DNA of 64,000 nucleotides, taken from Escherichia coli. Lineage in GTDB: Bacteria > Pseudomonadota > Gammaproteobacteria > Enterobacterales > Enterobacteriaceae. Numbering within the stretch: the stretch's first letter is position 1; each line of letters opens with the position of its first letter. Positions 1 to 64,000 of the stretch are shown here, piece by piece. Made by a program: the position numbers and the translations under genes. The DNA lies in assembly GCF_030013595.1 (NCBI RefSeq), contig NZ_CP122770.1. One strand, 5' to 3'. Under the pieces are notes generated by a model. The model had not been told where the DNA came from and did not search any database. It saw nothing but the letters and a program-made list of their open reading frames with translations.

Positions 1-89
1 CGCCCCTGAATGGCAAATGAAACGGGAAATGTTGAGTCAGTGTTATACAACTAAATGGCGAGATATTCCCCTGGCCAGGCTGGGTTAGT

Positions 90-506
90 TCAGTCATCTC
101 CGAACATATTTTCAGCGTTTCTTCTGGTCTGGTCTTCACCGTCATTTCTCGACAGACTCTGCTCTGTAAGAGGAGTACTGCAATCCACAGACGTATGGAG
201 ACCAGATTGTTTTTCCAGTAATTCAAGCAATTTCTTTTCAACCGAAAAAGCACCTGGTATCACGCTGGAAATCACCTTATTAATATCATCCAGAGTCGTA
301 TTTTCTGTCAGTAACTCCGATATCAGCAAAGGAAGACGTTTATCTATAGCTGCAAACGCCGCACCAGTAACTAACATCGCGCGCATGAAACGTCCCCGCT
401 CCTTCAGTTTTTCATTTGCAATGAGCTCATCTGCTATCTTATCTCCTGTCCGTTCATCCGGGAAAAGTTCAAATGAGCAGCGTCTGGATTTATTTTCATC
501 ACTCAT
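90..506 (-). CDS. parR: ParR/StbB-like centromere-binding adaptor of a type II (ParMR) partition system
   Basis: 138-aa ORF directly downstream of the ParM-like gene with a short start/stop overlap (499-506); N-terminal region follows the ParR(R1)/StbB(R100) pattern (..DKI..ERGR..RA.L..G...ELLT..TT..DI..). Confidence 0.6.
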   Translation of the reverse strand: MSDENKSRRCSFELFPDERTGDKIADELIANEKLKERGRFMRAMLVTGAAFAAIDKRLPLLISELLTENTTLDDINKVISSVIPGAFSVEKKLLELLEKQSGLHTSVDCSTPLTEQSLSRNDGEDQTRRNAENMFGDD

Positions 507-1478
507 TAGTCACACCACCTTTCATTTTTATCATTCCCATGACTAAATCAAACTGCGGGGATGAGCTCAGATAAAAGCGCTCATCAGGAACCTTAGTCAG
601 GTTCTTCACAGCCTCGGCCACAATTTCAGCCCCACCACCAACACACATTACATGTGTATAGTCGGTGAAACGGCTGATGACATCATTAACTCGTTTAATA
701 AGCAACTTCTGCCGTTCATTGATAACATTAATGATAGACTCACGCTGTTCAGCATTATAAATGCGACGGGAAAGGTAGTCAGGTTCATTACGGTGCACAA
801 TGATATTGTCAGCCTGGAATGAGCTCACTCTTGTATTAGCATGTACAGCCATCTGTTCCTTAACCCCGGATGTAATCAGGGACACGCCGATATTTGGATC
901 ACACCAGGTTTTTGTAATCCCTGTCATTTTGCTACGAACATGCGACACATCAAGAGTTGTACCACCGAGATCTACGATCAAAAGGGATTCATCATCCTCA
1001 AGCCCCGCAAGAACACTGAAACCAGCGGGAATACTTTCAGGAAGAACGGAAACACTGCGAATAACAAATGCATCACTCCCCTGCACCCGTACTTCACGCA
1101 TCACATTTTTTTCTTTCTTTCAATGTTTTGCTTATTTTTCTGATTGTTGGCGTCAAGGTATTCAGAGATCGGCAATGTGACGATGACATCAACAGGCTGC
1201 GCTTTCAGGCCGGTCTGCTGTAGCGCATGCTGAATGGCCACAACATTCACATCACTGTACTGATAGCGTGTTTCAGTCGTTACGACAGCATCAGCACTTA
1301 ATGGATCAAATGAAAACTTCTCGCCGTCGATCTCGTAATTAGCCGGGGCAGCATCATCCAGTAAACTAAAAGACCATTCCGGTTTAAAGCTGTTAGGGCT
1401 GATTAACGTTTTCACGTCACCATCCTCCAACCAGGCAAGTTTAATGTTGGTAGAACCATCATCAATAAAGATTTTCAT
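499..1478 (-). pseudogene. parM: ParM/StbA actin-like segregation ATPase, reading frame broken by a -1 shift in an A7 homopolymer
   Basis: N-terminal ORF ([16 protein letters not shown]..., start 1478 after GGAG RBS) ends ..NIERKKKM* at 1101; the C-terminal ORF continues in another frame (REVRVQGSDAF..LPESIPAGF..DLGGTTLD..). Both halves match ParM of R1 in order; adding one A to the run at 1106-1112 restores a roughly 326-aa protein. Confidence 0.75.
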
Positions 1479-1559
1479 AACCAGTCTCCGTTGCTCATAA
1501 ACAAATAGAAAAAACAAACATGCTTCATACATGCAATGTATATTCAATTATAATGAAAA

Positions 1560-1720
1560 AACGGTCTTTCTGAAAGGACAAATGCAACATAAAAACACGA
1601 TAAATTGCATGTACATTGTACACACAACTTTAAGACCAGAGGAAATCATAGATACAAAAACATTATGAAGGTTATATGTGATACATAAATGCAATATAAA
1701 AACATCGTGGACATCATGGT
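1560..1720. promoter_or_regulatory. parC-like centromere/promoter region upstream of parM with direct and inverted AATGCAAYATAAAAACA repeats
   Basis: Repeats AAATGCAACATAAAAACACGA (about 1580) and AAATGCAATATAAAAACATCG (about 1688) plus inverted ATTGCAT copies, in the position where ParMR systems carry parC. Confidence 0.4.
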
Positions 1721-1891
1721 TCAGGTTAGGGGAAAAGGAATGAAATGGTGAAACTGAGAGGAAAGGAAAGCGGTGACGAATCATGTCACCATAAACAGAA
1801 AGATGTCTAATGGGGACTCTTTAGGTACGTGAAGAATCCCCATAACGCATTTAAAAGACACACATCAGATACCCTTAAGGTATCCGATAGT

Positions 1892-2200
1892 TTATTGACC
1901 TATTGCACCATCACGTTCAAGCTTCTCTCTTATAGCCTCAATAATATATGAGCTAAAATCCAGAGATGTTTTACTGGTCGCTTTAAGTTCCGCATGAGCT
2001 TCAAAATACGACAGCGGTATGGCCTTAAGATTCTTAGCCTTCGTCCTGGCAGCCACGGGACGACCTGAAACTTCCTCTGCACCTTCATTTGGCTGAGACG
2101 GGGCTGTTGCTGTTACGGCAGAAGAAGAAGTTTGTAATCTGGCAGAATCCACCAGGTTTTTCAGTTTTTCAGCCTGTGCACTAAATTTCGCTTTGCTCAT
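1892..2200 (-). CDS. ParG-like small ribbon-helix-helix centromere-binding protein (partner of the ParA-type ATPase)
   Basis: 102-aa ORF immediately downstream of the ParA-like gene; C-terminal KAIPLSYFEAHAELKA..IIEAIREKL resembles an RHH fold; layout matches type Ib parFG/parAB operons. Confidence 0.5.
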   Translation of the reverse strand: MSKAKFSAQAEKLKNLVDSARLQTSSSAVTATAPSQPNEGAEEVSGRPVAARTKAKNLKAIPLSYFEAHAELKATSKTSLDFSSYIIEAIREKLERDGAIGQ

Positions 2201-2286
2201 GAGATAACCCAGGATGTTTGTTAGATACTTAAAAGATATCCATTAAAAGCCCAAAGGATACTATATGGATACCCAATAGACACACC

Positions 2287-2931
2287 TTACTGTTTGTTAT
2301 TTTCAATCAGATGATTGATTTCTTCGATCAGGGCAATAACTTCCTTACCTCCTGCCGAATAGCGCCCATGAACAGACTCAGTGATTCCCATCCCAGTCTC
2401 AATGACATCCTCAAATTCTGCACGAGCAGAAATGCGGCTCTTCATCAGCTTCAGATGTTTGAACGATGGCAGGATTGCATCAAGCTTAGGGAATTTCTTC
2501 TTGTTAGGATTAACTTTACAGAGATACAGGTGAGCAGTTATATCGGTCCCCATGATAGAGCTGATTTCGTCCAGTACTCCATCAAAATGCATCAAACCAA
2601 TACGTTCAGTCAGGGAGTCTTTTGAAGGGACAATAACGCAGTCTGCAAAGGCAATCGCAGTACGGGTAAGATCTGAGTCAAATCCCCCACAGTCAATAAG
2701 TAACGTCTTATCGCTGTTCTTGTAGGGAGTCATAATTTCGATTAACTCATCCACTGTTTTGGGTACTTTCACGGAAATTTCTTTTCCTTCAGGTCTCAGC
2801 CCCAGAATGATAGAAAGCCCGGTATGAGTATCCAGATCAACTGTATCAGACTTCATTTCACCAACAATGTTTACGGATGAAGTTGTCTTACCCACACCAC
2901 CTTTGGGATGCGTATTAGCAATAACAGGCAT
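2287..2931 (-). CDS. parA: ParA/ParF-family partition ATPase (small type Ib Walker-type ATPase)
   Basis: Deviant Walker A box KGGVGKTT near the N-terminus (MPVIANTHPKGGVGKTT), about 214 aa, GGAG RBS 9 nt upstream of the ATG at 2931. Confidence 0.85.
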   Translation of the reverse strand: MPVIANTHPKGGVGKTTSSVNIVGEMKSDTVDLDTHTGLSIILGLRPEGKEISVKVPKTVDELIEIMTPYKNSDKTLLIDCGGFDSDLTRTAIAFADCVIVPSKDSLTERIGLMHFDGVLDEISSIMGTDITAHLYLCKVNPNKKKFPKLDAILPSFKHLKLMKSRISARAEFEDVIETGMGITESVHGRYSAGGKEVIALIEEINHLIENNKQ

Positions 2932-2983
2932 AGTGTATCTCCAGAATCCACATGTAATACCCATAAAGCCCCCATAAGACACC

Positions 2984-3100
2984 TTTCGGATATCCAAGAG
3001 GTACTCAATAGATGTTTTTTTACTCTATACCGGTCCTGCATGTCAACAGAATATGAAATACCGATAATATATCCATGAGATATCCGAAAGGGATTTAAAA
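2984..3100. promoter_or_regulatory. GGATAYC-type repeats upstream of the ParA-like operon (candidate type Ib centromere/operator)
   Basis: CGGATATCCAAG (2990), ATATATCCATGAGATATCCGAAAG (3068-3090); related copies at 2232-2275 (AAGATATCC, GGATACTATATGGATACC) and 1879 (GGTATCCGATAG). Confidence 0.35.
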
Positions 3101-3110
3101 AAGTCAGAGC

Positions 3111-3890
3111 TTATGGAATTCTTTTGAGCATAGACACCGCATCGGACTCAGGCATCGAAAACTGCACCCGGTGCCGTGCAGCCACATCCAGTGCAAACAC
3201 CTTCGTGTAGACCTCCGTTGAGCTGATGGACTTATGCCCCATCAGACTCTGCAGGACCTTCAGCGGTATACCGGCATACAGCATATGCATCGCATAGGAA
3301 TGGCGGAACGTATGTGGCGTGACCGGGACAGAGAACGTCACACCATCAGCGGCAGCGGCGGCAACCGCCTCCCCAATCCAGGTCCTGACCGTTCTGTCCG
3401 TCACTTCCCAGATCCGCGCTTTCTCTGTCCTGCCTGTTCGTTTATTACGCCGTTCCATGGGGATTTTCAGTGTGGCCACCATCGTCTGCAGCTGGCTGAC
3501 GTACCAGGCGTCGGAGAGCGGAACCAGCCGGTGAGTCTGCTGACCGGCGGGCATTCTTCCTGCCGTCCTGGCGGCTTTTTCGGTCCGCTGCTTCAGAGTG
3601 GCCAGCTGCACAAACGGATACGGAGGCGTGAGCGAAAAATCCCCCCGCGTCAGCGCCAGTGCTTCATTAATGCGCGCACCGGTGTTCCACAGTGTGGCCA
3701 GCAGCATCTTGCGGCGCAGATCCGGGACGTAATGGAGCAGGGCGCTCACTTCAGGGGCCAGCAGGTATTTTGGCAGTTCATCATGAACCATCGACATCTG
3801 GCGGAGTGCCAGCGCTGCCGGATAATCGATGGCAACAGGAAGCTGAGCGGCATCCCGGGCATGGTGGATCGGTGCCGGCAGGTGCTGCAT
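3111..3890 (-). CDS. resD: Tyrosine site-specific recombinase, ResD-like plasmid multimer resolvase (phage integrase family)
   Basis: C-terminal catalytic region HTFRHSYAMHML...LMGHKSISSTEVYT (R..HxxR..Y signature); likely start MQHLPAPIHH at 3890; the close resemblance to F-plasmid ResD is from memory. Confidence 0.75.
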   Translation of the reverse strand: MQHLPAPIHHARDAAQLPVAIDYPAALALRQMSMVHDELPKYLLAPEVSALLHYVPDLRRKMLLATLWNTGARINEALALTRGDFSLTPPYPFVQLATLKQRTEKAARTAGRMPAGQQTHRLVPLSDAWYVSQLQTMVATLKIPMERRNKRTGRTEKARIWEVTDRTVRTWIGEAVAAAAADGVTFSVPVTPHTFRHSYAMHMLYAGIPLKVLQSLMGHKSISSTEVYTKVFALDVAARHRVQFSMPESDAVSMLKRIP

Positions 3891-3891
3891 A

Positions 3892-4305
3892 TCAGTGTTC
3901 ACTCCACGGGGAAACGTCGGGCAGTTTTTCCACAACCCGGTACTTTCCCGGATAACGGAGCTGGTTACCGCCACGCGTCCAGACGGTGACAACAAAACCC
4001 CCGCCCTGGTTGTTTTCGGGGAGCAGGCGATCGCACTGCTCACTCAGCATGTGGATCACGAACGGCGCATCGCTGCCGTCTTCAAATACCAGTTCCAGCG
4101 CATCGCGGCCATCCAGCGTTCCCTTACTGATGATGACGTACTCAGCCCCCCGCATCTCCCTGAGTAAATGTTTTGCCGCATCCGGGACAAGCAGCCTGGC
4201 TGCGCCGGCATTCCAGCTTAGGTAGACATATCCGGCCTGCGCCTGTACAGACTGCCAGTAATCCGTTCCGGCGACAGCCTGACCTTCATTCTCAATAAAA
4301 AACAT
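3892..4305 (-). CDS. Hypothetical protein, translationally coupled upstream partner of the tyrosine recombinase
   Basis: 137-aa ORF starting MFFIENEGQAVAG with AAGGAG RBS; its stop (3892-3894) lies 1 nt before the recombinase ATG; no family recognised. Confidence 0.5.
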   Translation of the reverse strand: MFFIENEGQAVAGTDYWQSVQAQAGYVYLSWNAGAARLLVPDAAKHLLREMRGAEYVIISKGTLDGRDALELVFEDGSDAPFVIHMLSEQCDRLLPENNQGGGFVVTVWTRGGNQLRYPGKYRVVEKLPDVSPWSEH

Positions 4306-4388
4306 GGGTGACTCCTTTTTTCTTTTCCGGGCAGGGACGGTCATGCGATAACGTCATCCGTCATCACTGCCCTTACCGTCACGCCGTC

Positions 4389-4411
4389 TGATAACATCAT
4401 GCCGTTATCAT
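4389..4411. promoter_or_regulatory. Inverted repeat TGATAAC-N8-GTTATCA, candidate recombination (res/rfs-like) site or operator
   Basis: Perfect 7-bp arms with an 8-bp spacer in the intergenic region upstream of the recombinase operon; a further GATAAC copy follows at about 4421. Confidence 0.25.
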
Positions 4412-4746
4412 CATCACCATGATAACAAGCATCCATATAACCACGCCGTTAAATTACCGGAGAGCCGCTTCCGTCAGATCCGACTTTCCTGAATATCACA
4501 ACTTTCCGGAAGTGTATCACGCTGAGGAAATAATCATATCGCTGTTTTCCGCCCCTGCGCGGCGCATCACAGGTCAGGGAGATGACACAACATATAGTGT
4601 CATCAGCAGCTGAATCAGGCACCACATGTTGTGCTGACGGGAGGTGGCGTTGTGTGGGGGGAGTGGGAGATCCGTCTCCGCCGGAAACCGGATCTGCGCG
4701 GCGGGAAACGGGCAAACGATATGATAATTAAGCAACACACATAAAA

Positions 4747-4795
4747 TCATATCAGATATGATTTTCATCGTTAAAAATTAAACAATATCTGATAT
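4747..4795. promoter_or_regulatory. Pair of palindromic ATATCWGATAT operator-like sites upstream of the 4874 operon
   Basis: ATCATATCAGATATGAT (4747-4763) and AATATCTGATATT (4783-4795), with further TCAGATA half-sites up to 4865. Confidence 0.3.
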
Positions 4796-4873
4796 TATCA
4801 GAAATCAGGAGCACACAAATCATGCAGGATATGATTTTTACCTGTCAGAACATTATCAGATGGAGCGTGCAGG

Positions 4874-5131
4874 ATGGATCAGGAAATGACGTTTTCACTC
4901 AGCTATGAACAACTGACCCGGTTTGCGGAAAAACGCATCCGGGAATGCAATCTGGACAGCCAGGGCGCGATTTATCTCTGCGAGTCAGCCAAAGCCGGAG
5001 CCGTGCTGATCTTCTGGCATGAACTGGCCATAAATGGCTATGCCTCAATGAATGCCATAAAGAGACAGGAGCTCATTGACGCCGACTTTCAGCGCCTCAG
5101 AAACCTCATCTGGCCGGAGGATGACAGGTAA
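4874..5131 (+). CDS. Hypothetical 85-aa protein, first gene of a two-gene module
   Basis: ORF with GGAG RBS; its stop overlaps the start of the next gene (TAATGA at 5128-5133), suggesting translational coupling. Confidence 0.45.
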   Translation: MDQEMTFSLSYEQLTRFAEKRIRECNLDSQGAIYLCESAKAGAVLIFWHELAINGYASMNAIKRQELIDADFQRLRNLIWPEDDR

Positions 5132-5721
5132 TGACCCAGAGCCGCCGACCGTCGCCACTGCAGCGGAGAGTGCTGATTGTGCTGGCTGCCCTTGACGAAA
5201 AACGGCCGGGTCCCGTGCTGACGCGGGACCTGGAACGGGTGCTGGAGCGAAGCGGGGAAGCCCCGGTCTACGGGCCAAACCTGCGCGCCTCCTGCCGTCG
5301 TCTGGAGAATGCCGGCTGGCTGCGTACCCTGCGCGCTCCGAACCTGCAGCTGGCAGTGGAGCTGACGGACGCCGGCCGGGCCGTGGCACAGCCTCTGCTG
5401 CTGGCAGAACAGGACCGCCTCCGGGCAGAACAGCGTGCGGCAGAAGTCGTCGTACTGCCGCTGGTCCCGGCAGCAGGTCTGCCCGCAGACGGCACTTCTG
5501 CCACTGATCTGGCGGTGGAGCTGAACGGCATGACGTATCAGGCCTGCCGTGGGGATTTTGTGGTACGTCTCGACGGCAGCACCTGTCTGCAGTTATGGAA
5601 TAAAGAAGGCAGGGTGGTACGCCTGGAGGGCGATCCGCTGGAAGTGGCGCAGTGGCTGCAGGCCTGTCACGATGCCGGAATGGAGGTTCGTGTACAGGTT
5701 AATGAAAGCGTCACCCCGTAA
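5131..5721 (+). CDS. Hypothetical 196-aa protein with an N-terminal winged-helix-like DNA-binding region; markedly GC-rich
   Basis: N-terminal LQRRVLIVLAALDEKRPGPVLTRDLERVLERSG..RRLENAGWLRT resembles MarR/wHTH domains; GC content visibly higher than neighbouring genes. Confidence 0.5.
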   Translation: MTQSRRPSPLQRRVLIVLAALDEKRPGPVLTRDLERVLERSGEAPVYGPNLRASCRRLENAGWLRTLRAPNLQLAVELTDAGRAVAQPLLLAEQDRLRAEQRAAEVVVLPLVPAAGLPADGTSATDLAVELNGMTYQACRGDFVVRLDGSTCLQLWNKEGRVVRLEGDPLEVAQWLQACHDAGMEVRVQVNESVTP

Positions 5722-5738
5722 AAACATACCAGCACGGT

Positions 5739-5954
5739 TTACACGTTATCCCATGGTGGCAGCAGGTTAACTTTCCTGCGCCACCAGTGGAAAGAGGCCA
5801 TGAGCAGTCCGAACAAAAAACCACCCGTGATACTTATAATAATGGCCTCACCTGCCACCATTCCTGACGGCCCCCAGTAGATAAACCACATTGCACATCC
5901 CCAGGAAATGCCCCATAAGCTCCCCATCAACAGCGTGACCTGCCAGAACGGCAT
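5739..5954 (-). pseudogene. 3' portion of a small inner-membrane protein gene split by the IS66-family insertion
   Basis: 71-aa hydrophobic ORF abutting the IS end; after removing the IS and one copy of the target duplication, the minus-strand frame joins in phase with an upstream segment (..MDSKKMWRSNYA, ATG at 8759) to give a roughly 100-aa two-TM protein. Confidence 0.5.
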
Positions 5955-6048
5955 AAAGGGTAATGGCGGAAGCCGGATACCCAGCCGCCAGAGAATACGC
6001 AGAAGAGGAGGGGCATAAGTAAGCGGCTCGCCAGAACCGTATTGATAT

Positions 6049-7620
6049 TTACTGAGAGGTCAGATCAACTTTCCAGGGCAACAGATCGCGTACCCGGTTT
6101 GCCGGCCAATCCTGGATATGCTCAATGACGTAACGCAGCCATTTTTCTGGTTCCACATTGTTCAGACGGCATGTGCCGATCAGCGAGTACAACACCGCCG
6201 CATGTTCGCCACCGCTGTCGGAACCCGCGAAGAGCCAGTTTTTCCGGCCTACGGCCACTCCCCGTAAGGCGTTCTCTGCGATGTTGTTGTCGATTTCCAC
6301 CCAGCCATTACTGCAGTACACGTTCAGGGCCTCCCACTGTTTCAGCAGGTATGCGAACGCTTTTGCCGTATCCGAGTGACGCGACAGTGTTTTCATCTGT
6401 TCCTGTATCCAGTCATACAGTGACTGCATCAGTGGAGCCGCTCTGGCTTTTCTTGCTGCCAGACGCTGTTCTGCTGAACATCCCCGGACTTCTGCCTCGA
6501 TGACATACAGTTCACCGATACGCTGCAGGGCTTCCGTGGTGATGTCGGTTGGCACTCTTGCATGCACATCGTGGATTTTTCTCCGGGCATGGGCCATACA
6601 CGCGGCTTCCGTTATTCTGCCGGATTCGTATAACGCCCGGTAACCACCGTAAGCATCTGCCTGAAGCACACCGCTGTAACCGGCCAGGTGATTCTGTGGA
6701 TGGATACCTTTCCGGTCCGGGCTGTACGCGAACCAGACCGCCGGGGGCATCTGTGAACCGGCGTTACGGTCATCACGGACATAGACCCACAGCCGGGCAG
6801 TTCTTGTTTTACCACTGCCCGGCTCCTGGACCGGAACGGGGATATCATCCGCATGGACTTTACCGGGCATCAGCACATACTGGCGCAGCACGTCATACAG
6901 CGGCTCCAGCAGTTCAGCAACGGCACCGGTCCAGCGCCCCAGCGTGGCGCGGCTCAGTTCCACGCCCTGACGAAGGTATATTTCTGACTGGCGGTATAAC
7001 GGCAGATGGTCTGCATACTTCCCGGTGACGATATGAGCCAGAAGCCCCGCTCCGGCATAACTGCGTGCAATGGGTTTTGAAGGTACTGGTGCCTGCACGA
7101 TATGGTCGCACCGGCAACAGGCCAGTTTCGGACGTTGTGTTTCGATAACCTTAAAAGCGCTGCTGATAAGCTCCAGTTGCTCTGACACATCACACCCCAG
7201 AGGACTGAGGTCACCACCACAGGCCGGGCAGCATTCCTCTTCCGGCCGGATGACCCGGGTTTCACGGGGAAGTGAGGCCGGTAACGGCTTACGGGCTGAA
7301 GACTGGCGCAGGGCGGATGGCAGTACCGGGTCATATTGCTCATCCAGCGTTTCCGCCATTTCTTCCTGAAGTGCGCTGATTCGCTCCTGGGCTTCCTGTA
7401 TCTGCCGTTCGGTTTTAGCGCGAAGTTTTTCTGAGCTTTTACCGAACTGCATGCGCTGCAGTTTCGCAACCAGCGCCTTCAGCCGGTTGATTTCGGAAGC
7501 ATAAGCCGCCACCCGCTGTGAGAGCAGGCGGTTGTATTTCGCCATCTGGCGGATGGTGTCCTGTTGCGTCTGCAACAGTGCCCGCAGGCGGGCATTCTCA
7601 TGAGCAAGTGAGGTGTCCAT
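6049..7620 (-). CDS. tnpC: IS66-family transposase TnpC
   Basis: 523-aa protein with the zinc-finger-like CCPACGG..CCRCDH segment and conserved central and C-terminal regions typical of IS66 TnpC. Confidence 0.9.
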
Positions 7621-7639
7621 ATCCTCACTTTACAACGGG

Positions 7640-7987
7640 TTATATGCGGATGCCAGCGCGTTCCGTTCGTTTCGGGTGCTTCCAGTCGATGCCTTCGAGA
7701 AGCATGGACAACTGAGCCGGAGTAAGGTGAACCTTTCCATCGCGGGTGACCGGCCAGACGAAGCGGCCCCGCTCCAGGCGTTTGGTGAAGAGGCACAGTC
7801 CGTCACTGTCAGCCCACAGCACTTTTATCTGGTCACCCCGGCGTCCGCGGAAGATGAACAGATGCCCGGAGAACGGGTCATCCTTCAGGACGTTCTGAAC
7901 TTTTGAGGCCAGGCCGTTAAAGCCATTTCGCATATCGGTGATACCGGCAACCAGCCAGATACGCGAACCGGCAGGGAGAGATATCAT
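7640..7987 (-). CDS. tnpB: IS66-family accessory protein TnpB
   Basis: 115-aa ORF (MISLPAGSRIWLVAGITDMRNGFNGLA...) in the conserved middle position of IS66 elements. Confidence 0.85.
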   Translation of the reverse strand: MISLPAGSRIWLVAGITDMRNGFNGLASKVQNVLKDDPFSGHLFIFRGRRGDQIKVLWADSDGLCLFTKRLERGRFVWPVTRDGKVHLTPAQLSMLLEGIDWKHPKRTERAGIRI

Positions 7988-8637
7988 CAGTGGCTGCTCC
8001 CTTTCATTTCGCGGATAAGTGTCTGTAATAACGCCGGTGTCAGTTCACCTTTCAGCCTGAGAGTTCCGGCCGGCAGAACCAGCTCGCAGCACAGACTGTC
8101 TGGCAGTGTATTTATCTGTTCAGGTATCTGCACTGGTGCCGGGATTTTATTATCCGGCTCCGGAGTTAACGTCACGGGAAGTAGCGATGTTTCATGTTCG
8201 CCGGGCGGTTGCAGGCCACCGTTACGCCAGAGATGCCGCCAGTTAAAGAGCAGGTTATCGTTAATTCCATTCTCTCGAGCTATTTGTGCGACACAAGCAC
8301 CGGGTAAAAGAGTTTGCTGAACCAGTCTCCATTTAAACTCCGGTGAAAATCGGTTCCGGCGGGGTTTCTCTGCTTTCACAGGCTGAGTCACGGTCGGGGC
8401 TGAAGGGTATCGCCCCGGGAAAAGAGCCCGGGCCAGTTGCCCGCAGGAATATTCACCGGAAAGAGGCCAGTCAGTGAATACCTGGTGAAATCGCCTCACC
8501 AGAGAAAAAATGGCGGTTTTGCTGACACCGGTCTGCGCAGAAATGCGCGGGTACGACAGTGACTCGTCAAATCTCAGCTGTAGCACACGCAGGATCAATT
8601 CCGGATTGTCTGCCAGTACCGCTTTTCGTGCATTCAT
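7987..8637 (-). CDS. tnpA: IS66-family accessory protein TnpA (orf1)
   Basis: 216-aa ORF first in the IS66 operon; its stop overlaps the tnpB start; HTH-like N-terminus. Confidence 0.7.
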   Translation of the reverse strand: MNARKAVLADNPELILRVLQLRFDESLSYPRISAQTGVSKTAIFSLVRRFHQVFTDWPLSGEYSCGQLARALFPGRYPSAPTVTQPVKAEKPRRNRFSPEFKWRLVQQTLLPGACVAQIARENGINDNLLFNWRHLWRNGGLQPPGEHETSLLPVTLTPEPDNKIPAPVQIPEQINTLPDSLCCELVLPAGTLRLKGELTPALLQTLIREMKGSSH

Positions 8638-8926
8638 CTTAAATGTCCCTTTACTGCGAAAATGGACATTAGTATCGGAAACAGGAAAGGGAGGCGAAAG
8701 ACGGTTTAAATGAGACGGTTACGGGCATAATTGCTCCGCCACATCTTTTTGCTGTCCATCAGGGCAATGGCCCGGGCTTTTTTCTGCTCAAAGGTCACAG
8801 GAGCACCTCCGTTCCATGATGTAAACGTGACACAGCTTATTGTTATTGATTATTATTATCATGCTGTGGTTGTGTTGTCATGCATCAGTACACTGACAAA
8901 AGTGCAAAAGAAAGGAAAACAGGCAG

Positions 8927-9262
8927 ATGAACAGAAAATATTATTTTAATAATATGTGGTGGGGATGGGTGACGGGGGGATATATGCTGTATATGTCATG
9001 GGATTATGATTTTAAATACAGATTACTGTTCTGGTGTATTTCTCTCTGCGGAATGGTTTTGTATCCGGTTGCAAAATGGTATATTGAAGATACAGCTCTG
9101 AAATTTACCCGGCCTGATTTCTGGAACAGCGGTTTTTTTGCTGATACACCTGGGAAAATGGGATTGCTTGCTGTTTATACGGGTACTGTTTTCATATTAT
9201 CTCTTCCGTTAAGTATGATATATATTCTTTCTGTTATTATAAAAAGGCTGTCTGTAAGATAG
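8927..9262 (+). CDS. iia: Colicin Ia-type immunity protein (inner-membrane protein)
   Basis: 111-aa hydrophobic protein (MNRKYYFNNMWWGWVTGGYMLYMSWDY...) convergent with and immediately 3' of the colicin gene; the 111-aa length fits Ia rather than Ib immunity (from memory). Confidence 0.85.
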   Translation: MNRKYYFNNMWWGWVTGGYMLYMSWDYDFKYRLLFWCISLCGMVLYPVAKWYIEDTALKFTRPDFWNSGFFADTPGKMGLLAVYTGTVFILSLPLSMIYILSVIIKRLSVR

Positions 9263-9283
9263 ACAGCCTGTCTTATATTTTAT

Positions 9284-11164
9284 TTAAATACCCCAGAACT
9301 TATTCGCTTTTTCCACAAGCGATTCATCAATCAGCGCACCGGTGACAGCCATCAGTAAACCATACCCGATAATGCCTAAAGCGCTTCCGGTAAGAATACT
9401 GAAGACCAGTGCAACAAGAGCCGTTGCGGCATTGCCTGCTATAATGGCTTCTGTTTTAACAAAAAGAGGACGCCAGTTCTCTGTCCGGACAGCCTTACCA
9501 AACTCAGTGATCCAGTCAGCAAGACTTGTAAATTTTCCTGCATATCCCAGTCCCCGACTGAATCTGTTCAGATTAGACGATATATCAGACAGCTTCACAG
9601 ACTCAAGGGCTGCGGCAATCGCTGCACGATCTTTTGCATTAATTTTTTTGTTAATGTCAGCCCGGTACTTTTCATACGTTTTTAATGCCTCTTCAACATT
9701 ACGTATTTTCTTCCCTTTAGCCTGCCCGGCCATCTCTCTGGCTAACTGCTCAGCTTTTGCACCATATTTTTCTGAAACTGATTTCAGGAACTCTGTTGTG
9801 AAATTAATTGCGTCTTTCGTTGCCTTCAGTTCATCCTGTTTTCTTTTCTCTTCCGCTATCTTCTGATTGATGCCGGCAAGCTGGTTACGGATATTCTCTT
9901 TTTCCTTCAACAGGGCATTAAGAGCGTCATTTGCATGCTTTTGCTCATTTGTTCTGGCACTGAGGTTATTTCTCGCCGAATTTACCGCAGATTCAGCAGA
10001 GGTGATTTTATTTCTGGCATCAAGCAATCGTTGCCGTAACTTATCCCATTCAGCAACTTCAGCATTATAAATTTTCTTGTCACCTTCCACATCCTCTGTC
10101 ACCACCGGATTCCGGTCATTCAGAATATTGCGTTTATAATCCAGACCGGAATGGGTCAGAAGATAATTCAGGTTTGCACGGTTATCGATGACTGCGCTGG
10201 TTGTGATTTTTATCGTACCGGCAAATCTCGGATCACCGCTCACAACAATAGAATGATTTGTTGATGAACGCCCCGGGAATTTTTCAGGGGAAACTATCGT
10301 TTTGCCGTCAGGCGTGTTTTTCTGTTGCGTCAGCTGTTGTTCAGCTCTGGTTAATGCATTACGGGCCGTGTTAAGCGATTCCGTCACTGAACTGAGTTTA
10401 TTCCGGGCCTCTGAAATGGCCCTGTCATTCCGTGTCTGCTGCCCGAGCAGACGGGCCTGTTGTGCATCAAGAACGGCAAGGGCTGCCCCGCCATTTTTTT
10501 CCAGCTCTGACAACCGCGTGTCCAGAATACCTTTTCTGCGCTCGTATTCAGCAAGCATATCAGCGGCCTTCTTGTCTGCGTTCTGCGCATCCTTCTGCCG
10601 TTTTTCAGCCTGTTCGATTAACGACCTGGCCTCCCGGGGAGATATACGAAGAGAATCAGCATCAGCAAACAGCATCCGGCTCTCTGTATGCAGCCGGAGG
10701 GCATCATATCCGGCGATTTCAGTACGGAATCCGTATTCTCTCAGCTCTGCCTGCAGGAGTCTGAACTCCTGTCGTGTAATATCAGCGGCATCTGCGTTTC
10801 CGGCACGGAGTGTTTTCAGTGTGTTTTCATCTTTTTCCCTTGCAGCAATCGCCGCAGAGAGGCGTTTTCCGGCTTCAGTACGCTTATTCTCATTCTCTTT
10901 CTGCTGCGCGCTGAGCGTGTTTTTGTACGCTGTGATTTCCTTGTCCCTTTTTTCGATATCACTTCGGGTTGGGGAATCATCAACCCACTCGTTTCCGCCC
11001 CAGATGGTTTTGTTCCCGAAGGAACTCCATGCAGGCGGGGTACCATGAAAGACATCGACACGTGGAGGGTTTACATAAATATCAACGGCCATAATTTCAT
11101 GGCCATCTGAATCATACCCCAGCGATTCTGCACCGGGATTTGTAATACGTACAGGGTCAGACAT
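9284..11164 (-). CDS. cia: Colicin Ia (or Ib) pore-forming bacteriocin, 626 aa
   Basis: Full-length match by recollection to colicin Ia/Ib: N-terminus MSDPVRITNPGAESLGYDSDGHEIMAVDIYVNPPRVDVFHG, long coiled-coil central region, C-terminal channel domain with hydrophobic hairpin ..AGNAATALVALVFSILTGSALGIIGYGLLMAVTGALIDESLVEKANKFWGI. Confidence 0.95.
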   Translation of the reverse strand: MSDPVRITNPGAESLGYDSDGHEIMAVDIYVNPPRVDVFHGTPPAWSSFGNKTIWGGNEWVDDSPTRSDIEKRDKEITAYKNTLSAQQKENENKRTEAGKRLSAAIAAREKDENTLKTLRAGNADAADITRQEFRLLQAELREYGFRTEIAGYDALRLHTESRMLFADADSLRISPREARSLIEQAEKRQKDAQNADKKAADMLAEYERRKGILDTRLSELEKNGGAALAVLDAQQARLLGQQTRNDRAISEARNKLSSVTESLNTARNALTRAEQQLTQQKNTPDGKTIVSPEKFPGRSSTNHSIVVSGDPRFAGTIKITTSAVIDNRANLNYLLTHSGLDYKRNILNDRNPVVTEDVEGDKKIYNAEVAEWDKLRQRLLDARNKITSAESAVNSARNNLSARTNEQKHANDALNALLKEKENIRNQLAGINQKIAEEKRKQDELKATKDAINFTTEFLKSVSEKYGAKAEQLAREMAGQAKGKKIRNVEEALKTYEKYRADINKKINAKDRAAIAAALESVKLSDISSNLNRFSRGLGYAGKFTSLADWITEFGKAVRTENWRPLFVKTEAIIAGNAATALVALVFSILTGSALGIIGYGLLMAVTGALIDESLVEKANKFWGI

Positions 11165-11205
11165 TCGGTATCTCCTTCATCCTCTGAGGAAAACAAATGA
11201 ATTAA

Positions 11206-11270
11206 CTGCTTACGCATATGGATACATATACAGTATTAATTTATTAAGGAGAAAATGGCATGTCAAGATT
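11206..11270 (-). promoter_or_regulatory. Colicin promoter with overlapping LexA (SOS) operator
   Basis: Minus strand reads TTGACA (-35, 11261-11266) ...TAATAAATTAATA... then TACTGTATATGTATCCATATGCGTAAGCAG (11206-11236), containing the CTGT-N8 LexA half-sites typical of colicin operators, followed by GAAGGAG RBS and the ATG. Confidence 0.6.
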
Positions 11271-11442
11271 TGATGATAGTGATTATCATTAACATGAAGT
11301 GATGTTACACCGTTCAGAAAGCCTGCTGACGCTGTGGCAGCATCACAGTCTGGGTATTCTCTGGTGCAATACAAAAACCGGACTTTCCCGTAACAACAGA
11401 CAATGTTACGGGAAAAGTTACAGAACTGAGCCACAAAATATC

Positions 11443-12789
11443 TCAGTACCTGAGATGCATAAAAACACCGTACATATGTTTCTTAAAAGGGGGATGATCG
11501 TTATCCAGCCATTTCGGTGGATCGGTATGCAGAACACCAATCTGCTTCATGCCGGTATGCTGCCTGGATTTTCTCGCGCAGTAATCACTGTCTTCATATC
11601 CCATCGTTTCGATGACCACTCTGGCCGTCTTTCCGTCAGGAGCCCTTGCTGTGACAATGAAATCCGGCAGTACATATTTCTTTTCACCATTAACATAAAC
11701 TTCTGTATCAAACAGGGGCCTTTCCAGACTTAATTCCGGCGTACCTGGCTTTCTTTTAAGCCAGCTGGCCACATTCAGAAGAGCAGTGAGCGTGTTTCGT
11801 TCCAGTTTGCTGTCCACAGGCACCGGACATGTCAGTTGATAAAGAGCATGAGCATACCCTTCACTGCAGATGATTCTGCCATCGGCACTCCGGCAAAAAG
11901 CAAGAATAACCCAGTAAGGGGGACGTATTCCGCCCTGCGCTTCACCATTAATACTGATCCCCCGCACAGGTCTGATGACCTGAATATTACCGTTCGCCCA
12001 GTGAATTTCCACAGCATCACGACAGATGTGCTGCGCCATAAAAATCTGAAAGAACATATGCTTTCTTCTGGCAGGCCAGTGTCGTTCTGAATTCTCCAGC
12101 GTTTCCATTAACCGCTCCTGAGACCTTTCAGACATTCCTGGCCGGAAATGGATAATTTCAGATAAGGCTCTTCCCCGAATATACTCCTGCTGTAGTGTAA
12201 CCTGCCGTATGGCATCAAGACACTCACGATAATTAGTCCGGATACGGGGATTAGCCAGGGAATCCAGTTTATTCAGCCCTGCATCTTCAATAAGCGACAG
12301 GAGTAAACGGCCAAGGCGCGGACGTTTCTTGCGAACGGAGGAGCGCTCACCATTATGGTAAGCAGAGCGGGCCTGCAGTCTGATAACAGAATTACTGTCA
12401 TCAGGTGGTAAAAAGTTTCTGTAATTTATACGGGTGCTAACGGGATGCCGGCTTGCTCCGAAGGATGTTTCCTCTTCATTTCCGGATAACTGACGATACA
12501 TGGGGCATTCAGGTGCATGCTCATGATTAAAACTGGACAGATAAAGAGTACCCGTATTGTTTTTAAGAGCAGCAAAATTCATGGCCGGCGAATCTCCCGG
12601 AATACAGTCACACTGTAACCATGCATCATACTCACGCATTTCCCGGAGAAGAGCATTGGCCAGGTTATGTTGTGCCATGGTTGCTGGCCTTTTCAGTCCA
12701 CAGACCGTCTTTACTGCAGTCTCTTCCTCACTGCTAAGCTCCCGAATCACTTTGCCCCGGGGATTCTTCTTTACAAGTATCATTGGCAT
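11443..12789 (-). CDS. Hypothetical 448-aa protein with a Cys/His cluster and a possible nuclease-like C-terminal region
   Basis: Long ORF with GGAG RBS before ATG at 12789 (MPMILVKK..); motifs CDCIPGD and HEHAPECP; C-terminal YVLPDFIVTARAPDGKTARVVIETMGYE loosely resembles a restriction-endonuclease-like core; no family assigned. Confidence 0.6.
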   Translation of the reverse strand: MPMILVKKNPRGKVIRELSSEEETAVKTVCGLKRPATMAQHNLANALLREMREYDAWLQCDCIPGDSPAMNFAALKNNTGTLYLSSFNHEHAPECPMYRQLSGNEEETSFGASRHPVSTRINYRNFLPPDDSNSVIRLQARSAYHNGERSSVRKKRPRLGRLLLSLIEDAGLNKLDSLANPRIRTNYRECLDAIRQVTLQQEYIRGRALSEIIHFRPGMSERSQERLMETLENSERHWPARRKHMFFQIFMAQHICRDAVEIHWANGNIQVIRPVRGISINGEAQGGIRPPYWVILAFCRSADGRIICSEGYAHALYQLTCPVPVDSKLERNTLTALLNVASWLKRKPGTPELSLERPLFDTEVYVNGEKKYVLPDFIVTARAPDGKTARVVIETMGYEDSDYCARKSRQHTGMKQIGVLHTDPPKWLDNDHPPFKKHMYGVFMHLRY

Positions 12790-13142
12790 AATGAAAGCAC
12801 TCCTTATGTACATGCTTAAACAGTAAGTAAAATATACAAAGAACCCCCCATGAAACAAAGGCAGAGATGAACTGTGCGCCCCGATATCTTCTTCTGATAT
12901 CCTTTCAAATGAATTGTTTTTATTTATATCATGACAACATTAAAGTGAGAGAATATATCAACCATGTTTCTGTCAGGGTTCAGTAGAATATCAATTCGAC
13001 TGTCACGCCATAACTGTAACTACCTCGAGTATAAATATTCAGAGAATGGACTTATTAGCCATGAAAAATCACCTGATGGGAAATTTACTAATTTATGGAT
13101 TGTGATATTATTAAAGAGTAAAACCAGCCAGCCGAGGTATTT

Positions 13143-13736
13143 ATGGGAAAAAATCAGGAAGAAAGGAAAACTCCCGTCATTGTGGTGAAAAAACGTCGTA
13201 CTTTTTCGCCACCGTCCTTATCCGAAAAAACAGATATTATCGCACCTGTATTTACTGAACAGACGGCAGAATCAGCCCCCGCCGGAATAAATTCATCTGC
13301 CGTCGAAACACATATCCCCGAAGCGCCAGCCAGGAAGAAGAAAAAGAAAAGACACCGTTTTCCACGTCCCTCCCACTGGACCCGTGAGTATACTCACGAG
13401 TGCGTGGAAAAAATAAAGGCCCTGTTTCCTCATCTTCGTGCTGAAGGTGGTGGATTTATTCCCCTGAAAATTGGCATAAGCAATGATATTTCGGCATTTC
13501 TGGCAGAAAGCCCGGATACAGAACTGTCCATGGACGAATGGTTCTGTGCAGTGTCCTGCATCACCTCCCGCCGCGTATATCTGCAGCGGACCTCTGTCGC
13601 CGGCGTCCCTCGTTATGGGCTGGATGGTCATCCCGATGGGCAGGTCTCAGAAACTGAAGCACAGAGTGCTGTTCAAAGACTGGCGATAATAGAACAACGG
13701 TGGCTCAGGATGAAGGAACGGCAGACTGAGCAATAA
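13143..13736 (+). CDS. FinO/ProQ-domain RNA-binding protein (FopA-like)
   Basis: Basic N-terminal half (KKKKKRHRFPRP) followed by a FinO-like domain pattern (..EKIKALFP..GGFIPLKIGISNDI..RRVYLQRTSVAGVPRYGLDGHPDGQVSE..); a hairpin GAGTCTGcttaCAGACTC follows the stop. Confidence 0.65.
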   Translation: MGKNQEERKTPVIVVKKRRTFSPPSLSEKTDIIAPVFTEQTAESAPAGINSSAVETHIPEAPARKKKKKRHRFPRPSHWTREYTHECVEKIKALFPHLRAEGGGFIPLKIGISNDISAFLAESPDTELSMDEWFCAVSCITSRRVYLQRTSVAGVPRYGLDGHPDGQVSETEAQSAVQRLAIIEQRWLRMKERQTEQ

Positions 13737-14017
13737 ACATTTCAGATAACATCATGACATTGTGTATCAGAGTCTGCTTACAGACTCATGGATGCCACCA
13801 AAGGCTCATCAGATGTAAGGCAGAAGCGACGTAACTGCCTTTTGAAAGGAAAAAAGCGACCGCAAGGATGCAATGGATATCTGCCGCATACTGAAATAAA
13901 GTAACAAAAAAATCACCACAATCACGGGGGCTTCCTTCCTGTACTCAGGCCATACCCCCCGCACGTATAAATTTCTCAATCAACAATACAATAAAACTGT
14001 GAATAATATCATCATGA

Positions 14018-14884
14018 TTAACGCATAATTACCCGTGATTCTTTCCTGGTAACGTAAGTACAGTTATCCGGAACCTCCTCCATAATAAAAGACATGGCTC
14101 CAATTTTTACATTACTGCCTATTTTTACGTTAAGCCCGATAATACACGTATGGGCACCGATATCGACATTATCACCAATAACGATATAATTCTCTCTGCT
14201 GTCAGATTCCTTTTCGCCAATGGTCGTATTCTGCCGTATAATCACATTCTCACCGATTTTTACATTTCCGTGAATGACGACGCCTGAATGGTGGGGCAGC
14301 ACGAGGCCTTTACCAATCTGCGCCCCCAGACCAATATCACATCCATACTTTGCCATAAGCGCATTTTTTATCTTGATCGCACATTTTCGTTGTTTTTTAT
14401 TCCCCGATATATACATTTCATTAGCCAGGCGCCACCACAGAAGAAAACCTCTCTGCCTCTGCATACCGTTCCTGATAAGCCGGTGAAAAACAAACTTATC
14501 CCGCATGATAACTTCTGCTTTCCAGTATTCCAGAAGATGACGTTTTTTTCCTGAAAATAAAAACGTGCCAATATGGAAATAAGAAATCGGATTTTTTATC
14601 AACATACGCAAATTTTTAGAAAACAATGAATACAGATGTATTTTATATACACAGATAAAACCGCGCAACAGACATAAATATGACAGTAGCAATGAAAAAG
14701 CAGAGAGTGTGGGTGATACAGAAAAGTAACTGTCAGACATTAAATCTGATGCATCGATAAACAGACGCCCCAGCAGATGCACCTGTAATGCAACGATTTT
14801 GCCGTGTCTGCTACAGAAGTAATACACAAATTTCCGGGGATTCTGCCTTAGCATTTTGATATATTCAGATACGGTAAATCTCAC
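14018..14884 (-). CDS. CysE/WcaB-like hexapeptide-repeat O-acetyltransferase (serine acetyltransferase family)
   Basis: C-terminal left-handed beta-helix repeats GCDIGLGAQIGKGLVLPHHSGVVIHGNVKIGENVIIRQNTTIG...VIGDNVDIGAHTCIIGLNVKIGSNVKIG align with the CysE catalytic domain; the gene is strongly AT-rich; N-terminal start uncertain. Confidence 0.6.
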   Translation of the reverse strand: MRFTVSEYIKMLRQNPRKFVYYFCSRHGKIVALQVHLLGRLFIDASDLMSDSYFSVSPTLSAFSLLLSYLCLLRGFICVYKIHLYSLFSKNLRMLIKNPISYFHIGTFLFSGKKRHLLEYWKAEVIMRDKFVFHRLIRNGMQRQRGFLLWWRLANEMYISGNKKQRKCAIKIKNALMAKYGCDIGLGAQIGKGLVLPHHSGVVIHGNVKIGENVIIRQNTTIGEKESDSRENYIVIGDNVDIGAHTCIIGLNVKIGSNVKIGAMSFIMEEVPDNCTYVTRKESRVIMR

Positions 14885-14904
14885 TTTAGATGGACTAAGG
14901 ACTT

Positions 14905-15246
14905 ATGATATTTACAAAATTTCAATCTCTGACCCACAAGATAGATACAATGATTATTCATGATATTAAACGGGAGATGCCATTGAAATACGGGTTATAC
15001 AGGGTGGCCAAATGGTTTGCCTGGCTCGCCCACACAGGAATTTTTTGTACCTTTATTATATATATAGGGTTTTCCATCATCACTCAGCACGCCGGCCAGG
15101 AACTACCGGAGACGTTTAAACATGGATTCGCCTTGACTTTCTGTTCATTTGCAACAGCAGCTCTGGTCAGCCAGTGGATCGGAGGCGGATTGCATAGCAA
15201 ACTGGAAGAAAGAATTCGGATGAAGTGGCAGAACCACGCTCACTGA
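14905..15246 (+). CDS. Hypothetical small membrane protein, divergent from the acetyltransferase gene
   Basis: 113-aa ORF with two predicted hydrophobic helices; its stop sits inside a hairpin CACTGAC-N11-GTCAGTG (15241-15265). Confidence 0.35.
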   Translation: MIFTKFQSLTHKIDTMIIHDIKREMPLKYGLYRVAKWFAWLAHTGIFCTFIIYIGFSIITQHAGQELPETFKHGFALTFCSFATAALVSQWIGGGLHSKLEERIRMKWQNHAH

Positions 15247-15441
15247 CAGGATCACCCGGTCAGTGCACAGAGGGCGGGTGGCGAAGACTCCGGTGACTGC
15301 TCCCCGCCCGCATTGGGCGAGGATTCTCGGCGGTTCTTCGCTGACTGCACCATACCTCCCAGACAAGACTGTTCGGAATATATCGCTCTTACTGGGGGAG
15401 CAGTAAACTAAAAATGAAAAGTATTATTCCTGACTGGAATT

Positions 15442-15723
15442 TTATGGCCACTTCTGTGCGGTATGCAACACGCGCAGGACATACACTTTTCCCCACTGGC
15501 TGTCGACCTCATAAACCAGAACAAAATGGGGGTGAATAACCAGTTCCCGGGTTCCTTCCACACGACCGTTGCGACCTTTATACGGCTGCCCGGCCAGGCT
15601 GCTGGCTGAATAACCAATCCGTTCGTCCAGTTCAATGGCGGCCATCAGGTTCTGCTCCGCAATGTACTCACGAATGCGCTTCCTGTCCTGGCTGGCCAGC
15701 ATGGTCCAGAATATCTCCATCAT
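15442..15723 (-). CDS. ParE/RelE-family type II toxin
   Basis: 93-aa protein ending ..GTRELVIHPHFVLVYEVDSQWGKVYVLRVLHTAQ, typical of ParE/RelE toxins; 4-bp overlap with the upstream antitoxin gene. Confidence 0.8.
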   Translation of the reverse strand: MMEIFWTMLASQDRKRIREYIAEQNLMAAIELDERIGYSASSLAGQPYKGRNGRVEGTRELVIHPHFVLVYEVDSQWGKVYVLRVLHTAQKWP

Positions 15724-15989
15724 TTATCGGAAACCTTCCTGCTCATTTCATCCCGCCATGCAGCGGCAGAAGATTCGACCATGTCATGGGGAAGCACATC
15801 GCCGCGCTCGAGTTGCTGACGTCCTGCCGCAACCTGGTCACGGAACCAGGTATTATGCTGCCGTTCAACGGTCTGGCGCATAAAATCCCGAATTAACTGA
15901 GAGCCATTACGGTCCATGCTTTTTGCAGCGGCCATAAAAGCATCCTTCAGTTCAGCGTCGATTCTTAAACTCATATTAACCTGTGCCAT
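15720..15989 (-). CDS. RHH-type antitoxin (ParD/RelB-like) of the ParE/RelE pair
   Basis: 89-aa protein with N-terminal MSLRIDAELKDAF RHH-like segment, directly upstream of and overlapping the toxin gene. Confidence 0.75.
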   Translation of the reverse strand: MAQVNMSLRIDAELKDAFMAAAKSMDRNGSQLIRDFMRQTVERQHNTWFRDQVAAGRQQLERGDVLPHDMVESSAAAWRDEMSRKVSDK

Positions 15990-16599
15990 TTATCACCTCG
16001 TCATTACTACGTATATACACAGTATATAACGATTCAGATATCGTCACCAGGATATGCCGCGCCAGCGGCATGGAAGGCGGCACGCTGTGGTTACATGTGA
16101 TACCGGAGTAAAACCGCCGAAGCCCGGCGTCAGCCGGTACTGATTGATAGATTTCACCTTACCCATCCCCAGCCCTGCTAAGCCATACCCGCTTTCAGCC
16201 ATGAGACAGTTTCTGTGCGCGGTCGGAGTGGTCCCGACGAGGGTTTACCCGAAGTCGGGGCGTATCTCCGCGTTAGCGGGCCGTGAGGGCCGCTTACGAG
16301 CGTGTACTGAGGACTTCCAGCCAGAAGACTGGCAGCGATGACAATGTAGTTACAACATTCATAATTAAAAGCGATGTTGTTCCCGCCCTTCGGGCGGGGG
16401 CGGCCTCGCTTTTCAGTTATGAGGGGTGGGCACGGTGCTGCGTTTGTGTGGTGTTTTTTATTCCTGATGTTTTCGCGGTGGTTTCAGAACGGTGAGGTTC
16501 GGGGCCCGCGCGTTAGCGTGGGAGGTGCTTTTAGATTCTGAGCGGCGCGGCCTTGGCCGCTGCAAGCGAAGGCCTCTTTGTGTTTGTTCACGGTGGTTT

Positions 16600-16896
16600 C
16601 AGAGATAAAGACTTTCCCTGCGGCGAAGCAACGCAGGGGATTAAATAATGGGGTTAAGACTATATTGCAGGTTTGCTGTTTCAGGTTTGCAGCTTCTTAA
16701 AGTTTTTTGTTTGCGGATTTATGTGGATAACTGAAACAACGTGGCCACGTTCTGATGACTGATGCGTGGTTTTATGGGCAGATATGCCCCTCTGAGGGGA
16801 TTTAAGGTGATTACTGCGGATTTTGGGCTGAGCGGAACCAGCGCCGAAAGCCCCGGAGGGGCTGGTGATGATTCAGTGCTGAGGGAATGGTGCTGT
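16600..16896 (-). other. IncI1-type replication origin region (CIS/oriV) downstream of repZ, with a DnaA box
   Basis: DnaA box TGTGGATAA at 16721-16729 (complement of TTATCCACA); GC-rich hairpins (AGCCCCTCCGGGGCT, CCCCTCAGAGGGG) directly after the repZ stop; position matches ori location in IncI1/IncB replicons. Confidence 0.5.
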
Positions 16897-17928
16897 CTAG
16901 TGCGGCGGTGGGGCAGCCAGCGTCAGTTCAAGCTGACGCAACTCCCTGATGGCCAGTCGCTTCAGATGGTCATCGGAACAAAAATAGGCTTCATCCGGCG
17001 GCAGACGCTTCCTGAGATATTCTGCCATCTCATGAATCTGCTGGTCGGCAGGCAGTTTCTTCAGGCGTCTGGCGCGCTTACTGGCTGCTGCTTTCGCACG
17101 ACGGTGTTTCAGCGCATCCTGACTGCGCTGCAGATACCAGCGTTTTCTGGCCGCATGTACGGAGATATCTTCATCCTCACGCAGAACACCTTCCCGAATG
17201 AGCTGCTGGCGGATTTCACTTTCACGCAGTCGTTTCTGCTGCTGTTCGTGAAGTTTTACCATGTCGACGCCCAGCATCTGCCAGCCTGCCGGTGTTATCC
17301 AGACGTAACGAGGCAGACGCTGGCGGGTTTCACGGTCCCACAGGGTTTCATCTGAAACACCCAGCACACCAAAACGTACCTGTTCGGCCAGCAAACGGGA
17401 AAGGCGGGAGACCGTCACTTCCAGTTCCGGAATAACCTTCCCCTTGCTGTCTTTCGGGCTGATTTCTCTGGCCAGACGGGAAACACTCATGCCTACGGTA
17501 TGTGTGCCCGCATCACTGAAGCTGACCAGAACCGGCCAGACGGCATCGAGGAGGCGTTGTTTTTCCGGACGGAAAGCATATTTGCGACCGGCATACGTTC
17601 GTTTCTGCACGTAAAAAGGATGCAGAGACATGTGCATGCGCAGGCTCTGCTCGCCGGTCACCGGGTCCTTTTTCACCAGACGGTTGTAGGCGTGCCCGAG
17701 CTGCCCGCTCAGCGCCTTATAGCGCTCAGGACGATACCAGGACGGATTTTCGCATTTGGGTTTGGTGGAGTGCTCACCACGACGACGCTTCGTGCGCTTC
17801 CTTTCCGGTTCAACCAGGAAAGTGGTCGCCCTTCCCGCTTCATAGTCTTCCCAGAAACGGATCTGCTCTTCGGGTGCTAACTGACTCCAGTGTACTGCGT
17901 TATATGGAGTATTCTTCAGACCTGCCAC
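16897..17928 (-). CDS. repZ: RepZ replication initiator (IncI1/IncFII RepA1 family)
   Basis: Characteristic RepZ sequence (..GLKNTPYNAVHWSQLAPEEQIRFWEDYEAGRATTFLVEP...); no in-frame ATG near the 5' end, so the start is placed at the GTG at 17928 next to the repY stop; exact start uncertain. Confidence 0.9.
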   Translation of the reverse strand: MAGLKNTPYNAVHWSQLAPEEQIRFWEDYEAGRATTFLVEPERKRTKRRRGEHSTKPKCENPSWYRPERYKALSGQLGHAYNRLVKKDPVTGEQSLRMHMSLHPFYVQKRTYAGRKYAFRPEKQRLLDAVWPVLVSFSDAGTHTVGMSVSRLAREISPKDSKGKVIPELEVTVSRLSRLLAEQVRFGVLGVSDETLWDRETRQRLPRYVWITPAGWQMLGVDMVKLHEQQQKRLRESEIRQQLIREGVLREDEDISVHAARKRWYLQRSQDALKHRRAKAAASKRARRLKKLPADQQIHEMAEYLRKRLPPDEAYFCSDDHLKRLAIRELRQLELTLAAPPPH

Positions 17929-18005
17929 AAGCTGTCGCTTATGGCGGAGCGATTGTGCCGTGTATTTATACACTGCACAGGGTTGAATCTCTGGTACGGT
18001 TTCAT
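17916..18005 (-). CDS. repY: RepY leader peptide (29 aa), translationally coupled to repZ
   Basis: ATG at 18005, MKPYQRFNPVQCINTRHNRSAISDSLWQV, stop TGA at 17916-17918 overlapping the repZ 5' region, as expected for the IncI1 repY-repZ arrangement. Confidence 0.7.
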   Translation of the reverse strand: MKPYQRFNPVQCINTRHNRSAISDSLWQV

Positions 18006-18019
18006 TATACTTTACCCGT

Positions 18020-18091
18020 ATTCTGTGAGGCCCCCACTATCTTTCGTCGTTCCGCCAAGTTCGTAAGAAAGATAGTGGGGGTTTTCCTTTT
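18020..18091 (+). ncRNA. inc: Inc antisense RNA (replication-control countertranscript) with terminator hairpin
   Basis: Perfect 15-bp stem CCCCCACTATCTTTC / GAAAGATAGTGGGGG (18031-18081) with loop containing CCGCCAA (complement of the rep-mRNA rUUGGCG loop), followed by TTTTCCTTTT, on the strand opposite the rep mRNA leader. Confidence 0.55.
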
Positions 18092-18378
18092 ATGGCTTCC
18101 GGAACATCTTCAGTCTTCTGACTTACTGCCCGTACATGCCATCTCTCCTGAATGCCTTATGGCGCATTCTGCCGTCCGGCTTTCGCCGGTTTGCTCCACA
18201 GAGTGCCACTCTCTGCACAGCTAATAACAGCCGAAATATACCCGCTTTACGTTAATTTGAAAAGCATTACAACGATCTCTTCTCTTCCAGTGCCTCCTCA
18301 CTGATACCTCTAATAAGTTAATCTTGACCTACGTCAAAAAAATAAAATCTATTTTTAAAAGCAGATTTTTCTGCTTTA

Positions 18379-18527
18379 GATCTTTCTTTTGGATTAAAAG
18401 ATCGACTTTTGTCCTACTCACGATCATTTATCTTACAACCGATCTACCTAACAGAATAATATTCTGTTTTAATGCAATTAAACGATCTAAATAACCTTTA
18501 AAAAATCATTTTGTAGATCATTCGATC
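18379..18527. promoter_or_regulatory. Cluster of seven GATC (Dam) sites upstream of the rep promoter
   Basis: GATC at about 18379, 18400, 18422, 18441, 18484, 18517 and 18524 within 150 bp; near-palindrome AACAGAATAATATTCTGTT at 18451-18469. Confidence 0.3.
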
Positions 18528-18624
18528 GTAAATAGAATAATTCTTAGATGATAAAACCATTTGTTACACAACCCGCCAATTGTGTAACAACAGCCTCTAC
18601 AAGAGCATATTTGTTCATATGTTC

Positions 18625-18745
18625 GTCAGAACTGCGGATTGTCTGGACGAGGGTCAGACACCGTTTCGTGCATATGGACCAGCATGTTCGAACGCCACAA
18701 AGCAGAAGCATCATGCCTGGATCGCTTCGGCGCGGAGCGTTAAGT
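18625..18745 (+). repeat. Conserved leader element, copy A (hairpin plus GGCGCGGAGCGTT 3' motif)
   Basis: Roughly 120 nt alignable with the copies at 19690 and 39418; preceded by the palindrome TTGTTACACAA-N8-TTGTGTAACAA (18561-18590). Confidence 0.5.
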
Positions 18746-19081
18746 TTTGACGCTTTTTTGTATGTTTTTTAAGCTGTTAGTTGACTCGGTGCGTTATACT
18801 AAGTACCCTTTACTGGTCACAGGCAAAACTGTGATCGGGCGTAGGAACCCGCGTAGTCATCGTCGGCGCAGAAGTTAATTTCTTCATTTGGCGTCGTTTT
18901 TTGCCATACCATAAAGACAGGAACTTGTATTTCTTGTCGTCATCTATGGTAGCTCAGGCGGGGCAGGCATTAGCCTGGCCGGTTTCCGATGACGCCGGTA
19001 TTCCTACCCCCGTCTGGGCTATCACCAATGAGCGTAGGAACTCGGTGATAGCGTTTTTAGTTGTCATCGGAGACCTTTGCT

Positions 19082-19369
19082 ATGTCACCTCAACTGATAC
19101 AGAAACTCCCGGCCATCACTCTGTTGGAAGGCATGTTTCCCGAGCTATCAACAAACCAGCTTAAAGTCTGCGTTTTTTACGCAATGGGTGTTCCTTACGA
19201 CGCCATTGCTCAGAACTGTCGGCTTTCTCCCGAAACGGTACGAACCTACCTGAAGCGAAGCCTGAAGAATTTAAATCTGGAAGGATATGATGCACTTCGC
19301 TCTGCTGTGCTGATGCGAACTTTCGTTTTCATGATTAGCAATACAGCTAAAGAAAACGAAAAAATGTGA
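19082..19369 (+). CDS. traA: LuxR/GerE-type HTH transcriptional regulator (first of four genes in the traABCD position)
   Basis: 95-aa protein with C-terminal HTH pattern (..NQLKVCVFYAMGVPYDAIAQNCRLSPETVRTYLKRSLKNL..); GGAG RBS 9 nt upstream; name by synteny. Confidence 0.55.
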   Translation: MSPQLIQKLPAITLLEGMFPELSTNQLKVCVFYAMGVPYDAIAQNCRLSPETVRTYLKRSLKNLNLEGYDALRSAVLMRTFVFMISNTAKENEKM

Positions 19370-19689
19370 ACAGGTGTCCCCATTAAAGGGGACACTTTCA
19401 TGGAAATTGCATTTTGCACTTTACAGGCGATCCCAAATTGATAAACATAAACACCAAGCACAAGTTACTTTAATAAAGCAAATCACTTCAGACGGTGTCC
19501 CAGTTATTTGTATCTGGCTCATGCCCGATATATGGCGATCTTACTCTGAACTGACGTGCTGATGTTTTATTTCGCGTATCACAATACTGTGCCACTGTAT
19601 TGCTGATATTAGTGCTTAGCCGTTCTTTATCTGTGAGTTCGCCAAATCACCGATACAGAACGTACTAGAGTCTGCTGGTTATATGCCTG

Positions 19690-19806
19690 TCAGAACTGCA
19701 GTTTATCCAGATACGGGCTGGATACTGCTTCAGACATATGATTTAGCATATTCGCCTGACATCGCAAAATCGTCCATCATGGATCGGTTTTGCGCGGAGC
19801 GTTGAA
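19690..19806 (+). repeat. Conserved leader element, copy B, immediately upstream of the NusG-like gene
   Basis: Alignable with copies A and C; ends ..CATCATGGATCGGTTTTGCGCGGAGCGTTGAA directly before the GTG start at 19811. Confidence 0.5.
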
Positions 19807-19810
19807 CTTC

Positions 19811-20344
19811 GTGAATATAGAACACCTGAATAACCGGAACTGGTATCTTGCGCAATATAATACAGCCGGCAAAAACAGAGAATCTTTATTCTCATGGCTG
19901 AATGAGCAAAACGTCGTACCATGGACTCCATTAATAACAAGAAAGATAAGACGGGCAGACTCCAGGTGCTGTTACCGTGAAAGAATATTCGCTATTTTTC
20001 CAGGGTACTTTTTTATTCTGGCTAATTTTGACATTCAACCAGTATCGGCATTACGTCGCCATAGCGCCTTCATTGATTTCGTGAAGTTTGGCGGTGAAAT
20101 AAAACCCGTCAATAAAGATATTGTTGATGGATTAATGAAGATTTACCCGGACCCTGTGCTAAATCCGGGAGCCAAGGAAGAGCTGAATGCGGCTTCCAGC
20201 ATATGGCTGACAAAAGCACAATATCAGTATCTCCTCAGAATGGAAAATACTCTCCAGCCTGAGTCGAGGATATCCCTGCTCCTGGAACTGGTATCAAATG
20301 CCGAACATCACGGCTTTATGGAGCGCCTTGTAAACATCCCATAG
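19811..20344 (+). CDS. traB: NusG/RfaH-like transcription antitermination paralogue (TraB-like positive regulator)
   Basis: N-terminal NGN-like segment NWYLAQYNTAGKNRESLFSWLNEQNVVPWTPLI...RERIFAIFPGYFFILANFDI; start codon uncertain (GTG at 19811 or the TTG used by the ORF track at 19790). Confidence 0.6.
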   Translation: MNIEHLNNRNWYLAQYNTAGKNRESLFSWLNEQNVVPWTPLITRKIRRADSRCCYRERIFAIFPGYFFILANFDIQPVSALRRHSAFIDFVKFGGEIKPVNKDIVDGLMKIYPDPVLNPGAKEELNAASSIWLTKAQYQYLLRMENTLQPESRISLLLELVSNAEHHGFMERLVNIP

Positions 20345-20353
20345 CCAGTATTT

Positions 20354-20379
20354 CCCGGCCTTCGGGCCGGGCTTTTTTC
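20354..20379 (+). terminator. Rho-independent terminator after the NusG-like gene
   Basis: CCCGGCCttcgGGCCGGG stem-loop followed by CTTTTTT, 10 nt after the stop codon. Confidence 0.75.
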
Positions 20380-20597
20380 AATTCAAGAGAATATTCTGGA
20401 GTGAAGCCTGCACGGAGCCATCCCCACCATGGACTCCCCCTGTCTTTTGATGGAACCGTGTATTTCTTAATGGCGAAAGAAATAAAAGGCTTCACCCCAG
20501 AGTATTGATTCGTTTTATCAAAGGCCGGCCCGTGCCATCACGTGTGGCGGAGAGAACGGATACCGGTCTTCTTTTCATCTCACAGTAGGACATTCGC

Positions 20598-21281
20598 ATG
20601 ACCACGACAGAACATCCCGTGCGCCAGTTGCTCTGGTGTGCACTGAATGCCCTGAAAACGGCACAGGAAAACCACAATATAACCAGTGAAACCGGATTAC
20701 GGCATTACCTGCTTGAATGGCTTTCTGGTGCCAGCAGACATCCTGAGTTCCGTAGTCTCCCTGGCGAAATCATGGCGTTAAAAGCATTGACCGAAAAAGA
20801 TCGCAATATTCCCATCATCGGAACGCTGAATACGCTCTTTCTCAGCTCTGCCACTGTCGGGGAATGTCCGTTGTTTCGTTTTCGGGCTGCACTGGGTAAA
20901 TTACAGAAAGCAGGCTGGCGCACATATGTCTGCCCATGGCCTGAGAGGGTGTTCAATGAATCCATTGAACGGGCCTGTTCCGGGAAACGTCATCTGCTAC
21001 AACTAAGTCGCACCGAAGAGTGTTTTCTACCGACAGGCGATATGAGGGCACCAGTTACGTTGCAGCTGATCACTCCACTACACCGCAAAACTATGCAGCT
21101 TCTGGAAACGGCAGAGTTAATATTCTCCGACGAAGGATTTCAGGTGGTGAGAGGATACGAACATCAATTCGGGATCGAACGCAGAGAAACCCTCTTTCAC
21201 ACCCTATTTATCGGGCTGCCCAGCTTGCCAGAAGATGTCTGGGGTGCAACACAGGAGCAGACGACTATCACATTACACTGA
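20598..21281 (+). CDS. traC: TraC-like transfer regulator (hypothetical, 227 aa)
   Basis: ORF in the third position of the four-gene block between rep and pil; name by synteny only. Confidence 0.45.
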   Translation: MTTTEHPVRQLLWCALNALKTAQENHNITSETGLRHYLLEWLSGASRHPEFRSLPGEIMALKALTEKDRNIPIIGTLNTLFLSSATVGECPLFRFRAALGKLQKAGWRTYVCPWPERVFNESIERACSGKRHLLQLSRTEECFLPTGDMRAPVTLQLITPLHRKTMQLLETAELIFSDEGFQVVRGYEHQFGIERRETLFHTLFIGLPSLPEDVWGATQEQTTITLH

Positions 21282-21452
21282 GGATGTGTAATCCCCGGCA
21301 TACCCCGTTTCCAGTCTTCGCAGCCTGTACCGCCCTTCCTGCCGTTTCCGACATTCTTTCTGTCACTACTCGCTTGTGCCGTTTTTTCGCAACCGGTACG
21401 TGCAGTTATGACGGTACAGCTGCTTCTTTTCCCGTTCCGGAAGGAGTCTTTG

Positions 21453-21827
21453 ATGCCACAGCAACATCCCGGACGACTGCAAATACTGGTCGTCGACGCA
21501 CACTGCAAACGCAGGCTGTTTTCAACGAAAACACCGACAGACCCCGATGAACTTGCCCGACGTTTCTGCACGCCGGATAACTGTCTCGTGGTGGTACTAC
21601 GCGACAACCGCTTTCTGTTCCGACTGGAGCGTGCTCCCGGCAGCCACTGCCGCTGGCACAAGGGCAGCAGCTCCCGCCATCAGTATCTACAGGACTGGCT
21701 ATTTAAAAGTAAAAACAACTGCAAATCATTTGAAACTAACACCAATTTACTGGATAAAAATGGTAAGCCTGTGGAAATAATGGTGTGTGATGATCAGGAA
21801 CTGCATTTTTTTGTTCCAAAGAATTAA
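21453..21827 (+). CDS. TraD-position hypothetical protein (about 124 aa)
   Basis: ORF with internal ATG (MPQQHPGRLQILVVD) in the fourth position of the traABCD block; cysteine-rich C-terminal half. Confidence 0.35.
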   Translation: MPQQHPGRLQILVVDAHCKRRLFSTKTPTDPDELARRFCTPDNCLVVVLRDNRFLFRLERAPGSHCRWHKGSSSRHQYLQDWLFKSKNNCKSFETNTNLLDKNGKPVEIMVCDDQELHFFVPKN

Positions 21828-21876
21828 ACAGTTAATCCTCCTTAGTCTGTTATTTTAGTCGCCTGCCTCAGCCAAC

Positions 21877-22470
21877 ATGAAAAATAATAACGCGCCATTA
21901 TATCTCTGGTTGCTTTGGTGTACGCTTTGTCTGTACATCACTACCCCATGGCAATACTTACGTTATCCATACACTGACAACTTATCATTGCCTTATATGT
22001 TATATTTCTGTGTGGTGGTTGTGATTTGCATTTTCCCACTACTTTTCAGATGTGTACTTCTTATTGTAAGGTCTGCATCTAAATACGACTTCACATTCTT
22101 TGTGAAGAAGAAAAAGGGAAGCAAGAAATCAACTATACATCTTAGCCCCTATGCTGACACACGTTGCCCGAAGTCAATGAGGAAACACTGGGATGTATTG
22201 CTTTCTCTGATATCAAAAGCAATTAATAATGATGAAATCATTGTCATGCATTCACATCTCTTTACTCCAGCAAGAATAAATAAACTTATAAAGAGACTGG
22301 AATCTTATGATTTGAGTTTTTCAGTTATTACATACCCACGGAAAACAAGTCTGTACGAAAAATTATCAATTCCTTTTATATATCTCTTGTTTCAGTGGTC
22401 TTTCCCGCATTTGCATTCGGACGGAATGACAGTCGTCATTCGTCCTCTCCAGACCCACCACACCAATTAA
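21877..22470 (+). CDS. Hypothetical membrane protein encoded upstream of the pil operon (PilI/J/K region)
   Basis: 197-aa AT-rich ORF with two N-terminal hydrophobic helices, immediately upstream of the thin-pilus operon. Confidence 0.45.
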   Translation: MKNNNAPLYLWLLWCTLCLYITTPWQYLRYPYTDNLSLPYMLYFCVVVVICIFPLLFRCVLLIVRSASKYDFTFFVKKKKGSKKSTIHLSPYADTRCPKSMRKHWDVLLSLISKAINNDEIIVMHSHLFTPARINKLIKRLESYDLSFSVITYPRKTSLYEKLSIPFIYLLFQWSFPHLHSDGMTVVIRPLQTHHTN

Positions 22471-22610
22471 AAAATACATTTAGATATAAAAAGAATGCTC
22501 ATAAACAGGATTTTTATTTTCACAAAAAATCCCAAAACACTGGCTTAATTGGCTATCCACAACCTCACCTTTAAAATAACATGCAACATTAAAATTCAAA
22601 AGATAGAATA

Positions 22611-22802
22611 ATGAAAATACTAATCAACAATATTAAAGACCCAAGCAGACTTCTGAATGCGACTAAAACGGGACATTCAGGAGTAATTCTCTCAATACCG
22701 GTATACATTACCAATCCAATTGCACATAAAATAATGAACCCTTACTTAAAGTCCGCATTAACTAACAAACACGTATATACGAACACGGAGTCTCCGTTAT
22801 GA
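22611..22802 (+). CDS. Hypothetical small protein whose stop overlaps the pilL start
   Basis: 63-aa ORF ending at the pilL ATG (22799). Confidence 0.3.
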   Translation: MKILINNIKDPSRLLNATKTGHSGVILSIPVYITNPIAHKIMNPYLKSALTNKHVYTNTESPL

Positions 22803-23866
22803 AAAAAAACTATCTGACACTTATACTGCCGTCATTATTGTCCGGCTGTGCCGGAATTTCCGGCGGCAATAACGTGGCACCATCAGATACGCCTGCTCTG
22901 GTTTTTGTTGACGGACAAATCAGTGAGAGTGCTGGCGTCCTGGCACTTACGCAACAACGACTTTCTCCACCTAAAATAACTCCGCCCCCGAGAGTCAGCG
23001 TGCCAGAGACAGTAAAAACAGCACAGCCAGTAAGCGAATCCCGACCGTTACCTTCACCAACAATAAGTCAGAATTTCTCCCGGTTAATCATTACAGGCAA
23101 GCCTGGTAGCACCTCTGTAACACTATCGCCGACGGCCCGTAACCGGACCGTCAGTCAGTGGATAAAAACATTACTACCGGAAGGATGGAAATTCAGACAA
23201 GAGAATGCAGCCACGCCCAAACTGAATACCAAACTGGTTTCATGGTCTGCCAATGATCAGTGGACCCGTTCTCTGAACCGGTTGCTGGAAGAACAACACC
23301 TCTGGGGCCATCTGGACTGGGATAATAAAACGTTGACCGTCACAACATCGGCTGCTGCACCGGCACAGGACACGGCAACCACTATCTCGCCAGCAGCCAT
23401 GGTAACCACATCCACTTCCCCGGAGTCTTCAACGACAGCAAATAGCCAGAACAAACCACGAAACCCATTCAGGGGAAACAGCGTATCTCCGTCTACGCCC
23501 GCAGCAATCCCGACTCCGACCGGCTCTACAGTCAAGTCTATCCCACTCATGACCGGGACACCTGTCAAACCGGTATCTCAGGGTAAAGAGTGGCGTGCGC
23601 CGGCAGGCACTACATTAAGGGAAAACATTATTAAGTGGGCAGAAGAAACAAAATGCGAAAGCATGGCATCAACGCACTGGATGGTCATATGGCCACTTTC
23701 TGTAACCGATTACCGTCTTGATGCGCCTTTGATGTTCCGGGGATCATTTGAATCAGCCATGGAGCAGGTATTTGAGTTATATCGGACTGCGCAAAAACCT
23801 TTATACGCACAGGCTTCTCGCATGCAGTGCATCATTACAGTTTCTGATACAAGGGATGGTCGCTAA
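22799..23866 (+). CDS. pilL: PilL, thin-pilus lipoprotein
   Basis: 355-aa protein with lipoprotein signal (LLSGCAG); first large gene of a conserved pilL-pilV block. Confidence 0.85.
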   Translation: MKKNYLTLILPSLLSGCAGISGGNNVAPSDTPALVFVDGQISESAGVLALTQQRLSPPKITPPPRVSVPETVKTAQPVSESRPLPSPTISQNFSRLIITGKPGSTSVTLSPTARNRTVSQWIKTLLPEGWKFRQENAATPKLNTKLVSWSANDQWTRSLNRLLEEQHLWGHLDWDNKTLTVTTSAAAPAQDTATTISPAAMVTTSTSPESSTTANSQNKPRNPFRGNSVSPSTPAAIPTPTGSTVKSIPLMTGTPVKPVSQGKEWRAPAGTTLRENIIKWAEETKCESMASTHWMVIWPLSVTDYRLDAPLMFRGSFESAMEQVFELYRTAQKPLYAQASRMQCIITVSDTRDGR

Positions 23867-24303
23867 TGGGATGGCTGGTCATGGCCGTCGGCCTGACCAT
23901 TCTGATTATCACTGGTAGCTACCAGAATCAGAAGATGTCTGAAACCACAAACGCCCAGCAATATGCAAGTGCGTCTGTATGGGCAAGTCAGATACTAATG
24001 ATTGCTAATAGAATCAATGATATCAGATACGTATCAGGCCAGCAGGACGGAGTAATTTCCTCAGATAAACTGGCTCTCCCTGTCACTCCGGACTCCCGAA
24101 TTAAACATCAGTTACAACAGGGGCGTCTGTGGGTATGGATGCCTGAACAACCAGGACTTGTTGAAACTTTGCGTTCAAAAAGTCGTGGTTCTGCACTAAT
24201 AGGGATCTTCCAAAACGGGCAACTCACCTGGCTATCAGGAACTGCAACCGGTCTGACACCCCCGGCAGGCATTACTGCTGGTTCTGTCGTCTACGTTAAC
24301 TAA
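23866..24303 (+). CDS. pilM: PilM, thin-pilus biogenesis protein
   Basis: 145-aa ORF with N-terminal TM segment, coupled to pilL (overlapping start/stop). Confidence 0.8.
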   Translation: MGWLVMAVGLTILIITGSYQNQKMSETTNAQQYASASVWASQILMIANRINDIRYVSGQQDGVISSDKLALPVTPDSRIKHQLQQGRLWVWMPEQPGLVETLRSKSRGSALIGIFQNGQLTWLSGTATGLTPPAGITAGSVVYVN

Positions 24304-24316
24304 TCTGGATATATTC

Positions 24317-25999
24317 ATGAAAAAATCACACCAGCGTTCAATGAAGCTGGCGGTGCTCCCCTGCATGATCGCCGTCGCTCTTTCCATCTCCGGATGTACT
24401 TTCAGCGAAATCAACAAAATGCAGAAAAAAGCACAGGAAGACTCAGCACATGCACGGGAAAAGGTATCAGCCCTTTCGGCCCGTAAATCGCAGGCTCTTA
24501 CCTGGCTCGATAATCAATGGATAAACCCTGTTCCGGTCGCTCAGGTATCAAGAGAGAAAAAACAAACAGCTCCAGCCTGCTACATCACGCAGGCAAGAAA
24601 AGGAGAGATCACTCTGCAGGAACTGGGGCAACGTATTACTGCCGTATGCGGCATCCCTGTGATCATCACGCCTGACGCAGCCAATTCAACTCTTGAAGGA
24701 GGCGCTACCCGCCAGATGACAGGAACACTACCAGCACCAGATGAAAATGGACGTCTACCGTTAAGCAGCCTGGGCAGCACAACAATGACTACCTCCACTC
24801 AGCCATTAACGCTGAATAACCTCATGTGGCAGGGAGATATCAATGGTCTTCTGGATCTGATGGCCAGCCGGAGTGGTCTGTACTGGCGCATGGATAATGG
24901 TCGGATTGTATTCTATCTGACTGAAACCAGAACGTATCCACTTCATATGCTGAACACCAAAACCAGCAGCAGTTCCAGTGTCAGCTCTGGCTCAACAAGC
25001 ACAATGGGGGCAACAGGAGGCCAGGATAACTCAGCATCCGGTGATGCAACGTCCTCTCAGAGCACAACCGTTGGTCAGGAATACGATCTGTATGAAGATA
25101 TCCGGAAAACTATTGAAGCAATGCTGACACCAGAAAAAGGCCGTTACTGGTTATCTGCATCGAGCTCAACGCTGACAGTCACTGATACTCCAGCTGTCCA
25201 GGAAGCCGTCGCACGATATGTAGACGAACAAAACAGTATTATGAACCGCCAGGTAGCCCTGAACGTACAGGTTCTGAGCGTCAGCAATACCAGAAACGAA
25301 CAGTTCGGTCTGGACTGGAACCTTGTTTATAAATCGCTACATTCCGCCGGAGCAACGTTGAACAATGCAAGCGGAGATTTTACAGGCGCTACATCTGCAG
25401 GCGTATCAATTCTGGATACGGCAACAGGGAATGCCGCCAAATTCAGCGGTTCCAGCCTTCTGATTAAAGCACTGAGTGAACAAGGCGATGTCAGCGTTGT
25501 AACTTCACAAGAAAGCACTGTCACAAACCTGACGCCGGTACCTATCCAGATGGCAGATCAGACAGTTTACGTCGCCCAGTCAGCAACAACTACGACTACG
25601 GATGTAGGAGCAACAACAACATTAACACCGGGCATGATCACCACTGGATTCAATATGACCCTGCTGCCTTTAATTCAGAAAACAGGCAATCTCCAGTTGC
25701 AGATGAACTTTAATCTGTCTGATCCCCCAACTATCCGTAGCTTTACGTCAAAAGACGGAAACAGTTACATCGAAATGCCATATACCAAACTGCGTTCACT
25801 GAGCCAGAAGGTCAATCTGAAAGAAGGGCAATCACTTGTCGTTACTGGTTTCGATCAGAACAATACGACGACAAGTAAAGCCGGTACATTTACGCCAGCA
25901 AATCCATTATTTGGTGGTTCACAAACCGGGAAAAATGAACGCAGCACGCTTGTGATCATCATTACCCCGACTTTCCCGTCAGGAGGCAATAATGGCTGA
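24317..25999 (+). CDS. pilN: PilN, outer-membrane secretin lipoprotein of the type IV pilus
   Basis: 560-aa protein with lipoprotein signal (ISGCTF) and a secretin-like C-terminal domain. Confidence 0.85.
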   Translation: MKKSHQRSMKLAVLPCMIAVALSISGCTFSEINKMQKKAQEDSAHAREKVSALSARKSQALTWLDNQWINPVPVAQVSREKKQTAPACYITQARKGEITLQELGQRITAVCGIPVIITPDAANSTLEGGATRQMTGTLPAPDENGRLPLSSLGSTTMTTSTQPLTLNNLMWQGDINGLLDLMASRSGLYWRMDNGRIVFYLTETRTYPLHMLNTKTSSSSSVSSGSTSTMGATGGQDNSASGDATSSQSTTVGQEYDLYEDIRKTIEAMLTPEKGRYWLSASSSTLTVTDTPAVQEAVARYVDEQNSIMNRQVALNVQVLSVSNTRNEQFGLDWNLVYKSLHSAGATLNNASGDFTGATSAGVSILDTATGNAAKFSGSSLLIKALSEQGDVSVVTSQESTVTNLTPVPIQMADQTVYVAQSATTTTTDVGATTTLTPGMITTGFNMTLLPLIQKTGNLQLQMNFNLSDPPTIRSFTSKDGNSYIEMPYTKLRSLSQKVNLKEGQSLVVTGFDQNNTTTSKAGTFTPANPLFGGSQTGKNERSTLVIIITPTFPSGGNNG

Positions 26000-27287
26000 T
26001 GAAGATATCAACCCGGTAGTGCTTCTCGCAGATCCTAAAGTAAATCATCGCGTGTGGGCTGCCTGTCTTAAATGGACTCCTGTCGTAAAAAAACAGCGCG
26101 TCCCCTCACATCATAAACACAAGTCTCATGTAAAACCCAGACGGCTTACCTCCCTGAAAGTGACTGTAGGCAGCAGAAATTCCCGTGGAAAGATCAGCCG
26201 CCTTACCGGCACAGGAATACTGACCAGGCCAGAACGCAATCATTATTTTTCCCTGGCACTGGCTTTCTGCTCATGGGTCAGAAATGGATACGGTGTCTTC
26301 CGGTACAGCGATAAGGAGCTCTTATTCCTTGCTTCCATTAATGGCCAGCCTGCCGTTATGGCTGACTTATCAGGAAATGATGCCGATGTTGCCCAAAAGG
26401 TCAGCCTTTTTCTGGCGATGAACGAAGAGCCCCCCGAAAAATGGCAGGTTGTATCGTCTCTGGAACATCCTGATAACTGGGAAAGTATTATTACCCGGTT
26501 ATCATCAGCAGACCTCCGCCGTTGCAAACTTACTGTCGGCAATCGCAGCAAATTCACACTGCCTGCCGTACTGTTTTTAGTAGCAGCCGGCGCAGGCACA
26601 GTATTCTGGATGACTCAGCCAGAGCCTGATGTCGGACCGACCGCCGAGGAGATAGCTGCACGGGCAAGATTACAGTTTAAAAAGCCCGAACCACCACCGG
26701 AGCTCCCGCATCCATGGGCGTCACAACCTGTAATCAGTGATTTTCTGAAAGCCTGCGCGGACCTTCGAAAACCATCACCGGTCGCGCTAGAAGGCTGGAA
26801 ACTTACCGGTGGAACATGTACTCCCGAGACATTCACACTGATTTACGAACGACAGCCAGGAGGAACTATTGAAGGCTTTCTGGCAAGAAGCAAAGAAATC
26901 TTTAATGTTATTCCTGACTTTAACCTTAAAGATGGTGCACGCCTGGCTTCTGTAACCCGGCTACTGCCTTCCCTGCCCCGCAGGGATGAGGCAGTCCCTG
27001 CCCCCTCAGAACAACTGATGCGGGTGTTCACGTGGTTTCAGAAAAAACAGTTAACGCCGGCCATTAATGAAATAGCCATACCGGAACCATTACCAGGTAA
27101 CGATGGTGAACCAGCCCCTGTTCAGAAATGGAAAGAATATCAGTTCAGTTTATCAACGCCTGTAAATCCTGATGAGTTGTTCCCTTTATTTCAGGATACC
27201 GGCGTTCGTCTGAGCAATATCCATTTTGAATTAAACGGCGGTACTTTCAGTTATTCCTCAGAAGGTCATATTTATGCGTCCAGGTAA
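25992..27287 (+). CDS. pilO: PilO, thin-pilus biogenesis protein
   Basis: 431-aa ORF in conserved position, overlapping the pilN stop. Confidence 0.8.
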   Translation: MADEDINPVVLLADPKVNHRVWAACLKWTPVVKKQRVPSHHKHKSHVKPRRLTSLKVTVGSRNSRGKISRLTGTGILTRPERNHYFSLALAFCSWVRNGYGVFRYSDKELLFLASINGQPAVMADLSGNDADVAQKVSLFLAMNEEPPEKWQVVSSLEHPDNWESIITRLSSADLRRCKLTVGNRSKFTLPAVLFLVAAGAGTVFWMTQPEPDVGPTAEEIAARARLQFKKPEPPPELPHPWASQPVISDFLKACADLRKPSPVALEGWKLTGGTCTPETFTLIYERQPGGTIEGFLARSKEIFNVIPDFNLKDGARLASVTRLLPSLPRRDEAVPAPSEQLMRVFTWFQKKQLTPAINEIAIPEPLPGNDGEPAPVQKWKEYQFSLSTPVNPDELFPLFQDTGVRLSNIHFELNGGTFSYSSEGHIYASR

Positions 27288-27726
27288 ATCACTCATTATT
27301 CCATCCATATTTTTCTTCTCCGGTTTTTCATTTGCAACAACACAACCTCTTGTCACAATAGGAGAACTTGAAGCACAACAAAACCGGAATATTCTTTTAC
27401 AGGCAAAAGTTCAGGGCGCACAGCTACAGAAACAACTCGAAGAATCAGATGTTAATCTGTCATCTGAAACTGTTTCAGGTTTCTCTGGTATGACTGCCTC
27501 TTTGCCATCAGTTTCAGAGCAGCCGACATCTAAAAACAGAAAGGAATTGCCCGTTATTATGGAAATAAACGGCAAAGATAAACGTCTTCATGCCGTTCTT
27601 CGCATGGCTGATGGACGTCAGACAAGCGTCACCACTGGTAGCCAGCTTCCGGGTACATCCGTCACGGTGAAGTCGATCTCATTGTCTGGCGTCACGTTAA
27701 GTGATGGCACCACCCTTACTTTCTGA
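27274..27726 (+). CDS. pilP: PilP, thin-pilus biogenesis protein
   Basis: 150-aa ORF with signal peptide in conserved position. Confidence 0.8.
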   Translation: MRPGKSLIIPSIFFFSGFSFATTQPLVTIGELEAQQNRNILLQAKVQGAQLQKQLEESDVNLSSETVSGFSGMTASLPSVSEQPTSKNRKELPVIMEINGKDKRLHAVLRMADGRQTSVTTGSQLPGTSVTVKSISLSGVTLSDGTTLTF

Positions 27727-27736
27727 GTGATGTGAT

Positions 27737-29290
27737 ATGGACAAATATAATTTGAAGGATGCTCTCCTTTTTATATCCCGGGGAGACACCCATGAAATTC
27801 TCATCGAAACAAATCAGCGAACAAGACCTGACGTACAGAGTAATCTCCAGGAACTGCTAAACTTATACCCTGACATCATCCCAAAAGTAGTCTCGCTGTC
27901 TGAGTTACAGGAAGCCGGTCAGGATGATGAAAATAAAGGTCCGAAAGAACGGATTATTCATCTGAAAGATCTTGCAGATGTCAGTGAAAGTGAGAAGAAA
28001 GTTCTCTCCTATTTTGAAACGGCCAGAAAACTTGGTGCTTCAGATATTCATTTTTTAATTTCAGAGTCTATTTTCAAAGTTCGCATGAGAATATTCGGTG
28101 AACTACAAACTGTAGATGAAGATCAACCTGCGTTGGGTTATTCACTTTGCGCAACAGCCATTCTGTCAATGGCTGATGTGACTGAAACCAGTTTCTTCCC
28201 TCAAAGGGAACAGGATGCGCGCCTGTCCCCACAATTAATGCGAAAAATAGGAATATTTGGTGCACGATACAGTCACAGACCTACGGGAGATGGTCTGATT
28301 GCAGTTATGCGCCTGATACCCGATGACGGAGACAAAGTTCCCACGTTTAAGCAACTGGGCTTTATACCGGAGCAAATCCGGTTGCTGAACGTCATGCTGC
28401 GCCGCCCGGAAGGGAAAATAGTTCTGTCTGGTCCAACAGGTTCAGGTAAATCAACAACGTTACGCAGTGCCTGCCGTGTATATCTTGACGATAATCAGGG
28501 GCGACACCTGCTGACGATCGAAGATCCGCTGGAAGGACAGATTCTGGGGGCAACACAAACCCCGATTATCTGTGACAAATCCGACGAAGAGGCCGTCAAA
28601 CTGGCATGGAGTCGTGCTATTTCATCGGCAATGCGACTTGACCCCGATGCCATCATGGAAGGGGAAATGCGCGATCTTGTCTCGATGATGTCAACAACCT
28701 ACGCGGCTCAGACCGGTCACATCGTTCTGACGACATTACATACAAACTCAGCTCTGGGTATACCGGAGCGGATGATTACGATGGGTATGAATGCCGATCT
28801 TATTTGCGATGCGCAATTACTGATTGGGATGATCAGCCAGCGTCTTGTACCAACTCTGTGTCCCTCCTGCCGTATTCCATGGGAAAAGCGAGTACCTGAA
28901 CTTAGCGAAGACGACCGCGCTTACCTTGAGCGGCACTGCAATAAAGATTCACTCTGCAGTACAGATAATATCTGGTTCCGAAATCCTCACGGATGCTCCG
29001 ACTGTAATCACGACGTAATTATTAACGGCAGAAAGCGCGGTGAAATAGGTAAAGGCCTCACCGGCAGGACCGTAATTGCTGAAGTGATAGAACCTGATAA
29101 TCGCTTATTTCAGATTCTGAAAACACGCGGCAAAGTTGCAGCACGTAAATACTGGCTTGAAAACATGCATGGCATCAGTCGTGTGGAGCATCTGCTTCGC
29201 CGTATCAATGAAGGCCTGGTGGACCCTCTTGAAGCCGACAGAATCATCCCTCTGGACGAAGACGAACGCCTCAGCATCGATGATGCCTAA
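27737..29290 (+). CDS. pilQ: PilQ, type IV pilus assembly ATPase (GspE/PilB family)
   Basis: 517-aa protein with Walker A SGPTGSGKST, Asp/His boxes and a C-terminal tetracysteine motif. Confidence 0.9.
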   Translation: MDKYNLKDALLFISRGDTHEILIETNQRTRPDVQSNLQELLNLYPDIIPKVVSLSELQEAGQDDENKGPKERIIHLKDLADVSESEKKVLSYFETARKLGASDIHFLISESIFKVRMRIFGELQTVDEDQPALGYSLCATAILSMADVTETSFFPQREQDARLSPQLMRKIGIFGARYSHRPTGDGLIAVMRLIPDDGDKVPTFKQLGFIPEQIRLLNVMLRRPEGKIVLSGPTGSGKSTTLRSACRVYLDDNQGRHLLTIEDPLEGQILGATQTPIICDKSDEEAVKLAWSRAISSAMRLDPDAIMEGEMRDLVSMMSTTYAAQTGHIVLTTLHTNSALGIPERMITMGMNADLICDAQLLIGMISQRLVPTLCPSCRIPWEKRVPELSEDDRAYLERHCNKDSLCSTDNIWFRNPHGCSDCNHDVIINGRKRGEIGKGLTGRTVIAEVIEPDNRLFQILKTRGKVAARKYWLENMHGISRVEHLLRRINEGLVDPLEADRIIPLDEDERLSIDDA

Positions 29291-29302
29291 CAGGAGAACA
29301 AC

Positions 29303-30388
29303 ATGCGTGAAATGAATTTCAGTCAACGGCTGAGACGTTTCATTGTCAGAAAAACGTTCAGCGCCCCCTACAGGGTGCAGTTTTACGAAGCTCTGCGTTT
29401 TCTGCTGGAAAATAAACAGCCATTAAAGACCGCACTGGAACAGATGCGGGATGCCTGGACAGACTTTGGACGAAAATGGCATCCCTTTGCTGAACTGGCC
29501 ACAGACTGTATTGAGTCTCTTCGTGAAAACAGTGGCGAAAACTCTCTGGAATATACTCTTGGTTTATGGGTTCCCCAGGAAGAGGCTGCAGTAATCAGTG
29601 CCGGAATAAGAAGTGGTTCCATTGTGGATGCATTACAATTTGCCACCACACTTACAGATGCCAAAAAGCAACTCCATCAGGCCATATGGCAAATGGCTAT
29701 TTACCCGGTGGGGTTGTTAATCATGATGACGGGGACATTATATGTTCTTAATACAGAGCTAATACCTGTACTGAGCAAAATAAGCTCCCCTGATTCATGG
29801 AGTGGTGCTCTTGGTTTTCTCTATGGATTATCTTTGTTTGTCGATAATTACGGCGCTATATGTGCCGTTCTTTTTGCAGTGGTCACAGGTGTAATATCAT
29901 GGTCTCTGAAAAACTGGAAAAGCCGCTCTTTGGCTGACAATATAATGCCATGGAGTATTTATAAGGATATACAGGGGGCAGCATTCCTCCTGAATATGGC
30001 TGCACTTCTGAAAGCCAAAATGACAACGCTCAACTCACTGAACGTTCTTCAGGACTTTGCATCACCATGGTTAAGCACACGCCTTGACAGCATTATTTAC
30101 CGCGTACGCCAGGGGGATCACCTTGGGCTGGCTTTGCGTCAGTGCGGTTATCAGTTCCCATCCAGGGAAGCAGCCAACTTCCTGTCTTTATTACAGGGAG
30201 ATGGCGCAACGGAGCTAATCGGCAATTATGGCCAACGGTGGCTTGTACAAACGCTGGAGCGAGTAAAAAAACGAGCAGCTGTTGTGCGTTTAATTATGCT
30301 GATATTTCTTGTCATGTCACTCCTGTTACTGGTCATGGCCGTTGTAGACATTCAGTCTATTGGCGACAACAGTATGGGTAATCTTTAA
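29303..30388 (+). CDS. pilR: PilR, inner-membrane platform protein (GspF/PilC family)
   Basis: 361-aa polytopic membrane protein following the assembly ATPase. Confidence 0.85.
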   Translation: MREMNFSQRLRRFIVRKTFSAPYRVQFYEALRFLLENKQPLKTALEQMRDAWTDFGRKWHPFAELATDCIESLRENSGENSLEYTLGLWVPQEEAAVISAGIRSGSIVDALQFATTLTDAKKQLHQAIWQMAIYPVGLLIMMTGTLYVLNTELIPVLSKISSPDSWSGALGFLYGLSLFVDNYGAICAVLFAVVTGVISWSLKNWKSRSLADNIMPWSIYKDIQGAAFLLNMAALLKAKMTTLNSLNVLQDFASPWLSTRLDSIIYRVRQGDHLGLALRQCGYQFPSREAANFLSLLQGDGATELIGNYGQRWLVQTLERVKKRAAVVRLIMLIFLVMSLLLLVMAVVDIQSIGDNSMGNL

Positions 30389-30404
30389 ATAAAACGAGGT
30401 ATTT

Positions 30405-31019
30405 ATGTTAATCCAAAATATTGATGTTAACGCTCTGAAGAAAAATGAGAAAGAAACGTCTCATGACAAAGGCTGGGGTATTATGGAACAGGGTGCAATA
30501 GCACTTGTTGTAATTATCGTACTTGCCCTTGTTTTTGGTGGATTGTATATGTTGCGTTCACGAACCGGTGTGGCAAATGAAAGTTCGAACATACAGACAA
30601 TCATCACAAGTACTCAGGGGCTGCTAAAAGGTAGCGATGGATATACGTTTACCAGTGGAGCCAAAATGACGGGTGCTCTCATTCAGATGGGTGGCGTACC
30701 CAAGACCATGACAGTGCGTGGTACTCCATCATCAGGTACAGCAACGCTCTATAACTCATGGGGCGGTGCCGTAACTGTTGCTCCGGCTTCAACATCAGGT
30801 TTCAACAATGGTTTTACCGTCACCTATGAAAAAGTCCCACAGGATGCCTGTATCCAGATTGCCACACAAATCAGTCGTACTGGTTTAACTAACGGTATTA
30901 CCCTGAACAGTACGACTCACAATGATGGAAAAGTCACTACTGAAGAAGCCAGTGCGCAATGCACAGCTGATAATGGCAGCACCGGTACAAACAAACTAAT
31001 CTTCACCATCAATGGCTAA
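30405..31019 (+). CDS. pilS: PilS, type IV prepilin (major thin-pilus subunit)
   Basis: Prepilin-like leader followed by hydrophobic helix (GWGIMEQGAIALVVIIVLALVFGG) and a C-terminal disulfide-type domain. Confidence 0.85.
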   Translation: MLIQNIDVNALKKNEKETSHDKGWGIMEQGAIALVVIIVLALVFGGLYMLRSRTGVANESSNIQTIITSTQGLLKGSDGYTFTSGAKMTGALIQMGGVPKTMTVRGTPSSGTATLYNSWGGAVTVAPASTSGFNNGFTVTYEKVPQDACIQIATQISRTGLTNGITLNSTTHNDGKVTTEEASAQCTADNGSTGTNKLIFTING

Positions 31020-31028
31020 GGAGTTTTA

Positions 31029-31589
31029 ATGTCCGGGGGTAAAGTGCCCCTCAGACTTATTTCATTAATCCTGCTTTGTTCTCTTATTTATCCCGCCCGA
31101 GCTTCATACATCGCCCCCAAACAAATCTGGACTAACAAGTGGGACAATTGCTTTGCCGCCGCCGGCGCACGCTATCAAATTGAACCATTATTGTTGAAGG
31201 CCATTTCTGCCGGGGAATCTTCATTGAAGCCGGGCGCAATTAACATAAATAAGGACAGAAAAACAGGCAAAGCCAGTAGTACGGATTATGGGTTGATGCA
31301 AATAAACTCAACCCATATTCCAAAGCTTATAAAGATGGGCGTAATCAAAAAGTCTGAGGATTTAATTACCAAACCATGTCTTAATATCCATATAGGAAGC
31401 TGGATACTGGCAAGACATTTTCAGATATGTGGCGTCAGCTGGAATTGCCTTGGATCATACAATGCCGGATTCCGTAAGGACAGACATGAAACAAGAGAGC
31501 AATATGCTAATAAAGTATGGAGAATTTATCGTGACATGAAAGGGATATGCCTTCCCGGGCAGGGAGGCAGACAATGCAGACAATCGTAG
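31029..31589 (+). CDS. pilT: PilT, lytic transglycosylase (SLT domain)
   Basis: 186-aa protein with signal peptide and SLT motifs (ES...GLMQINS...Y). Confidence 0.8.
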   Translation: MSGGKVPLRLISLILLCSLIYPARASYIAPKQIWTNKWDNCFAAAGARYQIEPLLLKAISAGESSLKPGAININKDRKTGKASSTDYGLMQINSTHIPKLIKMGVIKKSEDLITKPCLNIHIGSWILARHFQICGVSWNCLGSYNAGFRKDRHETREQYANKVWRIYRDMKGICLPGQGGRQCRQS

Positions 31590-32230
31590 GCATAAGTCTC
31601 TCCCCTGTTTATATCCTCCCATTGATGTTCATATTTTCCATTATTGGACGAACTCTGTTATTCAGAGTTCGTTATTTTTTATCTGATACAGAACATCTCT
31701 GGTATAAGACACACACTGCAGTTCTGTCAGGAATATGGCTATATAGTATAGCTGTGGCATTAATTATTTTATCGCCATCCCAACTTCTCTACCGTATTCA
31801 TGCTGTTCTTATTCTTTCGTTCATGCTGCAAATGGCAGTAACGGATGCACTAACAGGCCTCTTACCGGGTACATTCACCAGGCGTTTTTTAATCGCTGGA
31901 ATATTATCACAAATCACAACTGATATATGGTGGCTCCGTGCAACAGAAATTGTCTCTGCCGCAATTGTCTTATTCTGTCTGCATAAACTGGTTAACCGCC
32001 ATCGTCTTAATATTGGCACAGGAGACCTGTGGCTTATTGCAGGTATTACCGCATGGTCAGGGCTATATAACGCCATATGGAGTGTGTTGCTGGGCGCAGG
32101 AGGATTTGTCTTATGGCATTCAACATGGTGCATAAAAGGACATAAAGAAGGCCCACTGGGTCCATGGCTGTGTCTTGGCCATGTCCTTTTGCTACTGGAT
32201 AATCTTTATCAACCACTATGGGTAATCTGA
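31574..32230 (+). CDS. pilU: PilU, prepilin peptidase
   Basis: Polytopic membrane protein; start at ATG 31574 after GGGAGG RBS gives 218 aa; conserved position before pilV. Confidence 0.8.
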
Positions 32231-33654
32231 TGAAAAAATATGACCGAGGCTGGGCATCGCTGGAAATTGGCGCGGCTTTATTGATTGTTATGATCATAGT
32301 TGCCTGGGGAGCAGGCATATGGCAGGACTATTTAAAAACCAAAGGTTGGCAGGCTGAAGCTCGTCTTGTCAGCAACTGGGCCAGTGCAGCCCGCTCTTAT
32401 ATAGGGAAAAACTACACAACTCTCCAGGCAAGTAGTACCACATCAACCCCTGCCGTTATCACGACAACCATGCTGAAAAATACCGGCTTTTTGTCCAGCG
32501 GCTTTATTGAGACAAACAGCGAGGGGCAGCGGTTACAGGCATATGTAGTTCGAAACGCCCAAAACCCGGAATTACTACAGGCAATGGTTGTATCCAGTGG
32601 TGGCACCCCTTATCCAGTGAAAGCACTTATCCAGATGGCTAAGGATATTACCACTGGTCTTGGTGGATATATCCAGGACGGCAAAACAGCCACAGGTGCA
32701 TTACGTTCCTGGTCAGTAGCTTTAAGTAATTATGGTGCCAAAAGCGGTAACGGGCATATTGCCGTACTGTTATCGACAGATGAACTTAGTGGTGCAGCAG
32801 AGGACACTGATCGTCTTTACAGATTCCAGGTCAATGGTCGCCCTGACTTAAACAAAATGCACACGGCCATTGATATGGGATCAAATAACCTGAATAACAT
32901 TGGGGCAGTAAATGCCCAGACTGGTAATTTCAGCGGCAATGTGAATGGTGTAAATGGCACTTTCAGCGGTCAGGTAAAAGGCAATAGCGGAAACTTTGAC
33001 GTAAATGTCACCGCTGGCGGTGATATCAGAAGTAATAATGGTTGGTTAATTACTCGTAACAGCAAAGGCTGGCTCAATGAAACTCACGGTGGCGGATTTT
33101 ATATGTCCGACGGATCATGGGTTCGAAGTGTAAACAACAAGGGCATCTATACCGGCGGTCAGGTGAAAGGCGGTACTGTTCGGGCTGATGGTCGCCTTTA
33201 TACTGGTGAATACTTACAACTGGAAAGAACTGCCGTTGCTGGCGCATCATGTTCGCCTAACGGCCTTGTAGGCCGCGATAATACAGGGGCAATACTTTCG
33301 TGCCAATCCGGTACGTGGAAGACTTCTGGTTCGCTCAATGGTTCTTACACAAACTTAGGTTCACATAGAGGTTCATTCTCAGGGCGGAATTCAGGGGGCA
33401 GTACATTGTTTATTTATGCATCTGGAGGTAATGGAGGATCTGCCGGAGGTGCATGTGCAAATACATCCCGACTGCAGGGATATGTTGGTGGGACGCTAAT
33501 TAGCGTGAATGCCAGTAATAACCCTGCATATGGAAAAACAGCCTTTATCAGCTTTGCTGTACCTGCAGGTACTTCCTATCAGATAACATCCTATCCAACA
33601 GAAAATACATCATGTGGTGCCGGGGTATTTTCAGTATTTGGATATCAAACTTAA
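32218..33654 (+). CDS. pilV: PilV, shufflon-variable thin-pilus tip adhesin (current C-terminal segment)
   Basis: Prepilin-like N-terminus; constant region ends at the first sfx repeat (33300-33318, encoding CQSGTW), followed by the variable C-terminus. Confidence 0.9.
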
Positions 33655-35236
33655 TTGAGCGTTACACACGACGCAATACAACCTGTCTTATGCTCGTATT
33701 TGTACCATTTGCGTGAACCTGCTGGGCTCTCAACTACCTGGCAGTAGTGGGCATCCTCTGCGTTGCCCACTCTGGCAATGGCACAGAAGTCGAATTGCCC
33801 CAGATAACCTGTGGTGGAAAGCTGAGTAACTTTGAGTTTTCCACCTATTGTCCCCACGTACCGGATTGGCACGTAGGCCAGTGCCAATCCGGTCGGTGGT
33901 CAGGGGGTAATAAAATTAATTACTCAGCATGTAATTGGTACAAATCATCCGTAGCAATGAATCACTTTATCGGCGGTAAGAGTGGTGGTTCGATCTATTA
34001 CAAGCCGATTCAATGTCCGACTGGATACATTATGACTGGAACACGCATGTACGGTATTGGTGATGGTGTTGATGAGGAACATGTCGATGCCTACTGTTGC
34101 CCCTTTAATTAAGCTCCAGCACCAGGAAGATTGAGGCATGTGACTGATATGGTCCCACCAGACTCATAATTTCCCCAAGCATAATTACTCACATACCAAA
34201 CGTTGTTTTGGTCGGAATATACCTGTTGAAAACCACCAAAGGGTGAGCCATTCAGGTAAGTCCATGAGCAATATGCATGGACCCCGAGCCTTAAATTACG
34301 AGTGTTTTTAGCTATGTTGTAGGTCTGCGTTGTGAATTGAATTTTAGGAGCGCCCCAGGTACCGGATTGGCACGTAGGCCAGCAGCGCCAGCAATTTAAT
34401 CTCAGTTCTGACACGCGACGACATAACTACATTTTCCGGTTAAATCAGCTCTAAATGTCCCTTTATGGAAATTGTATTCATCATAAAAACCACATTTAAC
34501 AATTCGATTTGCATCATAAGTTGCAACTGATCCTGCAAAGTAATTCGGCTTCCAACCTTGAGGGTTTTCTGCATTGCTCACACTCCATGAGCACTGACTG
34601 GCAGAAAACCCTGTTGGCAGCGGTATTTGCTGACCATTTGCTATACGACCAGTTATCACCGTACTACCAGAATTGCTTTTACGCCAAGTACCGGATTGGC
34701 ACTGGCCTACGTGCCAATCCGGTACCTGGAGAAAGGTAGGATCTGGTGAGCTTCAAATTGCTACAGCACAGGCCACAGGTTGGCGCTTTCCTGGAGCAAC
34801 AGCTACCTGTCCAACTGGAAAACGTGTTACAGGTGGCGGCGGAATATGCACCTCACGAACTGGTTACATATGGCTTACCAGGTCATTCCCATCAGCCAAT
34901 AACTCATGGTCGGCTGCGTGCGATACAACCGAAGATCAGAATGGTTCAATAACTGTATATGCCATTTGCCAATAAGCTATTTCAAGCAAGTAATCTTCAT
35001 AAAGTAGGACGAATACTGTGTGTAGTTTTTGGCTTGCCAAGTCATCTCGCCGTTAGAGTCAGGCATGTCAATAGGAACGACTTCTGTTTCTGCCATTTCA
35101 CGCCCGTCAATACGATAGGTGTTAATACACAGTTTAAACCTCCCTAAGACCTGTGTGTTTTTGGGATATAACGTAAATGTTTTTATATTCGTCCATATCG
35201 ACGCTGATGATGATTTCCAGGTACCGGATTGGCACG
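33300..35236. other. Shufflon: multiple-inversion region with seven 19-bp sfx repeats carrying alternative pilV 3' segments
   Basis: 19-bp repeats GTGCCAATCCGGTNNNTGG at 33300(+), 33854(-), 33880(+), 34356(-), 34684(-), 34711(+), 35218(-); every ORF in the region begins in-frame at a repeat (CQSG(T/R)W...) and so represents an alternative PilV C-terminus. Confidence 0.9.
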
Positions 35237-35286
35237 CTTGCAGAGAATGATTGTTGGCATTATTTTTTGCCTCTTTTGAGGTTAGC

Positions 35287-36441
35287 ATGCCGTCTCCACG
35301 CATCCGTAAAATGTCCCTGTCACGCGCACTGGATAAGTACCTGAAAACAGTTTCTGTTCACAAGAAAGGGCATCAACAGGAGTTTTACCGGAGCAATGTT
35401 ATCAAGCGATATCCCATTGCCCTTCGGAATATGGACGAAATAACAACCGTTGATATTGCTACATACAGAGACGTTCGTTTAGCAGAAATCAACCCCCGAA
35501 CGGGTAAACCCATTACAGGTAATACTGTACGTCTTGAACTCGCCCTTCTGTCATCTCTGTTCAATATTGCTCGTGTTGAATGGGGAACCTGTCGTACTAA
35601 CCCGGTTGAACTGGTTCGCAAGCCGAAAGTATCCTCCGGACGAGATCGCCGGCTAACGTCTTCAGAAGAACGTCGCCTTTCTCGCTATTTCCGCGAAAAA
35701 AATCTGATGTTGTATGTCATTTTCCATCTTGCCCTTGAGACAGCCATGCGGCAGGGCGAAATACTGGCCTTACGTTGGGAGCACATTGATTTGCGCCACG
35801 GTGTGGCTCATTTACCTGAAACCAAAAACGGTCACTCACGGGATGTTCCTCTGTCCAGACGTGCCCGTAACTTTCTTCAGATGATGCCCGTTAATCTCCA
35901 CGGCAATGTTTTTGATTACACCGCATCCGGCTTTAAAAATGCCTGGAGAATAGCCACACAACGACTTCGCATCGAGGACCTGCATTTTCACGATCTACGG
36001 CATGAAGCAATAAGCCGCTTCTTCGAACTGGGTAGCCTGAATGTAATGGAGATTGCTGCAATATCAGGACATCGTTCCATGAATATGCTGAAACGGTATA
36101 CTCATCTTCGTGCATGGCAACTGGTCAGTAAACTTGATGCCCGCCGGCGGCAGACACAAAAAGTGGCAGCATGGTTTGTGCCGTATCCTGCCCATATCAC
36201 GACCATCAATGAAGAAAATGGGCAGAAAGCGCATCGTATTGAGATCGGTGATTTTGATAACCTTCACGTCACTGCCACAACGAAAGAGGAAGCAGTTCAC
36301 CGCGCCAGTGAGGTTTTGTTGCGTACACTGGCCATTGCAGCACAGAAAGGCGAACGTGTCCCATCTCCCGGAGCGTTACCTGTTAACGACCCTGACTACA
36401 TTATGATTTGCCCTCTGAACCCGGGCAGCACCCCGCTGTAA
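35287..36441 (+). CDS. rci: Rci, shufflon-specific tyrosine recombinase
   Basis: Tyrosine recombinase catalytic residues (R..HDLRHE..H..Y); start MPSPRIRK gives 384 aa; directly adjacent to the shufflon. Confidence 0.9.
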
Positions 36442-36591
36442 ACATCATTCAAAACACATACAGAAAGGCGAGTTGCAACAACTCGCCAAACACATTCGAT
36501 CTGCATGATCGAAATTATTCGTTTCACCAGAAAAAACACCGAAGATACAATAACCACATGAGCTGAAAAGACTTTTTCAGTCGGAGGAACA

Positions 36592-37416
36592 ATGAGACTG
36601 AATACGACCGGTATTGCGGCCCGAATGATGCTCTCGCTGGACAAAAAAGCAATCGGCGAAAAACTCATCAACGGTCGTCAGATAAACCCGACACCTCTGC
36701 AGGTCCGTTACCCCCAAGGGGTAAGAGAAGTTCTGGGGATAATGAGCGAACAATTAGCCATATCCACCGCTGATTTAACCCGAATCCTGCTTGAGGATGC
36801 TCTTCATAATATGTTTATGCCTGCGGATAACACCACAGGGAACATAATAAGCAGAATTGAATACATCATGCTGTCGCATGATATAAATGCGCCATTACTG
36901 GCAACATTGCTGTCGCCATGGAATATCCGCTCCACGGTTATACAGGACCCGGCCAGACTTGCAGACTATCTTTCAGCTGACGCTCTCGAACATCTTGCTG
37001 AATGTTTTAATCTCAATCCGGACTGGCTGAATGGCCATGAAAACTATCCGATAGCGTTGTCCGGTGAATGGCCAGATACTGCTGATAATTTCAGAATGCT
37101 TATTAATGATAGCAGCAACACTGAAGTTATTTTCTGGCATAGTTTCCCCTTCGCAGGAAACACGAAAAGAGAATATTACGGGGTAATATTGAGACAGAAA
37201 AAAGAAATAAATGGTTCTGTAATATATCCGGCACTATCATTATCACCAACAATTCTGAACGATGAAAAAAGAAAATGGTTAACTGAATATACAACCAGGC
37301 AGAATACAACAATGTCTTTGCGACGCGTCACGTTGAGACCTGGCCTTGCCGGGAACCTTATTACAGGGCAAATACTACCTGTTAGCTTATTTAATACGTC
37401 TTTATTACCCTGGTAA
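36592..37416 (+). CDS. traE: TraE, transfer protein of unknown function
   Basis: 274-aa ORF, first gene after rci; name by synteny. Confidence 0.65.
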   Translation: MRLNTTGIAARMMLSLDKKAIGEKLINGRQINPTPLQVRYPQGVREVLGIMSEQLAISTADLTRILLEDALHNMFMPADNTTGNIISRIEYIMLSHDINAPLLATLLSPWNIRSTVIQDPARLADYLSADALEHLAECFNLNPDWLNGHENYPIALSGEWPDTADNFRMLINDSSNTEVIFWHSFPFAGNTKREYYGVILRQKKEINGSVIYPALSLSPTILNDEKRKWLTEYTTRQNTTMSLRRVTLRPGLAGNLITGQILPVSLFNTSLLPW

Positions 37417-37501
37417 ATACCAGATAGTACCAAAGTAAAAAATTACGGCACATCCGTGTCATAGCGTTGTTTTGTCTAAATTCTGATAAACAGGAAATTA
37501 A

Positions 37502-38704
37502 ATGATGAAGAAAAATCATATTACCCGCACCATCATTGCATCTGCTGTATTATTTTCCTTTAACGCTGCAGCAGCGACGTCATATTTTGAAGCACGTAAC
37601 GATGCAATGGGGGGCACCGGGGTAGCATCTTCCCATTATGGTGTGGCACCTCTGGCAAACCCGGCTTTACTGACAAAGCACAACAGCAATGATGATTTCA
37701 GCCTTCTTCTGCCGTCTGTTGGGGCACAAGTTGCTGATCCTGATGATGTATCAAATAAAGCTGATGATGTTAAAGATGACTGGGATTTGTTTGATAGTGC
37801 TGTTGATAACCAGCATGGCGTACAACAGGCAGCAGCAAATCTTAAACATCGTCTGCAGGAATTCCGCAATATCAATGCAGATGCTCAGGTAGGTGTATCA
37901 GCTGTAGCAGCCATGGCAAATGACACTCTGCCGTTTGCCCTTATGGTCAAGTCTTACGGAACTGTCAGCGTAAACGGAAAAGTAAACGATGCAGACCTGG
38001 ATTATCTGGACAAAGTTGCCAATGGAACAATTACCGACGTCGATAAGAATGCCCTGACCTCACGCGCATTCGGGCGTGCAGCTGTAATTACCGACGTCGG
38101 AATTTCATTTGCCAAAGAACTGGAAACGGCCGGACAAAAATGGTCTCTTGGCGTCACACCAAAATATCAGCGTGTGGACCTGTTTAACTACAACGTAACG
38201 GTTCGTGATTACGACAAAGACGATTTTGACGGTGACAAGTACCACAACACGAAAAACGGATTCAACGCCGATATTGGTGCTTATACAGACCTGAATGACA
38301 ACTGGACTGTCGGTCTTGTTGCCCAGAACATCATTCCACGCAGTATTGATACTAAAGTCGTCAATGGCTTTAAAGAAACCTTCAAAGTTCGTCCACAGGC
38401 AACCGCCGGTGTATCCTGGCATAATGACCTGTTTACCACTGCTCTTGACGTTGATCTGACTCCTGCCAGTGGCTTCACTTCTGACAGCAAACGTCAGTTT
38501 GCAAGTGTTGGTGCTGAATTTAACGCATGGAAATGGGCGCAATTGCGTGCCGGTTATCGTCAGAACATGGCATCAAACTCTGGAAGCGCCTTCACCGCTG
38601 GCGTTGGTATCTCTCCATTTGACGTCGTACATATCGATGTTTCCGGCCTGGTAGGAACTGACCACGATTACGGTGCAATGGCACAACTTCAGTTCACTTT
38701 CTGA
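37502..38704 (+). CDS. traF: TraF, putative outer-membrane beta-barrel protein
   Basis: 400-aa protein with signal peptide (..FSFNAAAATS) and C-terminal ..QLQFTF ending in aromatic residue. Confidence 0.7.
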   Translation: MMKKNHITRTIIASAVLFSFNAAAATSYFEARNDAMGGTGVASSHYGVAPLANPALLTKHNSNDDFSLLLPSVGAQVADPDDVSNKADDVKDDWDLFDSAVDNQHGVQQAAANLKHRLQEFRNINADAQVGVSAVAAMANDTLPFALMVKSYGTVSVNGKVNDADLDYLDKVANGTITDVDKNALTSRAFGRAAVITDVGISFAKELETAGQKWSLGVTPKYQRVDLFNYNVTVRDYDKDDFDGDKYHNTKNGFNADIGAYTDLNDNWTVGLVAQNIIPRSIDTKVVNGFKETFKVRPQATAGVSWHNDLFTTALDVDLTPASGFTSDSKRQFASVGAEFNAWKWAQLRAGYRQNMASNSGSAFTAGVGISPFDVVHIDVSGLVGTDHDYGAMAQLQFTF

Positions 38705-38763
38705 TTACTGTCCCCGCCCCCGGCACTAAACCCGGGGGTATTTTTATATTCAGTTTAAATAAC

Positions 38764-39348
38764 ATGATGAAACCACGTTCTTCTTATTCAAAAACAGCAT
38801 TCATTCTTTTATTTTCTGTTTTCCTGGTAGCGGCAGTGACAAAAGCAAAAAGCTCGCTTCCCGATATCACCCTGGAACAGGCAAAAGAAATTAATGCTGA
38901 TAACACCGTTATTTTCCTTTTCCGCCATGGAGAACGTTGCGACCGTTCAGATATGCCATGCTATTCGGATAAAAGCGGAATCACTATTACCGGTACAGAG
39001 AAAGCACAGCAGGAAGGTATTAAGTTCGCAACAATCTTCAGTGAATATGATATTTACTCCAGCAATGCGGTAAGAACCATACAAACTGCAAAATTCTTCT
39101 CCGGTAAAGAACCCGTCGTTATGGACAGTTTATCAGACTGCAATAATGATCTTTATAAGACGCTTGAATCAATCGCAAGAGAATCTCATAAAAGGAACAT
39201 AGTAATAATGACACATAATCATTGTTTATCATTTCTGGCCAGAGATAGGCTCGGCAAGAAATTCAAACCGGCGTACCTTGATGCCCTGATCATGCATTAC
39301 GATGGTACCCGACTCATACTTGACGGAAAATACAACAAAGAGGCATAG
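38764..39348 (+). CDS. traG: TraG, exported protein with a histidine-phosphatase-like RHGE motif
   Basis: Signal peptide then IFLFRHGERCDRSD (RHG catalytic signature of the histidine phosphatase superfamily); name by synteny. Confidence 0.6.
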   Translation: MMKPRSSYSKTAFILLFSVFLVAAVTKAKSSLPDITLEQAKEINADNTVIFLFRHGERCDRSDMPCYSDKSGITITGTEKAQQEGIKFATIFSEYDIYSSNAVRTIQTAKFFSGKEPVVMDSLSDCNNDLYKTLESIARESHKRNIVIMTHNHCLSFLARDRLGKKFKPAYLDALIMHYDGTRLILDGKYNKEA

Positions 39349-39417
39349 AGGATATTTGAATTTACATAAATTCTGATATACTCAGTAAGATACAAGAGTG
39401 TACGGGCACATGTGCCT

Positions 39418-39538
39418 GTCTGAATTGCAGGTTATCCGGACGAGGGCCGGGAACTGTTTCAGGGACAAGCGCCGGTACGTTCGATTCATAAATCGTCGAG
39501 TCATCCATCATGGATCGATTCGGCGCGGAGCGTTAAAG
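39418..39538 (+). repeat. Conserved leader element, copy C, upstream of traH
   Basis: Alignable with copies A and B; preceded by palindrome GGCACATGTGCC (about 39404-39416). Confidence 0.5.
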
Positions 39539-39742
39539 ATTACGCTCATATTCGTTTTATGTCTGACGACACATCAACCAGCCAGTATCAGGAATAATCA
39601 CCTTCAGTAAACTATGAGGCTATTTACCTGGCCACACTGGCATTTATTTCCGGTAACGCAAGTATAGCCGGAAACAAACATCATCCTGTCTGTACCGGAG
39701 CACCGGTATATCCCATTCTGATTTAACTGCTCAGGAATTATT

Positions 39743-40201
39743 ATGAACCGTATTATACCTGCGGGGTGTCTTGCCGCCCTTTTTCTGGCTGGCTGCAACT
39801 CCCCTTCTCAGCATACTCCTGTTCCGCGTAACTACGGTGCTGCCTCTGATGTGGCGGTTACCCGGCACACTCAGTACACATTATGGGACAAAGGTGTGTT
39901 TTCCGGCCAACTTCCGGTTTCAACGGGGTCTCATCTTCTGACAGCTAACAGCGATCGCCTTTCCTTTGACTGGGAAGGTGATGCAATTGAATTACTGAAC
40001 GAACTGGCCAGAGTCAGGGGGATGCAGTTTAACTACAATGGTGTCCGCCTGCCGTTACCAGTCAACCTTCACGTCCGGGATATGACGTTTTCCAATACGT
40101 TGAGACTTATTGAAGCCCAGACAGCCTGGAGAGCAACAATCCATCAATATCCGGGCTTGTTACAGGTCAGCTTCATGCAGCCGGAGAACCGGAAAAAATG
40201 A
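39743..40201 (+). CDS. traH: TraH, lipoprotein (DotD-like)
   Basis: 152-aa protein with lipobox LAGCNSP. Confidence 0.75.
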   Translation: MNRIIPAGCLAALFLAGCNSPSQHTPVPRNYGAASDVAVTRHTQYTLWDKGVFSGQLPVSTGSHLLTANSDRLSFDWEGDAIELLNELARVRGMQFNYNGVRLPLPVNLHVRDMTFSNTLRLIEAQTAWRATIHQYPGLLQVSFMQPENRKK

Positions 40202-41016
40202 AAGCACTCACCTCTCTCATTTTGCCAGTAATACTGCTTACTGGTTGTTCTTCTTCCCCTACCATCTCGCCAGGTGGTGTCAATACGCCACCACCTGACA
40301 TTAATGCATGGCTTAAACCACGAAGTGAAAAGCCGGATAGTCTGTCAGAAACACGCTGGAAAATGCTGACCGACGCAGGTAAAACGCTTGGATTTCGTGG
40401 TGGCAAGGCTCAGCGTTCATGGGAGCTGATTCAGGCACTCAACGCCCGGGAAAGCACACTTAATGCCTTATACGATTTCCGGCCACTGATTAGCCCGGAA
40501 GGCTGGCTACCTCCGGTTATTGATGAAGCACAGGACGTAGCTCATATCACGCCAGATCAAATCCGGACCTCTTCCCGGGTCTGGACCATCATTCGCCCTG
40601 AACGCTTTGTCAGCAATCCACCGGGCTGGCGTGACTGGCTTCTCCGGGGGCTTTCAACAACAGCCACTCCGGGTACAGAAGGCAGCGTCGTTCCAGAAGA
40701 CAGCTTGCAACGAAAAGTGTGGGAAACCGCATTACGGCAGGGATGGCAGGAAGGAAGACAAAACGCCGACCTGACGCTTGAAGCCAACCAGAAAACCCTC
40801 ACCCGTGATTACCGGGGCATGATGCTGTACTCACTTCTCTGGCGTCAGGGCATGATCACCCGTCCGGATGTTTCTGATCAAATGCAAACCGTTACAGGTG
40901 ACGGGAAAAAACTGGTTACTGGAGATCGTGTTCGTCGCCTTAAAAATCATGCGGAATTCAATCTTCAGAAATCTCACTGGCGTCCGCTTACAGGCACTGA
41001 AGGAGGCTCCCGATGA
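40198..41016 (+). CDS. traI: TraI, lipoprotein (DotC-like)
   Basis: 272-aa protein with lipobox LTGCSSS; coupled to traH. Confidence 0.75.
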   Translation: MKALTSLILPVILLTGCSSSPTISPGGVNTPPPDINAWLKPRSEKPDSLSETRWKMLTDAGKTLGFRGGKAQRSWELIQALNARESTLNALYDFRPLISPEGWLPPVIDEAQDVAHITPDQIRTSSRVWTIIRPERFVSNPPGWRDWLLRGLSTTATPGTEGSVVPEDSLQRKVWETALRQGWQEGRQNADLTLEANQKTLTRDYRGMMLYSLLWRQGMITRPDVSDQMQTVTGDGKKLVTGDRVRRLKNHAEFNLQKSHWRPLTGTEGGSR

Positions 41017-42161
41017 ATATTCCTGATGAGTTTGGTCTTTTTCCATTTCAGCGTTTCACAGCAGATGAACTACGGCATTTCTTTGTCTGGTGTGCCGCAC
41101 ATAAAGTCAGTGATGTGGATCTGACCGGTGGGTCACCAGTTTCTGTCAGTCGCTTTGGCCGACGGGTGCGTTGTTCCAGTGCAACGTTACCAACCACACT
41201 CATGTCCTCCCTGATTGATGAACTGTTCGGTCGGGAAGTCATTCCCCGTGTTCTGGCAGGCAATCCGGTTGACAGGACGATACAGATTAACGGGGATGCA
41301 TCCGGTCGCTATGGTCTTAAACGCGGAGAACGCATCCGGTTACGCTCTCACCTCATTCAGGGCACATCTGGTGCGGAGGAGAAAGCAATATCAATAACCA
41401 TGCGTGTCATCCCGACAGAAATACCGGACATCCTCTCCATGAACATTGAACCAAACCTGCTTGAAGCAATGGTCTGCAAAAGCGGTCTGGGATTTGTATG
41501 TGGTGAAACAGGGTCAGGAAAATCAACGCTGTGTGCAGCACTGTACTGTTACATTAAGAAGAATTATCCCAACGCCAAAATCGTGACATATGAAGACCCG
41601 GTGGAATATATCCTGGGAAATGAAAACGATCTGCTCCCACCGCATCAGGCAGAAATCGGGCGTGATGTGGCCAGTTTTGCTGCCGGACTGCGTTCTGCTG
41701 TACGACGTAATCCCGAAATTATCGGTGTCGGTGAAATCAGGGATAACGAAACCGCCGACGCAGCGGTACAGGCAGGCAACACCGGGCATTACTGCCTGAG
41801 CACCATGCATACGAAATCTCCTGGTGAAACGCTGGCACGTCTTCTTGGGCTGTTTCCCCCTGTCATCAGGGATTCGATGGCCTGGGCTGTCCTGTCACTG
41901 TTGCAGTTCATTCTGGTTCAGGTTCTGGTCAGAACAAATGACGGTGGTCGTAAAGCCGTCCGGGAATATATCGTCATTAACGATGAGCTTCGCGACAATC
42001 TTTCCGGAATGCCACATGCAGAGTGGGGGCATCACATTGATGCCATAATCCGGCAGGAGAAGCGCCGTATCCGGGACCAGATTCTGGAAATGTATATCCG
42101 GAATGAAGTTGACCGAAGAGAAGCGATTCTTTTTATCCCGCCAGGGGAGTTACGGTCATGA
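41013..42161 (+). CDS. traJ: TraJ, PilT/DotB-like secretion ATPase
   Basis: 382-aa protein with Walker A GETGSGKST and PilT-family architecture. Confidence 0.85.
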   Translation: MNIPDEFGLFPFQRFTADELRHFFVWCAAHKVSDVDLTGGSPVSVSRFGRRVRCSSATLPTTLMSSLIDELFGREVIPRVLAGNPVDRTIQINGDASGRYGLKRGERIRLRSHLIQGTSGAEEKAISITMRVIPTEIPDILSMNIEPNLLEAMVCKSGLGFVCGETGSGKSTLCAALYCYIKKNYPNAKIVTYEDPVEYILGNENDLLPPHQAEIGRDVASFAAGLRSAVRRNPEIIGVGEIRDNETADAAVQAGNTGHYCLSTMHTKSPGETLARLLGLFPPVIRDSMAWAVLSLLQFILVQVLVRTNDGGRKAVREYIVINDELRDNLSGMPHAEWGHHIDAIIRQEKRRIRDQILEMYIRNEVDRREAILFIPPGELRS

Positions 42162-42448
42162 AAAGAGAAGGTTTCTGGCGATATGCAACACCGCCAGTCA
42201 ACATCCAGGGCGTACCTCTGCCGTTCACCATGATTTATCTGTTTATATGCCCCTTTCCCTCCAAAACAACCTTCTGGATTTGCACCGGCATCATTTTATT
42301 TTTCGTTATTCTCGACCGTTCAGGCTGGACTGTCAGGACGATCTGTACTCGCATTTTCAGCATTCTGAGAGGGGCCATCGCCTCCGGTCGTCCATGGTGG
42401 TATCGCCACCATACGGAATCACCACGAGACTGGACTGGCCTCGATTAA
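42158..42448 (+). CDS. traK: TraK, small inner-membrane protein (IcmT-like)
   Basis: 96-aa hydrophobic protein coupled to traJ. Confidence 0.65.
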   Translation: MKREGFWRYATPPVNIQGVPLPFTMIYLFICPFPSKTTFWICTGIILFFVILDRSGWTVRTICTRIFSILRGAIASGRPWWYRHHTESPRDWTGLD

Positions 42449-42462
42449 ATTCTGGAGTCTTT

Positions 42463-43014
42463 ATGTCAGGTAAAAAAACTATCGTTACTCTGCTCCGGGT
42501 ATCGCTACTGGCATGCCCGTTACTGTTCACGACACCATCGTTTGCAATGATCGACACGCCATCCGTGAAGGTCGGCTTTTCTCCTGAAGGAAGCGCATCC
42601 GCTCTGGTGCTTGACACAATCAACAGTGCGGAAAGCTCCATCAGGATGATGGCATATTCCTTCACCGACCCGGATGTAATGCATGCGCTGGCAAAAGCGA
42701 AAAAACGCGGAGTGGACGTCCGTATTGTTGTTGATGACAAGGGGAATACGAACCGGGCAAGTCAGGAAGCGATGAAATATATCAACCTGCTGGACATTCC
42801 TCTCCGGACTGTAGATGCCTTCCCCATCCATCACGACAAAGTCATCATTGTTGACGGAAACACGGTTGAAACTGGCTCCTATAACTTCTCTCGTGCTGCT
42901 GCACGCAAGAATTCAGAGAATGTCGTTGTGCTCAAGAATATGCCGGATGTAGCCGCACAATATCTTGAACACTGGCAGGATCGCTGGAATAAGGGTACAG
43001 ACTGGAGACCCTGA
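42463..43014 (+). CDS. nuc: Nuc-like periplasmic endonuclease of the phospholipase D (HKD) family
   Basis: Signal peptide then HKD motif HHDKVIIVDGNTVETGSYNFS (HxK-x4-D-x6-GSxN); GGAG RBS 7 nt upstream of ATG 42463. Confidence 0.8.
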   Translation: MSGKKTIVTLLRVSLLACPLLFTTPSFAMIDTPSVKVGFSPEGSASALVLDTINSAESSIRMMAYSFTDPDVMHALAKAKKRGVDVRIVVDDKGNTNRASQEAMKYINLLDIPLRTVDAFPIHHDKVIIVDGNTVETGSYNFSRAAARKNSENVVVLKNMPDVAAQYLEHWQDRWNKGTDWRP

Positions 43015-43103
43015 CAAACATTTCTCCCCCGATTTTCTATCCCCCCAGCCACCCCCGGCTTCCGGCGGTGGTTTTTTTCCGTCTTTTTTCAGGAGAAGCA
43101 CTC

Positions 43104-46100
43104 ATGCCGTCTGTATCCCGCTACCGCACCTGGCTTGCCGTGCCTGCAGATGAAATAGAAGATCTCAAAAAAGCACATCCCCCGATGAACGGGCACACGC
43201 CCGTCATCTGGGACAAGGAGCACAAACTCTGGTTCGCCCGCCCGGGGGCGGACCTGTCCAGGCTGGACCGCTGGCTGCCCCGGCCACAGGACGTCTCCAT
43301 GAACGGCAGTGATCCGGTCACCGAGTTTGCCCAGGTTCTGGAGAATGCCGGACTGGTTCTGAAAGAACTGCCGGTCATGGACGGGAAAATCCACCGTGTC
43401 CCGACCGCCGATGACAAAAAAGGACAAAAAAGTGGCGCATATCGCGGATTCCTGGACGGCAGACCTGCCGGCTGGTACAGGGATTATCGCAGCGCGGATA
43501 ATTCGCCGATCACCTGGACCTTCTCCGGCGGAGAACAGACAGATCCCCGCGCAAGACTCCACCTGAAAGCGCATTCAATGCAACGCAGGGAGGACGCGGA
43601 GCGGGAACTGAAAGCACAGTACAACCGACAGGCCGCGTATGCCCGCCGCTATATCAACAAATGGCCGCAGGCCACAGCACATGAATACCTGACCCGGAAA
43701 GGCATTCAGGCTGCACCGGGGGTGCGGGTAAACAACAAAAATGAACTGGTTATTCCCTTCAGTAACCGTAACGGCGCGATACGCTCTTACCAGCGTATTC
43801 CGGTCACCGGGGGGAAAGATGCCCGCATCCTGATAGATTCGGAGAAAACCGGTAACTGGTTTGCGCTGGGCACACCGCGCAACGGTCAGCCGGTACTGTT
43901 TGCCGAGGGCTATGCCACTGCGGCCTCCCTGCACGAAGCCACGGGCCTTCCGGTACTGATGACGGTGGATGGAGGCAACATGATTGCCGTTGCCGAAAAT
44001 GCCCGGCAAAAGTGGACGCAAAGCCCCTTTATCTTCTGTGCCGACAACGATCATGCAATCCGGGTTAACAAAGGTATCGTCAGTGCAACAAAAGCCGCAG
44101 AACTGACAGGAGGATCGGTCATCTTTCCTGCGTTCACCGATGCCGAAAAAGCGCAGGGGCTGACCGATTTCAATGACCTGGACGCAAGCCGGGGACGGGC
44201 CGCTTTTCAGCATGTCATCAACGCCCAGTTAGAACACATCGGGGTTTCCACCCCCAACAGTAACACCCCGGAAATGCGCGAGGCACTGGTGATAGGCAAC
44301 CTCGTTTTTACACCGGTCCACAGTGAGGAAAAAACCATGACTCCGACAGAATATCCTGAAACATCACCCGATACAGGGCACAGCCATGACCAGGGACCTT
44401 CTCTGCCGTCCGCCACACAGCAGGAACAACCAGCTGCTTCCAGCAGTAACATTGCTGATGAAACACAGTCATTTACCAGTCACGCCACTGAAAATAACGG
44501 CAAAGATGAGCGGCACGCTGATAACGTTCAGGCGCAAACGGAAAGCTCTGTAGTTCAGGACTCCCCTGCAGAATCACCGGCGTCCCCGGAAAGTACAACG
44601 GCGTCTGCCCCTGATGAACCCGCTCATCCGGCGGAACCTCCGGAAAAAGTTGTCTCGGTGGCCACAGATAAAGACTGGCGTGAATTTGAAGCTGAACTGT
44701 CACAACCGGAAAAAAACGAGTCACAACAGGAATCCGGCACTTCACCTGAAATACCGGCCCCTGCTGCCACCACCGCATCCCCTGAAGACAGTCCCTCATC
44801 TGAAACCATGAATGAATCAGCCGAGCCATCACCTTCCCCTGATGCAGTCAAAGAGGAAATGACCGTGATGACGGAACCTGATGACAAACAAAGCACCGGA
44901 ATATCCCCGGATACTCCCCGGGAAGAGGCGGTCAACCATGTAACTGAAGACATTCCCCTTCAGCCAGAGCCGTTCCTTCCTGAGTCAGATGGCCCCGAAG
45001 AATACGAAAACTACAGCGCATATCAGGAGCTGATGAACAATGAAAATCCTGAGCATCTGCAGGAAAACAGTGATATGCCGTCGCAACCGGACACAGGCCA
45101 CGTTCAGGCTGATGAGTCAGAACTTCAGGCCACAACAGATACAGTAGAACCGGCTGTCCGGGATGCCCCCACTCCACAGCAACCTGTTCAGAGCACATCA
45201 TCTTCTGATAATACTTCATCGTTTCTCGACAAAGCGCGTGGCTTTTTTACGCGTAAAAAAACGGATTCACAGGCGCATGAGAACAGTGATCCCACACCCT
45301 CACCGGAAACCACGACGACCACACCGGCACCTGACAGTATTGTCTACGCCCCGGAACGCCCTGATGCACCGATATCGCTCAATCTGGACGAAATCATTAA
45401 ATCGCTGGAAGGTGAAGAACGAGCAGACAGAACCGTCCTGTACAAACTGGATGGCAAACCTGCCTTCATTGACCGGGTAAACCGGCTGGAAATGGTCAAC
45501 GGTGCCAGCAATGACGATCGCAGTGTTCTGGCTGCACTTGCTGTGGCCACTGATTTTTATGGTGGTGTCATTGAGCTGACGGGCAGTGATGCCTTTAAGC
45601 AAAAAGCGATGCAGTTGATCATCGAGCACAACATCAAAGTGCGCATGAAATTCCCGGATCAGCGAGCGGCGCTCGAAAAATTACGCAAGGAAATGGCTGT
45701 CGGTAAAGATACTGTTGTCACCCATAAGCCAACACCGGAACTTAACCGGAATACCCCTGAACAACCAGCAGTCCCAGACCCTGTTCAGGAAAAAGAAGCC
45801 ACACAATCCCCGGCGTCCCCAGTAGCCCCTGAAGCATCAACCGTCAGCACCGTCCCTGCATCATCACCGGCTGAACCTGGCAAAACGGCAGATGCGGCAC
45901 AAGGTGAAGAACCACCAGGAAAACTTCGCCCGGGAGAGAGCGTGACTGCCGTACTGCACAATTTTGGTCGTGCTGAATATGCACCCGGCAAAGGAGAGAG
46001 TTTCTTTGTTGAGCTTAAAAACCGCAGTGGCAGCAAACTCTACTGGGGGGAACAACTGGAAAGTCTGGTCAAAAACCATCAGAAAGGTGACGTGGTGACA

Positions 46101-46871
46101 CTGACACTTCAGAACCGCGAACAATTCATCCTCCCGGGAGAGCAAAAAGCACGTTTCCGGAATAAGTGGTCCATGGAGTCAGTTACCAACGGGATCTCGG
46201 TATCACATGATAATCCGGATAAAGGTCAGCGTATTCAAGCGATTCCGGTCGAAACCTTTATGAAAGTGGCTGCGCAAATCAGCCAGGGGTGGCCCGAAGA
46301 GATGAAAGCGTTACGTATGCCAGAAAACGTCGGCTCACATCTGTTTATCGGTGAAGACCGACATCCGGTCTCCGCGCCACAGAACGCAAATCAGGTAACA
46401 GAAATAACCAGCGCAGCCCCTGACAAGCTGACACCTGTTCTGGGATCAGTGGATAAGGATACGCGTGAACTCAACCTGCTACTTGTCCAGAGTGCCGATG
46501 AACATCTGCAGGGTGTGGTCCGGCTGAACGGCACATTGTATCCGGCACTGGCCACCCCATCAGCCGACAACAGTCAGCTGGTTATCAATGCGCTGACCGA
46601 CAAAGGTTTACGCTTTGCAGGTTATGGTGAAGCGGTAAACCACGATGCTGACAGCACGAATCGCCCCGCACCGGAGCTTATGCAGTTTCATCTGAAAACC
46701 CGGGAAGAACCGCTTTTTGCTGCTGTCTACACGCCGGAAAAACAACCTGATGCGTTGTACCGGAACCTGGGCTTCGAGCAGTCATGGCAGCAGTGGTCCA
46801 ACAGCCAAAAGCCGGAGGACAGGCAGGAAAAAACTCTGCATCAGGATCTCTCCCACAGCCCCGGCCGATGA
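43104..46871 (+). CDS. sogL: Sog DNA primase (SogL; the in-frame short form SogS is not delimited)
   Basis: About 1255-aa protein with N-terminal primase region and a long acidic Pro/Glu/Ser/Thr-rich linker; AGGAG RBS before ATG 43104; conserved position between traK/nuc and traL. Confidence 0.85.
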   Translation: MPSVSRYRTWLAVPADEIEDLKKAHPPMNGHTPVIWDKEHKLWFARPGADLSRLDRWLPRPQDVSMNGSDPVTEFAQVLENAGLVLKELPVMDGKIHRVPTADDKKGQKSGAYRGFLDGRPAGWYRDYRSADNSPITWTFSGGEQTDPRARLHLKAHSMQRREDAERELKAQYNRQAAYARRYINKWPQATAHEYLTRKGIQAAPGVRVNNKNELVIPFSNRNGAIRSYQRIPVTGGKDARILIDSEKTGNWFALGTPRNGQPVLFAEGYATAASLHEATGLPVLMTVDGGNMIAVAENARQKWTQSPFIFCADNDHAIRVNKGIVSATKAAELTGGSVIFPAFTDAEKAQGLTDFNDLDASRGRAAFQHVINAQLEHIGVSTPNSNTPEMREALVIGNLVFTPVHSEEKTMTPTEYPETSPDTGHSHDQGPSLPSATQQEQPAASSSNIADETQSFTSHATENNGKDERHADNVQAQTESSVVQDSPAESPASPESTTASAPDEPAHPAEPPEKVVSVATDKDWREFEAELSQPEKNESQQESGTSPEIPAPAATTASPEDSPSSETMNESAEPSPSPDAVKEEMTVMTEPDDKQSTGISPDTPREEAVNHVTEDIPLQPEPFLPESDGPEEYENYSAYQELMNNENPEHLQENSDMPSQPDTGHVQADESELQATTDTVEPAVRDAPTPQQPVQSTSSSDNTSSFLDKARGFFTRKKTDSQAHENSDPTPSPETTTTTPAPDSIVYAPERPDAPISLNLDEIIKSLEGEERADRTVLYKLDGKPAFIDRVNRLEMVNGASNDDRSVLAALAVATDFYGGVIELTGSDAFKQKAMQLIIEHNIKVRMKFPDQRAALEKLRKEMAVGKDTVVTHKPTPELNRNTPEQPAVPDPVQEKEATQSPASPVAPEASTVSTVPASSPAEPGKTADAAQGEEPPGKLRPGESVTAVLHNFGRAEYAPGKGESFFVELKNRSGSKLYWGEQLESLVKNHQKGDVVTLTLQNREQFILPGEQKARFRNKWSMESVTNGISVSHDNPDKGQRIQAIPVETFMKVAAQISQGWPEEMKALRMPENVGSHLFIGEDRHPVSAPQNANQVTEITSAAPDKLTPVLGSVDKDTRELNLLLVQSADEHLQGVVRLNGTLYPALATPSADNSQLVINALTDKGLRFAGYGEAVNHDADSTNRPAPELMQFHLKTREEPLFAAVYTPEKQPDALYRNLGFEQSWQQWSNSQKPEDRQEKTLHQDLSHSPGR

Positions 46872-46888
46872 GCCGGTAAGGAAGCCAT

Positions 46889-47236
46889 ATGAACATGCAT
46901 AAGTCTCTGGTTGCCGTGCTCGGCCTTATCCTGATTTCATCCACGGCAAGTGCTGCAACCTGTCGTGCGGGTAGCGCGGCACAGGCCGGTAGTAATACAG
47001 GATATGAGCGAGCACGTGCAGCTGCGGATGCATGGTCACAACGTGAAAACGATGTTTCCTCATCCCTGCAGTCCTGTCTGTCACGAATCAAAAAAATCAG
47101 CATAAACCTCCCCCAGTTCCCCAGCCTTGACGACATTCTGTCGCAGCTGGAAAACCAGGTCTGCGACGCGGTCGTGGACAAGGTGAATGAAAAGCTGCCG
47201 GGGAATATTGATCCCTGGAAGGACTACAACCTATGA
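46889..47236 (+). CDS. traL: TraL, exported transfer protein
   Basis: 115-aa protein with signal peptide; name by synteny. Confidence 0.7.
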   Translation: MNMHKSLVAVLGLILISSTASAATCRAGSAAQAGSNTGYERARAAADAWSQRENDVSSSLQSCLSRIKKISINLPQFPSLDDILSQLENQVCDAVVDKVNEKLPGNIDPWKDYNL

Positions 47237-47925
47237 CCGAAAATACCGAGCCATCCTCGCCATCACATCCGGCACCTGACCCGGAAATACTGAAGAGCAC
47301 AATCAGGGCTATGAAGCAGTCAGAACAGCGGGCAAATAATGTCCCTGCGCTGATAAAAGCGCTTTTATGTACGGGCACATGTCTTCTTATCAGTATTACT
47401 GGTAACGCCATTCAGTACTGGCACTCAACGAATGTGGAGCGCGAATATTTCGCTACAGACAATGGTCGTCTGGTCAGGCTGGCACCAACAAGTCAGCCAG
47501 CATGGAGTCAGAATGATGCAATGGCCTTTGGCAGCCAGGCACTGGCGACCGCATTCAACCTGGATTTTGTGCACTATCGTTCACAGATCTCCTCCCTGTC
47601 TCCGCGTTTTTCTGACGAAGGTTTTGTCGGATATGTGAATGCATTACAGGCATCTAACATTCTGGAGACGATCAAGAAAGAGAAGATGAATCTGACCGCC
47701 ACGACAGGTGCTGGCGTTCTGGTACGACAGGGACAAATGTCCGACGGCGTATGGTTCTGGACATTCCAGTATCCTGTCCGTATGCGTCTGGTCGGCCAGA
47801 CAACCAGCAAGCCAGAACAGTCTTTTGTTTTCGAAATCACCATCCAGCGTGTTGACCCCAGACTGAAACCATCCGGTATGGAAATCCGGCAGATGATCTC
47901 CCGTAACGCCGGACCGAACTCCTGA
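47233..47925 (+). CDS. traM: TraM (DotI-like) membrane protein
   Basis: 230 aa with one N-terminal TM segment; coupled to traL. Confidence 0.7.
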   Translation: MTENTEPSSPSHPAPDPEILKSTIRAMKQSEQRANNVPALIKALLCTGTCLLISITGNAIQYWHSTNVEREYFATDNGRLVRLAPTSQPAWSQNDAMAFGSQALATAFNLDFVHYRSQISSLSPRFSDEGFVGYVNALQASNILETIKKEKMNLTATTGAGVLVRQGQMSDGVWFWTFQYPVRMRLVGQTTSKPEQSFVFEITIQRVDPRLKPSGMEIRQMISRNAGPNS

Positions 47926-47935
47926 GATAAGTAAT

Positions 47936-48919
47936 ATGCAATCACGTTATTTACTGAGCACACTGCTCCTGGTGTGCAGCGCCGCCACGTCTGCAGATAA
48001 CGCAGGATGGCAGAACGCACGCACACCACAAACGACAAATTCTGCCAGCGATCACGTTCAGAACGCCTCCCAAAACACCGGAGGTGTTCCGGCAACACTG
48101 GTAAAAGGTGAGCTGCCTGCCCCCGGGCAGGCCAGCCCGCTGGTACAGGATGCGGCAAGGCTTGATTCTGAGCTCTCCGCCGATGAGATTCGCTCACTAC
48201 GCAGTCTCATGGCGGATAACGAGCGGGCCATCAATGCGCCCATCACCAGTGTTGTACCCCGTATCAGCTCTCTGACAGTTAATCTGTCCCCCGGTGCCAG
48301 CCTTCCTCTTGTTCGCACAGCCATGAACAACCTGAGCGTGGTGACATTTACCGATATCAACGGTTCACCATGGCCACAATCCGATCCTCCTTATAACGCG
48401 GCACCAAAACTCTTTGATGTGCAGTACAACGAGAACATGGTGACAATCACACCATTGCGGCCATGGGCATCCGGAAATATTTCTGTCTACCTGAAAGGTC
48501 TGTCGGTACCGGTCATCCTGAACGTAACCAGTGGCGAAACAGATACGCCGTCATCCAGTCAGGAAATGGACAGTCGTCTGGATCTGCGAATACCACGGCA
48601 GGGACCAACCAGCCCAGTTGTCTCCATCCCGACGGATAAGATCGCCCTGCATGATGCAACATTACAGGCATTTCTGGATGGTATTCCTCCCCGGGACCCT
48701 TCAGTTAAGAGGCTGAAATTCACAGGTAATGTCCCGGATACAACGATCTGGCAACACGGCGATGACCTTCTGGTTCGTTCCCGGGCGATGTTGCGCGATG
48801 AATTTGAACAGACCTTGTCCTCTGCCGACGGAACTCATCTCTGGAAACTTCCCGTCACCCCACTACTGACTTTCTCTGTGAATGGCCAGTCCGTTCACGT
48901 GACACCAGAACTGGAGTAA
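47936..48919 (+). CDS. traN: TraN (DotH-like) outer-membrane-associated core protein
   Basis: 327 aa with signal peptide; name by synteny. Confidence 0.7.
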   Translation: MQSRYLLSTLLLVCSAATSADNAGWQNARTPQTTNSASDHVQNASQNTGGVPATLVKGELPAPGQASPLVQDAARLDSELSADEIRSLRSLMADNERAINAPITSVVPRISSLTVNLSPGASLPLVRTAMNNLSVVTFTDINGSPWPQSDPPYNAAPKLFDVQYNENMVTITPLRPWASGNISVYLKGLSVPVILNVTSGETDTPSSSQEMDSRLDLRIPRQGPTSPVVSIPTDKIALHDATLQAFLDGIPPRDPSVKRLKFTGNVPDTTIWQHGDDLLVRSRAMLRDEFEQTLSSADGTHLWKLPVTPLLTFSVNGQSVHVTPELE

Positions 48920-48921
48920 TC

Positions 48922-50211
48922 ATGAGTGCTGAACAGGATGCCGGTAAATCCGGAAAGAAACTGGCTGCCCTGCTTGGACTGGGCAGCATCATCTTATTTG
49001 GCGGCGGCTATATCGCGTTTTCCAAACTATCAGGGAGTAACAGCGATATGCAGTCAGCCGTGAACATTAACAGTGCAGCAAGCGGCGGAACGCGCAGCGT
49101 TACCGAAACGCCTCACTATCGTGAACTGTTAAGAGCGGATAATGAACGAGGGGCCGCAGCTGCAGCCCGCAATAATCAGACGTTCATTGCCAGTCTTCCA
49201 CAGGGGCTTGATATTCCGGACACTCCGGAAAAGCAACAACAGCCTGCAGCAAAACCGGAAAACTATGCTCATCGCCAGGCTTCCGGCACACCACAGGAGG
49301 ATCGAGCAGCCAGTGAAAAACGTATGGAGCGGCTGCAAAAGCTGATTGTAAGAATAAAAGATCAGCATCCTGCCGGTAGTACACCAACCATAGCAACGGC
49401 TATGTGGAATAAATCTCCGGCAGAAACAACAGGGCAGAATGGTACGCAGCAATTCGCATTACAGAATGCCAGCCTGTCCACGCCGGTAGCAGAAAAAGGG
49501 ATACAACTGATACCTGCTCTGACCCGTATACCGGCATATATTGATACTGCAGTGGATTCTGATAACCCATCATCCAAGGTTATCGCAACCATTCCCGCTG
49601 GCCCCTGGGCAGGGGCAACGCTGTTCAGTCCGGGAGTCAAACTGGTGGGTAACGGCGTGGAGATCCATTTCGACCGGATGAGCTGGAACGGCATGGACCT
49701 TAAGGTCAATGCATATGCTCAACGGGAAGACAACCTGATGTCATCCGTGGCCAGCAATGTGAATACACGCTGGTTTAAACATATCATTCTGCCGTCAGTG
49801 TTAGGAGGTGTGGGCAGTATTGGCACACTTTATAAAGATGCCAACACGCAGGTTATTCAGGGTAACTATGGCACGGTTACCGGACGCGTGGGAATGCCCA
49901 GTGGTGAAGCTGTTGCGGGCGTTATTGCCGGTGGTATGGCGGAAAGAGGAAGTCAGATATTAACCCGCCAGGCAGAAAGTGAGCCCTATAAACAGGTAGA
50001 AGTGTATCAGCATGAAGTCGTATCAATTCTGTTTGTTGACCCGGTAATGACAAACGACGCCAGGTCATCTTCCCTTTCCAGTGGCATTTCCCCTTCAGTT
50101 AATCGTACATCACAGGCGGAACAACGCTCGCAGGCACGAATGCAGACAGCCATGGAGCAAAGAAAAGCTGTGATGCAACGTCGGTATGATGAACAACCGG
50201 AGACACCATAA
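48922..50211 (+). CDS. traO: TraO (DotG-like) core complex protein
   Basis: 429 aa with N-terminal TM segment; name by synteny. Confidence 0.7.
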   Translation: MSAEQDAGKSGKKLAALLGLGSIILFGGGYIAFSKLSGSNSDMQSAVNINSAASGGTRSVTETPHYRELLRADNERGAAAAARNNQTFIASLPQGLDIPDTPEKQQQPAAKPENYAHRQASGTPQEDRAASEKRMERLQKLIVRIKDQHPAGSTPTIATAMWNKSPAETTGQNGTQQFALQNASLSTPVAEKGIQLIPALTRIPAYIDTAVDSDNPSSKVIATIPAGPWAGATLFSPGVKLVGNGVEIHFDRMSWNGMDLKVNAYAQREDNLMSSVASNVNTRWFKHIILPSVLGGVGSIGTLYKDANTQVIQGNYGTVTGRVGMPSGEAVAGVIAGGMAERGSQILTRQAESEPYKQVEVYQHEVVSILFVDPVMTNDARSSSLSSGISPSVNRTSQAEQRSQARMQTAMEQRKAVMQRRYDEQPETP

Positions 50212-50915
50212 TGAAACCTGAAACAGAAATAGATGAAACCGGCAGCTTCGGTGAACCCGAAGAGAAACCCGCCCCCTTCTGGAAACGTTCCGTCTGGGGG
50301 ATATCTGTAGCAACATGGGGGCTATGTGCAGTCGTGTTGCTCGCAGCCATATGGTATCTGTTCCTGAGAGCGCCATCGGAAACAGGCATGCCTCCGTTTA
50401 ATGATGCGGATGCTGGCGTACAGACCTGGCAAACCACACAAGAATCATCACCTTCCGTTCAGTCCACTGATACCATGACTGTCCGGACAGGAGAAGATAT
50501 GAGCCAGCTTGCCCGGGATGTAAAAACAGAGCTGGATAACCGCGATGAAAAAATTCAGGCAACACTGAATATGCTTCACGACAGCATTAACAAGCTGGGC
50601 GAAGCTATAAAAAAGGATGAAGAATACGCACAGGAAACGCGCCGTCAGCTGGATGATATCCGGAGCCACCTGAACGGAATGATGACACAGAAAAGCGTCA
50701 CCGAATCCTCTTCCACACCGCATCCAGCAAAGAAAAAAACGTCGTCTGTACTTAACGGAATGAAAATCATGTCGATGGAAACTGGCATGGCCTGGATTCG
50801 CTGGCAGGGTAGTACCTGGGCTGTCAGAGAAGGTCAGACTCTGGGCAATGTGGTGATCCAGCGGATTGATCCGACGACCCGGACCATCATCACCAGTGCA
50901 GGGACGTTACGCTGA
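50211..50915 (+). CDS. traP: TraP (DotF-like)
   Basis: 234 aa with one TM segment and coiled-coil region; coupled start/stop. Confidence 0.7.
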   Translation: MKPETEIDETGSFGEPEEKPAPFWKRSVWGISVATWGLCAVVLLAAIWYLFLRAPSETGMPPFNDADAGVQTWQTTQESSPSVQSTDTMTVRTGEDMSQLARDVKTELDNRDEKIQATLNMLHDSINKLGEAIKKDEEYAQETRRQLDDIRSHLNGMMTQKSVTESSSTPHPAKKKTSSVLNGMKIMSMETGMAWIRWQGSTWAVREGQTLGNVVIQRIDPTTRTIITSAGTLR

Positions 50916-51442
50916 TGAACATGGATGCCCTGACCGCCATTGAGAACTTTGCCAGCAGTATTTTCAGTGCCGGAATGGATTTCCTGTTTACCTGGGGAGA
51001 ATTCATCGGGGTGATCAGCATGATTACCCTGTTTGCCCGCGCCCGTTCAGCCGGTCCGGTAAAAATGTCTCCCGGAAAATTTATTGCGGGGATGTTAACC
51101 AGCTGCATGCTCGTATCACTCCCGGCAATGATTAACGCCGGAGGCGTACAAATGGGATTCAGGGCTGACTCATTTGGCCCGATTGCATATGTACAACCTC
51201 AGACGTTTGGCGCTGCTGCTGGCGCAGCAAATGCAGTTCTGTCGCTGGCCAAGCTGGCCGGTGTTGGATTTGTAATGAACGGGATATCCATCTGGCGCAA
51301 GGCCGGACTCGATGGACATACCGCACTGAGTGCCAGTGAATCCGTCAGTAAGGGAAACGTCAAATTTATTGCCGGCGTCCTGCTGGTCTTTATCGATCGT
51401 GTCCTCAATGCCCTGCTGGCAAGCATTGGAATCGTCTTCTGA
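50915..51442 (+). CDS. traQ: TraQ (DotE-like) polytopic membrane protein
   Basis: 175-aa hydrophobic protein; coupled start/stop. Confidence 0.7.
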   Translation: MNMDALTAIENFASSIFSAGMDFLFTWGEFIGVISMITLFARARSAGPVKMSPGKFIAGMLTSCMLVSLPAMINAGGVQMGFRADSFGPIAYVQPQTFGAAAGAANAVLSLAKLAGVGFVMNGISIWRKAGLDGHTALSASESVSKGNVKFIAGVLLVFIDRVLNALLASIGIVF

Positions 51443-51492
51443 TTTTTTTCACCTTCATATAAACCACTGATATATCCATTTAAGGAGAAACT

Positions 51493-51897
51493 ATGTCACG
51501 TATTCGTGTCGTAGCGGCCCGTCTGTACGCCGCATTTATCCACGCACAACTGTTTGTAATGTCATGCCGGAGCAAACTGACTAAGTTCCTGCTGCTCATT
51601 CCCATGATGTTGCTGCCCAAAGCCGTTCTTGCCGATGGAGATCTTGCCGATATGGTTCGCAATGTCGAACAAGGTGCCAAAACAGCACAGTCATCATCAC
51701 TGACTATTGCGCAGTTCATCGGCGTAATTCTGTTTCTCGGGGGCCTGATTGGCCTGAAAAAAGTTGGGAAACAAGGGGGGATGGGACTGGCTAGTTGCAT
51801 TGTATCTATCGTCATTGGGGCGGTACTTGTCGCCGGACCTGAAATGATGAGTCGCAGCCAGAAACAGTTGGGGATTTCCTCAATTTCCATTGGCTAA
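51493..51897 (+). CDS. traR: TraR (DotP-like) membrane protein
   Basis: 134-aa hydrophobic protein; name by synteny. Confidence 0.65.
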   Translation: MSRIRVVAARLYAAFIHAQLFVMSCRSKLTKFLLLIPMMLLPKAVLADGDLADMVRNVEQGAKTAQSSSLTIAQFIGVILFLGGLIGLKKVGKQGGMGLASCIVSIVIGAVLVAGPEMMSRSQKQLGISSISIG

Positions 51898-51960
51898 TCT
51901 TGTCCAGGGCACTGGCATTTATCCGGTGCCCTTCCTGTTCGGCAATACAAGGAGGCACAT

Positions 51961-52149
51961 ATGTCTGCCTGGAGCCCGGAGCACATAACGTTACGACGAA
52001 CAGAAAACGGCAATGTGATTGCCCACGACAGTCGGGACGATCAGGAATTCATTTTTGCAGAATGCTGTTCCGATGAAATCGCAAACATCATTCTGGAAGC
52101 CGTGAAACGTTACACCAGTACGGAGCCTGCTCATGCAACACAGCATTAA
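51961..52149 (+). CDS. traS: TraS, small transfer protein
   Basis: 62-aa ORF overlapping the traT start; name by synteny. Confidence 0.55.
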   Translation: MSAWSPEHITLRRTENGNVIAHDSRDDQEFIFAECCSDEIANIILEAVKRYTSTEPAHATQH

Positions 52150-52933
52150 AGACTTGTGGTTGTATCCCTTTCCAGAAATTGATGTGGTTCATACACAGGA
52201 GCCACTGTTACCGGAACCGGAATTAACAACGCCCGGTCGATGTATCTGCTGCCGGCAAAACGTCAGGCACCGTTTCAGACTGGATGACTCATGGCCACTC
52301 AGACAGCTTACCGACACAATCAGTGACACACGAGTTCGTCTTAATAAGGCCACAGAACATCTGGATAAGTTAAAAAAGCGTGGTGAACCAGTCGCAACCG
52401 GCGAAAAGGAAAAGTACAACACGGCAGTAAAAGCCGCTGAACGGGCGCTTGAGCAGGCCCGTCTGTCTGCCAGACGTCTTTCACTCCGCCATGTACAGAA
52501 AGCTGAAATCACCAGTACAGAGTCGTTGTCAGAGAAAGAGCAGGAACTGTTTCATGAAGACGGCCCGCCTTACAGCTTATGTGCTTTCTGCCACGCCTGG
52601 CATTCACTGAATGGTTATGCCGCAGCACAGGGCGTTATGGTGTGGCTACCCGACCTTCATCCATCCACGGTCGTGGCCCTTAACCGTCGTTCATTACAGG
52701 AAGTTTTCAGTAATGATAAGTTCCGGGTCCGGCGGGGACGGGAAGCGCTCTCTGCACTGATGCAAAACAGACTGGCGGTTGAGGATAAATTCCGCAGTTT
52801 CCGCCCGGCCGATTTCGCTGACGTTTTTCGTCGCTATCCACCTTCCGGTCGTTCGCCCCTGCGTGAAAAAATGAACGGGATTGCCCTGATTCTGACACCA
52901 GATTCATTCATCAAAAAAGAATACGTTGATTGA
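52133..52933 (+). CDS. traT: TraT (DotN-like) cysteine-rich protein
   Basis: 266 aa with CICC..H and C..CHAWH motifs suggesting zinc binding. Confidence 0.7.
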   Translation: MQHSIKDLWLYPFPEIDVVHTQEPLLPEPELTTPGRCICCRQNVRHRFRLDDSWPLRQLTDTISDTRVRLNKATEHLDKLKKRGEPVATGEKEKYNTAVKAAERALEQARLSARRLSLRHVQKAEITSTESLSEKEQELFHEDGPPYSLCAFCHAWHSLNGYAAAQGVMVWLPDLHPSTVVALNRRSLQEVFSNDKFRVRRGREALSALMQNRLAVEDKFRSFRPADFADVFRRYPPSGRSPLREKMNGIALILTPDSFIKKEYVD

Positions 52934-53022
52934 TTTTTCTTCATGCCACTCCAGCGCGGGGTGGCATTAAAAAAATCAAACTGCACAAACCTCCCTCCTG
53001 TAAGTCCGGAGTTCCCTCACCT

Positions 53023-56000
53023 ATGAACATAAACCGTTTAATCTTCACTATCGAAGACTGTCTGAACACGCTATCCCGTTTCTCTGTCGCAAGCAGTTTT
53101 GTTGAGTATTGCGATTTACGTACTGTAATTGGTCTGGACAGACAGGATCGTGAACGTCGCCCATGGCTGAATTCGCCCTATATTGCAGCCACAAAGCGTG
53201 GAGAATATCTCTCTGTCTTTGAAGTCAGCGGTGCTTTCAGGGAAATGGATGAAGCATCCGACCAGACTGGCCCAGGTTCACTGGAATCGCTGATCACCAG
53301 CATGAGTGACAGCCTGAATACGGCATATAAAAACAGCGGTCATAAAATCAGCTTCGTTTTTGAGCGTGATCCTGACATGGGGAAAGAAGAAATCGAAGAC
53401 ATGGTCGCCCCACAAAAGCGCTCACTGGCTAATACAGGTATCCAGTTACAGGATGTGGTCGATGAGAAAGTCACAACACTGTCCCCATGGCTGGTCCGGG
53501 AGCGTTGCTGGCTGGCGATCTGGAGTGGACCCGACCTTATCAGCAACAGCGATCGCACCGCCCATGATGAGCTTGTCAGAAGACTGGCTGAACGGGTACC
53601 GAAAGCACGCTTTGCCCAGTCCCCCTGGCAGTGGGCCTTATCTGCACTGAAAATCCGCCACGAAGCTTTTCTTGATAATGTGGAACAGGCACTGAGACAT
53701 TCATCTGATGGCCTGATTATCCGGCTACTGGATATACACGAGGTCGGGCGTGAAATACGTCGTCAGACAGAACGGCACAGCACACCGCGTAACTGGCAAC
53801 CCCACCTGCCTGAAGATGCCCAGCCAGCGGGATATCGCTGGACTGACGATGAATCCGTACTACATGCTCCTTCATTGCATTTGCAGTTATTCAACACTCA
53901 GGTGACCACACAGGGCAACCTGGTTCAGGCGGGCGGACTCTGGCACGGAATGGTATCGATTACTTTACCTCCGCAAAATCTGCAGACGTTTAACGAACTG
54001 GTCCGTGCCGTCCCCCGCGCAGTCCCCTGGCGCATCAGAATGGATCTGATGCCCGGCGGGATGAAGGCTCTTAATCTGAAGAAAACGCTTCTGACTTACA
54101 GCAGCTTCATTTCTGCCGTTCGTCCAATGTATGAATCCGTTATGACCCTGGCGGCAACGGATGAAAAAGAACCTGTCTGCATAATGACCATCATGGCCTC
54201 CACGTGGGGAAAAACACGTGAAATATGCACACGAAACCAGGCCATTCTGAAATCGGCCATTGAAGGCTGGGGCGTATGTGGCACCACGACAACATTTGGC
54301 GATCCCCGACGCGCCTGGGTGAATACCATTCTCGCGGCATCCGGAGGCTCCGGCCCGGTTCCCCTGTATCCCCCGTTGTCACATGCCATCTCGCTTTTCC
54401 CGCTTAACAGGGCAGGCTCTGTCTGGCGAGGTAAAGGGAATCTTATGTTACATACAGAAGACGGTTCCGCATTTGAGGTTGGTCTGGCGTCATCCCAACA
54501 AAATAAACATACAGAACTGGCACCAGGCGATCCGGGACTGGGTAAATCAGTTCTGATTAATACGTTGTCGGAAATACAGATATCATCTGCTCAGAAAAAC
54601 CTGCCCTTCATTGCCTATATCGATAAGGGATACAGTGCTCAGGGACTGGTTCAGCTTATTCGCGACAGTCTTCCTCCGGAAAGAAAAGACGAAGCTGTCG
54701 GTATTATTCTGAGCAATGATCCGGAATACACCCGTAACCTTTTTGACGTGATGTACGGCGCTAAAAAGCCTATTACGCCGGAAAAGAATTTCATGTCATC
54801 TGTGCTGTGTGCTCTCTGTGTCGATACCGGTACCGGTCAACCCTGTAACCCCGGAGACACCCGACAAATTATCAACCAGCTTATCGAGCTGGCTTTTAAA
54901 GAGTACGGTGAAAATAATCCGCGACTTTATCGCGCCTCAACGGAAGAACTGGTGGATTCAGCACTGCAGGACTCGGGACTGTATGAAAAACATGATGCAA
55001 CCTGGTGGGCCAGATCAACCTGGTTCGAAGTCCGGGATATGCTCCACAATGCCGGGTATATCATGGCGGCTCAGCGGGCACATTATCAGGCAATGCCCCA
55101 GCTTCCCGAAGTGTCCTCGATGCTGGGCCATACCAGTCTCAGGGATGTTTTCGGTACTGTTCAGCGTGATGGTTCAAACGAACTTCTGCTGGACTACATC
55201 CGCCGCGCTCTCGAGCAGGGACATAACGACTACCCCATGATATCCGGGTATACCCGGTTTATGATCAACCCGGAAACCCGGGTCATCGCTGTCGATCTGA
55301 ATAATGTTGCCGGTGACAAAACGCCTGCAGGCAGGCTTAAAACCGGCATCATGTACCTGCTTGCAGGTCAGATCGCCGGTGGTGACTTCACCCTGCCACA
55401 ATACAGGGATGAAGTGTTAAAGCAGCTTCCACGGGAATACCATGAAATCGCTCTTAAACGTATTAACCAACTTGATCAGGAGGTTAAGACAAAAGTTTAT
55501 GATGAACTGCATAACGCCCGGGGCATTGACTTCATCTGGGAAAATCTGGATACCCAGGAGCGTGAGCAACGCAAGTTTGCTATCCGCACGGTTCTGAGTA
55601 CGCAGTATCTGAGGGACTACCCGGAAAGCGTTCTTAAGTCAGCAAATACTCTCTGGTTACTGCGCTACAAACCCGAAGATATCCCCGTACTGAGGGATAA
55701 CTTCAACGTGCCTGAATTTATGCTGAAACGCTTCCTGAAAATGCCGGAAGGCCCGGCACCAGATGGTAGTGGTGTTCCTGTTCTGGGAGTATTCAGGGTA
55801 AAAAGTGGCACGCTTGCGAGAATACTCAAATTTACCGTCGGTCCACTGGAGCTATGGGCGCTGAACTCATCGCCAAAAGACAGTGCCCTGCGTAAAACAC
55901 TGACAAATAAGTTAGGTTCAGTTCGGGCACGTAAGATTCTGGCCGAAAACTTCCCCAGAGGTTCTGCAACGTCATTAATTGAGCACCGGGCGGGCCAACA

Positions 56001-56067
56001 TAACAGTGACAATGTTATTGAAGAACTGGCCTCGGAGCTCATCCGAAAACAGGGATACAATCTCTGA
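53023..56067 (+). CDS. traU: TraU (DotO/IcmB-like) large secretion NTPase
   Basis: Walker A GDPGLGKSV; starting at ATG 53023 gives 1014 aa; the ORF-track start at 52930 is a TTG. Confidence 0.85.
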   Translation: MNINRLIFTIEDCLNTLSRFSVASSFVEYCDLRTVIGLDRQDRERRPWLNSPYIAATKRGEYLSVFEVSGAFREMDEASDQTGPGSLESLITSMSDSLNTAYKNSGHKISFVFERDPDMGKEEIEDMVAPQKRSLANTGIQLQDVVDEKVTTLSPWLVRERCWLAIWSGPDLISNSDRTAHDELVRRLAERVPKARFAQSPWQWALSALKIRHEAFLDNVEQALRHSSDGLIIRLLDIHEVGREIRRQTERHSTPRNWQPHLPEDAQPAGYRWTDDESVLHAPSLHLQLFNTQVTTQGNLVQAGGLWHGMVSITLPPQNLQTFNELVRAVPRAVPWRIRMDLMPGGMKALNLKKTLLTYSSFISAVRPMYESVMTLAATDEKEPVCIMTIMASTWGKTREICTRNQAILKSAIEGWGVCGTTTTFGDPRRAWVNTILAASGGSGPVPLYPPLSHAISLFPLNRAGSVWRGKGNLMLHTEDGSAFEVGLASSQQNKHTELAPGDPGLGKSVLINTLSEIQISSAQKNLPFIAYIDKGYSAQGLVQLIRDSLPPERKDEAVGIILSNDPEYTRNLFDVMYGAKKPITPEKNFMSSVLCALCVDTGTGQPCNPGDTRQIINQLIELAFKEYGENNPRLYRASTEELVDSALQDSGLYEKHDATWWARSTWFEVRDMLHNAGYIMAAQRAHYQAMPQLPEVSSMLGHTSLRDVFGTVQRDGSNELLLDYIRRALEQGHNDYPMISGYTRFMINPETRVIAVDLNNVAGDKTPAGRLKTGIMYLLAGQIAGGDFTLPQYRDEVLKQLPREYHEIALKRINQLDQEVKTKVYDELHNARGIDFIWENLDTQEREQRKFAIRTVLSTQYLRDYPESVLKSANTLWLLRYKPEDIPVLRDNFNVPEFMLKRFLKMPEGPAPDGSGVPVLGVFRVKSGTLARILKFTVGPLELWALNSSPKDSALRKTLTNKLGSVRARKILAENFPRGSATSLIEHRAGQHNSDNVIEELASELIRKQGYNL

Positions 56068-56681
56068 TGTGTACAATTCATATCACCCCACGCTGCCGGA
56101 GACCTGCCAGAGGGCAGGTATTTCTTAAAAAACTTGAGGTAAAAGGTGACAGTTTCTCATTCACTCTGCCGTCACGTGTCTTCAGGTTACATCCGGCCCC
56201 CAATCCCAGAGTGATATACGCCTCGGATGCCAGAACACAGGGAAAGGTTACAGGCATGCGGCTGTTGTTGCCGTCCAGCACAGATGAGCTGATAACAACG
56301 GCAATATGGCAGGTTTCTGTCCCGGATGAAGCACCATTCGACGTTCAGCATGTCATCCAGTGGATACTCCCTTCACCGCTGGCTTCGCTGATGTCCGATG
56401 ACACCTGGTTATGGCCATCTGTTCCCGGAACGCCGGCACTGAGTGCCGGTGACTGGCCTGTTATGGATACTGACCCTTCCACCTTACGGCGCGTCAGACG
56501 TCGTTCTTTCAGCATCATCGATAACCGGAACAGGAAAGGTTATATCACCAGGCGATATCAGTGTTTCCCACTGGCCCCACTACCTGAAGACAGAAAATAC
56601 GACAGCCTTCCTGACCTTGTGCTCCACCCCGAGCAGGAGACAATAAAATGCAAAGAAAAACATTACTCGCAGCCCTTATAG
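56067..56681 (+). CDS. traV: TraV transfer protein
   Basis: 204-aa ORF coupled to the traU stop; name by synteny. Confidence 0.6.
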   Translation: MCTIHITPRCRRPARGQVFLKKLEVKGDSFSFTLPSRVFRLHPAPNPRVIYASDARTQGKVTGMRLLLPSSTDELITTAIWQVSVPDEAPFDVQHVIQWILPSPLASLMSDDTWLWPSVPGTPALSAGDWPVMDTDPSTLRRVRRRSFSIIDNRNRKGYITRRYQCFPLAPLPEDRKYDSLPDLVLHPEQETIKCKEKHYSQPL

Positions 56682-57850
56682 CTATCCTGAATGGAACGGC
56701 ATACCAGGCTCATGCTTATTCAGTCACCGTCGTCGCCAGCCGTCCCGTTGAACAGCAGGTCGTCCCCAGAATGGAGGCCATCAAAGGTGTGCTGAGTGAC
56801 ATACTGAGTACCCAGACAGCCACGGGTACCGCTATCAATCAGAACTCTGAAAAGCTGGCAAGTGTCATTGCCCAGAACGGACAGGCGACACGTCAGCAGA
56901 TGATTTTCAGTAATGAAACTCAGCGCCTCGAGGAGGCACGGAAAAGCTTCACCGTGCCAGACTCCATCTGCAGTGAATCCGCATCAGGGATTGCAACAGA
57001 AAGCAAAAGTGCCTCAGCATCCGCAGCCTCAAAACTCAGTAAAGGTGGCGGTGTGAGCAACCGTAGCATCCGCGACCGTCTGGCCAGCGCAGCAAACTCT
57101 CCCGTGCGGGAAGCTTATGATGGCGCGGCCATACACGCCAGTTACTGTACAGAAGCAGAATATGCACGTTTTGGAGGAACCGCCGTTTGTCCTTCTGTGG
57201 GCGAAATACCAGGTGGAGACAGTCAGGTACGCTCGATTTACCACGGCGCAGGTACAGCGGACACACCTGCGGCACTGACATGGGATCAGAAGCAAATAGA
57301 TGCAGCGACTGCTTACATGAAAAACACTTCCCGCCCCTCTGCCGGTCGTGCTCTGGGTAAAGGAGAAGTGAATACCCAGAGTGGGCGAACCTACGTCGGA
57401 CTCCAGAACGAATACAACGGCATCATTGATTCTGCGTCGAATCCCCAACTGACGTTGATTGCTGACAGCACGCCTAATGAAAGCACACGTAAAGCACTGG
57501 CTGAAACACTGCAGTCAGACTCAGCGGCCGCTTACTTCGACCAGGTGGCTTCACCAGAAGCAAAAGCACGGGGATATATGAGTACCCGTGAGTTTGAAGC
57601 TTTTGAGGCTGGCCGGCGCTACGCCAACACAGCATACCTGGTGGATTTACAGGAAATGCAGGGGGATAACCTGCTCCGTGAACTGGTAAGAATCACTGCG
57701 CAAATGAACTGGCAGCTGAACGATCTGAAAGAACAGATCCGCCAGGGTAATGTTATCTCTGGCCAGCAACTGGCTCTGACTGCCCGCCAGTATTATGAAA
57801 AACAACTCGGTAGCCTTGAGAAAACAATCAATCAGGCAAACGCACGTTGA
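56648..57850 (+). CDS. traW: TraW exported transfer protein
   Basis: 400 aa with signal peptide; name by synteny. Confidence 0.65.
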   Translation: MQRKTLLAALIAILNGTAYQAHAYSVTVVASRPVEQQVVPRMEAIKGVLSDILSTQTATGTAINQNSEKLASVIAQNGQATRQQMIFSNETQRLEEARKSFTVPDSICSESASGIATESKSASASAASKLSKGGGVSNRSIRDRLASAANSPVREAYDGAAIHASYCTEAEYARFGGTAVCPSVGEIPGGDSQVRSIYHGAGTADTPAALTWDQKQIDAATAYMKNTSRPSAGRALGKGEVNTQSGRTYVGLQNEYNGIIDSASNPQLTLIADSTPNESTRKALAETLQSDSAAAYFDQVASPEAKARGYMSTREFEAFEAGRRYANTAYLVDLQEMQGDNLLRELVRITAQMNWQLNDLKEQIRQGNVISGQQLALTARQYYEKQLGSLEKTINQANAR

Positions 57851-57878
57851 AAGCTGACGTCAGAACAGGACTGAAACA

Positions 57879-58463
57879 ATGAATAAGTTACCGGAAAATT
57901 CAGACCAGACGAAAAACGTCAAAAAATCACTATCCATAACCCGCATAGCCACCCGGAGGATTATTAACATTTTTGTTCCTCTGATGGAGACTCGCCTGAT
58001 AACGAATTCTGTACAGCATATGCTGAAGCAACAAAAAAGCAGGCTGGAAAAATTTCGTCAGGTAAATAATAAAAAGGCGCAACTCTGCCTCTCGTGGGAA
58101 GAAGCTCTGCAGGCCAGCCATATGTCAGTAGACGACCTGGATCGTCGTTTCCGCCGGCGCAGAACAGTATGGCGGTTATGCTGCTGGAGTCTGCTGGCCA
58201 TCGCTTTATTCCTCAGCGGTATGCTCTTTGCCGCCTCCTCATTACCTTTGATGACACAGGTACGCGCCATCAGCACTCTTGTGTTGATTCTGTCAGGCGT
58301 CGCTCTTTGTGCTTCCAGAGCTCTGATAGTTACATACCGCCTCTGGCAGTTGCATGAACGAAAAGTCAGCGAACCCGAGCAGGGGACTTTCCGTGATTTT
58401 CTGAACGACCGCAATGGCTGGCGCAATGCCACATTAATTGCCGTAACCAGTAAACAATACTGA
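57879..58463 (+). CDS. traX: TraX membrane protein
   Basis: 194 aa with two hydrophobic segments; name by synteny. Confidence 0.6.
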   Translation: MNKLPENSDQTKNVKKSLSITRIATRRIINIFVPLMETRLITNSVQHMLKQQKSRLEKFRQVNNKKAQLCLSWEEALQASHMSVDDLDRRFRRRRTVWRLCCWSLLAIALFLSGMLFAASSLPLMTQVRAISTLVLILSGVALCASRALIVTYRLWQLHERKVSEPEQGTFRDFLNDRNGWRNATLIAVTSKQY

Positions 58464-58490
58464 TCACGTCCAGATGCCAGTACCACTGGC

Positions 58491-60728
58491 ATGTCGCCAT
58501 CCCCCTTAATTAAATCCTGTGTGGCCTTTGCCCATACGCAATTCTATTCCGGAGTTACTGTGAAAATTTTACTTCGCGCACTCTGTGCAGGCCTTGCTAT
58601 ATCCTCACTGCCGGCAATGGCTTCAGTGACCTATCAGGATATTGTGTCTGCCGCCACCAATCCTGACGATCTGTCCCGCCAGGCGCTGGTCACGATATTC
58701 GGTGATGTGGTCACCAATCCACTGTCAACCAGCGACCCCACCCTGATCGGAAGCATGTTCTGGGTGTTCAACAATATCATTGCCGTACTTGCTATCGTCT
58801 GGTGTATCTTCATTAGTATCCGCCATGTTGTGCGTTCGGGGCATCAGGGACAGGTATTCAGCGTCGGGCGCGATATTGTCGGCATACTGAGTTTCGTCGC
58901 AGGCTTTCTGATGATCGTTCCTACCGGAAATGGCTGGAGTCTCGCTCAGCTCATTATGTTATGGGGCGCATCGATAATGGGGGTTGGGTCCGCCAATGTG
59001 ATGGTGCAAGTTGCCGCTGATAATATCGCAAATGGTTATTCAATGACTGTACAGCCAGTTCAGGCATCCACACGAACAGCTGCGCGTGGCATTTTTGAAA
59101 TGGAACTATGTAAGTATGCGGTTAACGCAGGACTAAATGATTTTAATCAGACCGCCAAATCCTCGACTTCACTGATGACAGAATCAGCTAAAACCGCCAG
59201 TGGTAATTACACTGTCACGGTATCCAATGGCAGCGGTATCTGTGGTACAGCCAGCCTGTCAGTAGAAGGAAACGGAACAACAGATCAGTCGACGATTGGA
59301 AAATTCTTTAATCCCTTCAGTAAAAACGAGTACAGCGGTGTTATCTCAGCACAACGTGCAGCCATGGATAATATGATTAGCGACATGGACAACGCTGCCA
59401 GTGAGTTTGTGACAACATTTCTGGAAAAAAGAAATTCTGGCAACGGAACACTGCCGGATATCGAGACACGAATTCAGAAAGCAGCCGACGAATACGAACG
59501 TGCTGTGCAAAAATCGCTACCCACTGATAACGGAGAGCAATCCAGAAAAGAGGCTCTTAAATCTTATCTCACAACCTACGGGTGGGTAACGCTTGGCGCA
59601 TGGTATCAGACCTTTGCCACTGCTAACCAGCGTCTGGCAGAGCTGGCTGACAGAGCTCCAGCTGTAACTTCAATGTCATCACTGGGAGAAGTTGGTGATA
59701 CTGACTTATTCAGTGCGGTCATGAGTGCCTATAGGACGCAACTGCAGAATTCCTCCTATACGCCACCGCTGGGCACAGTAGTATCATCCAGTGAACAACG
59801 CATGGCAAATGCACAAGATCCGAAATCTGCCTTGTCTGAAATTATGGGCCCCCTTGTTAGTCTCACTAACAGGATTGCAACGGAAACAAGTGGCACAGGC
59901 ACAACCAGTGCTCAAATTAATCCTCTGATAAAAATGAAAAATATCGGAGATATAACAATGGTAAGTGCAGAAGGAATCTGGACTATATATACAACGGCCA
60001 GAGTTGTCGTTGCCGGTGGCAAAGATTCAATTCTTGTAAAATTCTTTAACTCACTAACAGGTGCCGCTTCGATGCTTACCGCGCTGTTTGAAGCACTTGC
60101 ACCACCTGTTTATTTTCTTTTGTTCCTGATGTTCTGTGCTGGATTTTCCTTATCAATTTACCTGCCATTCATTCCGTTTATTTTCTGGATGACAGGCATC
60201 GGGAACTGGATAGTCAGCGTATTAATAGGATGTACCGCCGGGCCGCTGTGGGCTGCAACACATCTCGGGACATCAGAAGACAGAGGAAGTCGGGCAGCCT
60301 ACGGTTATATATACTTAATTGATAGTATGATAAGGCCGCCCATCATGGTCTTTGGTTTTTTCTTTGCTTCTGTAGCCATCATCGCCGTAGGCACAATACT
60401 GAATGCATTATTTGGCGCTGCCCTGGTTAACGTACAGTTCAATTCGCTGACCGGTATTTTCAGTCTTGCTGGTTTCTTGCTGATATACGCCAGAATTTGT
60501 ACAACCACTGTAGCTGCCATATTTGCCCTTCAGGCCTACCTACCTGATCATGTTATTAACTTCCTAGGGGGACGTGATGGAGCCAACACGCTTGGCAGCA
60601 TGGCAAATTCTGTTAAAGAAATATTTATTGGAGGAAGTCGCAATATCCGACATACTCCTGGAATGAAAACAGATCGTCTTAAAGATAATACAAAAGGAAG
60701 TGACGACAAGGACGGAATAAAAGGATAA
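58491..60728 (+). CDS. traY: TraY (DotA-like) large polytopic inner-membrane protein
   Basis: 745 aa with signal sequence, large periplasmic domain and multiple C-terminal TM helices. Confidence 0.8.
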   Translation: MSPSPLIKSCVAFAHTQFYSGVTVKILLRALCAGLAISSLPAMASVTYQDIVSAATNPDDLSRQALVTIFGDVVTNPLSTSDPTLIGSMFWVFNNIIAVLAIVWCIFISIRHVVRSGHQGQVFSVGRDIVGILSFVAGFLMIVPTGNGWSLAQLIMLWGASIMGVGSANVMVQVAADNIANGYSMTVQPVQASTRTAARGIFEMELCKYAVNAGLNDFNQTAKSSTSLMTESAKTASGNYTVTVSNGSGICGTASLSVEGNGTTDQSTIGKFFNPFSKNEYSGVISAQRAAMDNMISDMDNAASEFVTTFLEKRNSGNGTLPDIETRIQKAADEYERAVQKSLPTDNGEQSRKEALKSYLTTYGWVTLGAWYQTFATANQRLAELADRAPAVTSMSSLGEVGDTDLFSAVMSAYRTQLQNSSYTPPLGTVVSSSEQRMANAQDPKSALSEIMGPLVSLTNRIATETSGTGTTSAQINPLIKMKNIGDITMVSAEGIWTIYTTARVVVAGGKDSILVKFFNSLTGAASMLTALFEALAPPVYFLLFLMFCAGFSLSIYLPFIPFIFWMTGIGNWIVSVLIGCTAGPLWAATHLGTSEDRGSRAAYGYIYLIDSMIRPPIMVFGFFFASVAIIAVGTILNALFGAALVNVQFNSLTGIFSLAGFLLIYARICTTTVAAIFALQAYLPDHVINFLGGRDGANTLGSMANSVKEIFIGGSRNIRHTPGMKTDRLKDNTKGSDDKDGIKG

Positions 60729-60798
60729 TATCAATATAAATATTGCACAACCTCCCCATCGGCATTAAAATAATAGATAGTACGAGGGGAGGCATTAT

Positions 60799-61461
60799 AT
60801 GAAAGCTAAAAAAGAAACAACAGACAGATTTCCAACCTGGTGGCTATTTTATTATGTATTAAGAAAAGCTTATTTCTTTCTTGGAATACCTTTTTTTCTG
60901 TTCTGCGCATTAGGCTTTACCGAAATGCTATGTTCTGATCGTTATTTCGGAAATAAGGTCGAAGATTATGTTGTCACTTTCGGTAGTTGGTTCTTATTAC
61001 TTGCGCCAGGCATATGGATGTACTCACGTGCAAAAACAAGGAGAGAAAAAATAAGAAAAGTTGTACAAACAATAAAAGAGTCAGGCTTCTACTCTCCAGA
61101 GAAGGGGTATGAGGGATTATCTTTAACCCAGGGAGCTTATTTCGGCATTGACCTTAAAAATGGCACAATGTTGTATGTCCGTATCTATCCAGGCAACATT
61201 ATGGATGTTATCGGTTTTGACATTCATAATTTCACTCGTACTGTAACAGACGACAAAAAACTGGAAATTCATACGAAATACATCAATCTGCCAATGGTTC
61301 CTGTTCCATCATGGTGTGCTCATCCAGAAACAGCATCAAACACCATGCACGCAATGGCAAGTCGAGGATATGATTACCCAGTCGACTTTCCTCGCCTGAT
61401 TCAGGAAAAGCGTAAGGAGTGGGAGCAGATTGCAGGCATGCCTGTAGCCGAAGTATTTTAA
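60799..61461 (+). CDS. excA: ExcA entry-exclusion protein
   Basis: 220-aa protein with N-terminal TM helices, located directly after traY. Confidence 0.7.
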
Positions 61462-61532
61462 GATAAGCTCCCTCCATAACAGCCGGTTCAAATGAGCCGG
61501 CTTTTGTTCATTACAACAGATAACTTATGCCG

Positions 61533-61748
61533 TTACCGATAAATTCGACCAAGTGCTTTAATCGCAGCAATTTTTATTTCCATATCATCACTTTGACTCA
61601 ATCTATGTAATTCACGAGTAATGTTCTCCGCCTGACACCGGCCTTCACCTAATGCATAGATCGCAGCAAGTGTAACGTCTTTTGATTTACTCTTCATCAT
61701 TTCAAACAAGAAAGTATTAGCTATCGCAGGAGGCATGCTCATAATCAA
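61533..61748 (-). CDS. Hypothetical small protein convergent with excA
   Basis: 71-aa ORF with two helical-repeat-like segments (AIYALGEG / AAIKALGRI); weak support. Confidence 0.25.
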   Translation of the reverse strand: MIMSMPPAIANTFLFEMMKSKSKDVTLAAIYALGEGRCQAENITRELHRLSQSDDMEIKIAAIKALGRIYR

Positions 61749-61976
61749 TCCTCTTCATGAAATAAACAATGGCACTCACTTACAAACAGGAGTCCACTAT
61801 CGCAAGCGACTCAACTTAGCAATATCTCTCAATTTGAATGAAAAAACCAGATGGCATGTGACAGGGAACCGTCCGCATGATGTCCGTGACCATTTAACCC
61901 CATAAGCTAACCTTGTCACAAACGGGCGCAGAACAGCCTGCCAGACAGACAACAAAACAAAAGTCCAAGATAAAAC

Positions 61977-62105
61977 ATGAATACCGGTATCTCAATGCGA
62001 AGAAATAATCTCCGTAGAAACCCCCATGAGAAAAATATCATATGGGAGAAAATCGCAATTATCACAGCCAGCGCATTCATTATTTTCGCTGTGCTCTGGC
62101 ATTAA
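61977..62105 (+). CDS. Candidate small membrane peptide (42 aa from ATG 61977; 36 aa from ATG 61995)
   Basis: Charged N-terminus (RRNNLRRNPHEKN) followed by one hydrophobic helix (IAIITASAFIIFAVLW); below the ORF-track size cut-off; weak RBS. Confidence 0.25.
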   Translation: MNTGISMRRNNLRRNPHEKNIIWEKIAIITASAFIIFAVLWH

Positions 62106-62133
62106 TTATTTTCAACACAAAAAGGAAAAAACA

Positions 62134-62310
62134 ATGAATCTGGTAGACGCCTTTGTCAAAAAAGTAATATCCGGGCCATATGAAGAATATGGAAAATGGT
62201 GGATAGATGTTGAATACATTTCATGGGGTGTTCCCGGGAAAACAAGACTGATGTTTGAGTCAAAGGAGCAGGCACTGGAAGTTAAAGAAGGGTACAAATT
62301 TTTAACGTGA
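62134..62310 (+). CDS. Hypothetical 58-aa protein
   Basis: ATG 62134 preceded by AAAAGGAAAAAACA RBS; MNLVDAFVKKVISGPYEEYGKWWIDVEY... Confidence 0.4.
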   Translation: MNLVDAFVKKVISGPYEEYGKWWIDVEYISWGVPGKTRLMFESKEQALEVKEGYKFLT

Positions 62311-62371
62311 GATCTCTTTTTTGATTAGCAGGATTTTTGACATAGTGTGGGACAAAGCATAGAATTGATTA

Positions 62372-62459
62372 TGTTAGATACAGACTGTCTTTTCCCGCCC
62401 AGAGCAACCAACTCTGTAGCGGAACAGTAAAAAAGCCGACCTCACCAGTCGGTTTTTTT
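62372..62459 (+). ncRNA. Candidate small RNA unit 1 (promoter to intrinsic terminator, about 88 nt)
   Basis: Sigma70-like promoter TTGACA (62337-62342), 17-nt spacer, TAGAAT (62360-62365); hairpin CAGAG-caaccaa-CTCTG; terminator GCCGAC-ctcacca-GTCGG plus T7 (62435-62459). Confidence 0.35.
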
Positions 62460-62618
62460 ACATCTGTTGTTTCTGCAAATCCGCCCCACCATGCCTGTTA
62501 TACCGGGAAGACTCATGTTCTGGTTACCGTCATCACGACAGAAGTGTCGCCAGACAGTGCTAACCTGCGGATTACAAGGGTGGTTGTTATCAAATGAACA
62601 GAACACTATTATAAGAAC

Positions 62619-62705
62619 GTTAGCTGAAAAGAGATTTCCTCCAGTCAGGGCCACCAACTCTGTAACGGAACAGTAAGAAAACCGACCTCATCAGTCGGTT
62701 TTTTT
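62619..62705 (+). ncRNA. Candidate small RNA unit 2 (paralogue of unit 1)
   Basis: Promoter TTGTTA (62584-62589), 17-nt spacer, TATTAT (62607-62612); conserved 3' block CCACCAACTCTGTAACGGAACAGTAA and terminator (62681-62705). Confidence 0.3.
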
Positions 62706-62771
62706 ACATTTATTACTTCTGAGTAACGACAAGCTGTACGTAGCAAGCTCCCTCTGGCGTGGAGGACGTCA

Positions 62772-62915
62772 GCGGGCTACTATAATGTTGTCTAGGCATT
62801 ACAGTAGAGCCCTTGGTTGATTGATAGAACAATCTCCCGGGGCTTTCACAAACGCTTTCAGCTTACAGCCTCAAGCTCCCCACCGCGATTTTGACGACTT
62901 TCGTATTTTGCAACA
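62772..62915 (+). ncRNA. Toxin-less duplicate of the pnd antisense/leader region (putative orphan Sok/PndB-like antisense RNA)
   Basis: About 85 percent identical over roughly 150 bp to 63735-63900, including the promoter-in-hairpin GGGCTACTATAATG...CATTACAGTAGAGCCC; the minus strand has only a truncated 28-codon mok-like ORF and no hok-like ORF. Confidence 0.4.
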
Positions 62916-62990
62916 ATATCAGGTGGTCAGCCTTTCCCGTAAACTTATGGCATGTTGCATTAATCAGGTAGAACAAATTATCATTTTTAG

Positions 62991-63078
62991 CGTCAGTTAT
63001 AGACAGCTCTTTTCTGGTCAGAGTCATCAACTTTGTAGCGTAACAGTAAAAAAGCCGGCCTCACCAGTCGGTTTTTTT
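62991..63078 (+). ncRNA. Candidate small RNA unit 3 (paralogue of units 1 and 2)
   Basis: Promoter TTGCAT (62955-62960), 18-nt spacer, TATCAT (62979-62984); hairpin CAGAG-tcatcaa-CTTTG; terminator GCCGGCctcaccaGTCGG plus T7 (63053-63078). Confidence 0.35.
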
Positions 63079-63233
63079 ACGTCTTTTGTATCTGCAAAAT
63101 CCGCCCCGCCATGCCCGTCACACCGGGGAAACTCATGCTCTGAACCTGAACCAGCCATCTCAACTTTGCCGTCTTCTGAAAAAACTGGCACATTCAGTTC
63201 GATAACTACCCATAAATACAGAGAGAAAATCCG

Positions 63234-63485
63234 ATGTCAGAAAAGTGGAGTAAAGAATTCGACTCTTGCTTTCAGGTGGGGAGCATAGAAGAAATTGCCG
63301 ATGCTCTCGAGAAACGCAGCGGAAGCGAGGAAAACGCGTTAGCCATGCTGGCAATGACAGCCTTCACACTCATGACCCGACGTGGTATCTGCGAAATGCA
63401 GAACGTGGCCCCCGATGGCAAAGGCATTCGGCTGGAGCTAATCGGCTTCAGGGGAAATGAAACAATACCGGATACGCTTCATTGA
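63234..63485 (+). CDS. Hypothetical 83-aa protein
   Basis: ORF followed by hairpin GCGGCGGCAG-aaaacc-CTGCCGCCG (63523-63548) that could also terminate the convergent pnd transcript; RBS weak. Confidence 0.3.
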   Translation: MSEKWSKEFDSCFQVGSIEEIADALEKRSGSEENALAMLAMTAFTLMTRRGICEMQNVAPDGKGIRLELIGFRGNETIPDTLH

Positions 63486-63556
63486 AGAAGAAAGGGCGCA
63501 ATGAGGTCAGCCTTCGCAACAAAGCGGCGGCAGAAAACCTGCCGCCGTGTTGCCCG

Positions 63557-63709
63557 TTAACGTTTAACTTCGTAGGCTAACGTTGCCACAAGCACTGTGT
63601 TTCCCTGCTGGAGCCGGAGTACGCAAAGCGAATCCCTCACCATCCAGACAAAACACAGAATCGTCACACAGATGACGATTAACATCATTAAAAACGTTCG
63701 CTGTGGCAT
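63557..63709 (-). CDS. pndA: PndA, Hok/Gef-family type I toxin (50 aa)
   Basis: MPQRTFLMMLIVICVTILCFVWMVRDSLCVLRLQQGNTVLVATLAYEVKR, matching the Hok family TM helix, SLC motif and LAYE C-terminus; found by manual translation (below the ORF-track cut-off). Confidence 0.9.
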   Translation of the reverse strand: MPQRTFLMMLIVICVTILCFVWMVRDSLCVLRLQQGNTVLVATLAYEVKR

Positions 63710-63767
63710 CATAGCCCCTCCATTGCCTTACGGCGGTTATCGGGCTACTATAATGTTGTCGAAGCAT
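63564..63767 (-). CDS. pndC: PndC, Mok-like overlapping reading frame needed for pndA translation
   Basis: ORF in another frame overlapping nearly all of pndA and ending 7 nt before its stop; start taken at the internal ATG (63767) within the antisense target region; start uncertain (ORF-track ATG at 63848). Confidence 0.45.
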   Translation of the reverse strand: MLRQHYSSPITAVRQWRGYDATANVFNDVNRHLCDDSVFCLDGEGFALRTPAPAGKHSACGNVSLRS

Positions 63768-63815
63768 TACAGTAGAGCCCTTGGTTGATTGATAAAAAAA
63801 TCTCCAGGGGCTTTC
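63748..63815 (+). ncRNA. pndB: PndB/Sok-like antisense RNA with promoter embedded in a hairpin
   Basis: TATAAT at 63748-63753 on the strand opposite pndCA; predicted transcript overlaps the pndC start region and ends at stem CCCTTGG...CCAGGGG followed by CTTTCT. Confidence 0.45.
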
Positions 63816-64000
63816 TGCTGTATACCGTCCACAAAACGCTTTCGGCATACAGCCTCAAGCGCCCGCAGCTATTCTAACGACTTTCGTATCTGCAACAATC
63901 CTTTTATCACACGGCTAATTCCTCTGGTTAGCTCTTATCGCCTGCAAATAAATTTTTAACCTTTCCGTTTGATTTAAATTCCAGAAATGGAGACTTTGTC

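Follow-up and report, generated by a model that had tools for sequence, protein, structure and literature searches.

The window analysed in this study, a stretch of 64,000 nucleotides of Escherichia coli DNA, carries at its right-hand end a compact locus comprising a toxin gene (pndA), an overlapping leader frame (pndC), the regulatory elements of the pnd mRNA and, on the opposite strand, a putative antisense RNA gene (pndB). Positions 63490-63898 of the minus strand almost certainly represent pndCAB, a complete type I toxin-antitoxin module of the hok/sok family for post-segregational killing, carried by an IncI1 (ColIb-P9-type) plasmid. The initial annotation had described an intact pnd locus of this family here, and all of the elements that it named were found and matched family profiles. 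It had also considered the element itself to be known, and positions 63400-64000 proved 100% identical in DNA to ColIb-P9 (NC_002122.1), with no difference over this range, and to many other IncI1 plasmids. The locus is real, and it is an already known, ordinary element.

Annotated relatives carry pnd between excA and trbA, the same place as in the window, where the start of trbA falls one base beyond the window end; in pSTM709 the genes are annotated as pndA and pndC. A 601-base query (63400-64000) matched 1,940 plasmid records and the locus alone (63485-63900) matched 1,976, almost all of them conjugative, and about 850 plasmid records showed at least 99% identity to the pnd locus sequence. 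The limits of 63500-63960 first proposed for the locus needed adjustment on both sides. On the left, the fbi element (63494-63506) and the inferred 3' end of the mRNA (about 63490) lie just outside 63500, and on the right the promoter ends at 63898, with positions 63900-63960 being intergenic and upstream of trbA. The locus is useful for typing the window as IncI1 backbone and for orienting the interval between excA and trbA. Beyond showing that the window has an intact maintenance module of a standard kind, it is of little significance.

The toxin gene was found in a 51-codon open reading frame that begins with two consecutive ATG codons (63557-63712, minus strand; MMPQRTFLMMLIVICVTILCFVWMVRDSLCVLRLQQGNTVLVATLAYEVKR). 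The second ATG (63709), located 7 nt after the GGAGG of the Shine-Dalgarno sequence GGAGGGG (63715-63721), is the start of the 50-aa PndA, so that pndA with its stop codon occupies 63557-63709 of the minus strand, with the ATG at 63712 as an alternative start. Whether counted as 50 or 51 codons, pndA is below the default cut-off of the ORF lister (60 aa), as had been pointed out, and serves as a reminder that type I toxins slip below the usual ORF cut-offs. The search of the 50-aa peptide against Hok/Gef profiles, set beforehand as the refuting test, returned a match to Pfam HOK_GEF (PF01848) that scored 45 bits against a gathering score of 22 (E=7.9e-12) and covered positions 3-42 of the 42-position profile. 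Matches to the HokA and Hok models of NCBIfam were also obtained (E=9e-19 and E=4e-11, respectively), with scores below their curated cut-offs (67.2 vs 89 and 42.6 vs 73). Alignment with Hok of R1 was ungapped over the full length at 30% identity, placing RDSLC/RKSLC and LAYE/MAYE in register, and revealed in PndA the N-terminal hydrophobic helix followed by the conserved SLC...AYE C-terminal part; the same SLC...AYE columns can be seen in the family alignment that accompanies a 2026 preprint on Hok diversity as supplementary material.

More than 1000 contigs on record carry the exact PndA sequence, named PndA or Hok/Gef family protein, and the preprint lists the V30 PndA of the window as unique sequence #1416 in its supplement. 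R483 PndA, which was found toxic in the same preprint, is identical at 49 of 50 residues, the only change being G30V (V30 here, G30 in R483). By its sequence, therefore, the toxin allele of the window is different from the one that was tested experimentally.

An overlapping mok-like frame had been predicted, and it corresponds to pndC, a leader frame of 67 aa that overlaps pndA in another reading frame (63564-63767, minus strand), was present in the ORF list and is labelled pndC in pSTM709. The exact 67-aa protein is on record as PndC. Its ATG (63767) lies inside the region complementary to PndB and its stop is at 63564. Extended upstream, the frame reaches 94 aa (63564-63848, minus strand), which exceeds the 60-aa cut-off and explains its listing.

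The promoter of the pnd mRNA is assigned on the minus strand to a -35 element TTGTTG (63898-63893), a 16-nt spacer and a -10 element TAGAAT (63876-63871). The probable transcription start is the G at 63864, 6 nt past the -10 element; it is also the first position of the Rfam match described below, and the spacing from the -10 element equals that of the hok/flm reference locus (TATGAT-GTGCCC-G). A generic promoter scan flagged neither this promoter, which has a weak -35 element, nor that of pndB, and both were assigned by homology of position. If the start of the Rfam model marks the 5' end, and the 3' end is placed where the fold-back pairing stops, the full-length mRNA would be about 375 nt long (63490-63864, minus strand). 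The Rfam family RF01794 ('sok') matched 63707-63864 of the minus strand over model positions 1-157 of 157 with 131.7 bits (gathering score 59; E=4e-31). This score, together with the 100% DNA identity to known IncI1 plasmids, excludes a chance origin of the pnd elements. Since the family is 157 nt long and matches the toxin/mRNA strand, it describes the leader in the tac-ucb conformation and extends beyond the 64-nt antisense RNA alone.

Folding of the RNA from 63864 to 63485 gave -161.3 kcal/mol (z=-7.7 vs shuffles). In the minimum free energy (MFE) structure the tac element at the 5' end (GGGCGCUUGAGG; 63853-63864, minus strand) pairs through nt 1-6 and 8-11 with its 3' partner fbi (CCUCAUUGCGCCC; 63494-63506, minus strand), giving pairs 1-371, 2-370 and so on to 11-360; the helix joins GGGCGC and UGAG to CUCA..GCGCCC at 63494-63505. 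The helix of hok differs in sequence, as it is formed by GGCGCUU/AAGCGCC and AG/CU in place of GGGCGC/GCGCCC and UGAG/CUCA. The 5'/3' fold-back expected on folding the mRNA was thus obtained in silico, and was shared by the MFE structures of the IncI1, IncI-gamma and IncK2/Z alleles of pnd and by that of a hok control. In this control (398 nt) the pairing ended exactly at nt 398, and in the IncK2/Z allele an A replaces a U in fbi, which adds one pair to the fold-back. Converging on pnd from the plus strand is a gene (63234-63485) for a conserved hypothetical protein of 83 aa (WP_001291965.1), which matched neither Pfam nor NCBIfam; its stop codon lies about 8 nt from the end of fbi, and the two transcripts may thus terminate facing each other.

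An alternative partner for tac in the 3'-truncated mRNA is ucb (AAAGCCCC; 63807-63814, minus strand), with which the tac bases pair in the Rfam consensus structure. This pairing was expected in the unconstrained fold of the truncated mRNA and was absent from it; a 5' hairpin, which resembles the metastable hairpin described for hok, formed instead. The enforced tac-ucb structure was only 0.7 kcal/mol higher, and we therefore regard the refolding as compatible with the folds, which falls short of demonstrating it. When tac-ucb was enforced, the truncated RNA presented a hairpin (63746-63774, minus strand) with the loop GCUUCGACA, also seen in the MFE folds, which is the candidate target of the antisense RNA. 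The UUCG within this loop is presumably a motif of the YUNR type, as in hok/sok (Franch et al. 1999). The 3' hairpin that had been noted was located at 63525-63547 of the minus strand (CGGCGGCAGG UUU UCUGCCGCCG). It is rich in G+C and lies between the stop codon of the toxin (63557-63559) and fbi, where it would be the expected stop for 3' exonucleolytic trimming. In hok, trimming from the 3' end reportedly halts at a G+C-rich hairpin before fbi, a finding ascribed to Franch and Gerdes in 1996-97.

An antisense promoter on the opposite strand had likewise been proposed, and it was recovered on the plus strand (63723-63754), again by homology of position, as a -35 element TTGCCT (63723-28), a 17-nt spacer and a -10 element TACTAT (63746-51) overlapped by TATAAT (63749-54). 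Its position and spacing are the same as those of the sok promoter (TTGCGC-17-TATCCT) in the hok reference locus, and its -35 element is the counterpart of AAGGCAA, a conserved stretch in the Rfam consensus. By analogy with Sok, transcription from it would yield an antisense RNA, PndB, of about 60 nt (63758-63818, plus strand) consisting of a single-stranded 5' tail, a terminator hairpin and a U-rich tail. The 65 nt downstream of the promoter folded at -29.2 kcal/mol (z=-5.9) into a tail and a hairpin followed by UUUCU. PndB is classed as a putative cis-encoded antisense RNA gene whose promoter-like hexamers, spacing and hairpin are present and conserved; the promoter is kept in the three intact pnd alleles and is destroyed in the toxin-less copy described below.

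The closest relatives of the locus are the pnd loci of the IncI-alpha plasmid R483 and of R64 and ColIb-P9, which share its gene order, its position beside trbA and its regulatory elements. The pnd of R16 and of IncB-O-K-Z plasmids is approximately 90% identical in DNA and contains the same elements, with several substitutions in the toxin and the loop allele GCCUAGAC in place of GCUUCGAC; in IncK2/Z plasmids pnd follows directly after excA, without the repeat region that is present in the window. More distantly, hok/sok (parB) of R1 and flm of F share with the window locus a weak mRNA promoter, the tac/fbi end-pairing, an overlapping frame of the mok type, an antisense promoter (TTGnnn-17-TAnnnT) at the corresponding position and a 3' hairpin that precedes fbi. 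The hok/sok system differs in its toxin, which is only 30% identical, and in the sequence of its target loop.

From these systems a mode of action can be proposed for the window copy, in which the sequence elements, the family membership and the in silico pairings belong to the window itself and every kinetic or physiological step is drawn from homology. The weak promoter would supply a stable pnd mRNA of about 375 nt. In the full-length molecule tac would be locked to fbi, leaving the mRNA unusable by ribosomes or by the antisense RNA, until slow trimming of the 3' end back to the G+C-rich hairpin frees tac. Freed tac could then pair with ucb, and the ribosome site of pndC and the antisense target hairpin would become exposed. 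As long as the plasmid is present, the short-lived and strongly expressed PndB would bind this target and block translation of pndC, and the duplex would be degraded; because translation of PndA would be coupled to that of pndC, it would be blocked as well. After plasmid loss PndB would decay first, and the stored mRNA would be translated into the 50-aa membrane peptide PndA, which would kill the cell. Post-segregational killing by the window copy is expected from homology to R483 pnd, which kills plasmid-free segregants and shares its gene arrangement and regulation with hok/sok; processing of the mRNA at the 3' end, antisense-dependent cleavage by RNase III and killing of plasmid-free cells are all known for R483 pnd (PMC4147584).

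How much such a locus adds to plasmid maintenance depends on context. Inactivation of the pnd of R64, which adjoins trbA, led to rapid plasmid loss according to the account of Furuya and Komano (1996) given in PMC4083329. Plasmids remained as stable as before in the laboratory when pnd was deleted from pCT (IncK), or when pnd alone was deleted from pESBL (IncI), and its contribution to maintenance can therefore be redundant. These null deletions also favour a different view, namely that pnd is intact and expressed and that its main role is other than vertical stabilisation (exclusion of phages, exclusion of competitor plasmids or protection of the transfer region from deletion), the killing of segregants being minor. 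The location of pnd inside the transfer region (excA-trbA), away from the replicon, fits this view, as does the presence in this plasmid type of ParM and ParA partition genes and of a system of the RelE/ParE type. The cloned R483 locus nevertheless kills plasmid-free cells, the R64 result argues in the same direction, and no feature of the sequence suggests another trigger, so that we consider a main role of this kind rather unlikely. It is far less probable still that pnd is a decayed, non-functional relic of the hok family, as several chromosomal hok loci are. The toxin does differ by one residue from the tested R483 toxin, and a degenerate copy of the pnd leader 1 kb away shows that decay occurs in this region. 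Against this, the ORF, the Shine-Dalgarno sequence and the start codon of pndA and all regulatory elements are intact, the fold-back and the leader score as well as in functional relatives, and the conservation at 99% or more across about 850 plasmid records is consistent with either purifying selection or a recent spread. The preferred reading remains that of a complete post-segregational killing module.

The initial annotation had further suggested that pnd could serve as an anchor for interpreting the flanking repeats. This held for one of them, at 62739-62917 of the minus strand, which duplicates part of pnd (promoter, leader and pndB region) without the toxin, as seen from an RF01794 match of 67.5 bits (62739-62880), from repeats and from alignments. 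Missing from the copy are 16 nt of the first hairpin, the -35 element of pndB, the Shine-Dalgarno sequence and start codon of pndA, and the toxin ORF. Its target loop, GCCUAGAC, is that of the IncK2/Z, R16-type allele, whereas the resident intact pnd has GCUUCGAC. The other repeats did not follow the suggestion, being AgrB-like and unrelated to pnd.

These are three direct repeats of about 90 nt on the plus strand (62373-62462, 62619-62708 and 62992-63081), which match Rfam RF02891 (AgrB) with 59.4, 50.7 and 37.7 bits, respectively; with a gathering score of 40, the first two are above it. All align end to end with Rfam AgrB, are approximately 80% identical to agrA/agrB of K-12, and have a scaffold 91% identical to that of IncX3 agrB. 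Each copy ends in a bidirectional terminator, and copies 1 and 2 have promoters that were positive in the scan. The 3' scaffold is conserved and the 5' 34 nt differ among the copies; in the K-12 control it is these same 34 nt that pair with dinQ (31/34 complementary). By their sequence, the repeats are AgrB-like sRNA genes of the DinQ/DqlB system. An AgrB-type sRNA is also found in dinQ-agrAB of E. coli K-12 and in dqlB-agrB of IncL, IncX3 and IncI plasmids; the window differs from these in having neither a DinQ/DqlB toxin ORF nor a complementary target. The DqlB-AgrB pair was shown in 2025 to act as a plasmid addiction module and has been reported in 67% of IncI1 plasmids (PMC12365149, PMC12317039).

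A DinQ/DqlB-like toxin was absent both from the window and from the rest of a matching IncI1 plasmid, as judged from Smith-Waterman comparison of small ORFs with DinQ, from tblastn searches with DqlB and DinQ and from NCBIfam searches of candidate peptides. Ungapped complementarity searches of the window and of the same plasmid also revealed no trans target for the AgrB-like 5' regions: matches of 24/34 were to sister copies only, and beyond their own and sister antisense strands the best was 23/34. Whole-molecule duplex folding of the AgrB-like RNAs gave only uninformative long-range duplexes. Minus-strand mini-ORFs beside copies 1 and 3 (MSLPGITGMVGRI...) were considered as toxins and rejected, being non-hydrophobic, without a family match and wrongly placed with respect to the shared terminator. 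The DNA just 3' of these two copies (62477-62522 and 63097-63142) forms a repeat of its own with 85% identity, whose minus strand contains the conserved start of a mini-ORF (MSLPGITGMVGRI / MSFPGVTGMAGRI) reading into the shared bidirectional terminator; weak Thr_leader-like Rfam matches were also observed in this repeat.

Comparison with an IncI-gamma/K1 plasmid locus (L009) placed the repeats in context. At either end this locus aligns collinearly with the window, its positions 1-1091 corresponding to 61205-62321 and its positions 1501-2414 to 62992-63907. The two blocks of L009 are separated by a segment of 409 bp that contains an intact dqlB and its 5' UTR; in place of this segment the window has an unannotated, toxin-less mosaic of 670 bp (62322-62991) that contains two of the AgrB-like sRNA genes and the toxin-less pnd promoter/leader copy. 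NCBIfam NF041473 matched the L009 peptide (67.8 bits) and none of the ORFs in the window flank. By position, the third AgrB-like copy is orthologous to the cognate agrB, and its complementarity to the L009 target is only 29.5/34, compared with 32.5/34 for the cognate pair. Plasmid records matching the mosaic at a coverage of at least 80% numbered 315, and those matching the dqlB segment 807.

Loss of the toxin accompanied by duplication and decay of antitoxin genes is the simplest reading of the flank. According to this reading, the lineage lost the neighbouring DqlB toxin and kept and multiplied the antitoxin-like sRNA genes, which bears on the decay of addiction modules or on their use against competitors. 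A bolder proposal, which we hold to be improbable, is that in IncI1 plasmids of the ColIb-P9 type the mosaic is a small array of orphan type I antitoxins and not debris. Here the three AgrB-like sRNAs, with their diverged 5' targeting regions, and a PndB' with the R16/IncK allele in its recognition tail would neutralise the DqlB or Pnd toxins of competing plasmids in trans (anti-addiction) or modulate the resident pnd. With pnd itself known, the unannotated toxin-less mosaic is the only observation here that is new, and it is only mildly so.

Other features were observed elsewhere in the window. Upstream of the AgrB-like repeats, a 42-aa ORF (61977-62105, plus strand) with a strongly hydrophobic C-terminal segment (…IIWEKIAIITASAFIIFAVLWH) had no family match and is unannotated in RefSeq relatives. 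At the gathering level of Rfam, a repZ pseudoknot was matched at 17941-18089 of the minus strand (194.5 bits), which marks the IncI1 replicon, and about 850 nt from it a member of the C4 antisense RNA family was matched at 18942-19029 of the plus strand (77.5 bits).
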